In this document: positions 1 to 64,000 of the stretch, piece by piece | Position numbering within the stretch: position 1 is the stretch's first letter | How the letters are laid out: each line of letters begins with the position of its first letter | Origin: Syntrophales bacterium | Lineage (GTDB): Bacteria > Desulfobacterota > Syntrophia > Syntrophales > UBA8958 | Reading direction: 5' to 3' | Assembly: GCA_026417625.1 (NCBI GenBank) | Contig: JAOACW010000005.1 | Coordinates: 64,456 to 128,455 of the forward strand | Length of the DNA stretch: 64,000 nucleotides | Notes under the pieces: model-generated | What the model was told of the DNA's origin: nothing | The model's input: only the letters and a program-made list of their open reading frames with translations | Database searches by the model: none | Made by a program: the position numbers and the translations under genes

Positions 1-1
1 G

Positions 2-790
2 GATATAACTTTAAGGGCAATTAGAATTTTGAAAGAGGTTGACCTTGTTACTGCTGAAGATACGAGAAGAACCAAGATACTTTTTAATAGGTACGAAATT
101 AGAACGCCTCTTATGAGTCTCCACTCCTACAATGAATATAGAATGGTTCCCCTAATTATCGAGAAACTTCTAAATGGCATGTCAGTAGCTTACTGTTGTG
201 ATGCTGGTACCCCTGGTATATCTGATCCTGGTTATCTTTTGATAAAGAAGGCGATCGAGAAAAATTTGCGGGTAGTTCCAGTTCCAGGGCCGTCGGCGAT
301 TATTACTGCAGTCTCAGTTTCAGGTTTGCCCATGTCGTCGTTCGCCTTTCTTGGCTTTTTACCCCAAAAGTCTAATAAACGGCGGGAGATATTGCAAAAA
401 TTCGTTGATGAACAGAGAACCTTAGTCTTTTTTGAATCCCCACGCAGGCTTAAAGTATGTCTGGAAGATATTAAAAAAATTTTGGGTAATAGGAGGGTGG
501 TTATCTGCTTGGAATTGACGAAGATCCACGAGCGGTTTATCCGCGGATATTTGGAGGATGTGCTTTTAGAGGTGGGCGATTATCCCTTAAAAGGTGAAGT
601 AACAGTGGTTGTTGAAGGGGCAAGTGAGAGGGAAAAAGTGTTTGATCCACAATTGGTGAAGAAAAAATTGGATGAATTGAGGAGCAGTACCACGCTTTCC
701 CTTCGCGATTGTATTAAAAAAGTTGCAGAAGAATTGGGTATATCAAAAAAGGAGGTCTACAGGGTTGCTTTGATGAAGGATTTACCTTGA
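2..790 (+). CDS. rsmI: 16S rRNA (cytidine1402-2'-O)-methyltransferase RsmI, 5'-truncated by the window edge
   Basis: The frame is open from nt 2 (DITLRAIRILKEVDLVTAEDTRRT...). AEDTRRT and DAGTPGISDPG motifs match the tetrapyrrole-methylase-fold RsmI family. The TTG at 29 in the ORF track is internal. Confidence 0.85.
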   Translation, partial: DITLRAIRILKEVDLVTAEDTRRTKILFNRYEIRTPLMSLHSYNEYRMVPLIIEKLLNGMSVAYCCDAGTPGISDPGYLLIKKAIEKNLRVVPVPGPSAIITAVSVSGLPMSSFAFLGFLPQKSNKRREILQKFVDEQRTLVFFESPRRLKVCLEDIKKILGNRRVVICLELTKIHERFIRGYLEDVLLEVGDYPLKGEVTVVVEGASEREKVFDPQLVKKKLDELRSSTTLSLRDCIKKVAEELGISKKEVYRVALMKDLP

Positions 791-838
791 AATAAATTGG
801 TTTCTTGTGGTAGGTGCATATTACACGTTTTTAGGGTC

Positions 839-1081
839 ATGATGGGTATGGATGGGCCAAAAGCAGGAGATAAGATTTACGATTTGACAGAAATCATAGA
901 GGAGGCACTTTCTGACAAGGAATTGGAGAGTAAAAAGACACGTATCGCAATTGTTAATTCCACGCTACAAGAGGAGATAGCACGCCGTGTGGAGGAAGTA
1001 ACGGAAAGAATAGCCCGTGAGATGATCCCAGACATTGTTGAGCGCGTAATTCGGGAAGAAATCGAAAAACTTAAGCGATGA
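839..1081 (+). CDS. Small acidic, predicted helical protein of unknown function
   Basis: ATG cluster at 839/842/848. The stop overlaps the next start (ATGA at 1078). The E/R-rich C-terminus reads ...RIAREMIPDIVERVIREEIEKLKR. No family recognised. The TTG at 797 is less likely to be the start. Confidence 0.45.
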   Translation: MMGMDGPKAGDKIYDLTEIIEEALSDKELESKKTRIAIVNSTLQEEIARRVEEVTERIAREMIPDIVERVIREEIEKLKR

Positions 1082-1659
1082 ACCTTAATAAGTTCCGCTT
1101 TATTGTTCTCTTATTTGTTCTTCTCTTTGTCGGATGTTCCTTTAAGATTCATCATTATCTGGTCCCCGATTACGAGAAGAAACAAATCCGTTTGATAGCT
1201 GTTTTGCCGGTGGAGGCAGATTCATGTGATCCTGAACTGGCGGATTTATTGAGGAGAATGATTATAGACGCTCTGTACTTCAAAGGTTATCCAAAAATAT
1301 CTATTCAAAGTACCGATGAAAAAGTGATTGCATCGAAGCCTGAAGATTTAAATCAGAGACAACTATTAGAACCACATATTGGTGTTGATGCGATTTTGCG
1401 AGCGAAACTCGTGGAGCTCTCCACAAAATTTAACTTCATTTTTGCAACAGTGAACATAAGAGTTGATCTCGAATTGTTCAGTACGCGAACAGGTGAATTG
1501 TTGTGGGGAACTTCTCTAAAGGAATCGGAGATAGTAATGGATGTTACACCTAGTAGACTTCGTTTAAAAACAGCCCAGTTTTATGAACTGTCGATCCAGA
1601 CGATAGTTGAAAGGGCTATGAAAACTTTTCCTGAAGCATTTGGTATGGAGGAGGCGTAA
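1078..1659 (+). CDS. Lipoprotein, DUF799/GNA1162-like (COG4380-type)
   Basis: Signal peptide with lipobox (LLFVGC). The pattern VLPVEA..D...A..L......L..KGYP ... GVDAILRAKL ... TRTGELLWG resembles DUF799 lipoproteins. Translationally coupled on both sides. Confidence 0.6.
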   Translation: MNLNKFRFIVLLFVLLFVGCSFKIHHYLVPDYEKKQIRLIAVLPVEADSCDPELADLLRRMIIDALYFKGYPKISIQSTDEKVIASKPEDLNQRQLLEPHIGVDAILRAKLVELSTKFNFIFATVNIRVDLELFSTRTGELLWGTSLKESEIVMDVTPSRLRLKTAQFYELSIQTIVERAMKTFPEAFGMEEA

Positions 1660-2424
1660 ATGTTCGAGGTTAGTAGAGCGGCCATTGCTGTTGTGTGTGT
1701 TTTTTTCTTGATGGTCACTAATGTACAGGCGGTGCCAACATCTACTCTTAGAATTAGTGGTGAGGCCCGTATTGGGTATCTCGATGGAGAAGTGAAAATT
1801 TTGCCTAAAGGAAGTGACTCATGGAGGGATTTAGAAAAAAGGGATCTGCTTAGAGATGGTGATGAGGTAAAACTCGGTAAGAATGCAAGACTTGAAATTG
1901 TTCTTGTGGACAATTCAAAAATCCGTTTTGCTGAAGGTACACGATTTAAATTGATTCAAGTCCCTAAAGAAGCGAGCGAGAATACGAGGGTGCACCTTTT
2001 AGTAGGTCGAACATGGGTAAATGTTCGTACTGCAGTTGGTGTAAAGAAAAAATTTGAAGTGGCTTGTGACAATGCTGTGGCTGGTATTCGTGGTACCGTA
2101 TATAGGATGAATGTCCATGAAGACAAATCGGCGCTTATACGGGTTTACGAGGGAGAAGTCGCGGTTTGGGGAGCTTTTAGCCCTTTAGATGTTGATCGAA
2201 CGGAAGAAATTTTTGGAAAAAAACCTACGCCTGTTGAAGGTCCAAAAAGAGTTCCGGGGCCTACTAGGATAACAATGGAAGAATGGACAGTGCTACTCAA
2301 AGCTATGCAGGAGGTATCTGTAAGTAGCGATGGAAAACCAGGAAAACCCCGCATTTTTACTGATCAGGAAGACCGGGACGATTGGGTAGAATGGAACAGG
2401 ATGAGAGACCGAGAAAACAGGTGA
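1660..2424 (+). CDS. Exported FecR-domain protein
   Basis: Signal peptide (...VTNVQA). FecR-domain signature (GDEVKLGKNARLEIVLVDNSKIRFAEGTRFKL ... AVAGIRGTVY). Starts directly after the stop of the lipoprotein gene (TAAATG). Confidence 0.7.
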   Translation: MFEVSRAAIAVVCVFFLMVTNVQAVPTSTLRISGEARIGYLDGEVKILPKGSDSWRDLEKRDLLRDGDEVKLGKNARLEIVLVDNSKIRFAEGTRFKLIQVPKEASENTRVHLLVGRTWVNVRTAVGVKKKFEVACDNAVAGIRGTVYRMNVHEDKSALIRVYEGEVAVWGAFSPLDVDRTEEIFGKKPTPVEGPKRVPGPTRITMEEWTVLLKAMQEVSVSSDGKPGKPRIFTDQEDRDDWVEWNRMRDRENR

Positions 2425-2469
2425 TGTTTAGAGATAAGTTAGTTCTGCTTTTGATAATGAATTTTTTGA

Positions 2470-3021
2470 GTGGCTGATGTGAATCTACCCAACTTGTTTA
2501 CATTACTGCGTATTATATTTGTTCCAATTATTGTGATATTTCTGATTCAAGAATCCTATTGGAGTGCTTTTGTGTTTTTTGTTTTATCAGGTATTACGGA
2601 TGGTTTGGACGGTTTTTTTGCCCGGATTCTGAATCAAAGAACCATAATTGGGGCGTATCTGGACCCAATCGCAGATAAGGCACTTGTCATGAGTTGTTTC
2701 ATTACGCTCTCTGTAAAACATCTGATACCTGGATGGTTAAGTGTCATTGTGGTTAGTAGAGATTGTATTATCTTGGTGGGTATTTGCTTGCTTGCCCTGA
2801 TGTCAGTGCCGCTTGAGATAAAACCTTCTTACATAAGCAAAGTAACAACTCTCGTTCAGTTGGCCACTATACTTTGGGTTCTCCTGGAGTTGAGCACGGG
2901 ACACGGTGTTGTGCAAAAGGATGTAGCTCATATTTTATATGGGGTAACTGCTCTGCTGACTACAATCTCGGGACTTGATTATATTCGGAAAGGTATAAAG
3001 CTTGTAAACAGTAAAGAATAG
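2470..3021 (+). CDS. pgsA: CDP-diacylglycerol--glycerol-3-phosphate 3-phosphatidyltransferase (CDP-alcohol phosphatidyltransferase family)
   Basis: D-G-x2-A-R-x8-G-x3-D-x3-D motif (DGLDGFFARILNQRTIIGAYLDPIADK) and several TM segments. GTG start. Confidence 0.85.
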   Translation: MADVNLPNLFTLLRIIFVPIIVIFLIQESYWSAFVFFVLSGITDGLDGFFARILNQRTIIGAYLDPIADKALVMSCFITLSVKHLIPGWLSVIVVSRDCIILVGICLLALMSVPLEIKPSYISKVTTLVQLATILWVLLELSTGHGVVQKDVAHILYGVTALLTTISGLDYIRKGIKLVNSKE

Positions 3022-3089
3022 AGCAAAGGTGAATCTTTTTGACTTGACAGAAGGAGATTTTGCTGTTAAAGGCTTTTAAAAGGTTATGC

Positions 3090-3164
3090 AGGCACGTAGC
3101 TCAGGGGGAGAGCGCCATCCTGACGCGGTGGATGTCCAGGGTTCAAATCCCTGCGTGCCTACCA
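3090..3164 (+). tRNA. tRNA-Val (anticodon GAC)
   Basis: Cloverleaf folded by hand. Acceptor AGGCACG/CGTGCCT, D-arm GCTC..GAGC, anticodon stem CCATC/GGTGG with loop CTGACGC, T-arm CAGGG-TTCAAAT-CCCTG, encoded CCA. Confidence 0.9.
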
Positions 3165-3174
3165 TTTTGAAGAA

Positions 3175-3205
3175 AAGGGCATCTGGAGTGGGGATGCCCT
3201 TATTT
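3175..3205 (+). terminator. Hairpin after tRNA-Val (possible terminator or processing structure)
   Basis: AAGGGCATC (3175-3183) pairs with GATGCCCTT (3193-3201), followed by ATTT. The T-tract is weak. Confidence 0.35.
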
Positions 3206-3227
3206 AATGATAGAAAGAGGTAATCAC

Positions 3228-5144
3228 GTGTCGAAAATTAAAGTACGTTGGTCTGATGGTATGGAATGTACCTATGATGAGGGTATAACGATCAGTGATG
3301 CGATTACGAAGTGGAAACCGGAAATTATCAAGAATACTGTTGCTGCTAAATTGAATGGCTTTGCCGTAGATTTGTCCACGCCTATTAGTGAAGATGTGAC
3401 GGTTGAGCCAATTGATATTCACTCGAGGGAAGGTTTGTTGATTTTACGTCATAGTACTTCCCATATTATGGCCCAAGCTGTCCAGGATCTTTTTTCCGGT
3501 GTCAAAGTGGCGATAGGGCCTGCCATTGAAGATGGTTTTTATTACGACTTTGATTACGAAAAGTCGTTTACCCCTGATGATTTGGAAAGAATCGAAGGCA
3601 GAATGAAAGAGATAATTGCAGCGGATCATCCTTTTGTAAGAAAGTTGCTTAGTAGGGATGAAGCCGTTTCCCTCTTTAAAGAGAGAGGTGAAGTGTATAA
3701 AGTCGAACTAATAAATGATCTCCCTGAAGAGGTTAAAATTGTAAGTCTGTATGCGCAGAATGGATTTATTGACCTTTGCCGGGGTCCCCATATTCCATCG
3801 ACAGGTATGGTGAAGGCGTTTAAACTTCTTAATGTGGCGGGTGCATACTGGCGTGGAGATGAGAGGAACCGGATGTTACAGAGGATATACGGTACTGCTT
3901 TTGCCACTGAAGATGAGTTGCAGGATTACTTAAGGAGTTTGGAGGAAGCGAAAAAACGTGACCACCGTAGGTTGGGTCGAGAACTTGATCTTTTCCAGAT
4001 GAACGAGGAAATAGGGCCGGGGCTCATTATATTTCACCCTAAAGGAATGATGCTACGTTATATTATTGAGGAGTGGGAACGTAAGGAACATATAAAAAGA
4101 GGTTATCAAATGGTCATGGGTCCGCAGATACTCAAGGAGGATCTGTGGAAACGTTCCGGGCATTTTGACCATTACCGGGAGAACATGTATTTCACGCAGG
4201 TAGAAGGGCAGGGGTACGGTCTTAAACCTATGAACTGTCTCGCCCATATGCTCATTTACAAGTCTAAGATCCGCAGTTATAGGGACCTACCGATCAGATA
4301 TTTTGAATTGGGTACTGTACACAGACATGAAAAAACGGGTGTGCTTCATGGCCTAATGAGAGCGCGCCAATTTACCCAGGATGATGCTCACATTTTGTGT
4401 ACACCAGAGCAGTTAAACGATGAGATCAAAGGTATTGCTGATTTTGTGGCTTACGCTATGAAGATTTTCGGATTTGAATATGATGTAGAACTTTCCACAA
4501 GGCCAGAGAACTCAATAGGGTCTGATAGGGACTGGGAGCTGGCTACTTCAGCTCTGGAGAATGCCCTTATCGATCTGAAATTGCCATACGAGATTAACAA
4601 AGGTGAAGGGGCGTTTTATGGACCTAAGATTGATTTTAAGTTGAAAGACGCTTTAAAGCGAAAATGGCAATGCGCTACGATTCAGTGTGATTTTACCTTA
4701 CCTGAACGTTTTGATCTGTGGTACGTAGGACCTGATGGAGAAAAGCATCGTCCCGTTATGCTCCATAGAGTTATTCTGGGAGCTATAGAACGGTTTATGG
4801 GTGTATTGATTGAACATTACGGTGGTGCTTTTCCCGTTTGGTTATCTCCTGTTCAGGCTGTTATTCTCACCGTAACAGAAAGGCATATACCGTACGCGGA
4901 AGAGGTGTATAGACGGTTGACTGATGCGTCCGTACGTGTGGAAAAGTCTTTTGGCAACGAAAAGTTAGGGTACAAAGTTAGAGAAGCCCAGTTACAGAAG
5001 ATCCCTTATATGCTTGTGATTGGGGACCGCGAGGTAAATGATAGAAAAGTGACGCCGCGGTATCGTGATGGAACAAATTTGGGTCCCATGGACGTGGAGA
5101 ATTTCGTAGCTCTTGTGAACGAAAAGAACCGTTTATACCAATGA
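3228..5144 (+). CDS. thrS: Threonine--tRNA ligase
   Basis: Full-length ThrS (TGS, editing, class II core, anticodon-binding regions; HRHE..G, FTQDDAH motifs). GTG at 3228 follows a strong SD (AAAGAGG, 3214-3220). The ATG at 3207 has no SD and overlaps the hairpin. Confidence 0.95.
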
Positions 5145-5174
5145 TATAAAAAGGAATTTTTAGGGAGGGTTACT

Positions 5175-5687
5175 ATACAGTTCAAAAATTTAAGAGTTAA
5201 CGAGGAAATAACTGCCCCCGTAGTTCGTCTAATAGCTGAAGAAGGAAAACAGTTAGGTATTTTCTCCATTAGAGAGGCGTTGGAGAGAGCGGCCGAAGCA
5301 GGACTTGATTTGGTGGAGGTAGCGCCAACGGCTAATCCACCAGTATGCCGTATAATGGATTATGGGAAATACAGGTACCAGCAGAGCAAGAAATTACAGG
5401 ATGCTAAAAAGAGTCAGGCTATAATACAGGTTAAGGAGATACGATTGCGTCCAAAAACGGAGGCCCACGATCTCAAGGTTAAGATTAGGCATATTAGGAG
5501 GTTTCTAGAGCAAAAAGATAAGGTTAAGGTGACAATGATGTTCCGAGGGCGGGAGATAGTTTTTGCTGACATGGCTTTGAAAACAATGGAGGAAATTGTG
5601 GATGCTTTAAAAGACGTTTGTGTTGTGGACCAGCAGCCCAAACTGGATGGTCGAAATATGGTAATGGTACTTTCACCAAAGAGGTAA
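5175..5687 (+). CDS. infC: Translation initiation factor IF-3, predicted non-AUG (AUA) start
   Basis: The frame is open from 5145 and encodes QFKNLRVNEEITAPVVRLIAEEGKQLGIFSIREALERA upstream of the track's ATG at 5280. This is the conserved IF-3 N-domain. SD GGGAGGG (5163-5169) lies 5 nt before ATA at 5175. No ATG/GTG/TTG is in frame. Confidence 0.85.
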   Translation: MQFKNLRVNEEITAPVVRLIAEEGKQLGIFSIREALERAAEAGLDLVEVAPTANPPVCRIMDYGKYRYQQSKKLQDAKKSQAIIQVKEIRLRPKTEAHDLKVKIRHIRRFLEQKDKVKVTMMFRGREIVFADMALKTMEEIVDALKDVCVVDQQPKLDGRNMVMVLSPKR

Positions 5688-5698
5688 GGAGATAGAAC

Positions 5699-5899
5699 AT
5701 GCCGAAACTAAAATCAAACAGAGGAGTATTGAAGAGATTTTCCGTTACAGGTTCAGGTAAGATTAAGAGGAGGAAAGCATTTGCCAATCATCTTCTTTCG
5801 TCTAAATCCATGAAGAGAAAGAGGAGGTTGCGAAAGCCTGCTATAGTGGACATAACGAACGCTAACGCTATTAAAAGACTAATGCCATACAGTATCTAA
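5699..5899 (+). CDS. rpmI: 50S ribosomal protein L35
   Basis: [25 protein letters not shown] signature. Position between infC and rplT. Confidence 0.95.
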
Positions 5900-5911
5900 G
5901 GAGTGACAACT

Positions 5912-6262
5912 ATGCCACGGATGAAAAGAGCGGTAACTGCGAAGAAGAAGAGAAGAAAAATTCTGAAAATGGCCAAAGGTTATTATGGGGCTCGTAGCCG
6001 GCTGATAAGAACAGCAACTGAAGCTGTAAATAGGGCGTTGAAGTACGCTTATCGTGATCGCAGGACGCGTAAAAGGGAGTTTCGTAAACTCTGGATTGCA
6101 AGAATTAACGCGGCTGTCAGAAATCATGGTCTTTCTTACAGTAAGTTTATTGATGCTCTAAAGAAGGCCAATGTAAACCTAGATAGAAAGGTTCTCGCTG
6201 ACATTGCTGTAAATGATCCTTCTGGGTTCAAACACATAGTCCACTTCGTGACAGGAACTTGA
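5912..6262 (+). CDS. rplT: 50S ribosomal protein L20
   Basis: [30 protein letters not shown]... signature. ATG at 5912 is preceded by AAGGAG (5898-5903). Confidence 0.95.
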
Positions 6263-6265
6263 TAG

Positions 6266-7282
6266 ATGCTAGAAAGCCTAGAAAATATTTTGCAAGAGGC
6301 AGTGAGGGAAATAGAGGCCTCATCCACTGAGGAGTCATTGCGTGGCCTGAAAGTAAAGTATTTGGGAAGAAAGGGTATTCTTACGAACATTTTACGAAAC
6401 ATTGGGAAGATACCTGAAGAAGAGAGGGCTAAATTTGGGCAGAGGGTAAATGAGATAAAAGAAATTTTAACAGAAAGAATCGAAGTAGCACTGAAAGAAG
6501 TTGTTTCCATCGCTCTTGAGAAACGGTTGAAAGATGAAAAATTGGATGTAACCCTGCCAGGAAGAAGTGCATCATGTGGGCATGTTCATCCCATTACTCA
6601 TATTCGTATGGAAATCTGTGATATCTTTGGTAGGCTGGGGTACAGTATAATTGAAGGCCCGGAGGTTGAAACTGATTACTACAATTTTGAGGCTCTAAAT
6701 ATACCGAAAGATCATCCTGCGAGGGATATGCAGGGGACATTCTACATAGATGAAGATGTGGTTTTGAGGACGCATACATCGCCTGTTCAAATACGGGCAA
6801 TGGAGAACATGAAACCTCCGTTCAAGATTCTCTCACCTGGAAGGGTCTACCGACCTGATTCCGATGTTTCACATACCCCGATGTTTCATCAGATTGAAGG
6901 TCTTGCAGTCGATGAGGGAATCACCTTTGCAGATTTAAAGGGGACTTTAACGTATTTTTTGCGCCAGTTATTTGGGAGTGATGTCACGCTCCGGTTTCGT
7001 CCCAGTTTTTTTCCGTTTACAGAACCCAGCGCCGAAGTAGATATACAATGTGTAGTATGCCAGGGTATGGGGTGTCGTGTTTGTGGTCAGAGTGGTTGGT
7101 TGGAAATTTTAGGGTCCGGGATGGTTGATCCAGTGGTTTTTGATAACGTAGGATACGATTCTGAAAGATGGACAGGTTTTGCTTTTGGGCTAGGAGTTGA
7201 ACGCATAGCAATGTTGAAGTTCGGCATTTCGGATATACGACAATTTTTCGAGAACGATTGGCGTTTTTTGGAACAGTTTTAA
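6266..7282 (+). CDS. pheS: Phenylalanine--tRNA ligase alpha subunit
   Basis: Class II aaRS motifs (HPARDMQGTFY, FRPSFFPFTEPS, GFAFGLGVERIAML). Confidence 0.95.
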   Translation: MLESLENILQEAVREIEASSTEESLRGLKVKYLGRKGILTNILRNIGKIPEEERAKFGQRVNEIKEILTERIEVALKEVVSIALEKRLKDEKLDVTLPGRSASCGHVHPITHIRMEICDIFGRLGYSIIEGPEVETDYYNFEALNIPKDHPARDMQGTFYIDEDVVLRTHTSPVQIRAMENMKPPFKILSPGRVYRPDSDVSHTPMFHQIEGLAVDEGITFADLKGTLTYFLRQLFGSDVTLRFRPSFFPFTEPSAEVDIQCVVCQGMGCRVCGQSGWLEILGSGMVDPVVFDNVGYDSERWTGFAFGLGVERIAMLKFGISDIRQFFENDWRFLEQF

Positions 7283-9700
7283 ATGAAGGTAAGTCTAAAC
7301 TGGATCAGGGATTTTGTTGATATTGACATGGATGTCGGCGACCTTGCCAACAGGTTAACAATGGCAGGGTTGGAAGTAGAGGGGATTGAAAGTTTTGGCG
7401 TTGAATTCAGAAATGTGATTGTAGCCCGTATCGAGGAGGCAAAGCCACATCCATCTGCAGACAAGTTAAAGTTGTGCACTGTCAATACAGGAAAAGAGTT
7501 CCTTCCTATTGTATGTGGGGCATCGAACGTTCGAAAGGGTGTGTATGTGGCTCTCGCAAAGGTAGGAGCAACACTACCGGGAGGTTACACTATAAAAAGT
7601 GTTAGAATCAGAGGTGAAATATCTGAAGGGATGCTCTGTTCTGAAGCGGAATTGGGGATCAGTGAGGATCATTCAGGTGTCATGATACTGCCTGAAAACC
7701 TTCCTCTGGGGATGAACCTTGTTTCGGCTCTTAATCTAGAGGATGTTGTTTTTGAAGTGGCCGTGACTCCAAACCGGGGTGATTGTCTTTCGATTCTCGG
7801 GATCGCTCGAGAAATTGCTGCTATTACGGGCAAAAGTGTTAGGTATCCTAGTTTTACAGTTCAAGAAGACGAGGAAGATATACATGACATAACCTCGGTT
7901 ACAATTGAGGATCCAGATCTCTGCCCGCGTTATACTGCTCGTATCATTAGAAATATAACCGTGGGGCCTTCTCCACTTTGGATGAGGAGAAGACTTCAGG
8001 CTGTTGGATTGAGGGCTATAAACAATGCGGTAGATGTAACAAACTACGTGATGATGGAACTTGGACAGCCACTGCACGCTTTTGACTTTCGTTTTTTAGA
8101 GGAAGGAAGAATCGTAGTTCGGCAAGCACAGGAAGGTGAAAGGTTCTATTCTCTTGACGGCAAGGAGCGCATTCTCAGACGTGGTGTTCTTATGATATGT
8201 GATGGAGTGAAGCCAGTGGCTATCGCTGGTATAATGGGGGGGTTAAATTCAGAAGTAAAAGATGACACAACTACGATACTTTTAGAGAGTGCTTATTTCT
8301 CGCCGGCCTCAATCAGACGTTCCTCAAGATGGCTCGGTATGAATACCGATGCATCTTTTCGTTTTGAAAGGGGAATCGATCCTGAAGGGGTTATTAAGGC
8401 CCTTAACAGGGCAGCATCTCTTATTGCAGCACTCGGTGGTGGAGTCGTCTGCAGGGGTGTGATTGACAACTACCCCAAGAAGATAGTCACCGGGGTGCCA
8501 ATTTATCTGCGGTGGGAAAGATTAAATAGTGTTCTTGGTACGAGGATTTCAAGGGAGGAAATTGAAAGAATTTTAGTAGGTTTGGAGATGAAAGTCTCCC
8601 ATGGTGGGGATGATAAGATTGTAGTTATTCCCCCATCATTCAGAATGGACGTATGCCGTGAAATTGATCTGATCGAGGAAGTTGCCCGTATATATGGTTA
8701 CGAGAAGGTACCTGTTACACTTCCACCCACTAGAAATGAACCGGGTGGCATATCAGATAAGGAACAACTTGAGAGAGAAATTCGGGCTATTCTCAGAGGC
8801 TGTGGCTTTTCAGAAATAATAACTTACAGTTTCGTACCAGATAATTTTGCTACATATTTGAATCTTTCAGGCGGACCCCTAGTGGAAAAGACGCTAAGGA
8901 TTAAAAATCCACTTTCAGAAGAACAGTCTGTGATGCGGACGACAATGGCCTATAGTCTTATGGAAACAGTTGTGAGAAACGTCCGCCAGGGACAGAATGA
9001 TCTAAAATTCTTCGAGTTCGGAAAGATCTATCTGAGTCGTGAGGGAGAAACGTTGCCCGAAGAACAGTGGACTCTCGGCCTTGTGGGGACAGGATACCGT
9101 TATGGGGAAAGCTGGTATTATTCTAATTTATTCTTTGATTTCTATGATTTAAAAGGAATAGTTGAGAAAATACTTGAAGGATTACATATAGGTCGGGTTG
9201 ATTTTGAATCTTCAAAAGATATCGGGTACCTTCATCCTGGTAGAGCGTGTTTTGTGAGGTTGGGTGAGACGATTCTTGGATGTATTGGGGAGGTTCACCC
9301 CGAAGTTCAGATGAAATTTGATATTCAAAATCGTGTTATTGTGGCAGAACTTAATCTTGAAGCGCTTCTGAGTTTGTGGAAGGATAGACGTATATTTTAT
9401 CGCGAACTTTCAAAATTTCCTGTCAGTGTTAGGGATGCTGCGTTCCTAGTAGACAAGGATGTTGAGGCTAAGAAGCTTATTGAAGTGGCCAGAAGTCAAG
9501 GGGAGGAAGTTCTTGAAAATGTGATGATATTTGATGTATATGAGAGTGAAAAAATAGGAAAAGACAAGAAAAGCATAGGGCTAAGGTTTGTTTTCAGGTC
9601 TAAGGATCGGACGCTTACAGACTCTGAGGTTAACGCTGTGTATTATAAGCTTATCAGGGCAATAGAGGAAGCAGTTCCAGCTAAGCTGCGAAGTGTATAA
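7283..9700 (+). CDS. pheT: Phenylalanine--tRNA ligase beta subunit
   Basis: N-terminal tRNA-binding domain (KVSLNWIRDFVD...), B3/4, B5 and FDX-ACB regions. Immediately follows pheS. Confidence 0.95.
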   Translation: MKVSLNWIRDFVDIDMDVGDLANRLTMAGLEVEGIESFGVEFRNVIVARIEEAKPHPSADKLKLCTVNTGKEFLPIVCGASNVRKGVYVALAKVGATLPGGYTIKSVRIRGEISEGMLCSEAELGISEDHSGVMILPENLPLGMNLVSALNLEDVVFEVAVTPNRGDCLSILGIAREIAAITGKSVRYPSFTVQEDEEDIHDITSVTIEDPDLCPRYTARIIRNITVGPSPLWMRRRLQAVGLRAINNAVDVTNYVMMELGQPLHAFDFRFLEEGRIVVRQAQEGERFYSLDGKERILRRGVLMICDGVKPVAIAGIMGGLNSEVKDDTTTILLESAYFSPASIRRSSRWLGMNTDASFRFERGIDPEGVIKALNRAASLIAALGGGVVCRGVIDNYPKKIVTGVPIYLRWERLNSVLGTRISREEIERILVGLEMKVSHGGDDKIVVIPPSFRMDVCREIDLIEEVARIYGYEKVPVTLPPTRNEPGGISDKEQLEREIRAILRGCGFSEIITYSFVPDNFATYLNLSGGPLVEKTLRIKNPLSEEQSVMRTTMAYSLMETVVRNVRQGQNDLKFFEFGKIYLSREGETLPEEQWTLGLVGTGYRYGESWYYSNLFFDFYDLKGIVEKILEGLHIGRVDFESSKDIGYLHPGRACFVRLGETILGCIGEVHPEVQMKFDIQNRVIVAELNLEALLSLWKDRRIFYRELSKFPVSVRDAAFLVDKDVEAKKLIEVARSQGEEVLENVMIFDVYESEKIGKDKKSIGLRFVFRSKDRTLTDSEVNAVYYKLIRAIEEAVPAKLRSV

Positions 9701-9722
9701 AGTCGTTACTTGGGAGGAGTGC

Positions 9723-9998
9723 ATGACGAAGATAGATATTGTTCACGATATTTATGAGAAGATGGGGATATCAAAGAAAGATGCGGCTCGCATTTTGGAT
9801 TCACTTTTCGAACTTATGAAGAGTAAGCTTGCCCGCGGTGAAAAGATAAAAATATCTGGTTTTGGTAGCTTTGTCGTTAAGGAGAAAAGATCACGAAAGG
9901 GGAGGAACCCGCAGACAGGGGCTGAAATAATTATTTCAGCGAGAAGGGTATTGACCTTCAAATCAAGTCAAGTTCTCAGGAAAGCCATAAACAGTTGA
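9723..9998 (+). CDS. ihfA: Integration host factor alpha subunit (HU/IHF family)
   Basis: GFGSFVVKEKRSRKGRNPQTGAEIIISARRVLTFK arm motif. ATG at 9723 follows SD GGGAGGAG. Position after pheT as in E. coli himA. Confidence 0.85.
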   Translation: MTKIDIVHDIYEKMGISKKDAARILDSLFELMKSKLARGEKIKISGFGSFVVKEKRSRKGRNPQTGAEIIISARRVLTFKSSQVLRKAINS

Positions 9999-10031
9999 AA
10001 AAAGCCTCCTCACTAAATTGGGGGAGGGGTT

Positions 10032-10358
10032 ATGGAAAACAATAATATTCCCGATAAGGAGTTCTTCCGAATCGGGGAAGTGAGTAGGATAGTTGGGGTC
10101 CAGCCTCACGTAATCCGATATTGGGAATCAGAGTTCAAATTAGTAAAACCTGTAAGAACCTCTTCGGATCAGCGTCTATTCAGACGAAAGGACGTAGAAA
10201 CACTTCTTATGATAAAGGACCTTCTCTATAAGGAGCATTTCACCATAAAAGGTGCAAAAAAAGAGCTTATAAAAAGAATAAAAGAAAAAGAAAATCGCGC
10301 CAACCTTCTTATACGCATCAAAAATGAGCTTCTGATAATAAGGGAAATGCTCTCTTGA
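10032..10358 (+). CDS. MerR-family transcriptional regulator
   Basis: N-terminal MerR HTH ([24 protein letters not shown]...). The ihfA-merR pairing is a common synteny. Confidence 0.8.
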
Positions 10359-10360
10359 GC

Positions 10361-10651
10361 CTATTTTCTTCTTGATCGAGCAGCCCTTTTTGCAGCCTTA
10401 AGTGGATTTATCTTTTGTGTAACTTCACGGTATTCCCGCTTTATATGGGTCGCCATAGGGCAGAGACCAAGCACCCATTTGCTTCCTGGATCTGCATAGA
10501 TACTACAATAGGTTCCACTTTCGAAGGGTTTTGCTCTTTCGCAGCCTTCACACTTGTCTATAATGGGAAGGCAACTGCCACCTGTAAAAGTACAACCTCT
10601 TTTACTCATGAAAATGCATTCCACACCACTTTTGATGGTCTGGCATATCAT
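10361..10651 (-). CDS. PxxKW-family cysteine-rich small protein
   Basis: Cys pattern C-x8-C ... C-x6-C-x6-C-x2-C ... C ... C, with the eponymous PGSKW motif and a basic C-terminal tail. Confidence 0.7.
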   Translation of the reverse strand: MICQTIKSGVECIFMSKRGCTFTGGSCLPIIDKCEGCERAKPFESGTYCSIYADPGSKWVLGLCPMATHIKREYREVTQKINPLKAAKRAARSRRK

Positions 10652-10816
10652 ATTTACGGTCTAACCTCCGTTAGATTGGAATTATCGTTTAAGCATATAT
10701 CTTTTTGTGTGTATAGTCAATTAAAATTCTATAATTGTAGTATGAGTTAAATTGACTTACTATTGATATCATGATAGTAGCTATTTTTACCTTCGTTCAT
10801 AAGGCAAATTAGTGTC

Positions 10817-11566
10817 GTGCAGTCCAAACATCTAGTTGATATTTTCTTTAGATCCATGCTTATAAATTCTTCATTGAATTTTAAGAGAATGCAGAATATA
10901 GGTTTTGCCTATTCTTTACTTCCCATTCTCGGTTATAAGAAATTTAGCCCTGTGTTGAGACTGCAATTTTTGAAGAGACATCTTTCATATTTCAGTACTA
11001 ACCCTCAGATAGTTGCGCCTATTATCGGAGTTATAAGCAGACTGGAGGAGGGGAATGATGCCGAAGAGAGTGGGGATTACATTGTGAAGATAAAAAAAAG
11101 TATGGCTGGTCCCTTTGCAGCAATTGGTGATGTATTTCTTGGGAAAGGGATGTGTCTTCTCGCATCCATTGCTGCTGTAATGGCTTCTCTCTCTCAGTTA
11201 TTATCGGCTCCGCTAGTATTTATCGTTTTTTATGTTCCTCCACAGCTCTGGCTTAGGATTAAAGGTTTCATTGAGGGTTACCGTCAGGGGTTAAACATAA
11301 TATCATTTTTTAATGCTCTTCGATTGGTATCTAAAGCTGGTCTACTACAGTTTGTGACTGTTGGTTTAATAGGAGTGACTTCCGTATTTTGGGCGGTAAA
11401 CTCCTTGCATTACCTTTTTTGTCCTATTAATTTACTGGAAAGAGGAGTTTTCACGTGGGTTTTGGTAGTTCTGTGTTATCTACTTATTGAACGCGGTGTT
11501 TCTTTGGTTGCCATCGTGTATGTTTTTTGTTTACTGGCTTGTTTAATAATGTATGCTGTACATTGA
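10817..11566 (+). CDS. PTS mannose/fructose/sorbose-family IID-like membrane protein
   Basis: Matches ManZ-type IID motifs: FFRSMLINSSLNFKRMQNIGFAYSLLP (compare FLRS..QGSWNFERMQ.LGF), RHLSYFSTNPQIVAPIIGV and IKKSMAGPFAAIGD. GTG start is uncertain. Confidence 0.75.
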   Translation: MQSKHLVDIFFRSMLINSSLNFKRMQNIGFAYSLLPILGYKKFSPVLRLQFLKRHLSYFSTNPQIVAPIIGVISRLEEGNDAEESGDYIVKIKKSMAGPFAAIGDVFLGKGMCLLASIAAVMASLSQLLSAPLVFIVFYVPPQLWLRIKGFIEGYRQGLNIISFFNALRLVSKAGLLQFVTVGLIGVTSVFWAVNSLHYLFCPINLLERGVFTWVLVVLCYLLIERGVSLVAIVYVFCLLACLIMYAVH

Positions 11567-11825
11567 AAAGACATTTGCTGTTAAGAACCGCTTTGGAATT
11601 CATGCGAGAGCAGCCGCAAAAATTGCGCAAACTGCGGAAAAATTCCGTTCCAGGATAATTGTAGAGTATGATGGAAAAGAGGTAAATGGTAAAAGCTTGC
11701 TTGATATTTTAACCCTTGCTTGTCCCTTTGGAGGTTATATGACGATAAAAATTCATGGCCCTGATGCAGAGGATGCCATGTCCGCGATTGCGAAAGTTTT
11801 TGAAGAACGTTTTGGAGAGGACTAG
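11553..11825 (+). CDS. ptsH: Phosphocarrier protein HPr
   Basis: Active-site His context (NRFGIHARAAAKI) and regulatory Ser context (NGKSLLDIL). About 90 aa. Confidence 0.9.
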   Translation: MLYIEKTFAVKNRFGIHARAAAKIAQTAEKFRSRIIVEYDGKEVNGKSLLDILTLACPFGGYMTIKIHGPDAEDAMSAIAKVFEERFGED

Positions 11826-11834
11826 ATTGGATTA

Positions 11835-13598
11835 ATGGAAACGGTAATTATTAAAGGTGTTGGTGTATCCCCGGGTATAGTTATCGGAAAAGCTTATGTA
11901 TACGACCGTTTAGATGCGCAAATTTCTCTTTACAGTTTGAACGGTTCGGAAAAGCGCGTATACGAGGAGGTTAGACGTTTAAAAAAGGCGATAAAGGATT
12001 CGGAATTGCAACTAAAGGAACTTAAGAAAAAGTTCTCAGCGTCCGAGGGTTTAAAGCCACTTTATATAATCGATGTTCATCTGATGCTGTTAAGGGATCG
12101 TTCTTTTATCGATGCTATTGTTAACTTTATACGTGAAATGGGTGTTAACGCAGAATGGGCTGTAAGGTTAGCCCTTGATAAATACCGAGAAATCTTTGAC
12201 CGGATCGATGATGAGTACATAAAAGAGAGATTCAATGACGTCCGTTATGTAGGGCAGATGATACTAAGGAATCTAGCAGGGAAGGGCCGATCGGTTAAAT
12301 CTCAGACAGGAGAAAATATAATCGTGATAGCAACGGATCTTTCACCTGCTGATACGGCTCAGATGATGATCGATAGGGTTCTGGGTTTTGCCACTGATAT
12401 GGGTAGTAGAACGTCTCATACAGCAATTGTTGCTCGTTCTCTTGAAATACCTGCTGTCGTGGGTCTTGAAAAAGTGACTCGTTTGGTGAAAACGAACGAT
12501 ACAGTTATTTTGGATGGTTCGGCTGGTGTGTTAATTATAAATCCTGATCCTGAAGTTCTCAGACGTTACGAGGAAAAAAGCAGGTTATATAAGGAATCTC
12601 AGAAGGAATTTCTAAAGGATGCGAAACTTCCGGCAATAACCAAAGATGGATTCAGAATTGCTATCGGAGGGAATATAGAGTTTATAGAAGAGATACCTAC
12701 GGCAATTTCTTACGGTGCTGAAGGAATTGGATTGTACCGAACGGAATTCATATATATTAACCGTGAAACTCTCCCCACAGAGGAAGAACATTTCTCCAGT
12801 TATTCTCGTGTTGTAAGTGCAGAAGGAATTTCATGGGCTACAATACGCACGTTTGATTTAGGGGGTGACAAGTTTTATTCCGATCCGAAACTGGCAAAAG
12901 AAATGAACCCACAAATGGGGCTCAGAGCAATTCGTTTCTGTTTGAAAGAGGTTGACCTGTTTAAAGTTCAAATTAGAGCTATTCTTCGAGCGAGCTCGCT
13001 GGGTAAAACAAGGATACTTTTTCCTATGATATCAAGTCTTGAGGAAATAAGGCAAGCCAAAGTGATTCTTGAAGAAGAGTATAATAATTTAGTTCGGGAA
13101 GGTTTTAAACTGGGAAAGGATTTTGAAGTAGGTGTAATGATAGAAGTTCCATCGGCTGTGGTTATTGCTGATGCTCTGGCAAAAGAGGCGGATTTTTTCA
13201 GTATTGGGACAAATGACCTCATCCAGTACACTCTTGCAATTGATAGGATTAATGAGAGGGTAAGTTACCTTTACGAGCCCCTCCATCCTGCTGTTATACG
13301 TCTCATCAAAAATGTCATTGACGTTGCGCATGATGCAGGCATCAAGGTTGCCATGTGTGGAGAAATGGCCGGTGATCCTCTATACGTGATGGTACTGCTC
13401 GGGCTTGGCCTTGATGAACTCAGTATGAACCCTCTTGCTATTCCTAAAATTAAGTCAATGGTGCGGAAAACGACACTTGAGGAATCGCGCAGGCTTCTCA
13501 AAGATATACTTCCCATGTCATCTGCAAAAGAGATAAGACAACAAGTGGAAAAAACTATGCAAGAGTATTTTCCAGATGAATTCCATGTTGTCGATTAA
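11835..13598 (+). CDS. ptsI: Phosphoenolpyruvate--protein phosphotransferase (PTS Enzyme I)
   Basis: Full-length EI with phospho-His region (GSRTSHTAIVARSLEIPAVVG) and PEP-utilising C-domain (FFSIGTNDLIQYTLA, CGEMAGDP). Confidence 0.95.
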   Translation: METVIIKGVGVSPGIVIGKAYVYDRLDAQISLYSLNGSEKRVYEEVRRLKKAIKDSELQLKELKKKFSASEGLKPLYIIDVHLMLLRDRSFIDAIVNFIREMGVNAEWAVRLALDKYREIFDRIDDEYIKERFNDVRYVGQMILRNLAGKGRSVKSQTGENIIVIATDLSPADTAQMMIDRVLGFATDMGSRTSHTAIVARSLEIPAVVGLEKVTRLVKTNDTVILDGSAGVLIINPDPEVLRRYEEKSRLYKESQKEFLKDAKLPAITKDGFRIAIGGNIEFIEEIPTAISYGAEGIGLYRTEFIYINRETLPTEEEHFSSYSRVVSAEGISWATIRTFDLGGDKFYSDPKLAKEMNPQMGLRAIRFCLKEVDLFKVQIRAILRASSLGKTRILFPMISSLEEIRQAKVILEEEYNNLVREGFKLGKDFEVGVMIEVPSAVVIADALAKEADFFSIGTNDLIQYTLAIDRINERVSYLYEPLHPAVIRLIKNVIDVAHDAGIKVAMCGEMAGDPLYVMVLLGLGLDELSMNPLAIPKIKSMVRKTTLEESRRLLKDILPMSSAKEIRQQVEKTMQEYFPDEFHVVD

Positions 13599-13603
13599 AT
13601 GTT

Positions 13604-16228
13604 ATGTTTTTCTTTTTTTCACGCATTAAAGAATGGCTGAAAACATCTAAGGAGAATGAACCTGGTAATCTTTACGAAAAACCAGGTTTACTGTTCAGGA
13701 CATTTGAAAAATTGTTGACCAATATTCCTTTCGATGAAGAATCAGCCTCTTCAATTTCGAAGCTTGGCGAAGGTGGAGTAGTTGTATACGCATTGAGAGA
13801 ACCCAGCCAGTTAAACACAATGATCCTTTACGGTATATGTTTGAAAAAGGGTTTACCCTGCCCCAGTTATGTTCCTTCTGTTAATCTCTCTCTTTGGCAA
13901 CCTTTTGAAAAATCTTTGGGTTTTCTTTTATGGCATCTGTACAGACTTTTGAGGGGAAGAAAAGAACAAAACTATTCTGAGAGTGTTGCGAATAGAGTCT
14001 ATCGCGGGGAAAATTTGATCATACATGTGGGTGAGTCAGAGTTAATTGAGGATGAGAAAGCTAATATGTCAATTGCCGGTATTCTAAGCGCTCAAGCAAA
14101 AACAGGTGTTTCGGTTTTCATAGTGCCTATTGTGATTGTTTATGGTCGAAGAAAGAAGATGGAAGAGGAAAGCATATTGAATATTCTTTTCGGACAGACT
14201 GAAAATACTGGGATAATTAGGAGGTTGGTAACTTTCCTGAGGTATTCCGGTCAGGTTGTTATTATACCTGCGGATCCTATTGATCTTAGATCCTTTTGCA
14301 TGTCTCATGGACATCTAACCGAAGATCAACTTATCAAAGAATTGCGGAGCGAGATAATTTTCCGCATTGATGAAGAACGGGAAAGTGTTTTGGGACCTAC
14401 ACTCAAAAAGCGGAACGAGATTATAGAGATGGTTTTGAAGGATCCTCAGCTCCAGCGGGAAATGGAGGATGTTGCTCAGTCGGGAAGCAAAAGGAGTCTC
14501 CTCTCAGTTAAGAAAGAAGCTAGAAAGTATCTAGAAGAAATTGTTGCGGATTATAATGGTGTGTACATCGAGCTGTGGTATAGGGTTCTCAAATGGTTAT
14601 GGAATAATATATACGATGGTTTGGTTGTGGATTCAGAGGGTTTGGTAAGAGTCAGAAATATAGCTAAAAAAATGCCTTTCGTGGTTGTTCCCTGTCATCG
14701 CAGTCACATAGATTATCTTCTACTTTCGTATGTATTTTACGAATACAATATACAGCTTCCCTTCATTGCGGCGGGGATAAATATGAAATTTGGACCTTTT
14801 GGTCATATATTCCGCCAATCTGGAGCCTTTTTTATTCGTCGGACATTCAGGGGAAACAGACTTTACGCCGCTGTGTTCGCCACCTACCTGAAGATTCTTG
14901 TAAAGGAGGGTTTGCCTTTTGAATTCTTCATAGAGGGTGGAAGGAGCAGAACGGGTAAAATGGTTATGCCGAAGTATGGTTTGCTTTCAATGATCATATC
15001 TGCTTTTCAGGAAAAGGTGACGGATGATCTCGCGATAATACCTGTGTACATCGGCTATGATCGTGTCATAGAGGAGAAATCGTATTTACAGGAGCTAGGG
15101 GGTCTTCAGAAGAGAAGTGAAAATACATTCGATATTTTAAAAAGTACGCGTATATTGCGCAAGCGGTTCGGCAGTGTTTACGTTAACATTGGTGAACCTA
15201 TTTTTTTGAAATCTTACCTGGCCAACCTCGATAAGTCTGTGGCCGAGATGACCACCGAGGAGAGACGCAGGCTTTATCGGAAGATAGGTTATGAAATAGC
15301 CTATTCGATTAACCGAGTTTCAGTGGTAACGCCTATTTCCATGGTTTCGGCGGCCCTTTTAAGTCACGATCGTAGGGGTATTAGCCATAATGAATTGATG
15401 GAAATCGTAAATGAGTTTTACGAGTACTTGCTGTACCAGAGGGCAAACCTTGCTGCTACCTTTGCTCACCGTGAAAAAGCCATTAATCGGGCGTTGGACA
15501 TGTTTCTAAGTGAGGGTATTATATCTCGTCTCGTCTATGAGGGAGAAGAAGACGAAGAGCTGAAAGAAATCGTCTATTCTATTGATGACAATAAGAGGAT
15601 GCACATAGAATACTATAAAAACAACATACTTCACTTTTTTCTGCCGCTGAGTTTTGTTGCCACCTCAGTGGTTCATCACCCAGAAGATGTAATAGATGTT
15701 AGTAAAATTATACAGGATTATCAGTTTTTCAAGGTTCTGTTTTGGCGGGAGTTTATATTTGATGACCGACGGGATACGGTTGATGAAGTCAAAGAGGCTT
15801 TATCCTTTCTGAATAGCCGGGGGATGTTGACTTTGCAGTCCATAAGGAATGGGGTTCGGTTGGAGGTCAAAGGGCGTGGCCGGATTCACCTTAGGTTTTT
15901 CGCGGGATTGATAGCTAACTATTTTGAATCTTACTGGATTGTCGTTAGAGGATGTGGATATTTAAGAAAAAGTCCCCGATCTGAAAGGGATTGGTTAAGG
16001 TATCTCCATAAATTAGGTTCACTTATGTTCCGTAAAGGTGAGATAAAGCGTGCTGAAGCTCTTTCTCAGGCAAATTTTATAAACGCGATGGCTTTCCTGC
16101 AGATGCAGGGAATAATTACTGTCCAGGATGATCCAGACAAGAGAGATAAAGATGCTCGTGTCTATGCTTTGCAATCCACGTCAAGAGAATTGGAGCAGTT
16201 AAGAAGCCGCATTTTCCACTTTATGTAA
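13604..16228 (+). CDS. plsB: Glycerol-3-phosphate acyltransferase, PlsB-type
   Basis: Acyltransferase blocks HRSHIDYLLLSY (HxxxxD), FFIRRTF and FFIEGGRSRTGK in a protein of about 870 aa. Confidence 0.85.
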   Translation: MFFFFSRIKEWLKTSKENEPGNLYEKPGLLFRTFEKLLTNIPFDEESASSISKLGEGGVVVYALREPSQLNTMILYGICLKKGLPCPSYVPSVNLSLWQPFEKSLGFLLWHLYRLLRGRKEQNYSESVANRVYRGENLIIHVGESELIEDEKANMSIAGILSAQAKTGVSVFIVPIVIVYGRRKKMEEESILNILFGQTENTGIIRRLVTFLRYSGQVVIIPADPIDLRSFCMSHGHLTEDQLIKELRSEIIFRIDEERESVLGPTLKKRNEIIEMVLKDPQLQREMEDVAQSGSKRSLLSVKKEARKYLEEIVADYNGVYIELWYRVLKWLWNNIYDGLVVDSEGLVRVRNIAKKMPFVVVPCHRSHIDYLLLSYVFYEYNIQLPFIAAGINMKFGPFGHIFRQSGAFFIRRTFRGNRLYAAVFATYLKILVKEGLPFEFFIEGGRSRTGKMVMPKYGLLSMIISAFQEKVTDDLAIIPVYIGYDRVIEEKSYLQELGGLQKRSENTFDILKSTRILRKRFGSVYVNIGEPIFLKSYLANLDKSVAEMTTEERRRLYRKIGYEIAYSINRVSVVTPISMVSAALLSHDRRGISHNELMEIVNEFYEYLLYQRANLAATFAHREKAINRALDMFLSEGIISRLVYEGEEDEELKEIVYSIDDNKRMHIEYYKNNILHFFLPLSFVATSVVHHPEDVIDVSKIIQDYQFFKVLFWREFIFDDRRDTVDEVKEALSFLNSRGMLTLQSIRNGVRLEVKGRGRIHLRFFAGLIANYFESYWIVVRGCGYLRKSPRSERDWLRYLHKLGSLMFRKGEIKRAEALSQANFINAMAFLQMQGIITVQDDPDKRDKDARVYALQSTSRELEQLRSRIFHFM

Positions 16229-16255
16229 GTCTGTTTTGAACTAGTAACGGTTCAT

Positions 16256-17020
16256 ATGGGCGAAGGAGGAATAAGGGAGAAGGGTACTAAACTATACCAC
16301 CACCTAAAAAAGTGGCTGGAAAGGGGTATAATGGATTATGATATGGTGGAGGAGGGAGATCGTCTTCTGGTGGGCGTTTCTGGTGGTGCCGACAGTATGA
16401 CCTTGATTGATCTGCTCCTAACTCCTATGGTTTTTGTTCCAAAATTTGAGGTTGTTGTCGCTCATATCGATATGGGATTTGAGAATCAGGGTATTGCAGG
16501 AGAAGTTATTAAAGATTTTTTGAGTGGAAGATGTGAGGTTATCATAGAAAAAACAGACATAGGACCTTATGTGCACAGTGAGAAGAACAGAAAGAAACCA
16601 TGTTTTCTATGTTCACGACTACGGCGCAGGCGTTTGTTCGAAATAGCGGTGGCAAATGGATGTAGAAAAGTGGTACTTGCTCATCACAGAGATGATATTA
16701 TTGAAACACTTCTAATTAACCTTTTTTTTGGAAGGGAAATTAGTACGATGATGCCTGTTCAGTCCATTTTCAAAGGTGAACTTTTCATCATCAGACCTTT
16801 GGTCTACATTACTGAAGAGTTAATCAAAAAGTACGCTAAGGAGAAAAACCTTCCTGTTTGCAAAAATCTGTGTCCATCGGTGGGTAAAACGAAGCGCAGT
16901 TATGTGAAGGAACTTTTAAATCGGATGGAAATTGACTATCCACTCCTGCGTCACAATATCTGGACAGCACTACATCATGTTAAGATGGGCTATATTTCCT
17001 TGAATTCAAATAGGAGTTGA
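16256..17020 (+). CDS. ttcA: PP-loop ATPase, tRNA 2-thiocytidine synthase TtcA-like
   Basis: PP-loop SGGADS preceded by [15 protein letters not shown]. Also [10 protein letters not shown] and a second Cys pair (CKNLCPS). Confidence 0.7.
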
Positions 17021-17490
17021 GAATGGCGAAGAAAGAACAGGAGAAGGTAATAGCTACCAATAAGAAGGCGAGGCTGGAGTATCATATCGATGAAACGTAT
17101 GAAGCGGGCATAGTGCTCCTTGGAACTGAGGTTAAGGCCATACGGGAAGGACGTGTAAATCTAAAGGACAGCTACGCTGCTATAAAGAATGGTGAGGTAT
17201 TTCTGTATGATATGCACATAAGTCCCTATACCTATGGGAACATATACAACCATGATCCATTGAGGACGAGGAAACTATTGCTTCATAAACATGAGATAAG
17301 GAGACTATACGGAAAAACAAAAGAGAAAGGTTTTACCTTGATTCCCCTTAAGCTTTATTTTAAAAATAAAAAGATTAAGGTGGAGTTAGGTGTGGCCCGG
17401 GGTAAGAAGCTCTATGATAGAAGAGAAGAAATAAGAAGGAAGGATGAAAAAAGACTCTTAGAGAGGGAAATGCATTTCCGTAAATTCTGA
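17017..17490 (+). CDS. smpB: SsrA-binding protein SmpB
   Basis: Typical SmpB sequence ([29 protein letters not shown]...). Lies directly upstream of tmRNA. Confidence 0.95.
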
Positions 17491-17547
17491 GCTCTTTGTT
17501 GAAAGACTTGACATAATAGCATTCAAGGGATAAACTAAAAACAAATA

Positions 17548-17901
17548 GGGGGCGAAAAGGGTTCGACGGGGATAGTTGAAACTGCAGCTGCGTATCGAGG
17601 TTCCTACCGGCCTCGTTAAAAAGGTAGGGTAAAATAGTCGCAAACGACTACGAATACGCTTTAGCCGCATAAGACGGCTAACGTTCTCCTGATCTCGCCT
17701 GCCGGATCAGTGAGGGCGTCAGAAAGGTAGGATAGTCTTGGTTCTAGTCCTGGGGAACCAAGGCGAAATAAACCGGGATAGCCAAGGATATTCCCTGCCT
17801 CCTAGGGAATACTGAGGCGAAATGAAAAATAGGAGGCTACGTACGTAGAACCTGCAGTGGAAGATTTCCGGACGGGGGTTCGATTCCCCCCGCCTCCACC
17901 A
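17548..17901 (+). ncRNA. ssrA: tmRNA (SsrA), one-piece; tag peptide ANDYEYALAA
   Basis: 5' GGGGGCG pairs with 3' CGCCTCC-A-CCA. T-arm GGGGGTTCGATTCCCCC. Resume codon context ...AAAATAGTC GCA AAC GAC TAC GAA TAC GCT TTA GCC GCA TAA (17640-17672), very close to the E. coli tag region. Confidence 0.9.
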
Positions 17902-18092
17902 AGAAGGAGGATTTCACTTTTTTTAAAACTATACCGATTTTATTGTACAGTTCTAAACTGAGCTCTCCAAGGGTCACGACATCATTGATATCTTCTGGTG
18001 TGGGCATGTCAATCCCGTGGTTGTAAGGATAATCGGGTGCATTTCCTTTTGTCCAAAATGGTAAACCTTAAAATGTAGCCTGTTCTTCTTTC

Positions 18093-18809
18093 CTACTTTC
18101 CTAAATTAAGGACAGTTTTTTCAAGAGGAATCTTTTTGTCTGCCGCTTTCATTCCTCTTTTGACAATCATGAGCAAGTTTGAACAGCAGGGTACCTCCAT
18201 AAAAGCAACTGTCACGCTTTTGACCTCGGCGGTAAGGAAGATATCTGTAAACTTTTGCACATACTCCATGACATTGTCGAATTTCGGGCAACCCATCATG
18301 ACCACCCTGTTCTTGATTAAGTCACGGTGTAAGGATGGATGCACAACTGCCGTACAGTCGGTGAGGACAAGCAGATGGGCACCTTTGAGAAAGGGAGCTG
18401 AGGCAGGGATCAATTTAATCTTAATAGGCCAATGGGAAAGAGCCGATTTTTCAAGCATACTGTAAAATTTTTCCGGCCCATTAACTGATTTGCAGACAAG
18501 GGATTTGTCAAAGGATCGAATATGTGCTGAAGGGCAGTCGCAGGACATCGTTGCATCTTTCTTCTGGTCCAGGTGCTTTTTGACCACTTCTTCATTGAAG
18601 GGATACGCATACCGCTCAACAATTCGTAACGCACCTGTAGAACACTCACCTACGCAGGCACCCAGACCATCGCAGAAAAATTCCGAAATGATTTTGGCCT
18701 TGCCATCAATGATTTGGAGTGCACCTTCTGAACAGCTTGTAACGCAATTTCCGCACCCGTTGCAGAGATCCTCATTAATTTCAATAATTTTGCGAATAAT
18801 TTTATCCAT
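18093..18809 (-). CDS. Iron-sulfur cluster-binding protein (2x[4Fe-4S] ferredoxin domain plus C-terminal Cys-containing domain), Hcp partner
   Basis: CNGCGNCVTSC and CDGLGACVGEC motifs. Co-directional and 54 nt downstream of hcp. Confidence 0.75.
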   Translation of the reverse strand: MDKIIRKIIEINEDLCNGCGNCVTSCSEGALQIIDGKAKIISEFFCDGLGACVGECSTGALRIVERYAYPFNEEVVKKHLDQKKDATMSCDCPSAHIRSFDKSLVCKSVNGPEKFYSMLEKSALSHWPIKIKLIPASAPFLKGAHLLVLTDCTAVVHPSLHRDLIKNRVVMMGCPKFDNVMEYVQKFTDIFLTAEVKSVTVAFMEVPCCSNLLMIVKRGMKAADKKIPLEKTVLNLGK

Positions 18810-18863
18810 AACTCACCTCATAAATAACTTTAAAGGCTAATTGATGTAGTCGCTACACGAAAT

Positions 18864-20501
18864 TCACGTTCCCTTCATCATCGCCTCGACATCCGTTTGA
18901 ACATCCCCGATTGTTTTTATGTCGAATTTTTCCACCAAAACTTTGGTGATGTTAGGAGTCAAAAATCCAGGCAGAGTCGGACCTAGCCGCATACCCTTTA
19001 CGCCCAGAGAAAGGAGGGCAAGCAGAACGGCTACCGCTTTTTGCTCGTACCAGGCGATGTTAAAAGAAATGGGTAATTCATTAATGTCTTTAAGATTTAA
19101 AAGCTCCTTGAGCTTGAGCGCGATCACAACCAAAGAGTAAGAATCATTACATTGGCCAGCATCGAGCACACGAGGGATACCGCCAATATCGCCCAATGAC
19201 AGTTTGTTATAACGGTATTTGGCACATCCAGCCGTCAAAATCACGGTATCTTTAGGTAGGTATTGGGCCACTTCTGTATAATAGTTGCGTGTCCTGTGTC
19301 GACCATCGCAACCGGCCATGACGATAAATCGTTTTATTGTCCCTGACTTCACTGCCTCCACTATCTTGTCCGCGAGTGCCAAAATCTGGTTATGGGCAAA
19401 ACCACCGACAATCGTGCCTTTCTCAACCTCTTTAGGGGGAGGGCAAGCTTTAGCCAAAGCAATTACTTGGGAGAAGTCTTTCGCACCACTCTTAGGCCTA
19501 TCCGGGATATGGACAGCTCCTGGATAACTGACGTTTCCTGTTGTGAAAAGCCGGTTTAGATAGGTGTTTTCTTTTTTCACAGGTATGAGGCAATTCGTTG
19601 TTAAAATAATTGGCCCGTTGAAATGTTCAAAGTCCTCGTTCTGATGCCACCATGAAGAACCATAATTGCCGACAAGATGGGAGTGTTTTTTAAAAGCGGG
19701 GTAGTAGTGAGCTGGCAACATCTCACCATGCGTATACACATCCACGCCGGTACCTTTTGTTTGTTCAAGCAAATCTTCCAAATCTTTCAGGTCATGACCG
19801 GAAATCAAAATTCCTGGGTTGTTCCTCACGCCTATATTAACATGCGTGATTTCTGGATGGCCGTAGGTTTCAGTATTTGCCTTATCAAGAAGCGCAATCG
19901 TTTTTACCGCTGTCTCGCCTGCCTTTATGATAAACTCCACAAGTTCATCTGCTGAAAGGTCGCGTGTAGTGGCTACCAATGCCTGAAAGACGAAACGATA
20001 AATATCGTCGCTTTCATACCCCAACACTGCGGCGTGATCAGCATACGCACCGATTCCTTTAAGTCCAAAAACAAGAAGCGATCTCAGCGACCGAATATCC
20101 TCGTCTGGGGAGATGTTGATGCGTACTTCATCTGCGGTCGCTTTTGTAAAAATGTCTTCTTTGTTTCTCGGCGTCCACACAGCGCAGTCGGGCAAATGTC
20201 CTAAAACGAGCGAAGCGGCGCCGGCTCTTACCCTGTCACGTACCTTTAACGCTTCCTCTATCTTTAGTAGGATAGCCTCGTCATCCCATGCGACGTTTGT
20301 GATGGTGACGAAAAGGGACTTACAGACGAAACGCCCCGTTGTTCTCTCCACCTTTGGTAGTTTTTCAGCGTACACCGAAATCCCCTTACAGAGGTAAACG
20401 AGTAAATCCTGAAGGTTTGCAGTTGATTCCTGTTTGCCGCAAAATCCTCTGACGGTACAGCCCTGGTTTTTTATGGTTTCCTGACACTGATTACAAAACA
20501 T
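18864..20501 (-). CDS. hcp: Hybrid cluster protein (hydroxylamine reductase)
   Basis: N-terminal MFCNQCQET...GC...G.CGK cluster motif and the full-length Hcp/prismane fold sequence. Confidence 0.95.
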
Positions 20502-20526
20502 AGTAAACCTCCTTATTTTTTTTAAG

Positions 20527-20569
20527 ATTATATATTAAAAAACTTTGGCGCATCCTTGACTTATGTTAA
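20527..20569 (-). promoter_or_regulatory. Predicted class II Crp/Fnr-dependent hcp promoter: TTGAC-N4-GTTAA box plus -10 TATAAT
   Basis: Box TTGACttatGTTAA at 20556-20569. On the minus strand TATAAT spans 20532-20527, which puts the box centre about 42 nt upstream of the implied TSS. SD AGGAGG precedes the hcp ATG. Confidence 0.45.
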
Positions 20570-20585
20570 GAGAAGATCATCTTTT

Positions 20586-21293
20586 ATGGAAAAGATTCAC
20601 ATCATAAGAAAAACAAGGGACATTTTAGCTAAAAGCCAGCTTTTCGGGGGTTTGCCTCTTGAGCACATCGCGGAATTAGAGAAAATTGCAATCAGGAAAC
20701 AATACAAGAAAGGTGAAATTATTTTTCACGACGACGACGAGGGCACAGGATTCTACCTGATTGCCGAGGGACGTGTCAGCGTGTACAAGCTTTCCGCCGA
20801 TGGCAAGGAAAAGATTTTGCACATTTTAGAAGAAGGGGACACACTCGGTGTTGTGCCGGTGTTTTCTGGCAGATCCTTTCCTGCCAATGCAAGTGCAATC
20901 ACGAAGAGTTGTCTCTTGTTTTTCAATCGAACCGACTTCGTCCGCCTTATCTCGAACAAACCGAGTCTGGTCATGAATATGCTCGCTCTGTTTGCAGCGC
21001 GCCTGCGTGAATTCACCCTCCAGGTCGAAAACCTTGCACTAAAGGAAATTCCTGGCAGACTTGCCTCCTACCTTCTTTACCTTGCACAAGAACAGGGCAA
21101 TGGGAATCTCGTTCAATTGAATATTTCCAAAACCCAACTCGCCAATCTGTTGGGTACCGGTCCGGAATCTCTCTCCCGTGTTCTGGGTAATTTAAAAAAG
21201 AGAAAGCTTATCGCGGAAAAAGGAAACATCATTCAGCTTCTGGATTTAGATGCTCTTCGGGAACTGGCCGAGGGGGGAAAGATTTATCGGTGA
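20586..21293 (+). CDS. Crp/Fnr-family transcriptional regulator (HcpR-like)
   Basis: cNMP-binding-like beta-roll followed by a C-terminal HTH (ISKTQLANLLGTGPESLSRVL). Divergent from hcp. ATG at 20586 is preferred because the track's TTG at 20556 lies inside the predicted operator. Confidence 0.8.
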   Translation: MEKIHIIRKTRDILAKSQLFGGLPLEHIAELEKIAIRKQYKKGEIIFHDDDEGTGFYLIAEGRVSVYKLSADGKEKILHILEEGDTLGVVPVFSGRSFPANASAITKSCLLFFNRTDFVRLISNKPSLVMNMLALFAARLREFTLQVENLALKEIPGRLASYLLYLAQEQGNGNLVQLNISKTQLANLLGTGPESLSRVLGNLKKRKLIAEKGNIIQLLDLDALRELAEGGKIYR

Positions 21294-21507
21294 ATTGTTT
21301 AGCTACAATCCAAAGATACAGAGAAAAGGGAATGCCACAATCACCGGGGGTGACCACATCTCACGGACCGTAATAAAAATAAAACTTTGATTTCAGCAGA
21401 AATAAACCAAACAAAAAAAGTACTTCCTTCAGAAATCCGTTTTGACATGTTGGCCCAGCCGTTGTAGCGTATTATTTCGAACTGCGTAAACTATATGGGG
21501 AAGAAAT

Positions 21508-22482
21508 ATGCTAACGCGAATAAAAGATGGTCTCTATATGATTAAATTGCCTATGCCTTTCCGTGAGGGATATGTAAACGTTTTTGTTTATCAGCACAAA
21601 CATGGGATTGTCCTGTTTGATTCAGGTGTTGATTCGGATGAGTGTTTTGCTGAGCTAGAAGACGGTTTAGGTGAAATAGGAGCATCCATAGAAGATGTTA
21701 GGGAAATATACCTGAGTCATTTTCACGTGGACCATAGCGGTCTGGCTGGTCGTATTAAAGCTCTCTCAGGTGCAAAGGTTTTCATTTCCCAGGAGGATGC
21801 ATTAAGACTGAAAAGGTTTTATTTCACTAGCGATGGAGAGAGACTCATCGACCGGTTTTACATGCAACATGGCGTTTCTGGAGGTCTTGTTGAAAGTATT
21901 AAGAGGATGCTCAATTTTTTGAGAAAGAAGATTTGCGTATTTGAAGTGGATGTTTACCTATTGCCGAACAACATACATGTTATTGGAGAAGAAGAGTTAG
22001 AAATATTACCTGCACCTGGTCACACGCGGGGGCAGGTCTGCTTTTTCTTCAAAAGGTTGGGTATACTTCTTTCATGTGATCACATTTTGCCTGACATAAC
22101 CCCCAATCTTAGCCCTGATATCGCTCATCCTGAGTTTCGACCATTGCACAGCTTTGTAAATTCCCTCACGGCTATGAGAGATCTTCCTGTATCGATGATT
22201 TACCCATCTCATGGCGAACCTTTTTCTTCTTTAAATCGACGCATTGATGAAATAATAGTCCACCACAGGGAAAGAAGGGAGATAATCCTTAACACATTAA
22301 ATTCGGGCCCCAAAACAGCATACCAGATATCTCTCGATGTGTTTGGAGAAGATTTATCCGAGTTTGACCGTTTCCTTGCGGTTAATGAAATTATAACCCA
22401 CGTGATGGAATTAGAATTTGAAGGTAAAATTCTTAAGGAATCGAGGAACGGGGTTTATTTTTTCGTAAAAGAAGGTAAGTAG
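21508..22482 (+). CDS. MBL-fold metallo-hydrolase
   Basis: HFHVDHSG (HxHxDH) motif and downstream His/Asp ligands (PGHTRG, CDHIL, SHG). Confidence 0.8.
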   Translation: MLTRIKDGLYMIKLPMPFREGYVNVFVYQHKHGIVLFDSGVDSDECFAELEDGLGEIGASIEDVREIYLSHFHVDHSGLAGRIKALSGAKVFISQEDALRLKRFYFTSDGERLIDRFYMQHGVSGGLVESIKRMLNFLRKKICVFEVDVYLLPNNIHVIGEEELEILPAPGHTRGQVCFFFKRLGILLSCDHILPDITPNLSPDIAHPEFRPLHSFVNSLTAMRDLPVSMIYPSHGEPFSSLNRRIDEIIVHHRERREIILNTLNSGPKTAYQISLDVFGEDLSEFDRFLAVNEIITHVMELEFEGKILKESRNGVYFFVKEGK

Positions 22483-23655
22483 TTATAAAATTCGCCTGAT
22501 GAGAGCCACTGTTTCAATATGGGCAGTCTGAGGAAACATATCTAGAGGTCTTATTGTTTCCAAAGTATAGCCGTGTGAGACCAAAAATCGACAGTCTCTC
22601 GCCTGCGTAGCTGGGTTGCACGACACATATACAATTCTCCTCGGTGATATGTCTACAATGGTTTGTAAAATGTCCTTGCGACATCCAGGGCGGGGAGGAT
22701 CGAGCACAATTACATCAGGTACTTCGTTTGTACCGTTAAACAATGCCTTTAGTATTTCACCCACATCTCCTTTTATGGAGAAAGCGTTGTTAAGATTTGA
22801 GCGGGAAAAATTGAATCCCGCACAGTTGGACGCCTTTTCATCAACTTCGATGGAGTAAACTTTTCCAGAAATAGGAGCCAAAAAAAGGGCAAATAATCCA
22901 GACCCCCCGTACGCGTCTACCACTAGTTCATTACCCTTAAGGTCACAGAATTCAATAACCGAAGTTACAAGCTTATCGACGAGAAAGAGATTCGCTTGAA
23001 AAAATCCCGTGTGGGGCACTACGATCTCTTTGCCCCCAACCCATCTTGTTATGACATCATCCACGTTATCATTGTGAGACCATACGGCAATCTTTTGAAA
23101 GGGTCTGTTCACTTTTACAGTATCTGTTTTTTTTCGTATTCTTTTCAACGTGTCATTGATTGTTTCGTGGGCTATGAGGCAGCTTTCAATTTCCACAACC
23201 TCATGGCTACTAGGTTTTAGCAATCCTATGTGTACTTCCTTGGAATTTGAACGTAAAAAAAATTCCATCTTCCCTCTCCAGTGGAATGGTTTAGGGGATG
23301 GCAAAAATTCTTCAACCGGTGGTGAATTGAACCTCCCAATTCTTCTAAATACCTCAACTACCTGTTCTTTTTTAATTTCTATCTGTTTCTCGTATGGGAT
23401 GTGTTGGTAGCAACATCCGCCACATACGGTGAAATAGGGGCAGGGAGGTAAAACACGAATGGGTGAAGGGTTAGTTATGTTGGCTATCTCTGCCCGTATA
23501 TAATGTTTTTTAACTTCGGTGACCTTTGCTGTAAGTTCATCCTCTGGTGCAGTGAAAGGCACGAATGTTACTATGTTTTCCCATCTTCCTACACCTTCGC
23601 CACCGTAAGCGATTCTTTCTATTTTTAAGTTTAGAAGGTCTTCCAGTGATGGCAT
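22483..23655 (-). CDS. rlmD: 23S rRNA (uracil-5-)-methyltransferase, RlmD/RumA family (TRAM plus SAM-MTase)
   Basis: TRAM domain (IERIAYGGEGVGRW...), Fe-S Cys cluster (CPYFTVCGGCCYQH), SAM motif (VVDAYGGSGLFALFLA) and catalytic YVSCNP. ATG at 23655 has SD GAGGA; the ATG at 23715 has none. Confidence 0.8.
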   Translation of the reverse strand: MPSLEDLLNLKIERIAYGGEGVGRWENIVTFVPFTAPEDELTAKVTEVKKHYIRAEIANITNPSPIRVLPPCPYFTVCGGCCYQHIPYEKQIEIKKEQVVEVFRRIGRFNSPPVEEFLPSPKPFHWRGKMEFFLRSNSKEVHIGLLKPSSHEVVEIESCLIAHETINDTLKRIRKKTDTVKVNRPFQKIAVWSHNDNVDDVITRWVGGKEIVVPHTGFFQANLFLVDKLVTSVIEFCDLKGNELVVDAYGGSGLFALFLAPISGKVYSIEVDEKASNCAGFNFSRSNLNNAFSIKGDVGEILKALFNGTNEVPDVIVLDPPRPGCRKDILQTIVDISPRRIVYVSCNPATQARDCRFLVSHGYTLETIRPLDMFPQTAHIETVALIRRIL

Positions 23656-23771
23656 CGACTTTTCCTCGCTTTTCCGGGGACATTCAGTCCTCGTAAAGGT
23701 CTGTCTAGGATGCATTTTAAACCCGTTTGTGTTAATGTAACAACACTTTTTGGTAGGAGGATTTCTAAAGT

Positions 23772-24218
23772 ATGAGGGTTAGAGTATCGGCAGTTTTTGA
23801 GCAGGCTGGGGAAATACTGTGTATGAGGTATATATACGGCGGGAAAGATGTGTACGCTCTTCCTGGCGGTGGGGTGGACCGGGATGTGCCTTTCAGAGAA
23901 GCTATAGTGGCGGAATGGAAGAACGAATTGGGTGTCAAGCTTAAGGTGGGTAATGTCATTCTTTTAGGTGAAGCTCCTGCCTCAAAGAGATATCCCCAGA
24001 CACTCCATGTTATTTTTGAGGCGTTGGAGGTTCATGGGACTCCTAAGGTAAGGTCAGAGCACACGAGTTCTTTGGATGTAAAATGGTTGCCTGTAAAGGA
24101 TTTAGACAAATATCCCCTGTATCCCGATGTAGGGAAATATTTGAAGCGTTTACTTATGGACACACCCAGGATCACCATTCCCTTCATAGACAACTGTATG
24201 GAGAGAGGGTTCTGGTGA
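23772..24218 (+). CDS. NUDIX hydrolase
   Basis: Nudix box GGGVDRDVPFREAIVAEWKNELGV (G-x5-E-x7-REUxEExGU-like). The stop is 1 nt before the larE start. Confidence 0.8.
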   Translation: MRVRVSAVFEQAGEILCMRYIYGGKDVYALPGGGVDRDVPFREAIVAEWKNELGVKLKVGNVILLGEAPASKRYPQTLHVIFEALEVHGTPKVRSEHTSSLDVKWLPVKDLDKYPLYPDVGKYLKRLLMDTPRITIPFIDNCMERGFW

Positions 24219-24219
24219 G

Positions 24220-25011
24220 ATGGAGCCGGTTTTAGAGAAGTTCGCGAAATTAAAACAGTGGTTATCTGACCTCGGAGAGGTTGCCATAGCCTTCTCAGGA
24301 GGTGTGGATAGCTTTTTTTTGCTCACCGCCTCAAAGGAGAGTGCTTTGAGTAGAGTTGTTGCGGTGACAATGGTCACTCCTTTCTTTCCCAAGAGAGAAA
24401 GGATGGAAACAGTAAAATTGACCAAAATGCTCGATGTTGAGCACGTAATTTTGGAAAAGAAATCCTTTATGGATTCGGTAATTTTAAAGAACCCTGAGAA
24501 TCGTTGCTATCTCTGCAAAAAGGAGCTATTTGGAGAACTTAAGGATTTCGTAAGAAGAGACTTGGGGATAGAACACGTAGCGGAGGGCACCAATTACGAT
24601 GATATTTACGGTGAAAGACCTGGGATGAAAGCAATCAGGGAGCTTGGTATTTTGTCTCCTTTACTTGAGTTGAAATTTCAAAAAGAGGAGATACGTCGTG
24701 TTCTTTTTCTCTTAGGAATGCCTAATTACGAGAAGCAGCCCTATTCGTGTCTGGCTACGCGTATCCCTTACGGCGAACAGATAACGAGTGAATTGCTAAC
24801 CAGGATAGAGAAAGCTGAGGATTATTTATTCGGAAAAGGTTTTTCCCAGGTTCGGGTAAGGATTCACGGTGATTTAGCTCGGATTGAGGTTTCGCCGGAG
24901 GAGCGAGCCATTTTCTTTGATGTAGTTTTTATGGATGAAGTTTCCAGGTATCTTAAAGGTTTGGGGTTTAAACACGTTGCCCTCGATCTTGAGGGTTACG
25001 GGAGAAAGTAA
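24220..25011 (+). CDS. larE: LarE-type PP-loop ATP-dependent sulfur transferase (nickel-pincer cofactor biosynthesis)
   Basis: PP-loop AFSGGVDS, the CLATRIPYG segment, and a CxxC (RCYLCKK). Sits directly upstream of larB and larC. Confidence 0.8.
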   Translation: MEPVLEKFAKLKQWLSDLGEVAIAFSGGVDSFFLLTASKESALSRVVAVTMVTPFFPKRERMETVKLTKMLDVEHVILEKKSFMDSVILKNPENRCYLCKKELFGELKDFVRRDLGIEHVAEGTNYDDIYGERPGMKAIRELGILSPLLELKFQKEEIRRVLFLLGMPNYEKQPYSCLATRIPYGEQITSELLTRIEKAEDYLFGKGFSQVRVRIHGDLARIEVSPEERAIFFDVVFMDEVSRYLKGLGFKHVALDLEGYGRK

Positions 25012-25023
25012 GGCTTTGGAGCC

Positions 25024-25779
25024 ATGAGAGAGGAACTTGTTAAAATTCTAAATGACGTAAAGGATGGCAAACTAGATGTGCACGAGGCGTTGGATAAATT
25101 GAGGTTGTTGCCTTACGATGACCTGTTTTTTGCGAAGGTGGATCATCATCGGGCATTGAGGAAGGGTGTTCCTGAGGTTATATACTGTCCGGGGAAAACG
25201 GATGATCAGCTTTTAAAAATATCTCGAAGTATATGGGAAAGCGGGACATCGGTCATCGGTACCAGATGTACTCCCGCTCAGTTTGATGTTCTTGCAAGGG
25301 AGTTTAAAGAGGCGAAGTATTACGAAGAAGCCCGTATTTTTTTCATTCCGAGAGGAAATGTAGCCAAAAGCAGAAGTAAAGTCACTGTTATTACGGCTGG
25401 CACATCTGATATCCCCGTTGCTGAGGAAGCGGCAATTGCATCGGAATGCATGGGGTTGAGTGTGCAAAGAATCTACGACGTAGGTGTTGCAGGTATCCAT
25501 AGACTCTTCCCATACATTGAGCAAATGAATAGTTCTGCAGTGATCATCGTTGTTGCTGGAATGGAGGGGGCTTTACCAGGGATTGTAGCAGGGTTTACAG
25601 ACAAACCCGTGATTGCTGTGCCAACTAGTGTGGGGTACGGTGCCCAAATTGGAGGATTTTCAGCATTGCTAACCATGCTGAATTGCTGTGCCGGAGGCGT
25701 GGCCGTCGTAAACATAGACAATGGGTTTGGTGCTGCTTATTTTGCCTACACAATAATCAATCAGATTGATAGAGGTTAA
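25024..25779 (+). CDS. larB: LarB, pyridinium-3,5-biscarboxylic acid mononucleotide synthase (PurE-like)
   Basis: DHHRALRKGVPEVIYCPGKT followed by a PurE-like Gly-rich core (VITAGTSD, VVAGMEGALPG). Confidence 0.85.
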   Translation: MREELVKILNDVKDGKLDVHEALDKLRLLPYDDLFFAKVDHHRALRKGVPEVIYCPGKTDDQLLKISRSIWESGTSVIGTRCTPAQFDVLAREFKEAKYYEEARIFFIPRGNVAKSRSKVTVITAGTSDIPVAEEAAIASECMGLSVQRIYDVGVAGIHRLFPYIEQMNSSAVIIVVAGMEGALPGIVAGFTDKPVIAVPTSVGYGAQIGGFSALLTMLNCCAGGVAVVNIDNGFGAAYFAYTIINQIDRG

Positions 25780-25781
25780 CT

Positions 25782-26972
25782 ATGAATTATGGCGGCGCGA
25801 GTATTCTATACTTTGACTGTTTTTCTGGTATCAGCGGTGACATGGCAGTGGCAGCTCTTCTCGACATGGGTATCGATATAGAGGATTTCAAGAAGCAGCT
25901 TAAAGGTTTAAATCTATTAGACTTTGACATAGAGATAAAGAAAACAAAAAGGGGTGGAATTAGATGTTCGCAATTCATTGTTCATGTGGACGAAAAAAAG
26001 AATCAATCTAGGTCTTTAGGAGAGATCAAAAACATTATAGAGACGTCTAACTTCGATGAAAACGTCAAGGGATTGAGTTTGAGGATATTTGACAATCTTG
26101 CGGAAGCTGAATCTTCCATCCACGGCGTAAGTTTAGAGGACTCTCACTTTCATGAACTAGGAAGTGTTGATTCTATCGTAGATATCGTCTCTTTTTCTAT
26201 CTGTTTTACCATGATAAAACCTAGTTATGTGTGGTCATCACCTGTAAATCTCGGTAGCGGTACCGTTTCGTGTGCCCATGGGATCTTGCCTGTTCCATCA
26301 CCCGCTGTGATTCGATTAGCGAAAGGAGCAATTCCCGTATATTCATCTGATCTTTCTTGCCATGAACTTGCGACACCTACTGGTATGGCTATTCTGAAAA
26401 CGGTGTGCCACAAGTACGGACCTATACCAGAATTGTTTATTGAACGTTTTGGGCATGGGGCAGGTAAGGGTGATTACGAGATCCCCAACTTTCTAAGGGT
26501 TTTATACGGGAAAGCCAAAGAAGTTGACAATGTTATCATTATAGAGACAAACATAGACGATATGAACCCTGAATTTTACGGTTTCATATATGATAAACTT
26601 TTCCAGGCAGGTGCTTTGGATGTCTACATTACACCTATATATATGAAGAAGCAGAGGCCGGCCCAGAAGCTCTCTGTTATCTGTCACTCAAAAGACGAGC
26701 ATGAGATTTCCCGCTTATTGTTTGTGGAGACTTCCACTCTAGGTTTGAGGAAATGGGCGTGCCAGCGAAATTTACTGGATCGAAAGATTGTTACTGTTAG
26801 AACGTCTGGAGGCGAAGTGGCCGTAAAAATTGCCTATGATAAAGGGACACCGATAAAGTTCAGTCCTGAATATGAGGACTGCCGAAGAGTTGCTCTATTA
26901 ACGGGGCGCCCCCTGAGGGACATTTACGAAGAGGTTATCGATTTGGCAAAGAAAATATCTAGTAAAAATTAA
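25782..26972 (+). CDS. larC: LarC, nickel insertion protein (DUF111)
   Basis: N-terminal YFDCFSGISGDM signature and the HFHE.GSVDSI motif. Confidence 0.85.
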   Translation: MNYGGASILYFDCFSGISGDMAVAALLDMGIDIEDFKKQLKGLNLLDFDIEIKKTKRGGIRCSQFIVHVDEKKNQSRSLGEIKNIIETSNFDENVKGLSLRIFDNLAEAESSIHGVSLEDSHFHELGSVDSIVDIVSFSICFTMIKPSYVWSSPVNLGSGTVSCAHGILPVPSPAVIRLAKGAIPVYSSDLSCHELATPTGMAILKTVCHKYGPIPELFIERFGHGAGKGDYEIPNFLRVLYGKAKEVDNVIIIETNIDDMNPEFYGFIYDKLFQAGALDVYITPIYMKKQRPAQKLSVICHSKDEHEISRLLFVETSTLGLRKWACQRNLLDRKIVTVRTSGGEVAVKIAYDKGTPIKFSPEYEDCRRVALLTGRPLRDIYEEVIDLAKKISSKN

Positions 26973-26976
26973 AGCT

Positions 26977-28362
26977 CTACTTGCCAATACAAAAGTTTGC
27001 AAAGATTTTATCAAGGATAGTGTCATCTACAGATTTTCCCGTAATTTCCTCAAGGGCGTTGAGTGCATCCCAGAGGTCAGCCGCTACTAGTTCAAGTGAC
27101 GCGTTCCAGATTATGTTGCTTGTCGCTTGGGAAAGAAAGAAAACTGCTTTGTCGATTGCCAATTTATGCCGCATGGAGGTTATTAACAAGTTTTCGCCCT
27201 CTGAAGCTTGGTCGATTTCGGAAGTAAAGAGTTTGTGGATTGTCTTTTTTAGATCCTCTATTCCTGTTCCATATTTTGCAGATATATAAAGTGGAGTTTT
27301 TCCACCGGTAAGATTGCGAATTGTGTCCTCCGAGATAACTATGGGAAGATCCACTTTGTTTATCGCCGGGATGTAAGATTTGCTACCCAACCTTTGTATG
27401 ATTCTTATGTCCTCATCCGTTACGGGTGTTGAACCATCGAAGAGTAAAATAACGACATCGGCTGTGGAAACTTTCTCCCAAACCAGTTCAATACCCTCCT
27501 TTTCAACTATATCATCAGTGTTTCTTATCCCAGCAGTGTCCGTTAGTTTTACAGGCAGACCTCCGATCTCGATTGTTTCTGCAATGAAATCCCTCGTGGT
27601 TCCAGGAATAGGTGTCACAATGGCCCGTTTCTCACCGAGTAAGTTGTTGAGAAGACTTGATTTTCCCACATTTGTCCTTCCAACGATAACTACCGAAACC
27701 CCTTGTCGATACATGCGCCCCTGTTTGTAGGAGGCACTGATTCTGTTCAATTTGCCCACAATGTCCTGTAGTTTTTCAACGAATTCCTCTTTTGGGAGAG
27801 GGGGTATTTCTTCATCTTCACTGAAATCCAGTACGGCTTCAGTATGGGCTAGCAAATTGCTCAATTCTTCCACAAAAGTTTTTATCTTTTTTCCAACCTC
27901 ACCACGGAGTTGTGTGAGAGCTAGATTAGCGGCCATTTTGGTTTCGGCGGTGATTAAATCGCATACGGCTTCCGCCTGCGAAAGATCCATACGACCGTTC
28001 AAGAAAGCTCTGCGTGTAAACTCACCCGGTTGTGCAAGCCGTGCTCCCGCTTTTAAAACAGCTTCCAACACACGTTGAGGTATAACCCATCCCCCGTGAC
28101 TGTGTATTTCAAAGACATCTTCTCCTGTGTACGAATGGGGTTTCCTCATGAGCACAGCTAGTACTTCGTCAATAATTTCGTTTGTTTCTTGATCTACCAC
28201 AAAACCCATGTGCAGGGTGTGGCTCCGCAGCTTAGTGAGGTTTCTGTGAGCACGAAAAACTGTATTCGCAATTTTTTCCGCCTCTGGTCCGCTTACACGT
28301 ATAACGGCTATTCCTCCAACCCCTTGCGGTGTTGCCAGTGCGGCTATTGTGTCCTCTTTCAC
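26977..28362 (-). CDS. mnmE: tRNA modification GTPase MnmE
   Basis: N-terminal DTIAALATP, G-domain GRTNVGKSSLLN / DTAG / NKVD, and C-terminal CIGK. Confidence 0.95.
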   Translation of the reverse strand: MKEDTIAALATPQGVGGIAVIRVSGPEAEKIANTVFRAHRNLTKLRSHTLHMGFVVDQETNEIIDEVLAVLMRKPHSYTGEDVFEIHSHGGWVIPQRVLEAVLKAGARLAQPGEFTRRAFLNGRMDLSQAEAVCDLITAETKMAANLALTQLRGEVGKKIKTFVEELSNLLAHTEAVLDFSEDEEIPPLPKEEFVEKLQDIVGKLNRISASYKQGRMYRQGVSVVIVGRTNVGKSSLLNNLLGEKRAIVTPIPGTTRDFIAETIEIGGLPVKLTDTAGIRNTDDIVEKEGIELVWEKVSTADVVILLFDGSTPVTDEDIRIIQRLGSKSYIPAINKVDLPIVISEDTIRNLTGGKTPLYISAKYGTGIEDLKKTIHKLFTSEIDQASEGENLLITSMRHKLAIDKAVFFLSQATSNIIWNASLELVAADLWDALNALEEITGKSVDDTILDKIFANFCIGK

Positions 28363-29153
28363 TTTTCCTCTTTTTTCTTCCTTGTTGTGTCTGTTTTCTT
28401 TTTCCTTACTCTTTTCCTAACAGGAAAAATCGTTATTTTTCGGTTTTCCCCTTCGCCTTCGCTTTTTGTTATCACGTGGGGATCATTACGCAGAGTCAGG
28501 TGAATGATCTGCCGTTCATGAGCTGTGAGATTCTCCAGAGTGACTGCTTTTCTGGTTTTCTTTACTTTTTTTCCAATACGTTGCGCTAGAGAAATCAGTT
28601 TCTCCTCTCTTTTTTTTCTGTATGATTCCGCATCAACTATGATTTTTTTGTTACCATTAGCTGATCGGTTTATGGCTTTGTTTAGAATGTACTCCAGGGC
28701 ATCCAGATTTCTGCCCCTTTTCCCAATTATTAGGCCTTCACCATCACCCATAATTGTAAGGCGAATAGTATCCTCTTTTTCCTCAACAGATACAGGCCAC
28801 GATAGTTGCATACGTTCCAAAATTCCTTCTAGTAGTTCCTTTGCTTTTGTAGAGAGGTTTTGATTATGCTCCGTGGTGGATTGGAGTGCACCACTCTCCG
28901 GTATTTGGGAGATTTCACTTGCCTCAATGCCCACTTTGCCAATTTCATCTATTTCAAGTTCCACGTCATTTATGTCTATATGCAGGAGAGAGGCCCTTAT
29001 CTTAGCTTTCTTTGATCCCAGACCAAGAAACCCTGGTGTTCCTTCAGAAAGAATTTCAATTTGCAGTTTTTCTCTAGGCATTTGAAACAACTCACACGCC
29101 TTTTCTATGGCTTCATCGATTGTTTTGGCTTCTATCTCTATTACCTCTCTCAT
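28359..29153 (-). CDS. jag: Jag/KhpB RNA-binding protein (Jag_N, KH, R3H)
   Basis: Jag N-domain (IEIEAKTIDEAIEKACE), KH-like GKRGRNLDALEYI, and R3H (LTAHERQIIHLTL). Downstream of yidC. Confidence 0.85.
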   Translation of the reverse strand: MREVIEIEAKTIDEAIEKACELFQMPREKLQIEILSEGTPGFLGLGSKKAKIRASLLHIDINDVELEIDEIGKVGIEASEISQIPESGALQSTTEHNQNLSTKAKELLEGILERMQLSWPVSVEEKEDTIRLTIMGDGEGLIIGKRGRNLDALEYILNKAINRSANGNKKIIVDAESYRKKREEKLISLAQRIGKKVKKTRKAVTLENLTAHERQIIHLTLRNDPHVITKSEGEGENRKITIFPVRKRVRKKKTDTTRKKKEEK

Positions 29154-29166
29154 TTGATTCTGTCCC

Positions 29167-30780
29167 TCACTTGAAACGCTTGTTTATGTAGTACTGTTGT
29201 CCAATACTCAGTATGTTGTTGAAGAGCCAATATATAACTAGTCCGGATGGGAAGTTGAGGAATAAGAATGTAAATATGACAGGCATCCATAACATTATCT
29301 TCTGCTGTGTTGGGTCGCCTCCCGTGGGTGTCATTTTCTGCTGCCACCACATAGTCGCTCCCATTATAACTGGTGTTATGTAATAGGGATCTTTATCTGA
29401 AAGATCCTTGATCCACAAGATAAAAGGAGAGTGACGCAGCTCAATGGCATACAGAAGGGTTTTGTATAGACCAAAAAAAACTGGTATCTGGATAAGGATA
29501 GGTAGGCAACCGCCCATGGGATTTATTTTGTGTGCCCTGTAGAGGGCCATTGTCTCCTGGGATAAGCGCTGCCGGTCGTTTTTGTACCTCTCTTGAAGTT
29601 CTTTCAGCTTAGGCTGAATTTTCTGCATTTCCTTCATAGATTCATAGCTCTTAGTTCCGAGAGGCCAGAAGATGATTTTTATAATGACGGTTAAAATGAT
29701 AATTGCTACCCCGTAATTGTGAACGTAACCGTAAAGGAATTTCAATGTGATGAGCAACGGCATAGCCAGCCACTTTAACCAGGAACCAAAGTCTATGGCT
29801 TCTTCGAGCTGTACCCCCTGGGCTTTCAATATGGAGTAGTCCTTGGGTCCGATGTATAAATTGTAAGGCACCGAAATGGCCTGACCGGGTGGTACTATGT
29901 TCTTGGGAGTAATAAGGGAAACATAAATAAGATTGTTGGAGTTTTTATGAAAAACTGCATTTGCTAAAGTGGGGTTACTGGGTATCATAGCGGCTATAAA
30001 ATACTTGCTCTCAAATCCACACCAGTTTATTCCTGGTCCGTGAATCTTGGTCTCTTCAAGCTTTTTTATTTCCTGTCTTTCGACATTTTTTATAGAATGT
30101 ACAATGGGGCCTTGGTGGGCATAGTCCTCTTTTTTCCCCTCTGGATCCGCAAATTGAATCCACGTTAATCCCACATCCTGCGTGAGAGGAGTGGATGACA
30201 GATTGGTTACTCGGACTTCAAGATCTATGTTGTATTGGCCAGGACGAAAGGTGAATAATTTCTCCACTTTAATAACACCTGGAATTTCTTTATAGAAGGA
30301 AAGTGTTCTTTCTTGGTCAAAAACTTTTATTTCGGAATCTACCCCTGTTTCAAAGGGGGTGTTTAGAGGAATGTCTATCCCGGAGTTGGGTAAAGATACT
30401 TGCAACGGTAAGGGCATACCCGATCTGACCTGAACCATTTCTACAAGGTCGGAATTTTCTGCCAGCGATTTTCTGTATTTTTTAAGCTGTAAAGACTTTA
30501 GCGCTCCGCCGTATGTTGTGAACACAGCTCTGTACAGGGGGGTATCCACCAGGATTTCTCGTTCCGAAATCTCTGGTTTTGAATATCTTAGGGAAGCTTG
30601 TGGCGATTCCTTTTTAACAGCGGTATCGGGGACAGCGGGTGTCCCTTTGATTACATTCTCTGCAGCATTTTTAGGCTGGGAGGTGACCTGCTTTTTGGCC
30701 GTCGTTTTTAGAAAGTATATTTGGTATACGGTGATGACTATCAAAGATAGTACAATGGCTAGTATTGTTCTTTTATCCAT
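29167..30780 (-). CDS. yidC: Membrane protein insertase YidC
   Basis: N-terminal TM, large periplasmic P1 domain and the conserved C-terminal 5-TM core (GGCLPILIQIPVFFGLY). Confidence 0.95.
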   Translation of the reverse strand: MDKRTILAIVLSLIVITVYQIYFLKTTAKKQVTSQPKNAAENVIKGTPAVPDTAVKKESPQASLRYSKPEISEREILVDTPLYRAVFTTYGGALKSLQLKKYRKSLAENSDLVEMVQVRSGMPLPLQVSLPNSGIDIPLNTPFETGVDSEIKVFDQERTLSFYKEIPGVIKVEKLFTFRPGQYNIDLEVRVTNLSSTPLTQDVGLTWIQFADPEGKKEDYAHQGPIVHSIKNVERQEIKKLEETKIHGPGINWCGFESKYFIAAMIPSNPTLANAVFHKNSNNLIYVSLITPKNIVPPGQAISVPYNLYIGPKDYSILKAQGVQLEEAIDFGSWLKWLAMPLLITLKFLYGYVHNYGVAIIILTVIIKIIFWPLGTKSYESMKEMQKIQPKLKELQERYKNDRQRLSQETMALYRAHKINPMGGCLPILIQIPVFFGLYKTLLYAIELRHSPFILWIKDLSDKDPYYITPVIMGATMWWQQKMTPTGGDPTQQKIMLWMPVIFTFLFLNFPSGLVIYWLFNNILSIGQQYYINKRFK

Positions 30781-30812
30781 TCAATTCGTTCTTCCTCCGT
30801 CATTTGTTTTTT

Positions 30813-31070
30813 TCAGCGAACAGGATCGAATCCACCGGGGTGATAGGGGTGGCATTTCAAAATCCTCTTTATGGCCAGTAGCCCACCCTTCCAGGTCCCG
30901 TATCGGTGGATTGCCTCCAATGCATAATCTGAGCATGAGGGTATAAAACGACAGCTGGGGGGTATAAGGGGTGAAATAAAGTTCTGGTACAGGCGAATAC
31001 CTGAGATAAAGAACCTCTTAGTGTTGAGAGTCTTTCTGCAATAAAGATTTAAGTTCATCATAGACATCAC
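30813..31070 (-). CDS. yidD: Membrane protein insertion efficiency factor YidD
   Basis: YQ..ISP....CRF.PSCS.YA..A....G signature. Overlaps the rnpA 3' end. Confidence 0.85.
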
Positions 31071-31365
31071 GGTACGTTAAATTGGGTACCGTTGGCTTCA
31101 CTTTTATAACTATATCTCTTCCCGCGAGGATGTCCTTTTTATTCAACCGGAAAAACTCGCGAATAAGTCGTTTTATCCTGTTCCTTCTGACTGCTTTACC
31201 AACTTTTTTGCTTGTTATGATTCCCAATCGTCTCAAACCCATCTGATTATCACATACGTACCACAAAAAATGTGTTGATGATCCCCTTATACCCTCCTTA
31301 AGAACCCTCAAAAAATCCTTTCTTTTCTTTATCCTTTCTTCCTTTCGAAAAGTGAACTCATTCAT
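31018..31365 (-). CDS. rnpA: Ribonuclease P protein component
   Basis: Basic protein of about 115 aa with the RNR-like motif ([14 protein letters not shown]), downstream of rpmH. Confidence 0.85.
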
Positions 31366-31394
31366 CCTGTAGGGGTTGTTTACCCTCCCTACGA

Positions 31395-31532
31395 TTAGAC
31401 AGTCAGGCGTTTTCTACCTTTTGCACGCCTCCTGCTCAAAACCCTTCTTCCCCCTTTGGTGGACATTCGCACCAAAAACCCATGTGTTCTTTTTCTTTTT
31501 AGATTGCTAACTGGCTTAATCGTTTTCTTCAT
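31395..31532 (-). CDS. rpmH: 50S ribosomal protein L34 (absent from the ORF track, under 60 aa)
   Basis: The reverse strand translates to [45 protein letters not shown], the canonical L34 sequence. Confidence 0.9.
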
Positions 31533-31672
31533 TTTTCATTCATCCGTCTGCAGAGATTTTTGTTCAAAAAGTAGCAGCAACTATTAGCAATAGCCCCCTC
31601 TTTTTGTCAAGAACGAATAAAGTAGAACCCAAAGACGTTGTATAATGTTTAAAAAACTGGCAAAATAATCCC

Positions 31673-33679
31673 ATGTTTAAGCTTAAAACTGACCTCAAAC
31701 CTCAGGGAGATCAACCCAAGGCTATATCTTTGTTAGTAGAGGGTATAAAAAAGGGGTTACCCCATCAGGTTTTGTTGGGGGTAACCGGTTCAGGAAAAAC
31801 GTTCACCATTGCCCATGTCATTGCGGCGGTGCAGAGACCTGCCTTAATTATAGCACATAACAAAACCCTTGCGGCGCAACTTTACGGTGAGTTCAAAATG
31901 CTCTTCCCGGAGAATGCGGTTGAGTATTTCGTGAGTTACTACGATTACTACCAACCCGAGGCGTACATCCCTGCAACGGATACGTATATAGAGAAGGATT
32001 CATCTATAAACGACGATATAGACAAACTTCGGCATTCTACCACAAGGTCCCTCTTTGAAAGACGGGATGTTATTGTGGTGGCAAGCGTGTCCTGCATTTA
32101 TGGAATTGGGGCACCTGAGGACTATTCAGGTATGCATATAGATCTCAAAGAAGGGATGGAAATAACCCGTGATGAATTGCTTCGTCATTTGGTGGGTATT
32201 CTTTACGAAAGGAACGATGTTGATTTTCACCGTGGTACATTTCGTGTCCGTGGCGATGTGGTTGATATTTACCCTCCATATGAAGAGGACCGGGCAGTCC
32301 GTATAGAGTTCTTTGGAGATGTGATTGATGCCATTACACTCATCGATCCTCTTCGGGGGAAAAAAATCGGAAGGCTTGAGGAGATTTCAATATATCCGGG
32401 GAGTCATTACGTAACGCCCGAAGATAACCTTAAAAGAGCTGTATCTTCCATACGAGAGGAGTTGCGTCAGCGGCTTCAGGAGCTGAGAGCTATGGGGAAG
32501 CTTTTAGAAGCTCAACGTTTGGAACAAAGAACACTTTTCGATCTCGAAATGCTAGAAGAAATGGGCTACTGCAAGGGCATTGAGAATTACTCCAGACATC
32601 TTACGGGTCGTCGTTCTGGAGAACCACCACCTACGCTGCTCGATTATTTGCCAAAGGATGCCCTGATAATAATCGATGAAAGCCACGTTACGATTCCGCA
32701 GCTTATGGGTATGTATCGGGGGGATAGATCGAGAAAAGAAACTTTGGTTGAATACGGTTTTCGTTTGCCTTCGGCTTTGGATAATCGTCCTCTTAAGTTC
32801 GAAGAGTTTGAAGCCTATCCTCAACAACGCCTCTATGTGTCTGCGACACCTGCAGAATACGAGCTAGGAAAAGCGAATGGAGCTGTTGTTGAACAGATTA
32901 TAAGACCAACAGGACTAATGGACCCTGAGATAATAGTTAGGAATGCAAAAGGACAGGTGGATGATCTATTGGGTGAGATTAGAAAGCGTACGGAAAAGGG
33001 TGAGCGTGTGCTTGTTACTACACTTACGAAGCGAATGGCGGAGAAGCTGACCCAGTACTACGTTGATCTTGGAATCAAAGCTCGTTACCTCCATGCGGAC
33101 GTAGGCACACTTGAGCGAGTTCAAATAATCCGTGATCTAAGAATAGGTAGGTTTGATGTTCTGATCGGCGTAAACTTACTCAGAGAAGGGTTGGATATTC
33201 CCGAGGTATCGTTAGTGGCTGTGCTGGATGCTGATCGTGAGGGATTTCTCCGATCCGAGCGTGCCTTGATGCAGGTAAGTGGAAGGGCTGCTCGAAATGT
33301 AAATGGGACGGTTATAATGTATGCAGATGAAGTAACGCTCTCAATGCAGGCGTGTATCAATGAGGTTAAAAGGCGGAGGCGTTTGCAGGCAGATTATAAT
33401 AGGAAACACGGCATAACTCCTGAATCTATAAAAAAGGAAATAAATTCCGTGTTAACTTCGATTTTTGAGGCAGATTATGTTACAGTTCCTACGGTTCGTG
33501 AGGCAGCACAGGAGTATTCTTCAGTTGATGAATTACCGTGTGTAATAAGAAAACTCAAGGAGGAAATGAGGGAGGCTTCGAGAAAACTGGAATTTGAGCG
33601 TGCTGCTGCTCTTAGGGACCGAATTAGGGAGCTTACAAAAATACTTGTGGAGTTCGGTGAAGAGGTAGAAGTAATTTGA
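31673..33679 (+). CDS. uvrB: Excinuclease ABC subunit B
   Basis: Walker A GVTGSGKT, helicase motifs and the C-terminal UVR domain ([14 protein letters not shown]). Confidence 0.97.
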
Positions 33680-35535
33680 TGAAGTCCGTTAATAAAGGTC
33701 ATGCAGTGATCGAAAGGTTAATCGTAGCTGTTCCCAATAGCCCCGGCGTGTATATAATGAAGGATGGTGACGGTAACTATATATACGTTGGTAAAGGGAA
33801 AGATTTGAAAGCTCGTCTGAGGTCTTACCTAGGAAATGACGACCGTTTTATGATTCCTTATCTTCTTTCCAAAGTTCAGGATGTGGAAATAATTGTGACC
33901 GAAACGGAAAAAGAGGCTCTCATATTGGAGAACAATCTAATAAAGGAATACCGTCCTCGATATAACATCTATTTTCGTGACGATAAATCCTATTTTCATA
34001 TCCGTGTAGACCTTAGAGAGACCTACCCGCGGTTCACCCTTTACCGGCGTCCAAAACAGGATGGTGCCCTGTACTTTGGTCCGTATCCTTCAGGGGCGTC
34101 AGCCCGGGAAACACTTGATATCCTTCAATCTGCTTTTCATTTTCGCACTTGTTCAGATAAAGTTCTAAAAAGAAATCGACCATGCATAGAGTTTCAAATA
34201 GGGAGATGTATGGCCCCCTGTGTGGGTTGCGTGGATGAAGGAAATTATCGGAAGGCTGTATTGGATGCTATTGCTCTTCTCGAAGGCCGCGAAAAGAAAT
34301 TACTGGTGGAGCTTGAGAGAAAAATGATGGCTTTTGCAGAGAAGGAAATGTTCGAGGAAGCAGCGATTATCAGAGATAAACTTCTAGCTCTCAACCGTGT
34401 TATCGAAAAGCAGAAAATAACCTCCAACGTTTACCGGAACCAGGATGTTTATGGTCTGTATTACGAAGAAGGTGCAGCGCAGATATGTATTCTTAGGGTT
34501 AAAGAAGGTAAAATTATTGGCCAGGAATCACCCCCGCTAATTAGGCCGGTAATCCATCCTTCGGAGGTTCTTTCAGCGGTTATTCAACAACGTTACGATA
34601 GAAGTACGTTTATACCAGATGAAATTATCCTGCCTGAGGACATAGAACAGAGGACCCTATTATCTGATTGGTTGAGTGAAAAGAAGGGGAAAAGGGTCAA
34701 TATAAAGGTGCCCAAGAAAGGGAAAAATAAGAATCTTGTGGAGATGGCCAGGAGAAACGCCGAAAATCTGTTTAAACTCCATCTCACAAGTGAAGAAAAT
34801 CCAGCGGATATATTAAAACTAATGGCAAGAGTCCTGAAATTGAAAGAAGTACCTCAGCGCATTGAGTGTTTTGACATATCCAATATGGGTGGTCGGTATG
34901 CTGTTGGGTCTCGGGTCCTATTCCGAGATGGCATGCTAGACAAGTCTTTGTACAGGCGTTACCGGATAAGGCTCCCTTCAGGTTTTGATGATTACGCCAT
35001 GATGTCTGAGGTACTGAAACGGCGTTTTGCGGAAGACGAGACACCTCCGGATTTAGTTATCGTTGATGGAGGAAAAGGACACCTTTCCGTTACCCGTATG
35101 GTTCTTGACGAGATGGGACATTTTCAAGTGGAGGCTGTTGCAATTACGAAGGGTGAGTCTAGACGCAGAAGAAAGCGAGATAGAAATGCGGAGACGACGG
35201 TTGGTGCCGATCTTTTATACGTTCATCGTCGTAAAGAACCGATAATTTTAAAGAAATATCCTCAACTCAACCGTTTTTTACAGCGTATAAGAAACGAAGC
35301 ACATAGATTTGCCATTAATTATCACAGACGTTTGCGCGACAAAGAGGGTCTGGAGTCGTCTCTCGTTAAAATTCCAGGGATTGGCCATAAGCGGAGCAGA
35401 GAAATCCTCAGGGCTTTTTGTGGTTTGGAAGAACTCAAGACGGCCACCTCAGAGGAACTTCAGCGGATATCCGGCGTAGGAAAAAAGACAGCCCAGATAA
35501 TTCTTGATTATCTGAATAAAAAAGGTGCGGAGTGA
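33676..35535 (+). CDS. uvrC: Excinuclease ABC subunit C
   Basis: GIY-YIG N-domain ([15 protein letters not shown]), UVR domain, endonuclease domain and C-terminal (HhH)2. 4-nt overlap with uvrB. Confidence 0.95.
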
Positions 35536-36092
35536 ACTTTTCAACATTATTTGTCATTGCCTTCAGCTTGGGAATGGATGCATTTTCAGTTGCCTTTGGG
35601 GTAGGAGCTATAAAAAACAAGGAACTGTTAATGTCCACTTTACGGATCTCTGTTTCTTTTGGAATGTTTCAGTTTGCGATGCCTATTCTGGGATGGTCTG
35701 GAGGGAAACTCATCACCGATCTAATAGGAGGATTTGATCACTGGATTGCCTTTGGTCTTTTGACTTACGTGGGATTCAGAATGATAAGAGAAGGTATGGC
35801 ATCAAATGAGGATGAGAAGTGGATGTATAATGATCCAACTAAAGGTTTTACCTTGTTTCTCCTTTCGATTGCCACGAGCATTGATGCTTTTGCAGTGGGT
35901 TTGAGCTTTGCTTTTTTGAAGGTTGAGATACTTTATTCCAGCATAGTTATAGGTGTTATGTGTTCGATCATGACTGCTTCGGGGATGCTCATAGGTTCAA
36001 GATTGGGCAATATTATGGGTAAAAGAGCGGCAATTGTAGGAGGGGTTGTTCTCGTTTTGGTTGGTTTGAAGATTCTGATGGAACATTTTTAA
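35532..36092 (+). CDS. mntP: Manganese efflux pump MntP (DUF204)
   Basis: Duplicated SLGMDAFSVA / SIDAFAVG motifs across six TM segments. Confidence 0.85.
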   Translation: MNFSTLFVIAFSLGMDAFSVAFGVGAIKNKELLMSTLRISVSFGMFQFAMPILGWSGGKLITDLIGGFDHWIAFGLLTYVGFRMIREGMASNEDEKWMYNDPTKGFTLFLLSIATSIDAFAVGLSFAFLKVEILYSSIVIGVMCSIMTASGMLIGSRLGNIMGKRAAIVGGVVLVLVGLKILMEHF

Positions 36093-36097
36093 AAGTG

Positions 36098-37252
36098 TTA
36101 GAATTTCCCCGTTTTCCCAGCAACCACCATGTTGTCACGATGAATGATCTCATCGTAATCTTTGTGCCCTAGGACTTGTTCTATCTTAGAAGTCTGGAGA
36201 CCCATTATTTTGCGGCATTCGTCCGCTGTATAATTCACTAATCCTTTCGCAATTATCCTTCCCTCCCTGTCGACACACAGCACTGGATCTCCTACCCGGA
36301 AATCACCTTCTACGCCCACAACGCCGGAAGGCAGAAGGCTTTTCCCTTCCTCAACGATCGCTTTTTTCGCTCCTTCATCCACGTATATCTTTCCTCTGGA
36401 TCGCAGAGTGTACGCTATCCAGTACTTACGACTGTTTAAAGGTTTTTCTTCTGGAAGGAAAAGGGTTCCCCTCTCCTTACCGGCGAAGAGTTCTCTCAGG
36501 ATTCCCGGTTCCTTTCCCGGTGCTATAACGTAGGGTATACCGAATGCTGTGACTTTCTTTGCGGCTATGATTTTGCTTTTCATCCCACCTGTTCCTACAT
36601 CTGAGACCTCTGGAGTAGCGGCTTCTTCAATGTCCTCTGAAATTTCTTTAACGAGATGAATGATTCTTGCTTTTTTCGAATGGGCTGGATTACGATCGTA
36701 TAACCCTTCTGTATTCGTAAGATTTATCAAAATGTGTGCCTCAACAATATTAGCTATCATCGCTGCCAGTTGATCATTGTCACCAAATTTTATTTCATCC
36801 GTTGCCACTGGATCGTTTTCATTTATAATGGGCACCACACCCCAATCGAGGAGTGTAAAGAGAGTATTTCTAATATTTAAGAAACGGCGGCGGTCCATTA
36901 AGTCCCCCATCGTGAGAAGTATCTGAGCTACGTACACTCCGTGTTTGCTAAAGGCGTTAGAATACACCCGCATAAGTCTACTCTGCCCAATGGCTGCAGC
37001 AGCTTGCTTTTGGGGCATGCTCTTTAACACGCCCACAATCCCCATGCGGTGTTTACCTGAGGCTATGGCACCCGAGGTAACGATGACTATCTGGCAACCC
37101 CTTTTCCGCAGAGCCACCATATCGTCCACAAGATGTTCTATGATATCCAGGTCTAAACCATTCGCACCTGTTAACACCGCGCTTCCTATTTTGACGAGGA
37201 CCCTTTTTACGTTTGCGAATATGTCCTTCCTTGAAGGAATGTTGTTACTCAT
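36098..37252 (-). CDS. proB: Glutamate 5-kinase (with C-terminal PUA domain)
   Basis: AAK-family motifs (VKIGSAVLT, VTSGAIA, GDND.LAA) and a PUA tail. Confidence 0.95.
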   Translation of the reverse strand: MSNNIPSRKDIFANVKRVLVKIGSAVLTGANGLDLDIIEHLVDDMVALRKRGCQIVIVTSGAIASGKHRMGIVGVLKSMPQKQAAAAIGQSRLMRVYSNAFSKHGVYVAQILLTMGDLMDRRRFLNIRNTLFTLLDWGVVPIINENDPVATDEIKFGDNDQLAAMIANIVEAHILINLTNTEGLYDRNPAHSKKARIIHLVKEISEDIEEAATPEVSDVGTGGMKSKIIAAKKVTAFGIPYVIAPGKEPGILRELFAGKERGTLFLPEEKPLNSRKYWIAYTLRSRGKIYVDEGAKKAIVEEGKSLLPSGVVGVEGDFRVGDPVLCVDREGRIIAKGLVNYTADECRKIMGLQTSKIEQVLGHKDYDEIIHRDNMVVAGKTGKF

Positions 37253-38270
37253 ATCTTCTCCTCTGTGACTTTAATTCCTTAAATTTGGAAAGTATCTCTC
37301 TCAATACCAGGTCCACACCTTCTCCGGTGATCGCAGAGAAAGGGAAGACTCTAATACCTTCTTTACCAAAAAAATCAATTACAGCCGGAAGCTTATCTTT
37401 CGTTTCCGGAATATCTATCTTACCAATACCTACTACTTGCGGTTTTTTCGCTAGGTTCTCATCATATAGGGAAAGTTCTTTGTTCAGAATTTTATAATTA
37501 TTCCATGCAGCTTCCTTCGTTATTTGAGATATGTCGATTATGTGGAACAGAATACTTGTTCTTTCTATGTGACGAAGGAACCTAACTCCCATTCCCACTC
37601 CGTTATGTGCTCCCTCGAGGATACCTGGTATATCTGCGAATACAAGATCATCTTCGTCATTGAAAGAAACTACCCCTAAATGAGGGGCAAGTGTCGTAAA
37701 GGGATAGTCGGCGATTTTAGGCCTAGCTGCTGAGATTCTGGAAAGGAAAGTGGATTTACCAACGTTAGGCAAACCCACGATACCAACGTCAGCTATTAAT
37801 TTTAACTCTAAGATGAGATCCTTTTCCTCACCAGGTAACCCTGGCTGCGCATAACGGGGAGCCTTGTCTACTGGAGTTGCGAATCGGGCATTTCCCTTGC
37901 CACCTAAACCACCTTTAGCCACTATTACAGTTTGGCCATCTTCGGTTAGGTCGGCAATAATCTCACCCGTTGACGCATCTCTGACTATCGTTCCTAAAGG
38001 AACGTTTATGACCAGGTCTTCGCCATTGGCCCCAGTTCGCTTGTTTCCCTCACCGTGACCTCCATTTTTGGCAGTGAAATGTTGACGGTATTTGAAGTCC
38101 AGAAGTGTATGTTTCGCAGAAGTAGCCCGTATAATAACATCGCCTCCTTTTCCTCCATCGCCACCATCTGGACCTCCCCGGGGAATGTATTTTTCCCGCC
38201 TGAAACTCACACATCCGCGGCCACCGTTTCCAGCTTTTACTTTTATTTTAGCTTCGTCAATGAACCTCAT
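37245..38270 (-). CDS. obgE: GTPase Obg/CgtA
   Basis: Obg fold (MRFIDEAKIKVKAGNGGRGCVSFRREK...) and G-domain (GLPNVGKST, DIPG). ATG at 38270 gives the canonical N-terminus. The track's GTG at 38282 lies inside a hairpin. Confidence 0.95.
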   Translation of the reverse strand: MRFIDEAKIKVKAGNGGRGCVSFRREKYIPRGGPDGGDGGKGGDVIIRATSAKHTLLDFKYRQHFTAKNGGHGEGNKRTGANGEDLVINVPLGTIVRDASTGEIIADLTEDGQTVIVAKGGLGGKGNARFATPVDKAPRYAQPGLPGEEKDLILELKLIADVGIVGLPNVGKSTFLSRISAARPKIADYPFTTLAPHLGVVSFNDEDDLVFADIPGILEGAHNGVGMGVRFLRHIERTSILFHIIDISQITKEAAWNNYKILNKELSLYDENLAKKPQVVGIGKIDIPETKDKLPAVIDFFGKEGIRVFPFSAITGEGVDLVLREILSKFKELKSQRRRYE

Positions 38271-38301
38271 AAAAAAAGGCACTTACACAGCTTTAAGTGC
38301 C
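38271..38301 (-). terminator. Rho-independent terminator-like hairpin between csp and obg
   Basis: On the minus strand GGCACTTA-N8-TAAGTGCC is followed by T7 (plus-strand A7 at 38271-38277), directly abutting the obg ATG. Confidence 0.5.
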
Positions 38302-38384
38302 TTCCCTTTCCTCACAGACCCTCTAGAACCCTGCAGATTGGTGTAAGTGAAGAAAATAATGCAACGTATTTTCTTTTTTTTGAG

Positions 38385-38594
38385 TTAAATCTTCTTAACT
38401 TCTACAGCTGATTCCCCCCTCTGATCTTTCTTCACGGAAAACTCCACCCGATCACCTTCCTTCAAAGTACGAAAACCCTCAGCAATAATTGCGGTGTGGT
38501 GCACAAAAAGATCTTTTCCAGATTTCCGAGTGATAAAACCGTAACCTTTTTTGTCATTGAACCATTTAACAATACCCTGTTCTCTTTCTGCCAT
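38385..38594 (-). CDS. Cold-shock protein (CspA family)
   Basis: RNP motifs KGYGFI and VFVHH (GIVKWFNDKKGYGFITRKSGKDLFVHHTAI). ATG at 38594 follows AAGGAGG and avoids overlap with rpmA. Confidence 0.9.
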   Translation of the reverse strand: MAEREQGIVKWFNDKKGYGFITRKSGKDLFVHHTAIIAEGFRTLKEGDRVEFSVKKDQRGESAVEVKKI

Positions 38595-38628
38595 AAAAGC
38601 CAGAGCCTCCTTAAAAATTTGGGTAAAC

Positions 38629-38886
38629 TTACGCTTCAGCGTAAACACTAACCTTTTTTCTATTTTTATCCAATCTCTCGTACTTTACAATGCCGTCTAT
38701 TAGTGCATAGAGTGTAAAGTCTTTACCCATACCCACGTTACGGCCTGGATGTATCTTAGTTCCCAACTGACGTACCAGGATGGCTCCGGCTTTTATCCTC
38801 TGTCCACCAAAAACCTTAACCCCCCGGCGCTGGGCATTACTGTCTCTTCCGTTTCTTGAACTTCCCTGGCCTTTCTTATGTGCCAT
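38629..38886 (-). CDS. rpmA: 50S ribosomal protein L27
   Basis: [24 protein letters not shown] signature. Confidence 0.95.
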
Positions 38887-38904
38887 TGTTAGTTACCTCC
38901 CGGT

Positions 38905-39222
38905 TTAAGAAAGTCGGATTTCCCTGATTCTCAACTGCGTCAACCTCTGGCGATGTCCTGTTTTTTTTCGGTACCCCTTACGCCGCTTCATCTTAAACAC
39001 ATAAATTTTGGGACCTTTTATCTGGGCCACGATTTCACTGATCACTTGGGCACCACGGACGTTAGGTGTACCTATAAGATACTCAGAACCGCTTTTGACC
39101 ATGTAGATCCGGTCAAATATTACTGTATCTCCTTTTCCTCCCTCTATTTTCTCAACAGTTATAATGTCGCCTTCTGAAACCCTATACTGTTTTCCACCTG
39201 TTTCAATTACCGCGTAAGACAT
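38905..39222 (-). CDS. rplU: 50S ribosomal protein L21
   Basis: [19 protein letters not shown] signature. Upstream of rpmA. Confidence 0.95.
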
Positions 39223-39267
39223 ATCTCCATACCTGAAAAATTTTGAATCAATAGTCTAAAGTAATTA

Positions 39268-41769
39268 TCACCCATTTGTCAATAAGAATTGTGATAAAAA
39301 AGTTTCCTCCTTAATAATTTTTGTCATTTTTGCTAAATTTAGTGGAATGTTAAGAACCTGGATCAACACATCAATGGGTCTTACTCCCCCTTCAGGGGTT
39401 AAGGCGAGCCGCATATAAACTACTTCTCTTTCTCTATCGATTAACAGTGACTCTACTAAAGGTCGAATGTTCCGCATTTTTTTACTTTCACATTTATCTG
39501 TATAACCATGTATAATTTCAAAAATTTGTGCGCCCATAAATTCTGAGACTCTGCGCTCCATATCTTCCCATTGTTCGGCTGGTATTCCCTTTGGTAGCCA
39601 ACACGAATACTGAAAACCCTTTACAATCGTTGCTGTTTTTGGGGATTTTTCTGGAACTTCCACCATTTCTACAACACTCAAACCTGCAGGCAATGCGGTG
39701 TTGATTTTAACTAGCAATTCGGGAAGGGAAATTTCGGGGGGGGAAATGCGGATATCAGCGTATTCACCGCTGCTCTGCATGCCTACGGATGTGGCTGTCG
39801 CAAAAGAGATCCGTGGATGGGGGTGGAATCCTTCTGAAAACTGAAAAATTATGCCTGCCCTGCAGAAGGCTCTACAGAGGGCTTGTGATACATCGATGTG
39901 AGAAAGAAAGCGTGCCAGACCTTCTTTTGTATATTTTATACGGAAATTCTTTATTTTTCTCGAGATTCGTTTAGGTTCATCTGTTTCCTCTTCTTCCTCT
40001 TTTTCTTTAGCCCTAGTGTTATATACCCTGAGGGATGCGCAAACCCCACATGATGTACAATCACTGAAGCGACAGTCGGGTGTCTGTTTGCCCTGATGTG
40101 CCATTTGAAGTTCGTCCAAGAGAAACTGTTTCGTAAGACCTGTGTCTATAAATTCCCAAGGAAGGTCAGTATCAATTCGTCTGGGGCCCAAGTAGGATTC
40201 CGGTTTGATACCTGCTAGTTCAATTGCTTTTTCCCATAGTGGGAAATTAAGTTGATCACCCCAGGCGTCGAACCGGCATCCTAGGTTGTACGCTTTCTCC
40301 ACAAGATCGCATAGTTTTTCATCGCCTCTGGAAAAGATACCTTCCAGAAAGCTCATCTCTGGCGAATGCCATTTCACTTTGAACCGTTTAGATCTAAGAT
40401 ATCTCTTCAGAAGATTCAATTTTTCTTTAGACTCATTAAGGGATAGTTGCCGCTCCCACTGAAATGGAGTATGGGGTTTGGGTACAAAGGTGGATATATT
40501 CACAGTGATTTCACCTTTTTTACCTATTCGCTGGGTTGCTTTAAAGGCTATGTCTGCTATTCCTTCAATGTCACTCGAGTTTTCTCCTGGCAAACCAATC
40601 ATGAAATAGAGCTTTACGGATTGCCATCCCGCATCAAAAACTCTTTCGAGTGTTTCCATCAATTCTTCCTCGGTATTACCTTTGTTGATGATCCTCCTTA
40701 AACGGTCTGATCCGGCCTCAGGGGCAAGGGTGAAGCTCGTTTTCCTAACCTTCTTTATGCTTTCAACCATGTTTCTTGTCAATGTTTCCACTCTCAGTGA
40801 AGGCAATGCGAGAGCAATTCTCCTCTCGTAAAAAAGATCCACCAGCATTGTTAAGAGCTCCTCTATCCTACTGTAATCTCCCGAGCTGAGTGAAAGCAAT
40901 GATAGCTCGTTGTACCCAGTGGCCATAATTACCTGTTCTGCCATGTTTATGAGAACGGATAGATTTCTTTCCCTTATGGGCCGCCACACCATACCTGCCT
41001 GACAGAAACGACAGCCTCTGGTGCACCCGCGGGCGATTTCGAGAACGGCCCTATCGTGGATTGTTCTAATTATGGGTACAACCGGTGAGCTAGGCTCGGC
41101 ATACACATTCAAATCAGCAATGACCCTCTTTTTGATCAGTTGAGCTCCCTTGTGAATGGAAGGGACGTATACTCCCTCTAGTTCGGAAAGGGCTTTTAGA
41201 ATGGCCGATCTAGAGAATCTCCTATCCTTTGCTTCTATTACTGTTTTTGCAATTTCCAGTATCACTTCTTCCCCTTCACCTATAACAAATGCATCCACAA
41301 AAGAGGACATAGGCATGGGATTGAAAGCACATGGTCCACCGGCAATCACTATGGGGTGCCCGTTGCGCCTATCTTCTGATCTTATGGGAATACCTCCGAG
41401 ATCAAGCATGGTGAGCACGTTTGTAAAGGAGAGCTCGTATTGGAGGGAAAATCCAATGACATCAAAGGAACTGAGGCTGGTTCCCGATTCAAGTGTATAA
41501 AGTGGTACACCCATTTTCCGGAGGTAGCGCTCCATATCAGGCCAAGGTGCGAAGACCCGTTCTGCAATGACGTCGGGTTGGTTATTGAGTAGGGCGTAAA
41601 GTATCTGAAGCCCCAAGTGTGACATTCCCACTTCATATACGTCAGGAAAAGCGAGTGCAACACGGAGCCGAATGTGCTTTGAATCTTTTTTTTTCGCATT
41701 TACTTCCCCACCGATATAGCGTCCTGGTTTATCGACAAAAGGAAGAATTTCGTTAAGGCTACACTTCAT
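39268..41769 (-). CDS. Fused B12-binding-type radical SAM protein (TIGR03960-like) plus radical-SAM-associated DUF2344 domain (TIGR03936-like)
   Basis: Radical SAM triad in ARGCTRGCRFCQAG. The N-terminal region is typical of this family (KPGRYIGGEVN). The C-terminal roughly 230 aa begin KNFRIKYTKEGLARFLSHID, which is DUF2344-like. Sits upstream of rplU-rpmA, as is often seen. Confidence 0.75.
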   Translation of the reverse strand: MKCSLNEILPFVDKPGRYIGGEVNAKKKDSKHIRLRVALAFPDVYEVGMSHLGLQILYALLNNQPDVIAERVFAPWPDMERYLRKMGVPLYTLESGTSLSSFDVIGFSLQYELSFTNVLTMLDLGGIPIRSEDRRNGHPIVIAGGPCAFNPMPMSSFVDAFVIGEGEEVILEIAKTVIEAKDRRFSRSAILKALSELEGVYVPSIHKGAQLIKKRVIADLNVYAEPSSPVVPIIRTIHDRAVLEIARGCTRGCRFCQAGMVWRPIRERNLSVLINMAEQVIMATGYNELSLLSLSSGDYSRIEELLTMLVDLFYERRIALALPSLRVETLTRNMVESIKKVRKTSFTLAPEAGSDRLRRIINKGNTEEELMETLERVFDAGWQSVKLYFMIGLPGENSSDIEGIADIAFKATQRIGKKGEITVNISTFVPKPHTPFQWERQLSLNESKEKLNLLKRYLRSKRFKVKWHSPEMSFLEGIFSRGDEKLCDLVEKAYNLGCRFDAWGDQLNFPLWEKAIELAGIKPESYLGPRRIDTDLPWEFIDTGLTKQFLLDELQMAHQGKQTPDCRFSDCTSCGVCASLRVYNTRAKEKEEEEETDEPKRISRKIKNFRIKYTKEGLARFLSHIDVSQALCRAFCRAGIIFQFSEGFHPHPRISFATATSVGMQSSGEYADIRISPPEISLPELLVKINTALPAGLSVVEMVEVPEKSPKTATIVKGFQYSCWLPKGIPAEQWEDMERRVSEFMGAQIFEIIHGYTDKCESKKMRNIRPLVESLLIDREREVVYMRLALTPEGGVRPIDVLIQVLNIPLNLAKMTKIIKEETFLSQFLLTNG

Positions 41770-42158
41770 TCTTCTTCCTCTTTGGGTGTGACGTATTTGT
41801 ACCAGTTTTTCTCAATGTCTCTGTACTGTGCTCTTGCGAAACGCTGTGGGAAGTCCTCTCTTGATAGGTATTGAAGGGTATCTCTTTTGAAGGATTCCAG
41901 AAGTTCCTCAAAGACTCTATCTTTGTCTTCGACCTTTACGAATGTGCGTTCTTTACGGTACTCATATAAACCCGTCTGCCCTAAAGTTTTGACGGTCTTT
42001 TCGTAATGCTCTTTCTGTAAAAAATACGAGGGCTGGAAAGGTACCTCTATCTGAGCCGCAAGTTCCACCCTATACGTGTCTTCTGCTATTTTTCTGGTGC
42101 GATCCCAAATTTCAAGGATAAGCCCGTTAGGAAGAGGAATCCTTTCGTGAAGTTTCAT
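41766..42158 (-). CDS. Hypothetical protein (130 aa), translationally coupled to the radical SAM gene
   Basis: ORF with a 4-nt overlap to the downstream gene. Acidic C-terminus (PKEEEE). No family recognised. Confidence 0.5.
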   Translation of the reverse strand: MKLHERIPLPNGLILEIWDRTRKIAEDTYRVELAAQIEVPFQPSYFLQKEHYEKTVKTLGQTGLYEYRKERTFVKVEDKDRVFEELLESFKRDTLQYLSREDFPQRFARAQYRDIEKNWYKYVTPKEEEE

Positions 42159-42206
42159 TTAATTACACCCTCCCATTTGTTTTACGTGCCTTTATCATCT
42201 TTGGTC

Positions 42207-42235
42207 TTGACCTGCAATGTCATTCCATCTATAGT
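42207..42235 (+). promoter_or_regulatory. Sigma70-type promoter for purU
   Basis: TTGACC (42207-42212), 17-nt spacer, TATAGT (42230-42235). About 50 nt upstream of the purU ATG, which has SD GGTGAGAGG. Confidence 0.5.
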
Positions 42236-42286
42236 CGAGAACCTATTTAAAGCGAAAAAGTTCTTTTTGTCAAAAGGTGAGAGGCG

Positions 42287-43150
42287 ATGGAATCGGCTGA
42301 TAATGCCAATGCTATACTTCTCCTCTCTTGTCCGGATCGGAAGGGTTTAGTGTACAATATTTCCAATTTCATATACCGGCATAACGGTAATATTGTGCAC
42401 GCAGCACAACACACCACGGCAAGCAAGATATTTTTCATGCGTGTTGAGTGGGAGTTGAAAGATTTTGCAATACCTCGGGAGGAGATAGGACTAGTCTTTC
42501 GCCACGTGGCGAAACAATTAGATATGAGATGGGAACTTCATTTTACAGATGAGGTACAAAAATTAGCAATTTTCGTATCTCGTCATCCTCATTGTCTGTA
42601 CGACCTTTTGCTCAGACATAGAATGGGAGAGTTTCGTGCTGAGATTCCTGTGGTGATTAGTAATCATCCAGATCTTGAGTCTGTGGTAACTCAATTCGGT
42701 TTGAAGTTTTTCTATTTCCCCAAAACTCCGGATAACAAAAGGGAACAGGAAGAAAAAGAGCTAAAGATTCTGCAGGACATGGGAATAGACTTGATCGTTT
42801 TGGCCCGTTACATGCAAATCTTTACAAAGGATTTTGTTTCTCGGTACCCAAATAAAATGATAAATATACACCACTCGTTCCTACCGGCTTTTGTGGGCCC
42901 CAAACCATACCACCAGGCGTATGAAAGGGGGGTTAAAGTTATCGGGGCTACGAGCCACTATGTGACGGAAAATCTAGACGACGGACCTATTATTGCTCAG
43001 GACGTGATAAGGATTAGTCATCGTGATTCTGTGGAAGATATAATGCTGAAAGGAAAGGATCTTGAAAGGATTGTTTTGGCCCGGGCCGTTCGTCTGCACC
43101 TGGAACATCGCATCCTTACCTATGGATCAAAGACAATTGTCTTTGAATGA
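42287..43150 (+). CDS. purU: Formyltetrahydrofolate deformylase
   Basis: N-terminal ACT domain (ILLLSCPDRKGLVYNISNFI) and formyltransferase core (NIHHSFLP, ATSHYV...LDDGPII). Confidence 0.9.
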   Translation: MESADNANAILLLSCPDRKGLVYNISNFIYRHNGNIVHAAQHTTASKIFFMRVEWELKDFAIPREEIGLVFRHVAKQLDMRWELHFTDEVQKLAIFVSRHPHCLYDLLLRHRMGEFRAEIPVVISNHPDLESVVTQFGLKFFYFPKTPDNKREQEEKELKILQDMGIDLIVLARYMQIFTKDFVSRYPNKMINIHHSFLPAFVGPKPYHQAYERGVKVIGATSHYVTENLDDGPIIAQDVIRISHRDSVEDIMLKGKDLERIVLARAVRLHLEHRILTYGSKTIVFE

Positions 43151-43980
43151 GTTCTTCTAAAATGGAACAAAGTTCATACATTCATCTCTGCCAGCCTGGA
43201 AAAGACAAATCCTGTGCAGCTTGTTGTGGTCTTTACAACTATGTGGATAGTTCTCGGGAAGCTTTAACAGAGAGGCTAAAAAATAGAACGAAAATTTTTT
43301 CGTCGATAAGGGAGCCTGATCTTGAAGAATTGGCAAAGTTTTCAGCATGCTTACGGTCTTTTGAGGATCAGAGAAGACGGTACGAGGTTATTTACTGTTG
43401 CGAGTTTCTTGGGTTTCTGGACGAAGAGATGAAGAGGGTTGGGTGTCTCATTCATCCCTTCCAGAACAAAGGTAAGGATTTGAGAGAAATTTCTTTCTAT
43501 GGCCGTGAGCTATGTGCAGGTCACTTCTGCCCGAGTTTCCATTATCTGTCCCCATTGGAAAAAAAGGTGGTCGTTGATGTTCTCGACGATTGGTATGTGT
43601 ACGGTCTTGTCGTTACGGATATAGATTTTGTGAAGGAATTTTTCCGACATCTGAGTGATGCTATCGGAGAAACCCCGAAGGAAGAGGCTTTTCAAGACGA
43701 CGAGCTGAAGAAGTTAGTTAAAGATTATTTGGAGCTTAAGATAAATTGGCCATTTAGAAGTGAAGATGCGAAGCGATTCGGGCAGTTTTACTTCGATGGT
43801 TCACAGTATATGATCAAATTTATAGATTACAAGTCATTGGGATTGGAAAGATCCCGTTTTGACAGGATGTTTCTCTCTCTGTCTTCTGATTTTAGAAGTG
43901 CGGAAGATGTCCTTAGGGCTGAAGAAATTATTTCCCATTATATTATCTCTTTTGCTACAACTTACGTAAAGAAGTTTTGA
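43147..43980 (+). CDS. Hypothetical cysteine-cluster protein (C-x8-C-x2-CC N-terminal motif)
   Basis: The ORF overlaps the purU stop by 4 nt. Cys motifs are LCQPGKDKSCAACCG, YCCEF, GCLIHP and CAGHFCPS. Only a loose resemblance to CxxCxxCC (YkgJ-type) proteins. Confidence 0.55.
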   Translation: MSSSKMEQSSYIHLCQPGKDKSCAACCGLYNYVDSSREALTERLKNRTKIFSSIREPDLEELAKFSACLRSFEDQRRRYEVIYCCEFLGFLDEEMKRVGCLIHPFQNKGKDLREISFYGRELCAGHFCPSFHYLSPLEKKVVVDVLDDWYVYGLVVTDIDFVKEFFRHLSDAIGETPKEEAFQDDELKKLVKDYLELKINWPFRSEDAKRFGQFYFDGSQYMIKFIDYKSLGLERSRFDRMFLSLSSDFRSAEDVLRAEEIISHYIISFATTYVKKF

Positions 43981-44008
43981 GTTTGATTGACGATGTTTAG
44001 AATTTCTG

Positions 44009-44037
44009 TTGACATAAAATGCATGCTGATTTTTAAA
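44009..44037 (+). promoter_or_regulatory. Possible sigma70-type promoter for hpt
   Basis: TTGACA (44009-44014), 17-nt spacer, TTTAAA (44032-44037). The -10 element is weak. Confidence 0.3.
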
Positions 44038-44073
44038 AAGGCATAAGAGTTTTAAGAAAAGGAGGGTTTGATA

Positions 44074-44601
44074 ATGGAGAAGACGCAGAAGGAAATCCTC
44101 TACTCACGGGAGGATATAAAAAAACGTGTTGAGGAACTTGCCAGACAGATTAATGCGGATTATAAGGGGAAAGATCCGGTCATCATAGGTATTCTGAAAG
44201 GTGCCTTTGTATTCATGGCGGATCTGATTCGTCATCTGGAAATTCCCTGTACAGTGGACTTTATTAGGCTTGCGAGCTATGGCTCAGGATCCATCTCTTC
44301 GGGAGAAATAAAGGTTACAAAGGACATAGAGACGGATATAAAGGGTAAAGATGTGCTTGTAGTAGAGGATATCATTGATACGGGTTTAACTCTCCGGTAT
44401 TTGGTTGATCTTCTCAGAGAAAGGGGACCATCTTCGCTTAAAGTATGTGCCCTTATAGACAAACGTCTCCGTAGACGAGTGGAATTCGAGGCGGATTACG
44501 TCGGTTTCACCATGGATGATGGTTTTGTTGTCGGTTATGGTCTCGACTATAATGAACAAGACCGTAGCCTGCCAGATGTCTATATAGTAAAAAATGTGTA
44601 G
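44074..44601 (+). CDS. hpt: Hypoxanthine phosphoribosyltransferase
   Basis: PRPP-binding motif VLVVEDIIDTGLT. ATG at 44074 follows GGAGGG. Confidence 0.9.
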   Translation: MEKTQKEILYSREDIKKRVEELARQINADYKGKDPVIIGILKGAFVFMADLIRHLEIPCTVDFIRLASYGSGSISSGEIKVTKDIETDIKGKDVLVVEDIIDTGLTLRYLVDLLRERGPSSLKVCALIDKRLRRRVEFEADYVGFTMDDGFVVGYGLDYNEQDRSLPDVYIVKNV

Positions 44602-44626
44602 TTACAACCCTAAGTAGGATTTAGTG

Positions 44627-45412
44627 ATGGTAATCGAGTGTGCAAAATGTAAGACGAAGTACCGATTTGATGAAACTCAAGTGGAAGAAAACATTGGTTT
44701 CTGGGTTAGGTGTACGCGCTGTGGTGAAGTTTTTTTCCAATTGAGGGATGGTATACCGAACTTTCAAAGAGAAACGATACATCACGAGGAAGAGGGTGGT
44801 CTCCAGGGTGATCTGTCTGATATTGAGAATGAGGCCGAAAGGAAGAGAAAAAAGCGCAAAATGTTTTGGCTGGGAATATCAGCTTCTATACTGATAACTT
44901 TTTTGGCAATGGGAACTGCGCTGTTTATGTTTTCCACTGAAGTGGAAAATTTAATGCGAGGGATATTACAACCAACTGCTTTTTTGTTTGAACCTCGCAC
45001 GTCACCGAAGGAGTCTTCTGGTCCATCGCAGATAAGGATTGTAGATTTACAACAGAGGTTTGTGTCCAATGTTTGGATGGGCAACGTGCGGGTTATTGAG
45101 GGTATGGCGAGGAATGAGGGTACAACTTCCCTTACGAAGATAAAGGTAAAAGCTGAACTATTTGATGCTGGAGGGGTACGAGTTATGGAGGGTTTCGCCT
45201 ACTGCGGAAACCTACTCACAGACAAGGAGCTTGGAACTTTAACAGCTGAAGAGATAAACAGAAAGCTATCCAATCCTGCTGGTTCTGATTTTCCCAGTAC
45301 GAGTGTCGCTCCTCGCTCTGCGATACCTTTTATGATAGTCATATTTGGTGAACCACAAGGAGTAACAACTGCTTATGTTTCGGCTATTGAAGCGGAACGG
45401 TTACTGCAGTAA
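44627..45412 (+). CDS. MJ0042-type zinc-ribbon / DUF3426 membrane protein
   Basis: N-terminal CxxC...CxxC ribbon (IECAKCKTKYRFD...VRCTRCGEVF), one TM segment, and a C-terminal domain with DUF3426-like strand pattern. Confidence 0.65.
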   Translation: MVIECAKCKTKYRFDETQVEENIGFWVRCTRCGEVFFQLRDGIPNFQRETIHHEEEGGLQGDLSDIENEAERKRKKRKMFWLGISASILITFLAMGTALFMFSTEVENLMRGILQPTAFLFEPRTSPKESSGPSQIRIVDLQQRFVSNVWMGNVRVIEGMARNEGTTSLTKIKVKAELFDAGGVRVMEGFAYCGNLLTDKELGTLTAEEINRKLSNPAGSDFPSTSVAPRSAIPFMIVIFGEPQGVTTAYVSAIEAERLLQ

Positions 45413-45420
45413 TAGACGAA

Positions 45421-45957
45421 CTACCGTTTTCGGCTGTCGTAAATTTTAATGATCCTGTCGGTGATATCAATTGCTTCGTTAGCTGTTACGATAGCACTTC
45501 TCTCAAATATTGCTGTAAACTTTTCATTACGTGCAAAGTCCCTTACGATGGTGACAATCTCTTCGAGGAGTTTTCTACTCAACTCCATGTCCCGTCTCCG
45601 TAATTCTTCGTCTACATCTTGTTTTAAATAGGTCAATTCCCGTTGGGCCTGCTTGAGTGCTTTTATTTTTTCGTTGCGCTGTGCTTCCTCTTTTCGGGGG
45701 TCCAACTTGTTTATTTCTTCTTCGAGATTTTTAATAGCTTTTTCTTTGTTCATCACCTGCGTTCTCTTTTCTTCCAGTTCCTTTTCGAAAGTCGCTCTCG
45801 CAGCTTTGGCAGCTTTTGAATCCCTGAGAATTCGTTGTATATCCACAATGCCTATCTTTACGGGACCGATGCTGCTTTGGTCTTTCTGAGCAGCTTTAGC
45901 CATGGATAACGGTAGGAGCAGAAAAATGAAAAACAGAGCTAAACTTAACTTCCTCAT
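45421..45957 (-). CDS. OmpH/Skp-family periplasmic chaperone
   Basis: Signal peptide (MRKLSLALFFIFLLLPLSMAKA), KIGIVDIQRIL start of the mature region, and a long K/E-rich coiled-coil arm. ATG at 45957 follows GAGGTG. Confidence 0.75.
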   Translation of the reverse strand: MRKLSLALFFIFLLLPLSMAKAAQKDQSSIGPVKIGIVDIQRILRDSKAAKAARATFEKELEEKRTQVMNKEKAIKNLEEEINKLDPRKEEAQRNEKIKALKQAQRELTYLKQDVDEELRRRDMELSRKLLEEIVTIVRDFARNEKFTAIFERSAIVTANEAIDITDRIIKIYDSRKR

Positions 45958-46140
45958 TGTACACCTCACGTAGTGTCAAAATTTCTCCAAAATGATAGAA
46001 CTTGACATGGTGGAAAGTTATAGTGTAACGTAGTTCTCAAAATCCATTTGTTTTTTTTCAATGTTCAAATTTAAAAAGGTTAAATCCAACATTAATTCCT
46101 CTATCATCATTGCTTTCCAAAGTAAAGAAAGGAATGCCCC

Positions 46141-47769
46141 ATGAAGAAAATCCCCTTTTGTGTTGTGGTATTTACCATCCTGGTATCTTTAACTTTTGTT
46201 TTTGTTCCAGCTATGCGCTCTTATGGTCAGGAACAAAGTCCTAGTCTCCGGGAGGGAATCGAACAGTACAGGGAAGGCAGCTACGAAGAAGCGATTGAAA
46301 TACTTGAGAAAGTCCGTTCGAAAGACCCCACGTCTTCGACGGCAGCGTTCTTTCTGGGACTAGCTTATAAACAAGCTCAGGATTATGCGAAGGCTCTAGT
46401 CAATTTTCAGGATGCGGCACAGCTGAAGCCGCGCATAAAAGAGGCTTTTGTAGAGATTATAGACTCCCTGTACCAGCTGAACAGGATAGATGAAGCGAAG
46501 AGATGGATACAGATTGCCGAACAAGAAGGTGTGTACCCAGCTCGCGTAGCTTTTCTCAAGGGGCTTGTATTCGCCAAAGAAAACAAAAATCAAGAGGCGA
46601 TCGAAGCTTTTGAAAAGGCAAAACAGCAAGATCCCTCTCTCAGTCAATCCTGCGATTTTCAAATCGCCATGCTCTACATGAGGGAGAGGAAGCTAGATAA
46701 GGCTAAGGAGAGATTGCAGACTGTAATAACCCGTGATCCCCTTTCTGATCTTGCAACCTTTGCGAGGCAATACAAGGATATTGTGGAAAAAAGGATGTAT
46801 CTCGAGAGACCGCTTCGCTTAACTCTTGGTGTTTTTGGGGGTTACGATACCAATATAGTTACCAAGCCTACAAACGATGTTGTGGCCGGAGACATCACTG
46901 ATGAAAGGGGACGGGTACTTCAGAGTTATCTCCGCATCGACTACATTCCTGTGCTCAAGGATCCTTGGATTTTAAATGCCTCGTATTCAGCAACATTAAA
47001 TGTCAATCAGAAACACACCCATTCCCATGATTTCTTCGCTCAGACGTTCTCCCTTTCTCCGGGGATAAATTTCGGTCGTTTTGCTACTAACCTGAATGTT
47101 AGTTTCACGAACGTTCTTCTGCGAACGGATCCCGATACTTCGCCTCCACCGGATTCGAACCCCGGTTACAAACGATATTTGGATGATTTTTCAATAGGCC
47201 CGATTTTCCGTGTTCTTATCAGAGAGAACCACATTTTGGAAATACACGGGGGTTACGATAAAAAGGAATTCTACAATCAGAAAAAAACGTCATCTCGCAC
47301 GGACCGCTTCTGGGAAAACAACAGGGATGCCGTGGGTCCAAAAGCTTATTTAAGTTGGATTTGGCTCTTTACTGAGAATGCTTTTCTTAACGTTCGTTAC
47401 GATTACTCGAAAGATCACGCTGATGGTATGTACTGGGATAACGAGGGACATAGGGTAACGGCAAATCTCATTTTTCCCCTTTTATCCAGGGAGAAGCTGG
47501 CACGTTTTGGTCCTTTGAGCATGCAGGTAACAGCGAGTTACCTCTATCAGAGGTATACATATGAGCAACCCTTTCAGGATAACGATGGTTCCTCTAAGTC
47601 GGCAAACAGAAAAGACAAAAGTTTCACAGGAAGTATAGGAATCAATTGGGAATTTTACCGTAACACCAGTTTTATTCTTCAGTACACTGGAACAAATTGT
47701 AATTCGAATATTCCGGCTAACGATTATCATCGTAATTTGTACACTGCGGGAGTGGAATTAAGATTTTAA
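46141..47769 (+). CDS. Outer-membrane protein: N-terminal TPR domain plus C-terminal beta-barrel
   Basis: Signal peptide. TPR-like repeats from about aa 35-200 (YREGSYEEAIEILEKV, LGLAYKQAQDYAKALVNFQDA, ...). After that come alternating amphipathic strands (GVFGGYDTNI...). Terminal beta-signal NLYTAGVELRF ends in Phe. Confidence 0.7.
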   Translation: MKKIPFCVVVFTILVSLTFVFVPAMRSYGQEQSPSLREGIEQYREGSYEEAIEILEKVRSKDPTSSTAAFFLGLAYKQAQDYAKALVNFQDAAQLKPRIKEAFVEIIDSLYQLNRIDEAKRWIQIAEQEGVYPARVAFLKGLVFAKENKNQEAIEAFEKAKQQDPSLSQSCDFQIAMLYMRERKLDKAKERLQTVITRDPLSDLATFARQYKDIVEKRMYLERPLRLTLGVFGGYDTNIVTKPTNDVVAGDITDERGRVLQSYLRIDYIPVLKDPWILNASYSATLNVNQKHTHSHDFFAQTFSLSPGINFGRFATNLNVSFTNVLLRTDPDTSPPPDSNPGYKRYLDDFSIGPIFRVLIRENHILEIHGGYDKKEFYNQKKTSSRTDRFWENNRDAVGPKAYLSWIWLFTENAFLNVRYDYSKDHADGMYWDNEGHRVTANLIFPLLSREKLARFGPLSMQVTASYLYQRYTYEQPFQDNDGSSKSANRKDKSFTGSIGINWEFYRNTSFILQYTGTNCNSNIPANDYHRNLYTAGVELRF

Positions 47770-47799
47770 AATTATCAAGAAATTAGGAGTTAAAACCCC

Positions 47800-50700
47800 A
47801 TGATCAACAAGAAGAGATTTAAAATTGTTGGCCTTATGGTCATATGTTTACTGTTTACCGCAGTTTCATCTTTTGCCCAGACTGTAGGAAGAATCACCTA
47901 TATCGAGGGCAATGTGGATATTACAAAGCCCGGCAAAGCAGCGGTTCCTGTAAGGCTGGGGGATGGGGTTGATATAGGAGATATCATTCGAACTAAGTTA
48001 AAATCAAAGTGCGAGGTTACATTCACTGACGGAAATGTTCTTCGTCTTGCCGAAAATACCCGTATTCGCGTTACAGAATACACGATGGGGAAAGATGGAA
48101 CCTTGAATCTTTTCCGGGGAAAAATCCACAGTATTGTGAGTGCCACAGGTGTTGTTAAGGGTTCTCGATATGAGGTACATACACCTACGGCAATAGCTGG
48201 TGTGAGGGGTACGAACTTTTTCACCTATTTCCAGGCAGGTGTCACAGGTGTCATTTTTAAGGAAGGTCAGGGTTATGGATACAGCTTAAACAGACCTGAA
48301 GAGGTGGTAACGATCAAGGCCGGTCAGACTATGATTGTTGTTGATCCGAGTCAGCCGCCTGTATTGAGGGCTGCGACACCTCAAGAAATAGAGAAACATA
48401 CTCAAGATACAGCCCCTGCTGAAAAGAAAAAAGAGGAAGCTAAGAAAGAGGAAAAAAAAGAGGAAGCACCCTCTGTGAAGAGGGAACAAGCGAAGGAAGA
48501 ACCTAAAAAAGAGGAAGCGCCGCCGACCACTGCTGAACTAACGCCAGCACCTGCACCGGAAACGCCGGCGACGGAAACTAAGACAGTCACCGCGGTTCAA
48601 AAAACAACGCCTCCTCCTACTCAGCCCCTCGTGCCGGTAAAACAGGATACAACCCCCCCTGAAATTACTATCGTGTCAACCCAAGCAGAGCCAACCACTG
48701 GTTACAGGTTGTCGAATGTGGATGTTTCCCTCTCCAGTAACGAGGATGCGACGTACTATTACCGTATAGATGGGAGTGATTGGACTGAAACACCTAAAAA
48801 CTTCACTCTTTCCAATCTGTCAGAGGGTGATCACACTCTGGAAGTCAGAGGTAAGGACGCAGCGGGTAACACGTCTTCTCCGAAGACACGCTCTTTTCAC
48901 CTGAGCCGTTACGATTTGAGTGGTATGTTTGTTATGAGTGGAAGTAATGTGCAGAACGGTGATGCTACGGGAAAGGTAGCAGGGGTTTCGAACGATAACT
49001 GGGGTGGTTGGGGAATAAAAATGGGTGGTTATGGTAACTATCCTACAGATTCTTGGAAAATACAAGCGGGTGGGCAGAGTTATGAGACAACCGCTACGAA
49101 TGAAGATGGTTACTGGATAGAAACAGTGGATGGGACTACAGATTACAATACCAAAAAACTTAAAGGCACCTCTGACTTTACTTATCTTTCCAAGGATAGA
49201 CGGGGTTATGGAACAGGAAAGACAGAGGGTTTCTACGAAGAAGCTGGATCCGTTTACCGTTACCAGCTAAATGATTCAGGTAAAGGCAAATATACGGAGA
49301 TCCCTCTGGTCTTCAGCGGTCTTGTTGACGCAAAGTATCATTACTTCGATGATGAGTCTTCAGAGGTGACCCCGGATGGAGGAAGTAAAAGCATTGTGGG
49401 TTCCACTGCGTCACCCTTTGAAAGCGCCACGGAAACTAATGTTTCCGGCAATGATGTCGATCTGTATGTAATGGGTAAATCAGATTCTTACCATCCGGCT
49501 ACGTGGTGGGGTCGTGTATCGGGGAGTTATGTCGGGAGCACGAAGCTACCTGATGGTTTTGTAGCGAGCAGAACATACGAGGACTTTATGGAGGGGATGC
49601 TGCTAAGTCTCTATGTAGACGGTTCAGGGAAGGCGGGCATACTTGAAGGTAAATTCGAAGGTTCTAACTACACAGGCATTTCTATGTTCAAGTCCACAAC
49701 AGGATCTATAAAGGCCACGTTGAAGGATACAGGATATACGAGCCAGACGACGGAAAAGAACTATATTGAAGGAACCTACTATGGTGATTTTTTACCAAAC
49801 GCTTATTATATACAAGATGTGGCGCAGGGTTATCTAGGTGCTTACACTGTACGATTGATAAAGGATTCTAAACCAGCTGCGTGGGGAATCTTCAACATGG
49901 AGCTTGGAGGTAAGTTCACGAAAGATCCTACGAATAATTGGCGTTTAGAAGCGGGTGGGACCAGTTGGTTAGGAAACGAGGATACAGAATACTGGGTTTC
50001 TAGGATCAACGGCAGTCAGTGGTCGTATGACGAGACGAAGGGTTACCGGATAGTGGGTGAATTTTCCGGCGGTCGTTATATAACCGAAAAGTCGCTCGGG
50101 GTTATAAAGGGGAAACTCCTTGGGAGTTACGAGATTGGCGATGGTTTTGGAAGCTGGGTGGCTGTTGGAATGGGAACCTTCGAGCGAACCCACGATTTAA
50201 CAAAAGCACCCAACTTCAGCAGTGTTCTGGAGGAAGGAAATCTTGCCGCTGTGGTTCCTGGAGATTTTTATGTGGGGATGTACAAGAAGCACTACTCACC
50301 GGAGGGTATGCCATACGAACACCACACCCTGGAATACGAATATGGGTACTTTAAAGATGGACAGGGTAACACTAAGAAAGGTTTCCGTTCAGAATATAAA
50401 GAAACACTGAAAAATGGTGAAGAAGTCGAGGAAGAATGGCATTACTATCACAATCAAACATATGTAAAATGGAATTATGACGCCGAACGTTTTGTGGAAA
50501 AGGGAGATGCTCCGAGTAATCTGGACTTGTCCACAGAACCACCAACCTCTAATAATTTCCCTGGTGGTGAAGAGGCTGGATACTATAGTGTTCACAAACA
50601 ATCATTCCCCACCAATAGTGTTCAACAGGTGGCGAAACTCGACGGTGTTATGGGTGGATTAGGGAACCTCTGGACAGCGAGTAAAGATCAGAAAAAAGGC

Positions 50701-53304
50701 AACGATGTGAACATTGCCATAATTGGGGAATACAGCTCTGATATAGGTTTACCTGTTATTTACGGTTCTATTATTCAAAGCAAAAGATATTTGGAGGGAG
50801 GTATCAGCTACACCACGCCCGATGGTGGGGCGTATTACGGATGGCTTGGAGGAGTCGTGGATGCTCATTCAGCGGACAATATGGAAGGCAAGTTGTATGG
50901 GCTATACATTGCCCCTAACGGTTCCGCAGGTTATCTAAAAGGATCCGTTTCTGGGAGAATATACACAGGTATACGCATGTGGGAAGTGGATGGAACCATA
51001 CATCCCGAGTATGTAAAGGAAACCACCGGTATCGAAGCAAAGGATTTCCTCAATCCATCCAAGGATAACCTGGTAAAGGGGGCAATTGAGGCCCAGATGT
51101 CCTTTGGGTCTTTCGAGAACACTGGTTGGATAGGTAAAATGGCAATGGGCTGGGGTGAGTCTCGTTCCATCAAAGGACAGGATTGGGGAATCTTCTACGT
51201 CATTCACGGAGTGGATAACTTCTATGAGAATCCGCAGAATAAGAAGAACTTCACCGTTCAGACAGCTGGAGTAGGTGAATTTGGAGCTTTTCAAGATAAA
51301 TCGGGCAGCTTCGTTCCTGATTACGGTTATTGGGCTGTGCAGGTTAAGGGAATCGTGGATTTAGAAGCGGGGAAGATTTTCGGTGAACTTTCTGAAGGCG
51401 AGACAGCTGGAAAATTCCTGACTTATACAAAGGCGGGTATGATTAGCGACTGGCGCATGTTGGGAACTATAACTCCTGATGAAGGTAACAGTACAAAAGG
51501 TCGTTGGCAGGCTATCTCTGTGGGAACGTGGGAAGCGGATCAAAGTTTATCTTTCAGTAGTGGAATCGGCGGAAAAACCCTGCCGGAAGTTAGAGAGAGG
51601 AAGAGAGGTTATGTAAACTACAATGCTGGATATTCAAGCTTTAGCTACGCCTATGACATCAACCGGGAGAAACCGGAAGGATACGTGTCTAATCAAAAAT
51701 ATGTGGGTCCGGGTGCGCACGAGAGGACTTGGAAGGATTATCACTATAGTGGAGTTAATGATACTCCAATCATTGAAGTATGGACTAAAGCAGCAGACAA
51801 ACCGGAGGGGCAAGCAACGTATTCGTATGGTGGAACATATACGAAAGATAATATTGACGACAAGATTTATCAAGATATGTACAGTTTTACTGGTAAAACT
51901 GCGCCAGATGAGGAGTACCAGGAACACTATTTTCCAGACAGGGGCGGTGATTTTAGAGGCATCATGGGAGGTTATGGAACATCTCTCTGGAGTTCAATGA
52001 AGGATAACCCAACGAACCTTGTCTTTCTAGGACTTTACGATAACGAGGAACACAGAAAACGCATAATTTTCAATGGTGAAATCGTAAGTTTTGATCCAAA
52101 AGTGACCTTTGATGCTTATTCCAATTCAACTTCGCCCGTTGGTGGCGCTTATTACGGCTTCTTCGGCGGTCTCATTGACGAAAATGTTCGAGATGTAAAC
52201 GGAGCCGTTTATACCCTCTATGTCGATGATGGTGCCAAGGGATCCACGCAGAGAGCAGGTATCTTGAAGGGCTCATTTTCTGGGAACGTATATCCGCGAA
52301 CTGTGGAGGCGTTCGAGCAGGGAGGTATATGGGACGCTGAGGGGAGCATATATAAAATTGTAATGAAAGAAGGTACCAATCTCGAACCCTCGCAATTCAA
52401 TCCTGGAGACCTAATAACCAAGGATAAAGAATACTACAGTGAACACTTTATTTTTAATCACGAGGAAAGGTATTCCACGTTGTCCGATTTTTCAACGAGC
52501 GCTTATGCTTCTATTGTTATGAGTGCTTTCATAAAAGGGGATTACTGCTGGGGTATTGTCCAAAACATAGAGGCCGGCACGTACACAGGTACACCTTCAG
52601 GCAAAGTTGAATTGGCCAGGAGTGTGGACTGGAAAAACAACCAGGGTGGCCTTAAGATAACTACATCTACTTATTCTGATACTGATTGGAATGTAAATAA
52701 AGAGCGGATTTCCGGAACTTTTACAGGGTCAGTAACCCAATGGGAAGAAGCGAAGGTTTATATGATGGGTGGAGATATTCACGGAATGTTCAATCCTTCC
52801 ATTAAAACATACGAAATGGCCATAACAGGCGGAGTGGTTACGGTGGATAAATTTATGGAACTGGTAGGTTCTGAGACTGGCAGAGAAAACTTAAAATCAC
52901 TTAATATTCCCACTGTTTTTGTGGGGAAAGATACCTTGAGTGGCAATTACGGTGACCTAACTGTAAATATGAATAACGTTTCCTTCTATGCATATTCCAC
53001 TGGACAGTCACCCCGCATTTGGGCGACCAACGATGTTAATGGGACATTCACTCAAGCTCCTCAAACAGGAACCATTGTTCCGTTACAAGGTTCTGTCCTT
53101 GAGGCCCAGTTTAATATACAAAAGTGGGATGGGAGTAAGTGGGGCGCAAAAGTTATGGGACAAACACAATCAGGCAAGAACTTAGGTGGTTACGAGATTA
53201 AGTTCACTGGTGGTGCGGCAGGCACAATTAATCAGCAGGCTGGTACCTTTTCTGGAACGGCGGCGGGTATATCTGTCCCGAAGAGTGGCAGTAGCGGACA
53301 GTAG
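47800..53304 (+). CDS. Giant exported protein (1,834 aa), function unknown: signal peptide, FecR domain, K/E/P/T-rich linker, Ig-like (Y_Y_Y-type) domain, then about 1,450 aa of G/Y/W-rich super-repeats
   Basis: SPase I-type signal (..VSSFAQT). FecR signature (GDIIRTKLKSKCEVTFTDGNVLRLAENTRIRV ... AIAGVRGTNF). Linker at aa about 205-285. DATYYYRIDGSDW...GDHTLEVRGKDAAGN Ig-like module. Recurring WGI and GGAYYG...LY...G.LKGS.SG modules. A single uninterrupted ORF with a terminator 45 nt downstream. Confidence 0.85.
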   Translation: MINKKRFKIVGLMVICLLFTAVSSFAQTVGRITYIEGNVDITKPGKAAVPVRLGDGVDIGDIIRTKLKSKCEVTFTDGNVLRLAENTRIRVTEYTMGKDGTLNLFRGKIHSIVSATGVVKGSRYEVHTPTAIAGVRGTNFFTYFQAGVTGVIFKEGQGYGYSLNRPEEVVTIKAGQTMIVVDPSQPPVLRAATPQEIEKHTQDTAPAEKKKEEAKKEEKKEEAPSVKREQAKEEPKKEEAPPTTAELTPAPAPETPATETKTVTAVQKTTPPPTQPLVPVKQDTTPPEITIVSTQAEPTTGYRLSNVDVSLSSNEDATYYYRIDGSDWTETPKNFTLSNLSEGDHTLEVRGKDAAGNTSSPKTRSFHLSRYDLSGMFVMSGSNVQNGDATGKVAGVSNDNWGGWGIKMGGYGNYPTDSWKIQAGGQSYETTATNEDGYWIETVDGTTDYNTKKLKGTSDFTYLSKDRRGYGTGKTEGFYEEAGSVYRYQLNDSGKGKYTEIPLVFSGLVDAKYHYFDDESSEVTPDGGSKSIVGSTASPFESATETNVSGNDVDLYVMGKSDSYHPATWWGRVSGSYVGSTKLPDGFVASRTYEDFMEGMLLSLYVDGSGKAGILEGKFEGSNYTGISMFKSTTGSIKATLKDTGYTSQTTEKNYIEGTYYGDFLPNAYYIQDVAQGYLGAYTVRLIKDSKPAAWGIFNMELGGKFTKDPTNNWRLEAGGTSWLGNEDTEYWVSRINGSQWSYDETKGYRIVGEFSGGRYITEKSLGVIKGKLLGSYEIGDGFGSWVAVGMGTFERTHDLTKAPNFSSVLEEGNLAAVVPGDFYVGMYKKHYSPEGMPYEHHTLEYEYGYFKDGQGNTKKGFRSEYKETLKNGEEVEEEWHYYHNQTYVKWNYDAERFVEKGDAPSNLDLSTEPPTSNNFPGGEEAGYYSVHKQSFPTNSVQQVAKLDGVMGGLGNLWTASKDQKKGNDVNIAIIGEYSSDIGLPVIYGSIIQSKRYLEGGISYTTPDGGAYYGWLGGVVDAHSADNMEGKLYGLYIAPNGSAGYLKGSVSGRIYTGIRMWEVDGTIHPEYVKETTGIEAKDFLNPSKDNLVKGAIEAQMSFGSFENTGWIGKMAMGWGESRSIKGQDWGIFYVIHGVDNFYENPQNKKNFTVQTAGVGEFGAFQDKSGSFVPDYGYWAVQVKGIVDLEAGKIFGELSEGETAGKFLTYTKAGMISDWRMLGTITPDEGNSTKGRWQAISVGTWEADQSLSFSSGIGGKTLPEVRERKRGYVNYNAGYSSFSYAYDINREKPEGYVSNQKYVGPGAHERTWKDYHYSGVNDTPIIEVWTKAADKPEGQATYSYGGTYTKDNIDDKIYQDMYSFTGKTAPDEEYQEHYFPDRGGDFRGIMGGYGTSLWSSMKDNPTNLVFLGLYDNEEHRKRIIFNGEIVSFDPKVTFDAYSNSTSPVGGAYYGFFGGLIDENVRDVNGAVYTLYVDDGAKGSTQRAGILKGSFSGNVYPRTVEAFEQGGIWDAEGSIYKIVMKEGTNLEPSQFNPGDLITKDKEYYSEHFIFNHEERYSTLSDFSTSAYASIVMSAFIKGDYCWGIVQNIEAGTYTGTPSGKVELARSVDWKNNQGGLKITTSTYSDTDWNVNKERISGTFTGSVTQWEEAKVYMMGGDIHGMFNPSIKTYEMAITGGVVTVDKFMELVGSETGRENLKSLNIPTVFVGKDTLSGNYGDLTVNMNNVSFYAYSTGQSPRIWATNDVNGTFTQAPQTGTIVPLQGSVLEAQFNIQKWDGSKWGAKVMGQTQSGKNLGGYEIKFTGGAAGTINQQAGTFSGTAAGISVPKSGSSGQ

Positions 53305-53338
53305 AAGTAAAATTCAAGAATCTTTACTTAGTTAGATC

Positions 53339-54745
53339 TCAATTTTTCAGCTTGCCCACGCTGTGGGCAAGCTTTTTTAAATCGTAAAAAACACTTTCCT
53401 CAATGGTTCCAGTCCAACAGGGCAGAAGGGAGTTGTTGTGGAAGAGGGGTTCTCTTTCAAGTGGATAAGGGCTTGAACGTTTTGATTGTTCCCAGAGTGC
53501 TGTTCCTGGAACGGGAGAAAACTCCGCAAGTATCGGTTTTGCCCCAAGGTTGTGCACAAACCTGATGGATTGTAAAACTTCTTCTGGTTGCTGGTCAGGT
53601 AAACCGCAGAGAATGTAGACGCCGATTTGTGTCCCCTCGTAACCCGCCTCTCTCAGGTATGAAACCGCCATCTCCAGCTCTTGGTTTGTTATCTTTTGGC
53701 CCCACTTTTTTTGGCTTTCTTCGTTTGCTGTTTCGAACCCTAAACGGAGTGTAACAAATCCTGCTTTGAAAAGCAGTTTTGCCAGCTTTGGGGTAATATA
53801 CCTGGCATGCAACCCGTTGGGGCAGTGGAACCGTAAGTCGAAATTTTGATGCACGATTTCTTCCAGCATGGGGATAACTGAGATTTCAGCGTCAAGCAAA
53901 AAGGCATCGTCGTATATTGAAAAGTCTTTTACTCCTTTTGTTTTGGACCAGTAAGCGATCTCTTCTAAGACTCTGTTTGGGTTCCGTCTTAAAAACTCGG
54001 GAGAAAGAACACTGGAAGCACAGTATGAACAACTGAATGGACAACCTCGGGAAGTAAGGATAGGCACCTGATCCAGTTCCGGAAGTAGGTCAAAGGCGGG
54101 ATAGGGTAGTGCATCCAATTCGGTTTTATGGGGATCAAACGTAAGAGGTAGCTTTAGAACCTCGCGTATAATGAAAGAAACAGACTTTTCCCCTGGCCCT
54201 GTAAGGACAATATCTGCCCCAGAGAGAGTTGCGTGCTCTTTACAGAGGGTAGCGTAAATTCCTCCCAGGACAACCGGCGTTCCCGGAAACACTTTTTTGA
54301 TTAGCGATATGATCTCCCACACTCCCAAATACCAGTATGTCATAGTGGTGCCCGTGATGACCACGTCGGGTTGCTCTATGCTGGATAGGTATTTTTCGAT
54401 TAAAATCCTAGGGACACCGTATCTATGAAACTTTTTGTTAACCCCCACGAGGGATTCCGGTTTTGAGACTACCTCTTTGATGAATTTACCGTGTCCACCT
54501 AGTTTGCGGCGAGGCAGTGAATGGAGTTCATCACGGAAAAGATGAGGATCGAGGCAGTCAACGAAGGTTACTTTTGCGCCATTTTCTCTCAGGTATGATG
54601 CGATGTATAAAAGTCCGAGGGGTTTTAGCCAGTAGTCGTACGCTGCAAAATCGTATATCCAGGGATTTATGACGAGAACGTTTTTCATCGTGGATATTAA
54701 TATCATCCGATTTTTTTGGCGGCAAGTGCACTTTTCCGGATCCAT
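53339..54745 (-). CDS. B12-binding-domain radical SAM protein
   Basis: N-terminal B12-like region (VLVINPWIYDFAAYDYWLKPLGLLYIASYL) and radical SAM triad SRGCPFSCSYC. The start is uncertain (ATG at 54745, 54706 or 54688; none has a clear SD). Confidence 0.8.
   Translation of the reverse strand: MDPEKCTCRQKNRMILISTMKNVLVINPWIYDFAAYDYWLKPLGLLYIASYLRENGAKVTFVDCLDPHLFRDELHSLPRRKLGGHGKFIKEVVSKPESLVGVNKKFHRYGVPRILIEKYLSSIEQPDVVITGTTMTYWYLGVWEIISLIKKVFPGTPVVLGGIYATLCKEHATLSGADIVLTGPGEKSVSFIIREVLKLPLTFDPHKTELDALPYPAFDLLPELDQVPILTSRGCPFSCSYCASSVLSPEFLRRNPNRVLEEIAYWSKTKGVKDFSIYDDAFLLDAEISVIPMLEEIVHQNFDLRFHCPNGLHARYITPKLAKLLFKAGFVTLRLGFETANEESQKKWGQKITNQELEMAVSYLREAGYEGTQIGVYILCGLPDQQPEEVLQSIRFVHNLGAKPILAEFSPVPGTALWEQSKRSSPYPLEREPLFHNNSLLPCWTGTIEESVFYDLKKLAHSVGKLKN
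53349..53378 (+). terminator. Rho-independent terminator of the giant gene (embedded in the 3' end of the convergent radical SAM CDS)
   Basis: Perfect 11-bp stem AGCTTGCCCAC/GTGGGCAAGCT with a 3-nt loop, followed by T5. Confidence 0.7.
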
Positions 54746-54791
54746 ACGTCTAATGAGACAAAAGAGTGGAAATGTGGTAAAAGATTAAAAT

Positions 54792-55544
54792 ATGAGTAGA
54801 AAGGCAATATTTATTTCCGATGCACATCTCAAAAGGCCCACCGACAGGAACTACCAGAGTCTACTGGCATTACTGAACAACTGTTCATCTGGTGATAAAA
54901 AAGACCCCAATCTAATGGATTTAACTGATATTTTTTTCCTCGGTGATATCTTTGATTTTTGGTTCAGCCGTCACGAGATCTTTCCGCCCGAATTCAAGGC
55001 AATTGTAGAACGCATGATCTTCCTTGGTTCTCAAGGTGTGAGGATACATCTTTGTGAGGGGAATCACGATTTCTACCTGAGTGATTTTTTCGGGGGAGTG
55101 TCGGGTATTTATATATACGAGGATTGGTCAACTTTTGACCTTGATGGCCGCAAGCTTCTCCTCGGACACGGAGATCTTGTCGATCAGGCTAACACTAGAT
55201 ATATCTTCATGCGTCGGGTTTTGCGGAGTAGATTGGTCTATCGTCTTCACAAGATGGTACCTATTAAGCTGCTTTGGTTGTGTGCAAGGGTTTTATCTAG
55301 GATGAGCAAGGAGTTTATGGACGGCGAAGAAGGAAGGATATTTAAAAGCATGAGAGCTTTCGCACACGAAATGTTCGCGGATGGGTTCGATGATGTGATA
55401 CTTGGACATTGTCATGTTCCTCATCTAGAAAAGATATATACGCATGGTCGGGAAAGATTCTTCATAACAACGGGAGATTGGGTTCGGCATTTCTCTTACG
55501 TTTTGTACAGAGATAAAGATTATAAGCTCTGTTTCTGGTCCTAA
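54792..55544 (+). CDS. lpxH: UDP-2,3-diacylglucosamine diphosphatase (LpxH family metallophosphoesterase)
   Basis: FISDAHL, GDIFDFW, GNHDF, GHGD and GHCH motifs in LpxH order. Confidence 0.75.
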   Translation: MSRKAIFISDAHLKRPTDRNYQSLLALLNNCSSGDKKDPNLMDLTDIFFLGDIFDFWFSRHEIFPPEFKAIVERMIFLGSQGVRIHLCEGNHDFYLSDFFGGVSGIYIYEDWSTFDLDGRKLLLGHGDLVDQANTRYIFMRRVLRSRLVYRLHKMVPIKLLWLCARVLSRMSKEFMDGEEGRIFKSMRAFAHEMFADGFDDVILGHCHVPHLEKIYTHGRERFFITTGDWVRHFSYVLYRDKDYKLCFWS

Positions 55545-55613
55545 TCACTCCATTAAAGATTCTTTACATAAACTTAAGGTTGTGATACTCACCCGCAACG
55601 TTCGGAGGGAATT

Positions 55614-56471
55614 ATGAATTTTGGCGATTTAGAGGAAATTTGGACTGATTATGAATCGGCTAGATTTGTTGTGTTACCTGTGCCGTATGATTTGACCGCT
55701 TCTTATTTGCCTGGATCTCGCCGTGGACCAGCAGCAATCATAGATGCTTCATCCCATTTGGAACTGTACGATGAAGAACTCGATATGGAGACATACCAGA
55801 AGGGGATCCACACTTTGCCCTTTCTAGAAATCCAGGTGGGTGATCCTCAATGCGTTGTGGATGCTGTAAGGAATAGGGTAACGAAAATTATCAGTGATGG
55901 AAAGATACCAGTAGTTCTCGGAGGAGAACATACCGTCACTCTCGGTGCGGTTTTGGCTGCCCATGATTGTTGGAGAGAGATTACTGTTCTCTACTTGGAT
56001 GCACATGCCGACATGCGCGATGTGTATCAGGGTTCGAAGTTCAGTCATGCTTGTGTTGCACGCCGCATTTCTGAAATCTGTCCCCTTGTACAAATTGGCG
56101 TGAGAAGTTTGAGTTTTGAGGAAAAGAACTACATAATGGAGAAGGGTTTGACGTGTTTAACGACGCGTGAGATTCTTAATGGCTCTTTGGATTTGGATAA
56201 ATTAATTGGAAATCTGGGGGAGACTGTTTATATCACCGTTGATGTGGATGTGCTAGATTCTGGTATAATGCCTGCTACAGGAACACCAGAACCTGGAGGA
56301 ATATCTTGGATGCAGCTTCTAGATATCGTTAAATGTGTATGTCGCACATGTCGGGTAATTGGGTTCGATATAGTTGAATTATGTCCTGTACCTGGTTTAG
56401 TGGCACCGGATTTTCTGGTTGCCAAAACGACTTATCGTATTATGGGGTATCTATCATTAAAGGAGAGGTGA
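55614..56471 (+). CDS. speB: Agmatinase (arginase/ureohydrolase family)
   Basis: GGEHTVTLG, LDAHADM and VDVDVLD metal-ligand motifs. Adjacent to an arginine decarboxylase gene. Confidence 0.85.
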   Translation: MNFGDLEEIWTDYESARFVVLPVPYDLTASYLPGSRRGPAAIIDASSHLELYDEELDMETYQKGIHTLPFLEIQVGDPQCVVDAVRNRVTKIISDGKIPVVLGGEHTVTLGAVLAAHDCWREITVLYLDAHADMRDVYQGSKFSHACVARRISEICPLVQIGVRSLSFEEKNYIMEKGLTCLTTREILNGSLDLDKLIGNLGETVYITVDVDVLDSGIMPATGTPEPGGISWMQLLDIVKCVCRTCRVIGFDIVELCPVPGLVAPDFLVAKTTYRIMGYLSLKER

Positions 56472-56480
56472 TGAGTTAAA

Positions 56481-57029
56481 ATGAGTGTAATGGTTCCCAA
56501 AGCTGTTTTTTTCACTAAAGGTGTGGGCACACATAAAGAGGAGCTTCATTCCTTTGAACTAGCACTAAGGGATGCGGGAATCGAAAAGTATAACCTTGTT
56601 CAGGTGTCGAGTATACTTCCTCCTGGGTGCAAGGTTATCTCAAAGGAAAAGGGCCTCAAGATGTTGCGTCCCGGTGCCATAACGTACTGTGTGATGAGTC
56701 GGTGTAGTAGTAACGAACCGCGACGTTTGTTGGTTGCTTCCATAGGATGTGCCATACCTGCAGACAAAAAAGCTTATGGTTACATCAGCGAACACCATGC
56801 GTTTGGTCAGACGGAAAAGCAAGCAGGTGACTATGCCGAAGATCTCGCGGCAGCTATGCTAGCTTCCACATTGGGTATAGATTTTGACCTTGACGAAAGC
56901 TGGGACGAGAAAAAGAAAATATTTAAAATTAGTGGTAAAATAGTGACTACGCGAAATGTAACGCAATCGAGCATTGTAAAATACAATGGTTACACAACGG
57001 TGATCGCAGCTGCGGTGTTCGTTTTCTGA
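56481..57029 (+). CDS. pdaD: Pyruvoyl-dependent arginine decarboxylase
   Basis: PdaD family N-terminus ([44 protein letters not shown]), including the SS self-cleavage site. Confidence 0.85.
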
Positions 57030-57106
57030 TAACCAGGGGGAGTAACGACAAGGTTCGTTTTACCTCCCGTTCCTGAGACCTTTTATTGCCTTTTTAAGGG
57101 CAAGGG

Positions 57107-59302
57107 ATGCTTTCTGAGCTTTTGGGCAATGCCAGTGCTGTAATACCCCCTACTCTGGGATTTATCATATACCTTTCCCTATCCATTTTATCTGTGATTA
57201 AAGGTAGGGGAAAACCTGCGACAGGGCTTTTCTCAGCTATTTGCTTCATGGGGGCATTGATAAATGGCGATGTAGCACTTGTAAACGTGCTTTCCGATAA
57301 AGATCTGGCTTTACGTATCGATAGGCTGACGTATGTATTTTTTGTATTCAGCCCACCTGTTTATATCCAGTTTGTACATCACTTTCTGGGCATAAAGAAT
57401 CGCCGGTATCTGGAAGTTGTCGCGTACATAGCGAGCTTCTCTCTTCTTTTCTTTGTACCTACGGAATTTTTTATTAAGGGCTTTGCTCAATTCAGCTTCG
57501 GTGTAATTGCTCAGGGAGGACCGGCCTTTCACTTTTTCTCATTAATTTCAGCCTTGACGGTTTTGTACTGTCTCTGGACCCTATACAGGGAGATGAGGAA
57601 TAGTCGCGATAACGTTCAGACGAACCGTATCAGGTATATTCTGTTGGGACTTGGTGCTGGATCTTTCCTCATCGGCCTCAATATTTTACCTGTCAGTGGA
57701 ATTGATTTTTACCCTATGGGTAATTTCAGTTTCGTCCCTGCTATCATACTCTCGTATGGCCTTTTGAAGTACGATCCCCTAGACATAGGGATGGCAATAA
57801 GAAAAGGGGTAATCTATACCACACTTACATTGATATTAACCTCCATTTACGGTTTGTTCATTTTTATAGTTAACACGCTTTTCGTTGAGAGATTTGTAGA
57901 GAAAGGTTTTATTTTATCACTGGCTCTGGCCTTATTTATGGTTTTCCTTTTTAATCCTACACACGTAGCTGTGCAGGACTTTATTGACAGGTTGTTCTAC
58001 CGTGGGAAGTATGATTATCAGAATCTTCTTCATAAAATTAGCGAGGAACTGGTAACTTTCCTGGATTTGGATTCTCTGAAAAATTTCCTCTTAAAGAGTA
58101 TTACGGAAGCCTTGAATCCTGAATTTGCAATACTCTTCGTTCTTGATGAAAAAAGGGGTATCTATGAGGCATGCACGTATGATGTGAAAGGTGTACCCTT
58201 TGACTGGGTGTCATCCCTGGATATTGGCCATCCGCTGGTTATGTATTTAAAAACATTTCCGAAACCTTTGAACCTTTATGACATGTATAAGATACCTCAG
58301 CACTTTGAAACTCGTGCAATTATGGAACTGTTTCATTCAAAGAAGATATCCCTTGTTATCCCTCTTATGACAAAAAATTCCCTTACCGGTTTCCTAGTTT
58401 TAGGTCAAAAACGTTCCGGTGAACTATACATTTTTGAGGATATGCACCTCCTGGAAATTATAGCTAATCAGTGTGCCATAGCGGTTGAGAATGCGAAAAT
58501 TTATGAGGAGCTGGAGTTACTGAACAAAGAATTAGAACGAAAGGTTGAGGAACGCACGGCTGATCTCATAAGAGCGCAGCAACTACTCATAAGATCAGAG
58601 AGTTTAGCAGCTATAGGACAGCTCGTTGCAGGAACTGCACATGAACTGAACAACCCTCTTGCAAGTGCTTCCAGTTTAGTACAGAGCGTCCTTGAGGAAA
58701 TTAATAAATGTCCTATAGAGGATGGCACGAAAAATGAGATCCTTGATGATCTTCAATTTTCGCTAAAAGAACTGAAAAGGGCTGCTGAAATCATAAGAAG
58801 CCTTCTCAGTGTGTCCCGTCAGACCCAAACTTACACTGAACCTGTGAATTTGAATGTTGTTCTCGATGATGCCTTGAGGGTTCTGCAGAACCAGATAAAA
58901 AATCTTCCTGTAATCATTGAGAAACATTACGAAACTGAATTACCGGAGGTTGAGGGAAACTTTGCAAATCTTGGTCAGGTGTTTATAAACATAATAAAGA
59001 ACGCTATTGAATCTCTGCCGAATGGTAAGGGTTCTGTGGTCCTCAGAACTATTTATGACAGAATAAGAGATACTGTGGTTGTTGAATGCCAAGACACTGG
59101 ACAAGGGATCCAAAAGGATCTCCTTCAGGAGATATTTAAACCTTTTTTTACAACAAAGCCTGTGGGGAAAGGGACTGGATTGGGTCTGTACATTTCCCAT
59201 GAAATTGTACGTCGTCATGGTGGAACAATAGATGTGGAAAGTGAGACGGGGAAAGGCACTCTGATTAGAGTGTGCATACCCTGTAAAAGGAGGATAACAT
59301 GA
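57107..59302 (+). CDS. Sensor histidine kinase: N-terminal polytopic (7TM-type) domain, GAF-like domain, HisKA, HATPase_c
   Basis: About 7 hydrophobic segments in aa 1-290. H-box AGTAHELNNPL. N/G boxes (IIKNAIES, DTGQGI, GKGTGLGL). Confidence 0.85.
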   Translation: MLSELLGNASAVIPPTLGFIIYLSLSILSVIKGRGKPATGLFSAICFMGALINGDVALVNVLSDKDLALRIDRLTYVFFVFSPPVYIQFVHHFLGIKNRRYLEVVAYIASFSLLFFVPTEFFIKGFAQFSFGVIAQGGPAFHFFSLISALTVLYCLWTLYREMRNSRDNVQTNRIRYILLGLGAGSFLIGLNILPVSGIDFYPMGNFSFVPAIILSYGLLKYDPLDIGMAIRKGVIYTTLTLILTSIYGLFIFIVNTLFVERFVEKGFILSLALALFMVFLFNPTHVAVQDFIDRLFYRGKYDYQNLLHKISEELVTFLDLDSLKNFLLKSITEALNPEFAILFVLDEKRGIYEACTYDVKGVPFDWVSSLDIGHPLVMYLKTFPKPLNLYDMYKIPQHFETRAIMELFHSKKISLVIPLMTKNSLTGFLVLGQKRSGELYIFEDMHLLEIIANQCAIAVENAKIYEELELLNKELERKVEERTADLIRAQQLLIRSESLAAIGQLVAGTAHELNNPLASASSLVQSVLEEINKCPIEDGTKNEILDDLQFSLKELKRAAEIIRSLLSVSRQTQTYTEPVNLNVVLDDALRVLQNQIKNLPVIIEKHYETELPEVEGNFANLGQVFINIIKNAIESLPNGKGSVVLRTIYDRIRDTVVVECQDTGQGIQKDLLQEIFKPFFTTKPVGKGTGLGLYISHEIVRRHGGTIDVESETGKGTLIRVCIPCKRRIT

Positions 59303-60294
59303 TTGTAGTCGTAGTTGACGACGAGGAAGGTGTCCGTCGCTCCCTCAAAAAAGTCCTGCAGCAGGATGGATATGAAGTCCTTCTTGCAGAAGATGGGGAA
59401 AAGGCAATACGAATTGTTGAAGAGGATCGAAACGAAATTGAAATTGTGATTTCTGATTACAAGATGCCAGGCATTGACGGATTAGAAACCCTTATTATCA
59501 TCGGTAGATTGAATCCCGAAATAGCAAGGATCATTCTCACTGGTTATGCCACTATGGAAAGTGCAATCGAGGCGGTAAATGCTGGGATCGATGGTTTTCT
59601 TACGAAGCCTTTCGACAATAGAGAGTTATGCGTTAAAGTGAAAGAATACTACCTGAAAAAACGCCTCAAACAGTTCGTATCAGAACCTGTTTTTAAGGCA
59701 CTTCAGAGGGAAGGGGCTGCGATTAAGCCGCGCAAGCTGGAAGTGACAGTACTGTTCTGCGATATAAGGGATTTTACAAGCCTAGCCGAAGAGCTTGAAC
59801 CTAAGGAACTTTCCGATTTGCTGAACATGTATTACTTTGCTCCTCTTGATAGGATTGTTTACGATCATAGGGGAACTTTGGACAAACACATCGGGGATAG
59901 TATTATGGTTATATTTGGGGCCCCAAGAGAAGAACCTGATGATGCTCTAAGGGCTGTAAAGGCAGCTGTCAGGATGATAGAAGAAGTGGAGAGGGTAAAT
60001 GAGAAAATCTCAATAAGGGGGAAAAAGATCTCCATTGGAATCGGTATAAGTACAGGAGAGGTAATGGCTGGTATGTTTGGTTCGCATTTGAAGAAAGAAT
60101 ACACGGTGTTCGGCAAGACTGTAAATATGGCATCGAGACTGGAACATTTGGCTAAAGGGGGACAGATATTGATCTGCGATAGAACCTTTGAGAAGGTGCG
60201 AGAGATGGTTAAGGCAAAATCCGTTGAAATTCCAGAAGTAAAAGGATTTCGGAGAAGTATCGTCGCCTATGAAGTTGTTGGACTGAATGCGTAA
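59299..60294 (+). CDS. Response regulator with class III adenylate/guanylate cyclase output domain (Lys/Thr, class IIIb-like)
   Basis: REC domain (DDEE..., SDYKMPG, TKP). Cyclase motifs VTVLFCDIRDFTSL, DKHIGDSIMVIFGAP and YTVFGKTVNMASRLE. 4-nt overlap with the kinase gene. Confidence 0.85.
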   Translation: MIVVVVDDEEGVRRSLKKVLQQDGYEVLLAEDGEKAIRIVEEDRNEIEIVISDYKMPGIDGLETLIIIGRLNPEIARIILTGYATMESAIEAVNAGIDGFLTKPFDNRELCVKVKEYYLKKRLKQFVSEPVFKALQREGAAIKPRKLEVTVLFCDIRDFTSLAEELEPKELSDLLNMYYFAPLDRIVYDHRGTLDKHIGDSIMVIFGAPREEPDDALRAVKAAVRMIEEVERVNEKISIRGKKISIGIGISTGEVMAGMFGSHLKKEYTVFGKTVNMASRLEHLAKGGQILICDRTFEKVREMVKAKSVEIPEVKGFRRSIVAYEVVGLNA

Positions 60295-60302
60295 TCATCT
60301 AT

Positions 60303-60331
60303 TGACTTCTGAGAATTAGAATAATATTATA
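60303..60331 (+). promoter_or_regulatory. Sigma70-type promoter for initiator tRNA
   Basis: TTGACT (60303-60308), 17-nt spacer, TATTAT (60326-60331). The tRNA 5' end lies 15 nt downstream. Confidence 0.5.
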
Positions 60332-60345
60332 TAGTGATTAAAGAT

Positions 60346-60422
<77 letters not shown>

Positions 60423-60436
60423 AACATGAAAATCGA

Positions 60437-60464
60437 GGGTTAGTTAGTAAGCTAACCCTTTTTT
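60437..60464 (+). terminator. Rho-independent terminator after tRNA-fMet
   Basis: GGGTTAG / CTAACCC stem followed by T6. Confidence 0.6.
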
Positions 60465-60691
60465 GTTTATTGGAACAGGGTTTAGCTGAGGTGTTAATTT
60501 AAAAGCTGATTTGGGTTTTTATCTCTAGTTTTTGTAGACTTACTAAAAAGTTGTTGAAAAAATTGGAAGAACGGTTAAAAAGGAGAGTTGATATAGCTTC
60601 AAAAAAGGGGGGGTGGTGGCATTCCTTGGTTATCACTCAATAGGCTGGAAAGACTAAATCTTTAAAATTTTTTAAGAAAAAAGGGGGGCGT

Positions 60692-62350
60692 ATGGATATT
60701 ATTAAGGGATTTCCGGCCACATCGCAGGATGACTATCAGTTAAATATGATCAACATATTGAAACACGCTGTCAGGAATTTTGCAAAACAGGAAATCGTCA
60801 CAAGAAAACAGGATGGTTTATTTCGTTACAGTTACAAAGAGGCATACGTAAGGGTAAAGAAACTAGCAAATGCCCTAAAAGGAATTGGGGTGAAGATAGG
60901 GGATAGGGTTGGCGTTTTGGAATGGAACACCCATAGATATTTTGAGATGGATTTTGCCATACCTGGTATGGGGGCAGTGCTCCTTCAGTTGAACCTAAGA
61001 TTATCACCCCCAGAACTAAGCTTTGTGGTAAATCATGCAGAGGCGTCATTCATCTGTGTGGATGAGACGTTGATACCTATTGCAGAAGCTATCTCTCCTA
61101 TGTGCAACACCGTGAAGGGATGGATAATTCTCACTGATAAAAATCTTGGCGATGTTAAAACCAAGCTTCAACCCATTTTCAGTTACGAAGATCTAATTAA
61201 CCACGCTTCGGAGGATATCGAGTGGCCGAACTTGGATGAAAGATCTGCCTATGCTGCCTGCTATACCACTGGAACAACTGGCAATCCAAAGGGTGTTTAT
61301 TATTCCCACAGAGACGTTTATCTACACTCATTAGCAATTGCCCTAAACGTGGAACTTACATATCGAGATTGTTTCTTCCAGCTTGTACCCATGTTTCATG
61401 CTATGGGTTGGGGTACACCACAGGCGTCAGTTCTGGTGGGTGCAAAGTTGTTGCTTCCCGGCCGTTATACTGCCGACGAACTTGGTCCACTCGTTGATCT
61501 TATGATCAGTGAGAAGGTAACTGTTGGTGATGGCGCGCCAGCTATCTTTATGCCCATGCTTGAGTACATTCGCAAAATGCCAGAAAAGCCTGATTTTAGA
61601 GGCGTTAGACTGATCTCTGGTGCTACGGAACCGCCTGTAGCTTTGATGAAAGGTTTTCATGATCTCACTGGCGCTGAGATAATCCATGCGTACGGTGCAA
61701 CAGAAACAACTCCCCTTGTAACCATCAATCGTCTGAAACCGTGGCTGGAAAAAACGCTGTCAGAGGAGGAGCGATGGGATCTCAAACGAAAACAGGGTTA
61801 CCCGGTAGTTGGACTTGATCTTAAGATAGTGGATTTTGAAGGAAGGGAACTTCCTCAGGACGGTAAATCGGCAGGGGAAATTCTCATTCGCGGTCCGTGG
61901 ATTACAGCGAAATATTACAACGCACCGGGAACAGAATCACAGTTTACGGAGGATGGATATTGGAAAAGTGGCGATGTGGGTACGATGGATGAAGAGGGAT
62001 ACGTAAAGATCACAGACAGAGTTAAGGATTTAATTAAGAGCGGAGGGGAATGGATATCGTCAGTAGATATGGAAAACGAGCTTGTTTCACATCCAGCAGT
62101 TATGGAATCAGCTGTGGTGGGGGTTGCACATCCTAAATGGGAGGAGAGACCTGTTGCTCTTGTGGTTTTGCGCGCCGAATATAAAGAAAAAACTTCAAAA
62201 GAAGATATCTTAGCCCACCTCTCAAAGAGATTTGCCAAATGGCAGTTACCAGAGGTTGTTCTATTTGTTGATGCTATCCCCAAAACAAGTGTGGGTAAGA
62301 TCGACAAAAAGGTCATTCGAGAGCAGTACAAGGATATCTATTTTAAATAA
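60692..62350 (+). CDS. Fatty-acid--CoA ligase (AMP-binding/ANL superfamily)
   Basis: AMP-binding motif YTTGTTGNPKGV, YGATE, GDVG..DEEGY..I.DR.KD and a terminal PKTSVGKI. Confidence 0.85.
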   Translation: MDIIKGFPATSQDDYQLNMINILKHAVRNFAKQEIVTRKQDGLFRYSYKEAYVRVKKLANALKGIGVKIGDRVGVLEWNTHRYFEMDFAIPGMGAVLLQLNLRLSPPELSFVVNHAEASFICVDETLIPIAEAISPMCNTVKGWIILTDKNLGDVKTKLQPIFSYEDLINHASEDIEWPNLDERSAYAACYTTGTTGNPKGVYYSHRDVYLHSLAIALNVELTYRDCFFQLVPMFHAMGWGTPQASVLVGAKLLLPGRYTADELGPLVDLMISEKVTVGDGAPAIFMPMLEYIRKMPEKPDFRGVRLISGATEPPVALMKGFHDLTGAEIIHAYGATETTPLVTINRLKPWLEKTLSEEERWDLKRKQGYPVVGLDLKIVDFEGRELPQDGKSAGEILIRGPWITAKYYNAPGTESQFTEDGYWKSGDVGTMDEEGYVKITDRVKDLIKSGGEWISSVDMENELVSHPAVMESAVVGVAHPKWEERPVALVVLRAEYKEKTSKEDILAHLSKRFAKWQLPEVVLFVDAIPKTSVGKIDKKVIREQYKDIYFK

Positions 62351-62374
62351 AAATCTTTAACTTGCTTATATTAG

Positions 62375-62402
62375 GGGGGTGTCTATGCGGACACCCCCTT
62401 TT
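62375..62402 (+). terminator. Rho-independent terminator after the acyl-CoA ligase gene
   Basis: GGGGGTGTC-tatgcg-GACACCCCC followed by TTTT. Confidence 0.6.
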
Positions 62403-62462
62403 ATTCTTCGGCTGACCGGAATGTGATTTTCAAAAAAAGCCAGTTTAGTTTCCTGTGTTGGT

Positions 62463-63389
62463 GTGATTGGTGCAGGTCTTATGGGTCATGGTATTGCACA
62501 GGTATTTGCAGCGGCGGGCTATACTGTTCGGGTTTTTGATCAAAACAGAGATGTTCTGGAGAAAACAAAGGAGAGAATCAGGAATAATTTTAGAGTGTTT
62601 ATAAATCTGGGTCTCCGGGATGAGAGAGACGTCGAAATTTGTTTAGATCGTATCGTTCTCTGTCGTTCCATTGAAGACCTGTGTGGTGGATGCCAATATA
62701 TAATTGAAGCGATAACGGAGAACATAGAGATAAAAAGACAGACGTTCTCAGCTGTTGAAAAACTCGTAGATGAAGAGACAATCTTAACAACCAACACATC
62801 TGCCATTAGTATCACAGATATAGGAATCGTTTTAAAAAATCCTTCCAGGTTTTTAGGAACTCATTTCTGGAACCCACCATATATTTTGCCATGTGTGGAA
62901 GTAATCAGGGGGAGGGAAACGAGTGATGAAACTTTCGAGAAAACCTGTGTACTTCTCGAAAGCGCGGGAAAAGTTCCCGTTCGGGTTAATAAGGACATAC
63001 CTGGATTTCTTGGTAACCGCCTTCAGCATGCAATGTGGCGGGAAGCTTTCTCTCTTTGCGATAGGGGAATAGCCACGCCTGAGGATATTGATAAGGTAGT
63101 CAAGTATGGATTCGGTGCAAGAATGTTTTTTCTTGGTCCGATGGAAACGGCAGATCTTGCAGGTTTAGATTTGACCAAAAGCATTCATGAGTATCTGTTC
63201 CCTTTTTTGGAAACGAGTAATAAACCTGCAGCTATTTTAGAAAAACTAGTTTCTGAGGGGGCACTTGGGGTTAAAACGGGGCGTGGATTTTACAATTGGA
63301 CAGATAAAATGATTGAAAGCGCTATTTCTGAGCGTGATATGATGTTGCTCAAGGTTTTATCGTTAGTTTGTAGCTATGAGCGTAAGTAA
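62463..63389 (+). CDS. 3-hydroxyacyl-CoA (3-hydroxybutyryl-CoA) dehydrogenase; N-terminus unresolved
   Basis: Rossmann IGAGLMGHGIAQ, NTSA.SIT, HFWNPP and the C-terminal dimerisation domain. The only canonical start (GTG at 62463) leaves no beta-1 strand; see findings. Confidence 0.8.
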   Translation: MIGAGLMGHGIAQVFAAAGYTVRVFDQNRDVLEKTKERIRNNFRVFINLGLRDERDVEICLDRIVLCRSIEDLCGGCQYIIEAITENIEIKRQTFSAVEKLVDEETILTTNTSAISITDIGIVLKNPSRFLGTHFWNPPYILPCVEVIRGRETSDETFEKTCVLLESAGKVPVRVNKDIPGFLGNRLQHAMWREAFSLCDRGIATPEDIDKVVKYGFGARMFFLGPMETADLAGLDLTKSIHEYLFPFLETSNKPAAILEKLVSEGALGVKTGRGFYNWTDKMIESAISERDMMLLKVLSLVCSYERK

Positions 63390-63418
63390 TAAGCACGTTT
63401 TGAATCGAGGGAAATGAT

Positions 63419-64000
63419 ATGAACGAATATCTAGTTTTCTTTCTTCATGGGTTGGCTTATGCAGGCCTTTTATTTCTCGTGTCTTCAGGACTAACACTTG
63501 TTTTTGGTATGATGAACGTCCTTAATTTTGCCCACGCTACTATGTACATGCTGGGAGCGTATCTATCGTACACAATCATTACAAAAACTGGAAATTTTTT
63601 ACTATCCATTATTGTATGTCCTCTTATTTTGTTCATGGTCGGAGCCTTTATTGAGCGTTTTCTTCTTAGACCGGTGCACGTGTTTGGGCATTTGCACGAA
63701 CTGTTACTCACTTTTGGCCTTGCTTACGTGATTACAGAAGGCGTTAAGTGGATTTGGGGAAACTATCCCCTTGCTTTGAATATTTCGGGATTTTTGGCGG
63801 ATACTGTAGAGATTTTTGGGATTAGCTATCCTATATACAGGATTTTTATCTTTGCCTGCGGTGTTTTTGTAAGTGTAATTATGGCTCTCGTTCTTTACAA
63901 AACACGACTTGGGATTATCCTGAGGGCAGCGGTGAACGATAGTGAGATGGTGAACGCGCTGGGCATCAACGTGCCACTGGTGTTTATGGGTGTTTTTGCA
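63419..64000 (+). CDS. Branched-chain amino acid ABC transporter permease (LivH-like), 3'-truncated by the window edge
   Basis: Not in the ORF track because no stop lies in the window. ATG at 63419 follows GAGGGA. Translation MNEYLVFFLHGLAYAGLLFLVSSGLTLVFGMMNVLNFAHATMYMLGAY... is typical of the LivH/LivM N-terminus. The frame stays open to nt 64000. Confidence 0.8.
   Translation, partial: MNEYLVFFLHGLAYAGLLFLVSSGLTLVFGMMNVLNFAHATMYMLGAYLSYTIITKTGNFLLSIIVCPLILFMVGAFIERFLLRPVHVFGHLHELLLTFGLAYVITEGVKWIWGNYPLALNISGFLADTVEIFGISYPIYRIFIFACGVFVSVIMALVLYKTRLGIILRAAVNDSEMVNALGINVPLVFMGVFA

Follow-up and report, generated by a model that had tools for sequence, protein, structure and literature searches.

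What is the relationship between an outer-membrane protein (OMP), the giant protein encoded next to it and the chaperone encoded on its other side? The three genes lie in a 64,000 nt stretch of DNA from a Syntrophales bacterium (GCA_026417625.1, contig JAOACW010000005.1, positions 64,456-128,455, forward strand), referred to here as the window. The OMP could carry the giant protein out of the cell, dock it in the periplasm or export something else. Our analysis suggests that the most likely function of this conserved gene set is surface display of a very large, adhesin-like protein.

Gene order and recurrence of the pair

The genes and the signals around them are arranged as follows.

45421..45969, minus strand: skp/ompH-like periplasmic chaperone gene (182 aa, signal peptide, PF03938), divergent with respect to the OMP gene
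45970..46140, no strand: divergent skp-OMP intergenic spacer of 171 bp, read from the sequence, with presumed promoters
46141-47769, plus strand: OMP gene (TPR repeats and barrel), an ORF of 542 aa ending ...YTAGVELRF
47770..47799, plus strand: OMP-cargo spacer of 30 nt, with a GGAG ribosome-binding site at 47786-47789
47800-53304, plus strand: giant FecR-headed cargo gene, an ORF of 1,834 aa
53349..53373, plus strand: intrinsic-terminator-like hairpin and T-run (11-bp stem, 7 GC pairs, then TTTTTT)

A first-pass annotation of this DNA had reported the three genes, the 30-nt gap and the terminator, and all are present at the positions given. The GGAG is located 11 nt ahead of the ATG of the giant gene (GGAGTTAAAACCCC at 47786-47799), and the OMP and giant genes are probably co-transcribed. 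The terminator hairpin starts 45 nt past the stop codon of the cargo gene and overlaps the 3' end of a convergent radical-SAM ORF (53339-54745). Promoters in the skp-OMP spacer are only presumed, because none of the listed consensus sigma-70-like sites falls there and the count for the whole scanned region (12 sites) is not above that of shuffled sequences. Neither bamA nor lpxD adjoins skp, which agrees with the annotation that this divergently placed gene is outside the bamA-skp-lpxD context. Those of the larger window ORFs that were scanned encode housekeeping functions, and the reported absence of glycosyltransferase genes holds for the eight scanned genes flanking the module (four on each side). 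In two of the related loci, L005 and L006, GT2 and PMT_2 genes occur immediately upstream.

Using an HMM of the head of the giant protein, we found that in 34 of 39 species-level GTDB loci the OMP gene is directly followed by a head-bearing gene in the same orientation. For four of the five exceptions the contig stops too early for a judgement, and the fifth has a degraded barrel. A head-bearing gene also follows the OMP gene in all seven loci reached via OMP homologs, the same OMP-then-cargo order is seen in two loci found from cargo homologs (L047 and L048), and a Geobacter OMP with 27% identity has a FecR-domain protein encoded next to it. The survey of relatives proposed in the first-pass annotation thus shows that the OMP and giant genes co-occur, and their recurrence in 34 of 39 species-level loci indicates that the pairing is not due to chance. 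One cargo homolog (P0161) has no adjoining OMP gene, which counts against the reading preferred below. In Desulfobacterales loci a LuxR-family regulator gene, mostly accompanied by a PilZ gene, sits between the OMP and cargo genes; one of these inserted regulators has a weak, sub-cut-off match to a VpsT-like receiver.

The window Skp matches PF03938 (OmpH) with an E-value of 7e-25 (88.3 bits, cut-off 32.4). A skp gene is located within approximately 2 kb of the module in six of about 23 informative loci (the window, L005, L008, L011, L032, and L047), which span two phyla, one locus being from Nitrospirota, and its position relative to the module differs between loci. Skp is a holdase that is needed in Slam1-dependent TbpB translocation (PMC9090332), and this published role, together with the six-locus linkage, lends weight to the earlier suggestion that Skp could serve the module. 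Its absence from about three quarters of the informative loci counts against the reading that we prefer.

Family placement of the outer-membrane protein

The OMP comprises three parts.

46141..46227, plus strand: signal peptide (about residues 1-29, from the translation; a single low-confidence helix at residues 1-27 in the model)
46240..46806, plus strand: periplasmic TPR domain (residues 34-222; twelve helices forming six TPR pairs in the AlphaFold model, with TPR family matches)
46813..47766, plus strand: 14-stranded β-barrel (residues 225-542, AlphaFold), ending in the β-signal ...GVELRF

No lipobox was found at a plausible position. TPR families match residues ~36-205, with TPR_2, TPR_16, and TPR_19 at E-values of 1e-15 to 1e-17. 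The AlphaFold model (mean pLDDT 91.8) places a barrel of 14 strands at residues 225-541, and its closest barrel fold matches are the 14-stranded OmpG, CymA, and FadL. The translation, TPR matches and model therefore agree with the annotated signal peptide, TPR region and β-signal-ended barrel, and the strand count that the annotation had called for is that of T11SS barrels (14) and not that of PgaA barrels (16) (PMC8406197).

The window barrel does not reach the threshold of PF04575, the Pfam Slam model, and TPR_Slam scores 28.7 bits on the window OMP, under its cut-off of 35.2. A full-length ortholog from Thermodesulfovibrionales (L047), which is 37% identical to the window OMP (E-value 1e-113), passes PF04575 over the whole model with 39.6 bits (cut-off 22). 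PF04575 is also matched by 17 of 46 distant OMP relatives at E <= 1e-4 (best 1.9e-14), and six also match TPR_Slam. Because this ortholog and the 17 distant relatives match PF04575, the window OMP is, judged by sequence homology, a divergent member of the Slam/type XI secretion system (T11SS) family. Some PgaA-like barrels are also caught by PF04575 (PMC8406197), a point against the Slam-like reading. The PgaA and BcsC models match the TPRs of the OMP only, far under their cut-offs. The comparison with Slam, PgaA and BcsC that the annotation had suggested thus points to Slam through the relatives, but the window barrel itself misses the Slam model. The OMP family comprises 945 clusters at 50% identity, and the top 150 hits are mostly ~500 aa long with a barrel from near residue 210, the shorter ones being fragments.

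Architecture of the giant protein

The giant protein can be divided into a head, a linker, a body and a C-terminal domain.

47800..47877, plus strand: Sec (type I) signal peptide (residues 1-26, ...SSFA|Q, from the translation)
47878..48414, plus strand: N-terminal FecR-type head (residues 27-205; PF04773 and BLAST map)
48415..48684, plus strand: low-complexity Lys/Glu/Pro/Thr-rich linker (residues 206-295; sequence and composition)
48685..48903, plus strand: Ig-like domain (residues ~296-368; Y_Y_Y PF07495, Big_13, NCBIfam OmpL47-type)
49393..50190, plus strand: body repeat module copy 1 (residues 532-797; module HMM E 9.6e-40)
50641..51558, plus strand: body repeat module copy 2 (residues 948-1253; module HMM E 3.5e-85)
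51958..52830, plus strand: body repeat module copy 3 (residues 1387-1677, overlapping the C-terminal domain; module HMM E 1.9e-27)
52612..53289, plus strand: conserved C-terminal β-domain (residues ~1605-1830; 31-43% identical to the far C-terminal end of homologs)

The FecR assignment made in the first pass is confirmed by PF04773, which matches residues 62-142 with 47.2 bits (cut-off 24). Full-length cargo homologs have the same kind of signal peptide with the conserved head directly after it, and none of the 53 family members (the window protein and 52 homologs) has a lipobox. The head is basic (pI 9.2) and shares 45-60% identity with most homologs (35-61% overall). Its N-terminal ~65 residues resemble the LapA retention-module model NF033682, which matches 18 of 19 cargo homologs (best E-value 8e-7, all under the 50-bit cut-off). 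Most of the 53 homologs have a hydrophilic low-complexity stretch after the head (hydrophobic content median 7%, range 0-30%). The Ig-like matches are weak (Y_Y_Y PF07495, E-value 7e-6, 26.3 bits with a cut-off of 26.6; OmpL47-type, E-value 1.4e-7, 31.8 bits with a cut-off of 40).

The body is acidic and repeat-bearing. The repeat HMM, which was built from homolog segments, also detects a partial copy at residues 386-483, and the module matches no Pfam family. The number of modules and the length of the body differ greatly between homologs (616 aa to >3,284 aa for complete cargos), while the head and the C-terminal domain are conserved. The latter carries the motifs LNIP..VG, FFAYSTG..PRIWAT, KWGA.V.G, F.GGAAG, and FSGTAAGV.K, and is modelled by AlphaFold (pLDDT 91.3, pTM 0.88) as five strands, two helices and eight strands. 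No relatives were found in Pfam, PDB sequences or Foldseek, and the domain has no likeness to TbpB-type cargo barrels (Foldseek best E-value 0.02, TM <= 0.22; hhalign probability 0.1 against fHbp). Related copies occur inside some cargos.

TPS, autotransporter, PEP-CTERM, and LPXTG families have no match on the giant protein at E <= 0.01, and the sole RTX-adhesin-type match is a weak Ca2+-repeat hit on the Ig-like stretch, far under its cut-off. The first-pass description of a protein lacking recognisable secretion or anchoring tags holds for the lipobox and these four families, but the protein is not tag-less, since it has the family-wide C-terminal β-domain and the conserved head with its sub-threshold likeness to the LapA retention module.

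Candidate export route and known systems

We consider it reasonably probable that the OMP and giant genes make up a two-gene cassette, frequently accompanied by skp, for a divergent (Slam-like) T11SS and its dedicated giant, non-lipidated, adhesin-like cargo, a function that we infer. An earlier preference for a dedicated protein translocon is supported by the PF04575 matches of relatives, the 14 strands and the co-occurrence. Judging by their signal peptides, both OMP and cargo would be taken into the periplasm by Sec. Skp would hold the very large β-rich cargo unfolded, as gene linkage and its published role with Slam1 suggest, and the barrel of 14 strands, together with the six TPRs on its periplasmic side, would pass the acidic repeat body and the C-terminal β-domain to the surface, as expected from homology and near-obligate adjacency. 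Most speculatively, the conserved, basic FecR-type head may remain behind in the periplasm and bind the TPR domain, acting as an anchor while the disordered linker occupies the pore; the cargo would therefore stay tethered to the cell, as LapA is kept in an outer-membrane pore by its retention module (bioRxiv 198937). Once displayed, the protein would most likely act as an adhesin or as a protein of the biofilm matrix, a role to which the LuxR-family and PilZ genes of Desulfobacterales loci also point. This reading, if true, widens the reach of T11SS to new bacterial phyla and adds a new kind of cargo. To our knowledge, there is no precedent for moving 1,800 to >5,000 residues through a barrel of 14 strands with Skp as the holdase, which counts against it.

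A second reading, which seems unlikely, gives the OMP a role in docking or anchoring instead of translocation; the giant protein would then stay in the periplasm as a scaffold or sensor of the envelope, kept at the outer membrane through binding of its FecR head to the TPRs. The best-known setting of FecR-type domains, that of FecR and PupR, is the periplasm, and the head-OMP pairing is the most conserved feature of the family, being kept even in L046, where the C-terminal domain was not detected. However, surface proteins typically have bodies of this kind (acidic, repeat-rich, highly variable, 600 to >5,000 residues long and with weak Ig-like matches), and such sizes are hard to reconcile with the periplasm. 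Homology of the OMP to a proven translocon family and the biofilm-type regulator genes within the cassette also argue against this reading.

We regard as very improbable a third explanation, in which the OMP is a porin that exports a polysaccharide or another polymer (either the BBP2_2/EpsL type known from PEP-CTERM systems or the PgaA/BcsC/PelB type) and the giant protein is a co-located partner, e.g., a polymer-binding matrix protein, and not cargo. BBP2_2 is the commonest Pfam match of the barrel (23 of 24 close members, best E-value 6e-10), but in the window protein and three relatives with listed extents the BBP2_2/EpsL matches are sub-cut-off and span only the last ~55-80 residues, those to BBP2_2 only the last ~55. 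Weak matches to TIGR03016 and EpsL, the high rank of BcsC and PelBC in the Foldseek results for the OMP, and the GT2 and PMT_2 genes of L005 and L006 point the same way. Against this, the barrel has 14 strands and not 16, the cargo lacks a PEP-CTERM signal, and no synthase, glycosyltransferase, Wza/Wzc or exosortase is encoded by the eight flanking genes or the called genes of most related loci. We give least credence to insertion of the C-terminal β-domain itself into the outer membrane (in the manner of autotransporters or intimin) with the TPR-barrel protein as a dedicated assembly factor, since, although its weak top Foldseek matches are membrane barrels (intimin, BrkA, and Hbp β-domains) and two helices separate its strand blocks, all of those matches have E >= 0.02 and TM <= 0.22, the strands are polar and Gly/Ala-rich without an alternating hydrophobic face (domain GRAVY -0.38), homologs end in ...GTAAGV.K and variable tails without a terminal aromatic β-signal, and some related copies are internal.

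Returning to the Slam-like export reading, the TPR-porins (PgaA, BcsC, PelB/PelC) and BBP2_2/EpsL barrels share the TPR-plus-barrel architecture, the structural matches or, for BBP2_2, the C-terminal strand sequence likeness, but the window OMP differs in its strand number, its short six-repeat TPR domain, the lack of nearby synthase or glycosyltransferase genes and its near-obligate pairing with a protein-coding partner gene. The Leptospira FecR-domain surface proteins LipL45, Lsa33, and Lsa19 have an N-terminal domain like that of all 19 cargo homologs tested (E-values down to 6e-17), but they are small lipoproteins (180-390 aa), the matches are domain-only and far under the family cut-offs, and we know of no partner OMP for them.

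LapA-type adhesins (type I secretion, LapEBC/LapG/LapD), whose N-terminal retention module sits in a TolC-like pore, are also giant repeat proteins, and share with the adhesin-like cargo the sub-cut-off retention-module likeness, a flexible segment after the head and, in some loci, a c-di-GMP-related gene (PilZ). In contrast to LapA, the cargo has a Sec signal peptide and lacks RTX repeats, a C-terminal type I secretion signal and a LapG-type di-alanine site after the head; the module has no ABC transporter, membrane-fusion or TolC-like genes nearby, and the pore would be a Slam-like barrel.

Known T11SS/Slam systems (surface lipoprotein assembly modifier, DUF560, PF04575; Neisseria Slam1-TbpB, Xenorhabdus NilB-NilC, HrpB-HrpC) have been described so far in Proteobacteria, whereas the hosts here are Desulfobacterota and Nitrospirota. 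The window OMP falls under the PF04575 threshold, and the cargo is a non-lipoprotein, 5 to 20 times larger, with a conserved FecR-type head and linker and a C-terminal domain without detectable likeness to TbpBBD or lipoprotein C barrels; a further difference is the genetic linkage of skp. Both have a single OMP with an N-terminal periplasmic TPR domain and a 14-stranded barrel, homologous through orthologs and distant relatives of the window OMP, an OMP gene adjoining the cargo gene, a link to Skp, and a cargo in which a variable part precedes a conserved C-terminal β-domain, as known T11SS cargo has a variable effector followed by such a domain (bioRxiv 2024.09.26.615229).

The OMP-cargo cassette and its genomic setting

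The window lies in a housekeeping stretch of a Syntrophales MAG, with thrS, pheT, ptsI, plsB, yidC, uvrB, and uvrC among its other genes. Identical copies of the outer-membrane protein (OMP) and the giant FecR-headed protein (hereafter, the cargo) encoded here are recorded at NCBI on a "Syntrophales bacterium" contig of 130 kb. The skp, OMP, and giant-protein ORFs called in the first-pass annotation are all present, at exactly the positions it had proposed.

Features of the window discussed in the text.
3090-3164: tRNA-Val(GAC)
17548-17901: tmRNA gene (tag ANDYEYALAA)
45421-45969, minus strand: skp, encoding an exported OmpH/Skp protein of 182 aa
46141-47769, plus strand: OMP gene, encoding 542 aa with a signal peptide, TPR repeats, and the C-terminus ...GVELRF
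47800-53304, plus strand: giant protein (cargo) gene, encoding 1,834 aa with a type I signal peptide and a FecR domain
53349-53373: terminator, a strong hairpin and T-run after the cargo gene
60346-60422: tRNA-Met(CAT)

The tmRNA and the two tRNAs are ordinary chromosomal features. A gap of 30 nt separates the OMP gene from the cargo gene, which is preceded by GGAG and does have, as had been claimed, its own terminator. The terminator hairpin lies inside the last codons of a convergent ORF for a B12-binding radical-SAM protein (53339-54745, minus strand); it is probably a bidirectional terminator, or else the true stop of the radical-SAM gene is upstream of the called one. The module is flanked on its 5' side by purU, an unknown 277-aa gene, hpt, and a zinc-ribbon/DUF3426 gene, and on its 3' side by B12 radical-SAM, metallophosphatase, arginase-family, and arginine decarboxylase genes. 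The genes scanned on either side of the module include none for glycosyltransferases, type I secretion, or exosortases, and neither bamA nor lpxD adjoins skp. The earlier claims that the module has no glycosyltransferase genes nearby and that skp stands apart from bamA and lpxD thus hold in the flanking genes scanned.

Related loci were taken from long contigs with OMP homologs (L001-L007) and from GTDB species representatives scanned with a barrel pattern (39 loci), and all were searched with our own HMMs for the barrel, the cargo head (residues 1-215), the C-terminal domain, and Skp. The co-occurrence of the OMP and giant genes, for which the first-pass annotation had proposed a survey, is borne out: the gene that comes next, 3' of the OMP gene and on its strand, encodes the head in 34 of the 39 GTDB loci and at every one of the seven contigs looked up. 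Of the five exceptions, four offer under 1.4 kb of sequence beyond the OMP gene, and the fifth (L045) has a degraded barrel gene. By HMM, the complete downstream genes in the surveyed loci all end with the C-terminal domain. A search begun from cargo homologs recovered the same OMP-cargo order in a Syntrophobacterales locus (L048) and in a Nitrospirota locus (L047), the latter with a tandem pair of cargo genes; no OMP gene adjoins the cargo homolog P0161. The pairing of head and OMP is the most persistent feature of the cassette, because it held even at a Geobacter OMP of 27% identity, where a 332-aa FecR-domain protein comes next.

Several other genes recur around the cassette. In Syntrophales it is repeatedly found among purine and one-carbon metabolism genes (window 42287-45412, L001, L003, L004, and L007), with purU and hpt near the window copy and purD, purH, and purE near those of relatives. 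Genes of one-carbon and purine pathways also co-occur with OMP genes of the type XI secretion system (T11SS) (bioRxiv 2024.09.26.615229). The zinc-ribbon/DUF3426 gene and an unannotated gene of ~275 aa (window 43147-43980), which has no match in Pfam or NCBIfam, accompany the Syntrophales cassette. An IS200/Y1-type transposase gene (L002:11740-12282) lies between the OMP gene and a 2,495-aa cargo gene in Desulfobacteraceae Eth-SRB1. One lineage has GT2 glycosyltransferase and PMT_2 genes directly 5' of the OMP gene (L005:7230-9833 and L006:1556-4159); the PMT_2 protein (protein O-mannosyltransferase/ArnT-like) has a TPR region, and the products of the two genes might glycosylate the Thr/Ser-rich cargo.

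Regulator genes also occur within the cassette. LuxR-family genes (GerE domain) lie between the OMP and cargo genes in L025, L029, L031, L032, L039, and L040, and L045:848-1513 is one such Desulfobacterales-type site; a PilZ-like gene of ~115-140 aa is found in the same interval where enough sequence is present. These calls are Pfam-confirmed in L031 and L039 only, the others being judged from translations, and the L031 regulator, the only one tested, has a weak VpsT-like receiver match below the cut-off. A Crp/cNMP-binding regulator gene occupies the same position in L008 (L008:3973-4662). Such genes suggest that the cargo is under c-di-GMP or other biofilm-type control. In the Nitrospirota locus, skp is followed (L047:14932-22060) by a gene of the metallo-β-lactamase fold that weakly matches the anti-Pycsar protein Apyc1 and by two large CHASE2-guanylate/adenylate cyclase genes, possibly another link to nucleotide signalling.

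The giant cargo proteins

Cargo length ranges from 616 to more than 3,284 aa, with a called gene of more than 5,091 aa in L007, and 56 homologs of 1,000-3,000 aa were found in Syntrophales, Syntrophobacterales, Desulfobacterales, and Thermodesulfovibrionales. BLAST mapping divides the protein into three zones: the head, an extreme C-terminal domain, and internal modules that cross-align. Full-length members have a type I signal peptide followed directly by the motif APVGKxT..EGxVDxT. After the head, most of the 53 members analysed carry a hydrophilic low-complexity stretch (median hydrophobic content 7%), variously composed of K/E, poly-E, poly-P, or S/T/G. The head of the cargo is basic (pI 9.2) and the body acidic (pI 4.9). 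Self-BLAST of the giant protein revealed no internal repeats; these are seen only with an HMM built from homolog segments, which identifies three full module copies in the window cargo (532-797, 948-1253, and 1387-1677). The giant protein has a weak Ig-like match, below the cut-off, and a Ca2+-repeat adhesin model aligns weakly to the same stretch (18.9 bits against a cut-off of 50); beyond the latter, no RTX-toxin repeat or type I secretion family matches the cargo. The giant protein could be read as a periplasmic tether only, but its size and variability fit that reading poorly.

In several MAGs (L001, L003, L008, L028, L031, and L047) the head and C-terminal domain are encoded in two overlapping frames, for example of 666 and 342 aa (L001), 379 and 644 aa (L003), and 149 and 2,019 aa (L047). 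Misassembly of repetitive genes, genuine frameshifts, or phase variation could each account for these splits. No relationship links the 149-aa ORFs that follow or separate cargo genes in L047 and L048, that of L047 being the displaced N-terminus of its second cargo.

The head (query residues 1-205) is conserved, at 45-60% identity in most homologs and 35-61% overall. It matches the FecR family PF04773 (47 bits, cut-off 24), and the heads of all 19 homologs tested are similar, below the curated cut-offs, to the FecR domains found in LipL45 and Lsa33 of Leptospira. Comparison of the head with PDB sequences gave nothing useful. A FecR-type anti-sigma factor would have a cytoplasmic anti-sigma domain, a transmembrane helix, and a C-terminal domain for binding the signalling domain of the receptor, beside an ECF sigma factor and a TonB-dependent receptor. 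This reading was rejected: PF04773 is the only domain of that kind present, directly after a cleavable signal peptide, and no sigma factor or receptor gene was found near the module.

The first-pass annotation had stated that every secretion or anchoring tag it could recognise is absent from the giant protein. The absence of a lipobox (0/53 members) and of RTX repeats (no RTX-toxin family match) is upheld, but the wider statement is too strong at both ends of the protein. At the N-terminus, 18 of 19 homologs have a head similar to the opening ~65 positions of the LapA retention-module model, below the cut-off (best E 8e-7; 22.7 bits against a cut-off of 50 for NF033682 on the window cargo). 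At the C-terminus, a conserved domain (residues ~1635-1825, 31-43% identity among homologs) is found at the ends of the cargo proteins.

The AlphaFold model of the C-terminal domain is confident (pLDDT 91.3, pTM 0.88) and comprises five strands, two helices, and then eight strands. The domain has no Pfam family and no PDB sequence match, and Foldseek returned nothing significant among PDB and viral models (best E 0.02 and 0.006, TM <= 0.23); a homolog search with the C-terminal profile yielded short fragments only. Judging from its sequence and predicted fold, this is an undescribed domain. Known T11SS cargo consists of a variable effector, a 4-6-stranded pedestal, and then a C-terminal 8-stranded barrel (bioRxiv 2024.09.26.615229). 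The predicted strand count is compatible with that layout; similarity to fHbp was negative by hhalign (probability 0.1). That the domain is a self-inserting barrel is disfavoured, as its strands are polar and Gly/Ala-rich, it has no β-signal, and internal copies are present; an autotransporter-like domain was likewise rejected on composition and the missing β-signal. The last two strands (window 53224-53289, residues ~1809-1830) carry the strongly conserved motifs F.GGAAG and FSGTAAGV.K. In LapA-type adhesins the LapG protease recognises TAAG; here the motif lies at the extreme C-terminus, inside a predicted strand, so the likeness may be coincidental.

The outer-membrane protein and Skp

The AlphaFold model of the OMP, built with 67 homologs, is confident (pLDDT 91.8). 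It predicts twelve helices forming six TPR pairs (residues 34-222), followed by a barrel that DSSP resolves into 14 strands (residues 225-541). An N-terminal TPR domain with a 14-stranded barrel is the defining topology of the T11SS, while PgaA-type barrels have 16 strands (PMC8406197). The strand count called for in the first-pass annotation thus comes out, in the model, on the T11SS side. The closest PDB barrels in Foldseek are the 14-stranded OmpG, CymA, and FadL, with BcsC and PelBC matching through the combined TPR-plus-barrel architecture; no Slam (surface lipoprotein assembly modifier) structure was among the top matches. Profile searches against PDB sequences returned TPR proteins only for the whole OMP and nothing useful for the barrel alone.

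The window OMP itself does not match the Slam family DUF560 (PF04575) at E <= 0.01 with the whole protein or at E <= 1 with the barrel alone, and TPR_Slam scores 28.7 bits, under its cut-off of 35.2. All matches to its barrel are sub-threshold, namely the generic OMP_b-brl and BBP2_2, which covers only the last ~57 residues (20.1 bits against a cut-off of 23.7; barrel-segment residues 272-328 aligned to model positions 322-378). Among 24 close relatives, BBP2_2 matches 23, DUF2860 six, and PF04575 three (best PF04575 E 5e-5). The L047 ortholog from Thermodesulfovibrionales, 37% identical to the window OMP over its full length (E 1e-113), passes PF04575 with 39.6 bits against a cut-off of 22 (E 5.7e-10) across all of the model (positions 1-288 of 288). 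An exhaustive OMP profile search gave 945 clusters at 50% identity; the best 150 matches are mostly proteins of ~500 aa whose barrel begins around residue 210, and the shorter among them are fragments. Seventeen of 46 distant full-length relatives match PF04575 at E <= 1e-4 (best 1.9e-14), with BBP2_2 matching 19, DUF2860 eight, and TPR_Slam six of the 46. A few PgaA-like barrels are also caught by PF04575 (PMC8406197). Because the bridging L047 ortholog and some of the distant relatives match PF04575, we assign the OMP on sequence grounds to the Slam/DUF560 lineage as a divergent member, though it failed the direct Pfam threshold. The proposed comparison with Slam is therefore supported through orthologs and relatives and fails for the window barrel alone.

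A polysaccharide porin, the disfavoured reading of the OMP, shares the TPR-plus-barrel architecture; it was rejected on the 14 strands, a gene context with no synthase genes among the flanking genes scanned, and the local nature of the BBP2_2 match. A PgaA or BcsC identity is not borne out by the models of those families, which match the TPRs only (TIGR03939, 16 bits against 367; BcsC, 18 against 858). A BBP2_2 or PEP-CTERM-associated OMP was dismissed on its partial sub-cut-off match and the lack of exosortase or PEP-CTERM genes nearby.

The window Skp, 182 aa with a signal peptide, is a clear PF03938 member (E 7e-25, 88.3 bits against a cut-off of 32.4). As for the co-occurrence of skp with the pair, which the first-pass annotation had wanted surveyed, six loci from two phyla, out of ~23 with visible flanks, carry a Skp gene no more than ~2 kb from the cassette. 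It is divergent and 5' in the window and 3' on the same strand in L005, L008, L011, L032, and L047. This spread over two phyla, together with the shifting position of skp, speaks for a functional tie between skp and the cassette and against mere inheritance of gene order. Independently, Skp has been found to bind TbpB in its unfolded state, and Slam1-dependent display requires Skp (PMC9090332).

Proposed export route and comparison with known systems

The homology and topology of the OMP, its near-obligate adjacency to the cargo gene, the conserved cargo ends, the Sec signals without a lipobox, and the recurrent skp linkage form the established part of this account. Beyond it, we propose that Skp would keep the Sec-exported cargo unfolded and that the Slam-like barrel would move the cargo body and C-terminal domain outward, the product being a putative surface adhesin or matrix protein. 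Such a role fits the bodies, which vary, are acidic and rich in repeats, and have weak Ig-like matches; it also fits the LuxR/PilZ genes of Desulfobacterales loci and the Crp-like regulator gene in L008. More speculatively, the head may remain in the periplasm, seated on the TPR domain, while the linker occupies the pore, leaving the cargo tethered, by analogy with the retention module that tethers LapA in LapE (bioRxiv 198937). The fullest version of this proposal is one we consider rather unlikely as a whole. A Sec-exported giant adhesin would be threaded C-terminal part first through a Slam-family barrel and held permanently by a FecR/retention-module-like N-terminal plug docked on the TPR domain of the pore, with the disordered linker in the channel. 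Equipped with a dedicated Skp and a C-terminal targeting domain not known before, such a system would be a so far undescribed hybrid mechanism of display. If true, it would be a functional equivalent of LapA-in-LapE, built on type XI rather than type I secretion.

In the literature searched, the T11SS is described from Proteobacteria only, mostly host-associated ones, with small lipoproteins or hemophores as cargo, and FecR-headed cargo, Desulfobacterota, and Nitrospirota are not mentioned. No description of the cassette was found in literature on FecR-headed giants of these lineages, BBP2_2/DUF2860, or FecR with a retention module. What is new is a Slam-family OMP with a giant non-lipidated cargo class, new end domains, and a linked Skp. 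With the cassette, the family would extend to free-living anaerobes in the Desulfobacterota (Syntrophales, Desulfobacterales, and Geobacter relatives) and to Nitrospirota. Two mechanistic questions follow, namely how a barrel of 14 strands copes with a substrate of this length and which feature the TPR domain recognises. The conserved head, linker, and C-terminal domain offer handles in reconstituted systems. As candidate cell-cell or cell-surface adhesins, the giant proteins bear on aggregation and contact between partners, both of which syntrophic and sulfate-reducing communities rely on.

Two known systems invite comparison. LapA-like adhesins use type I secretion, whereas the window cargo has a Sec signal peptide, a retention-module match below the cut-off, and purU, hpt, zinc-ribbon, and radical-SAM genes as neighbours. 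With T11SS/Slam the window system has in common the TPR domain, the 14-stranded barrel, and the adjoining cargo gene; known T11SS cargoes are small lipoproteins or hemophores with a TbpB-type barrel, whereas those described here are non-lipidated, run to thousands of residues, and carry other end domains.
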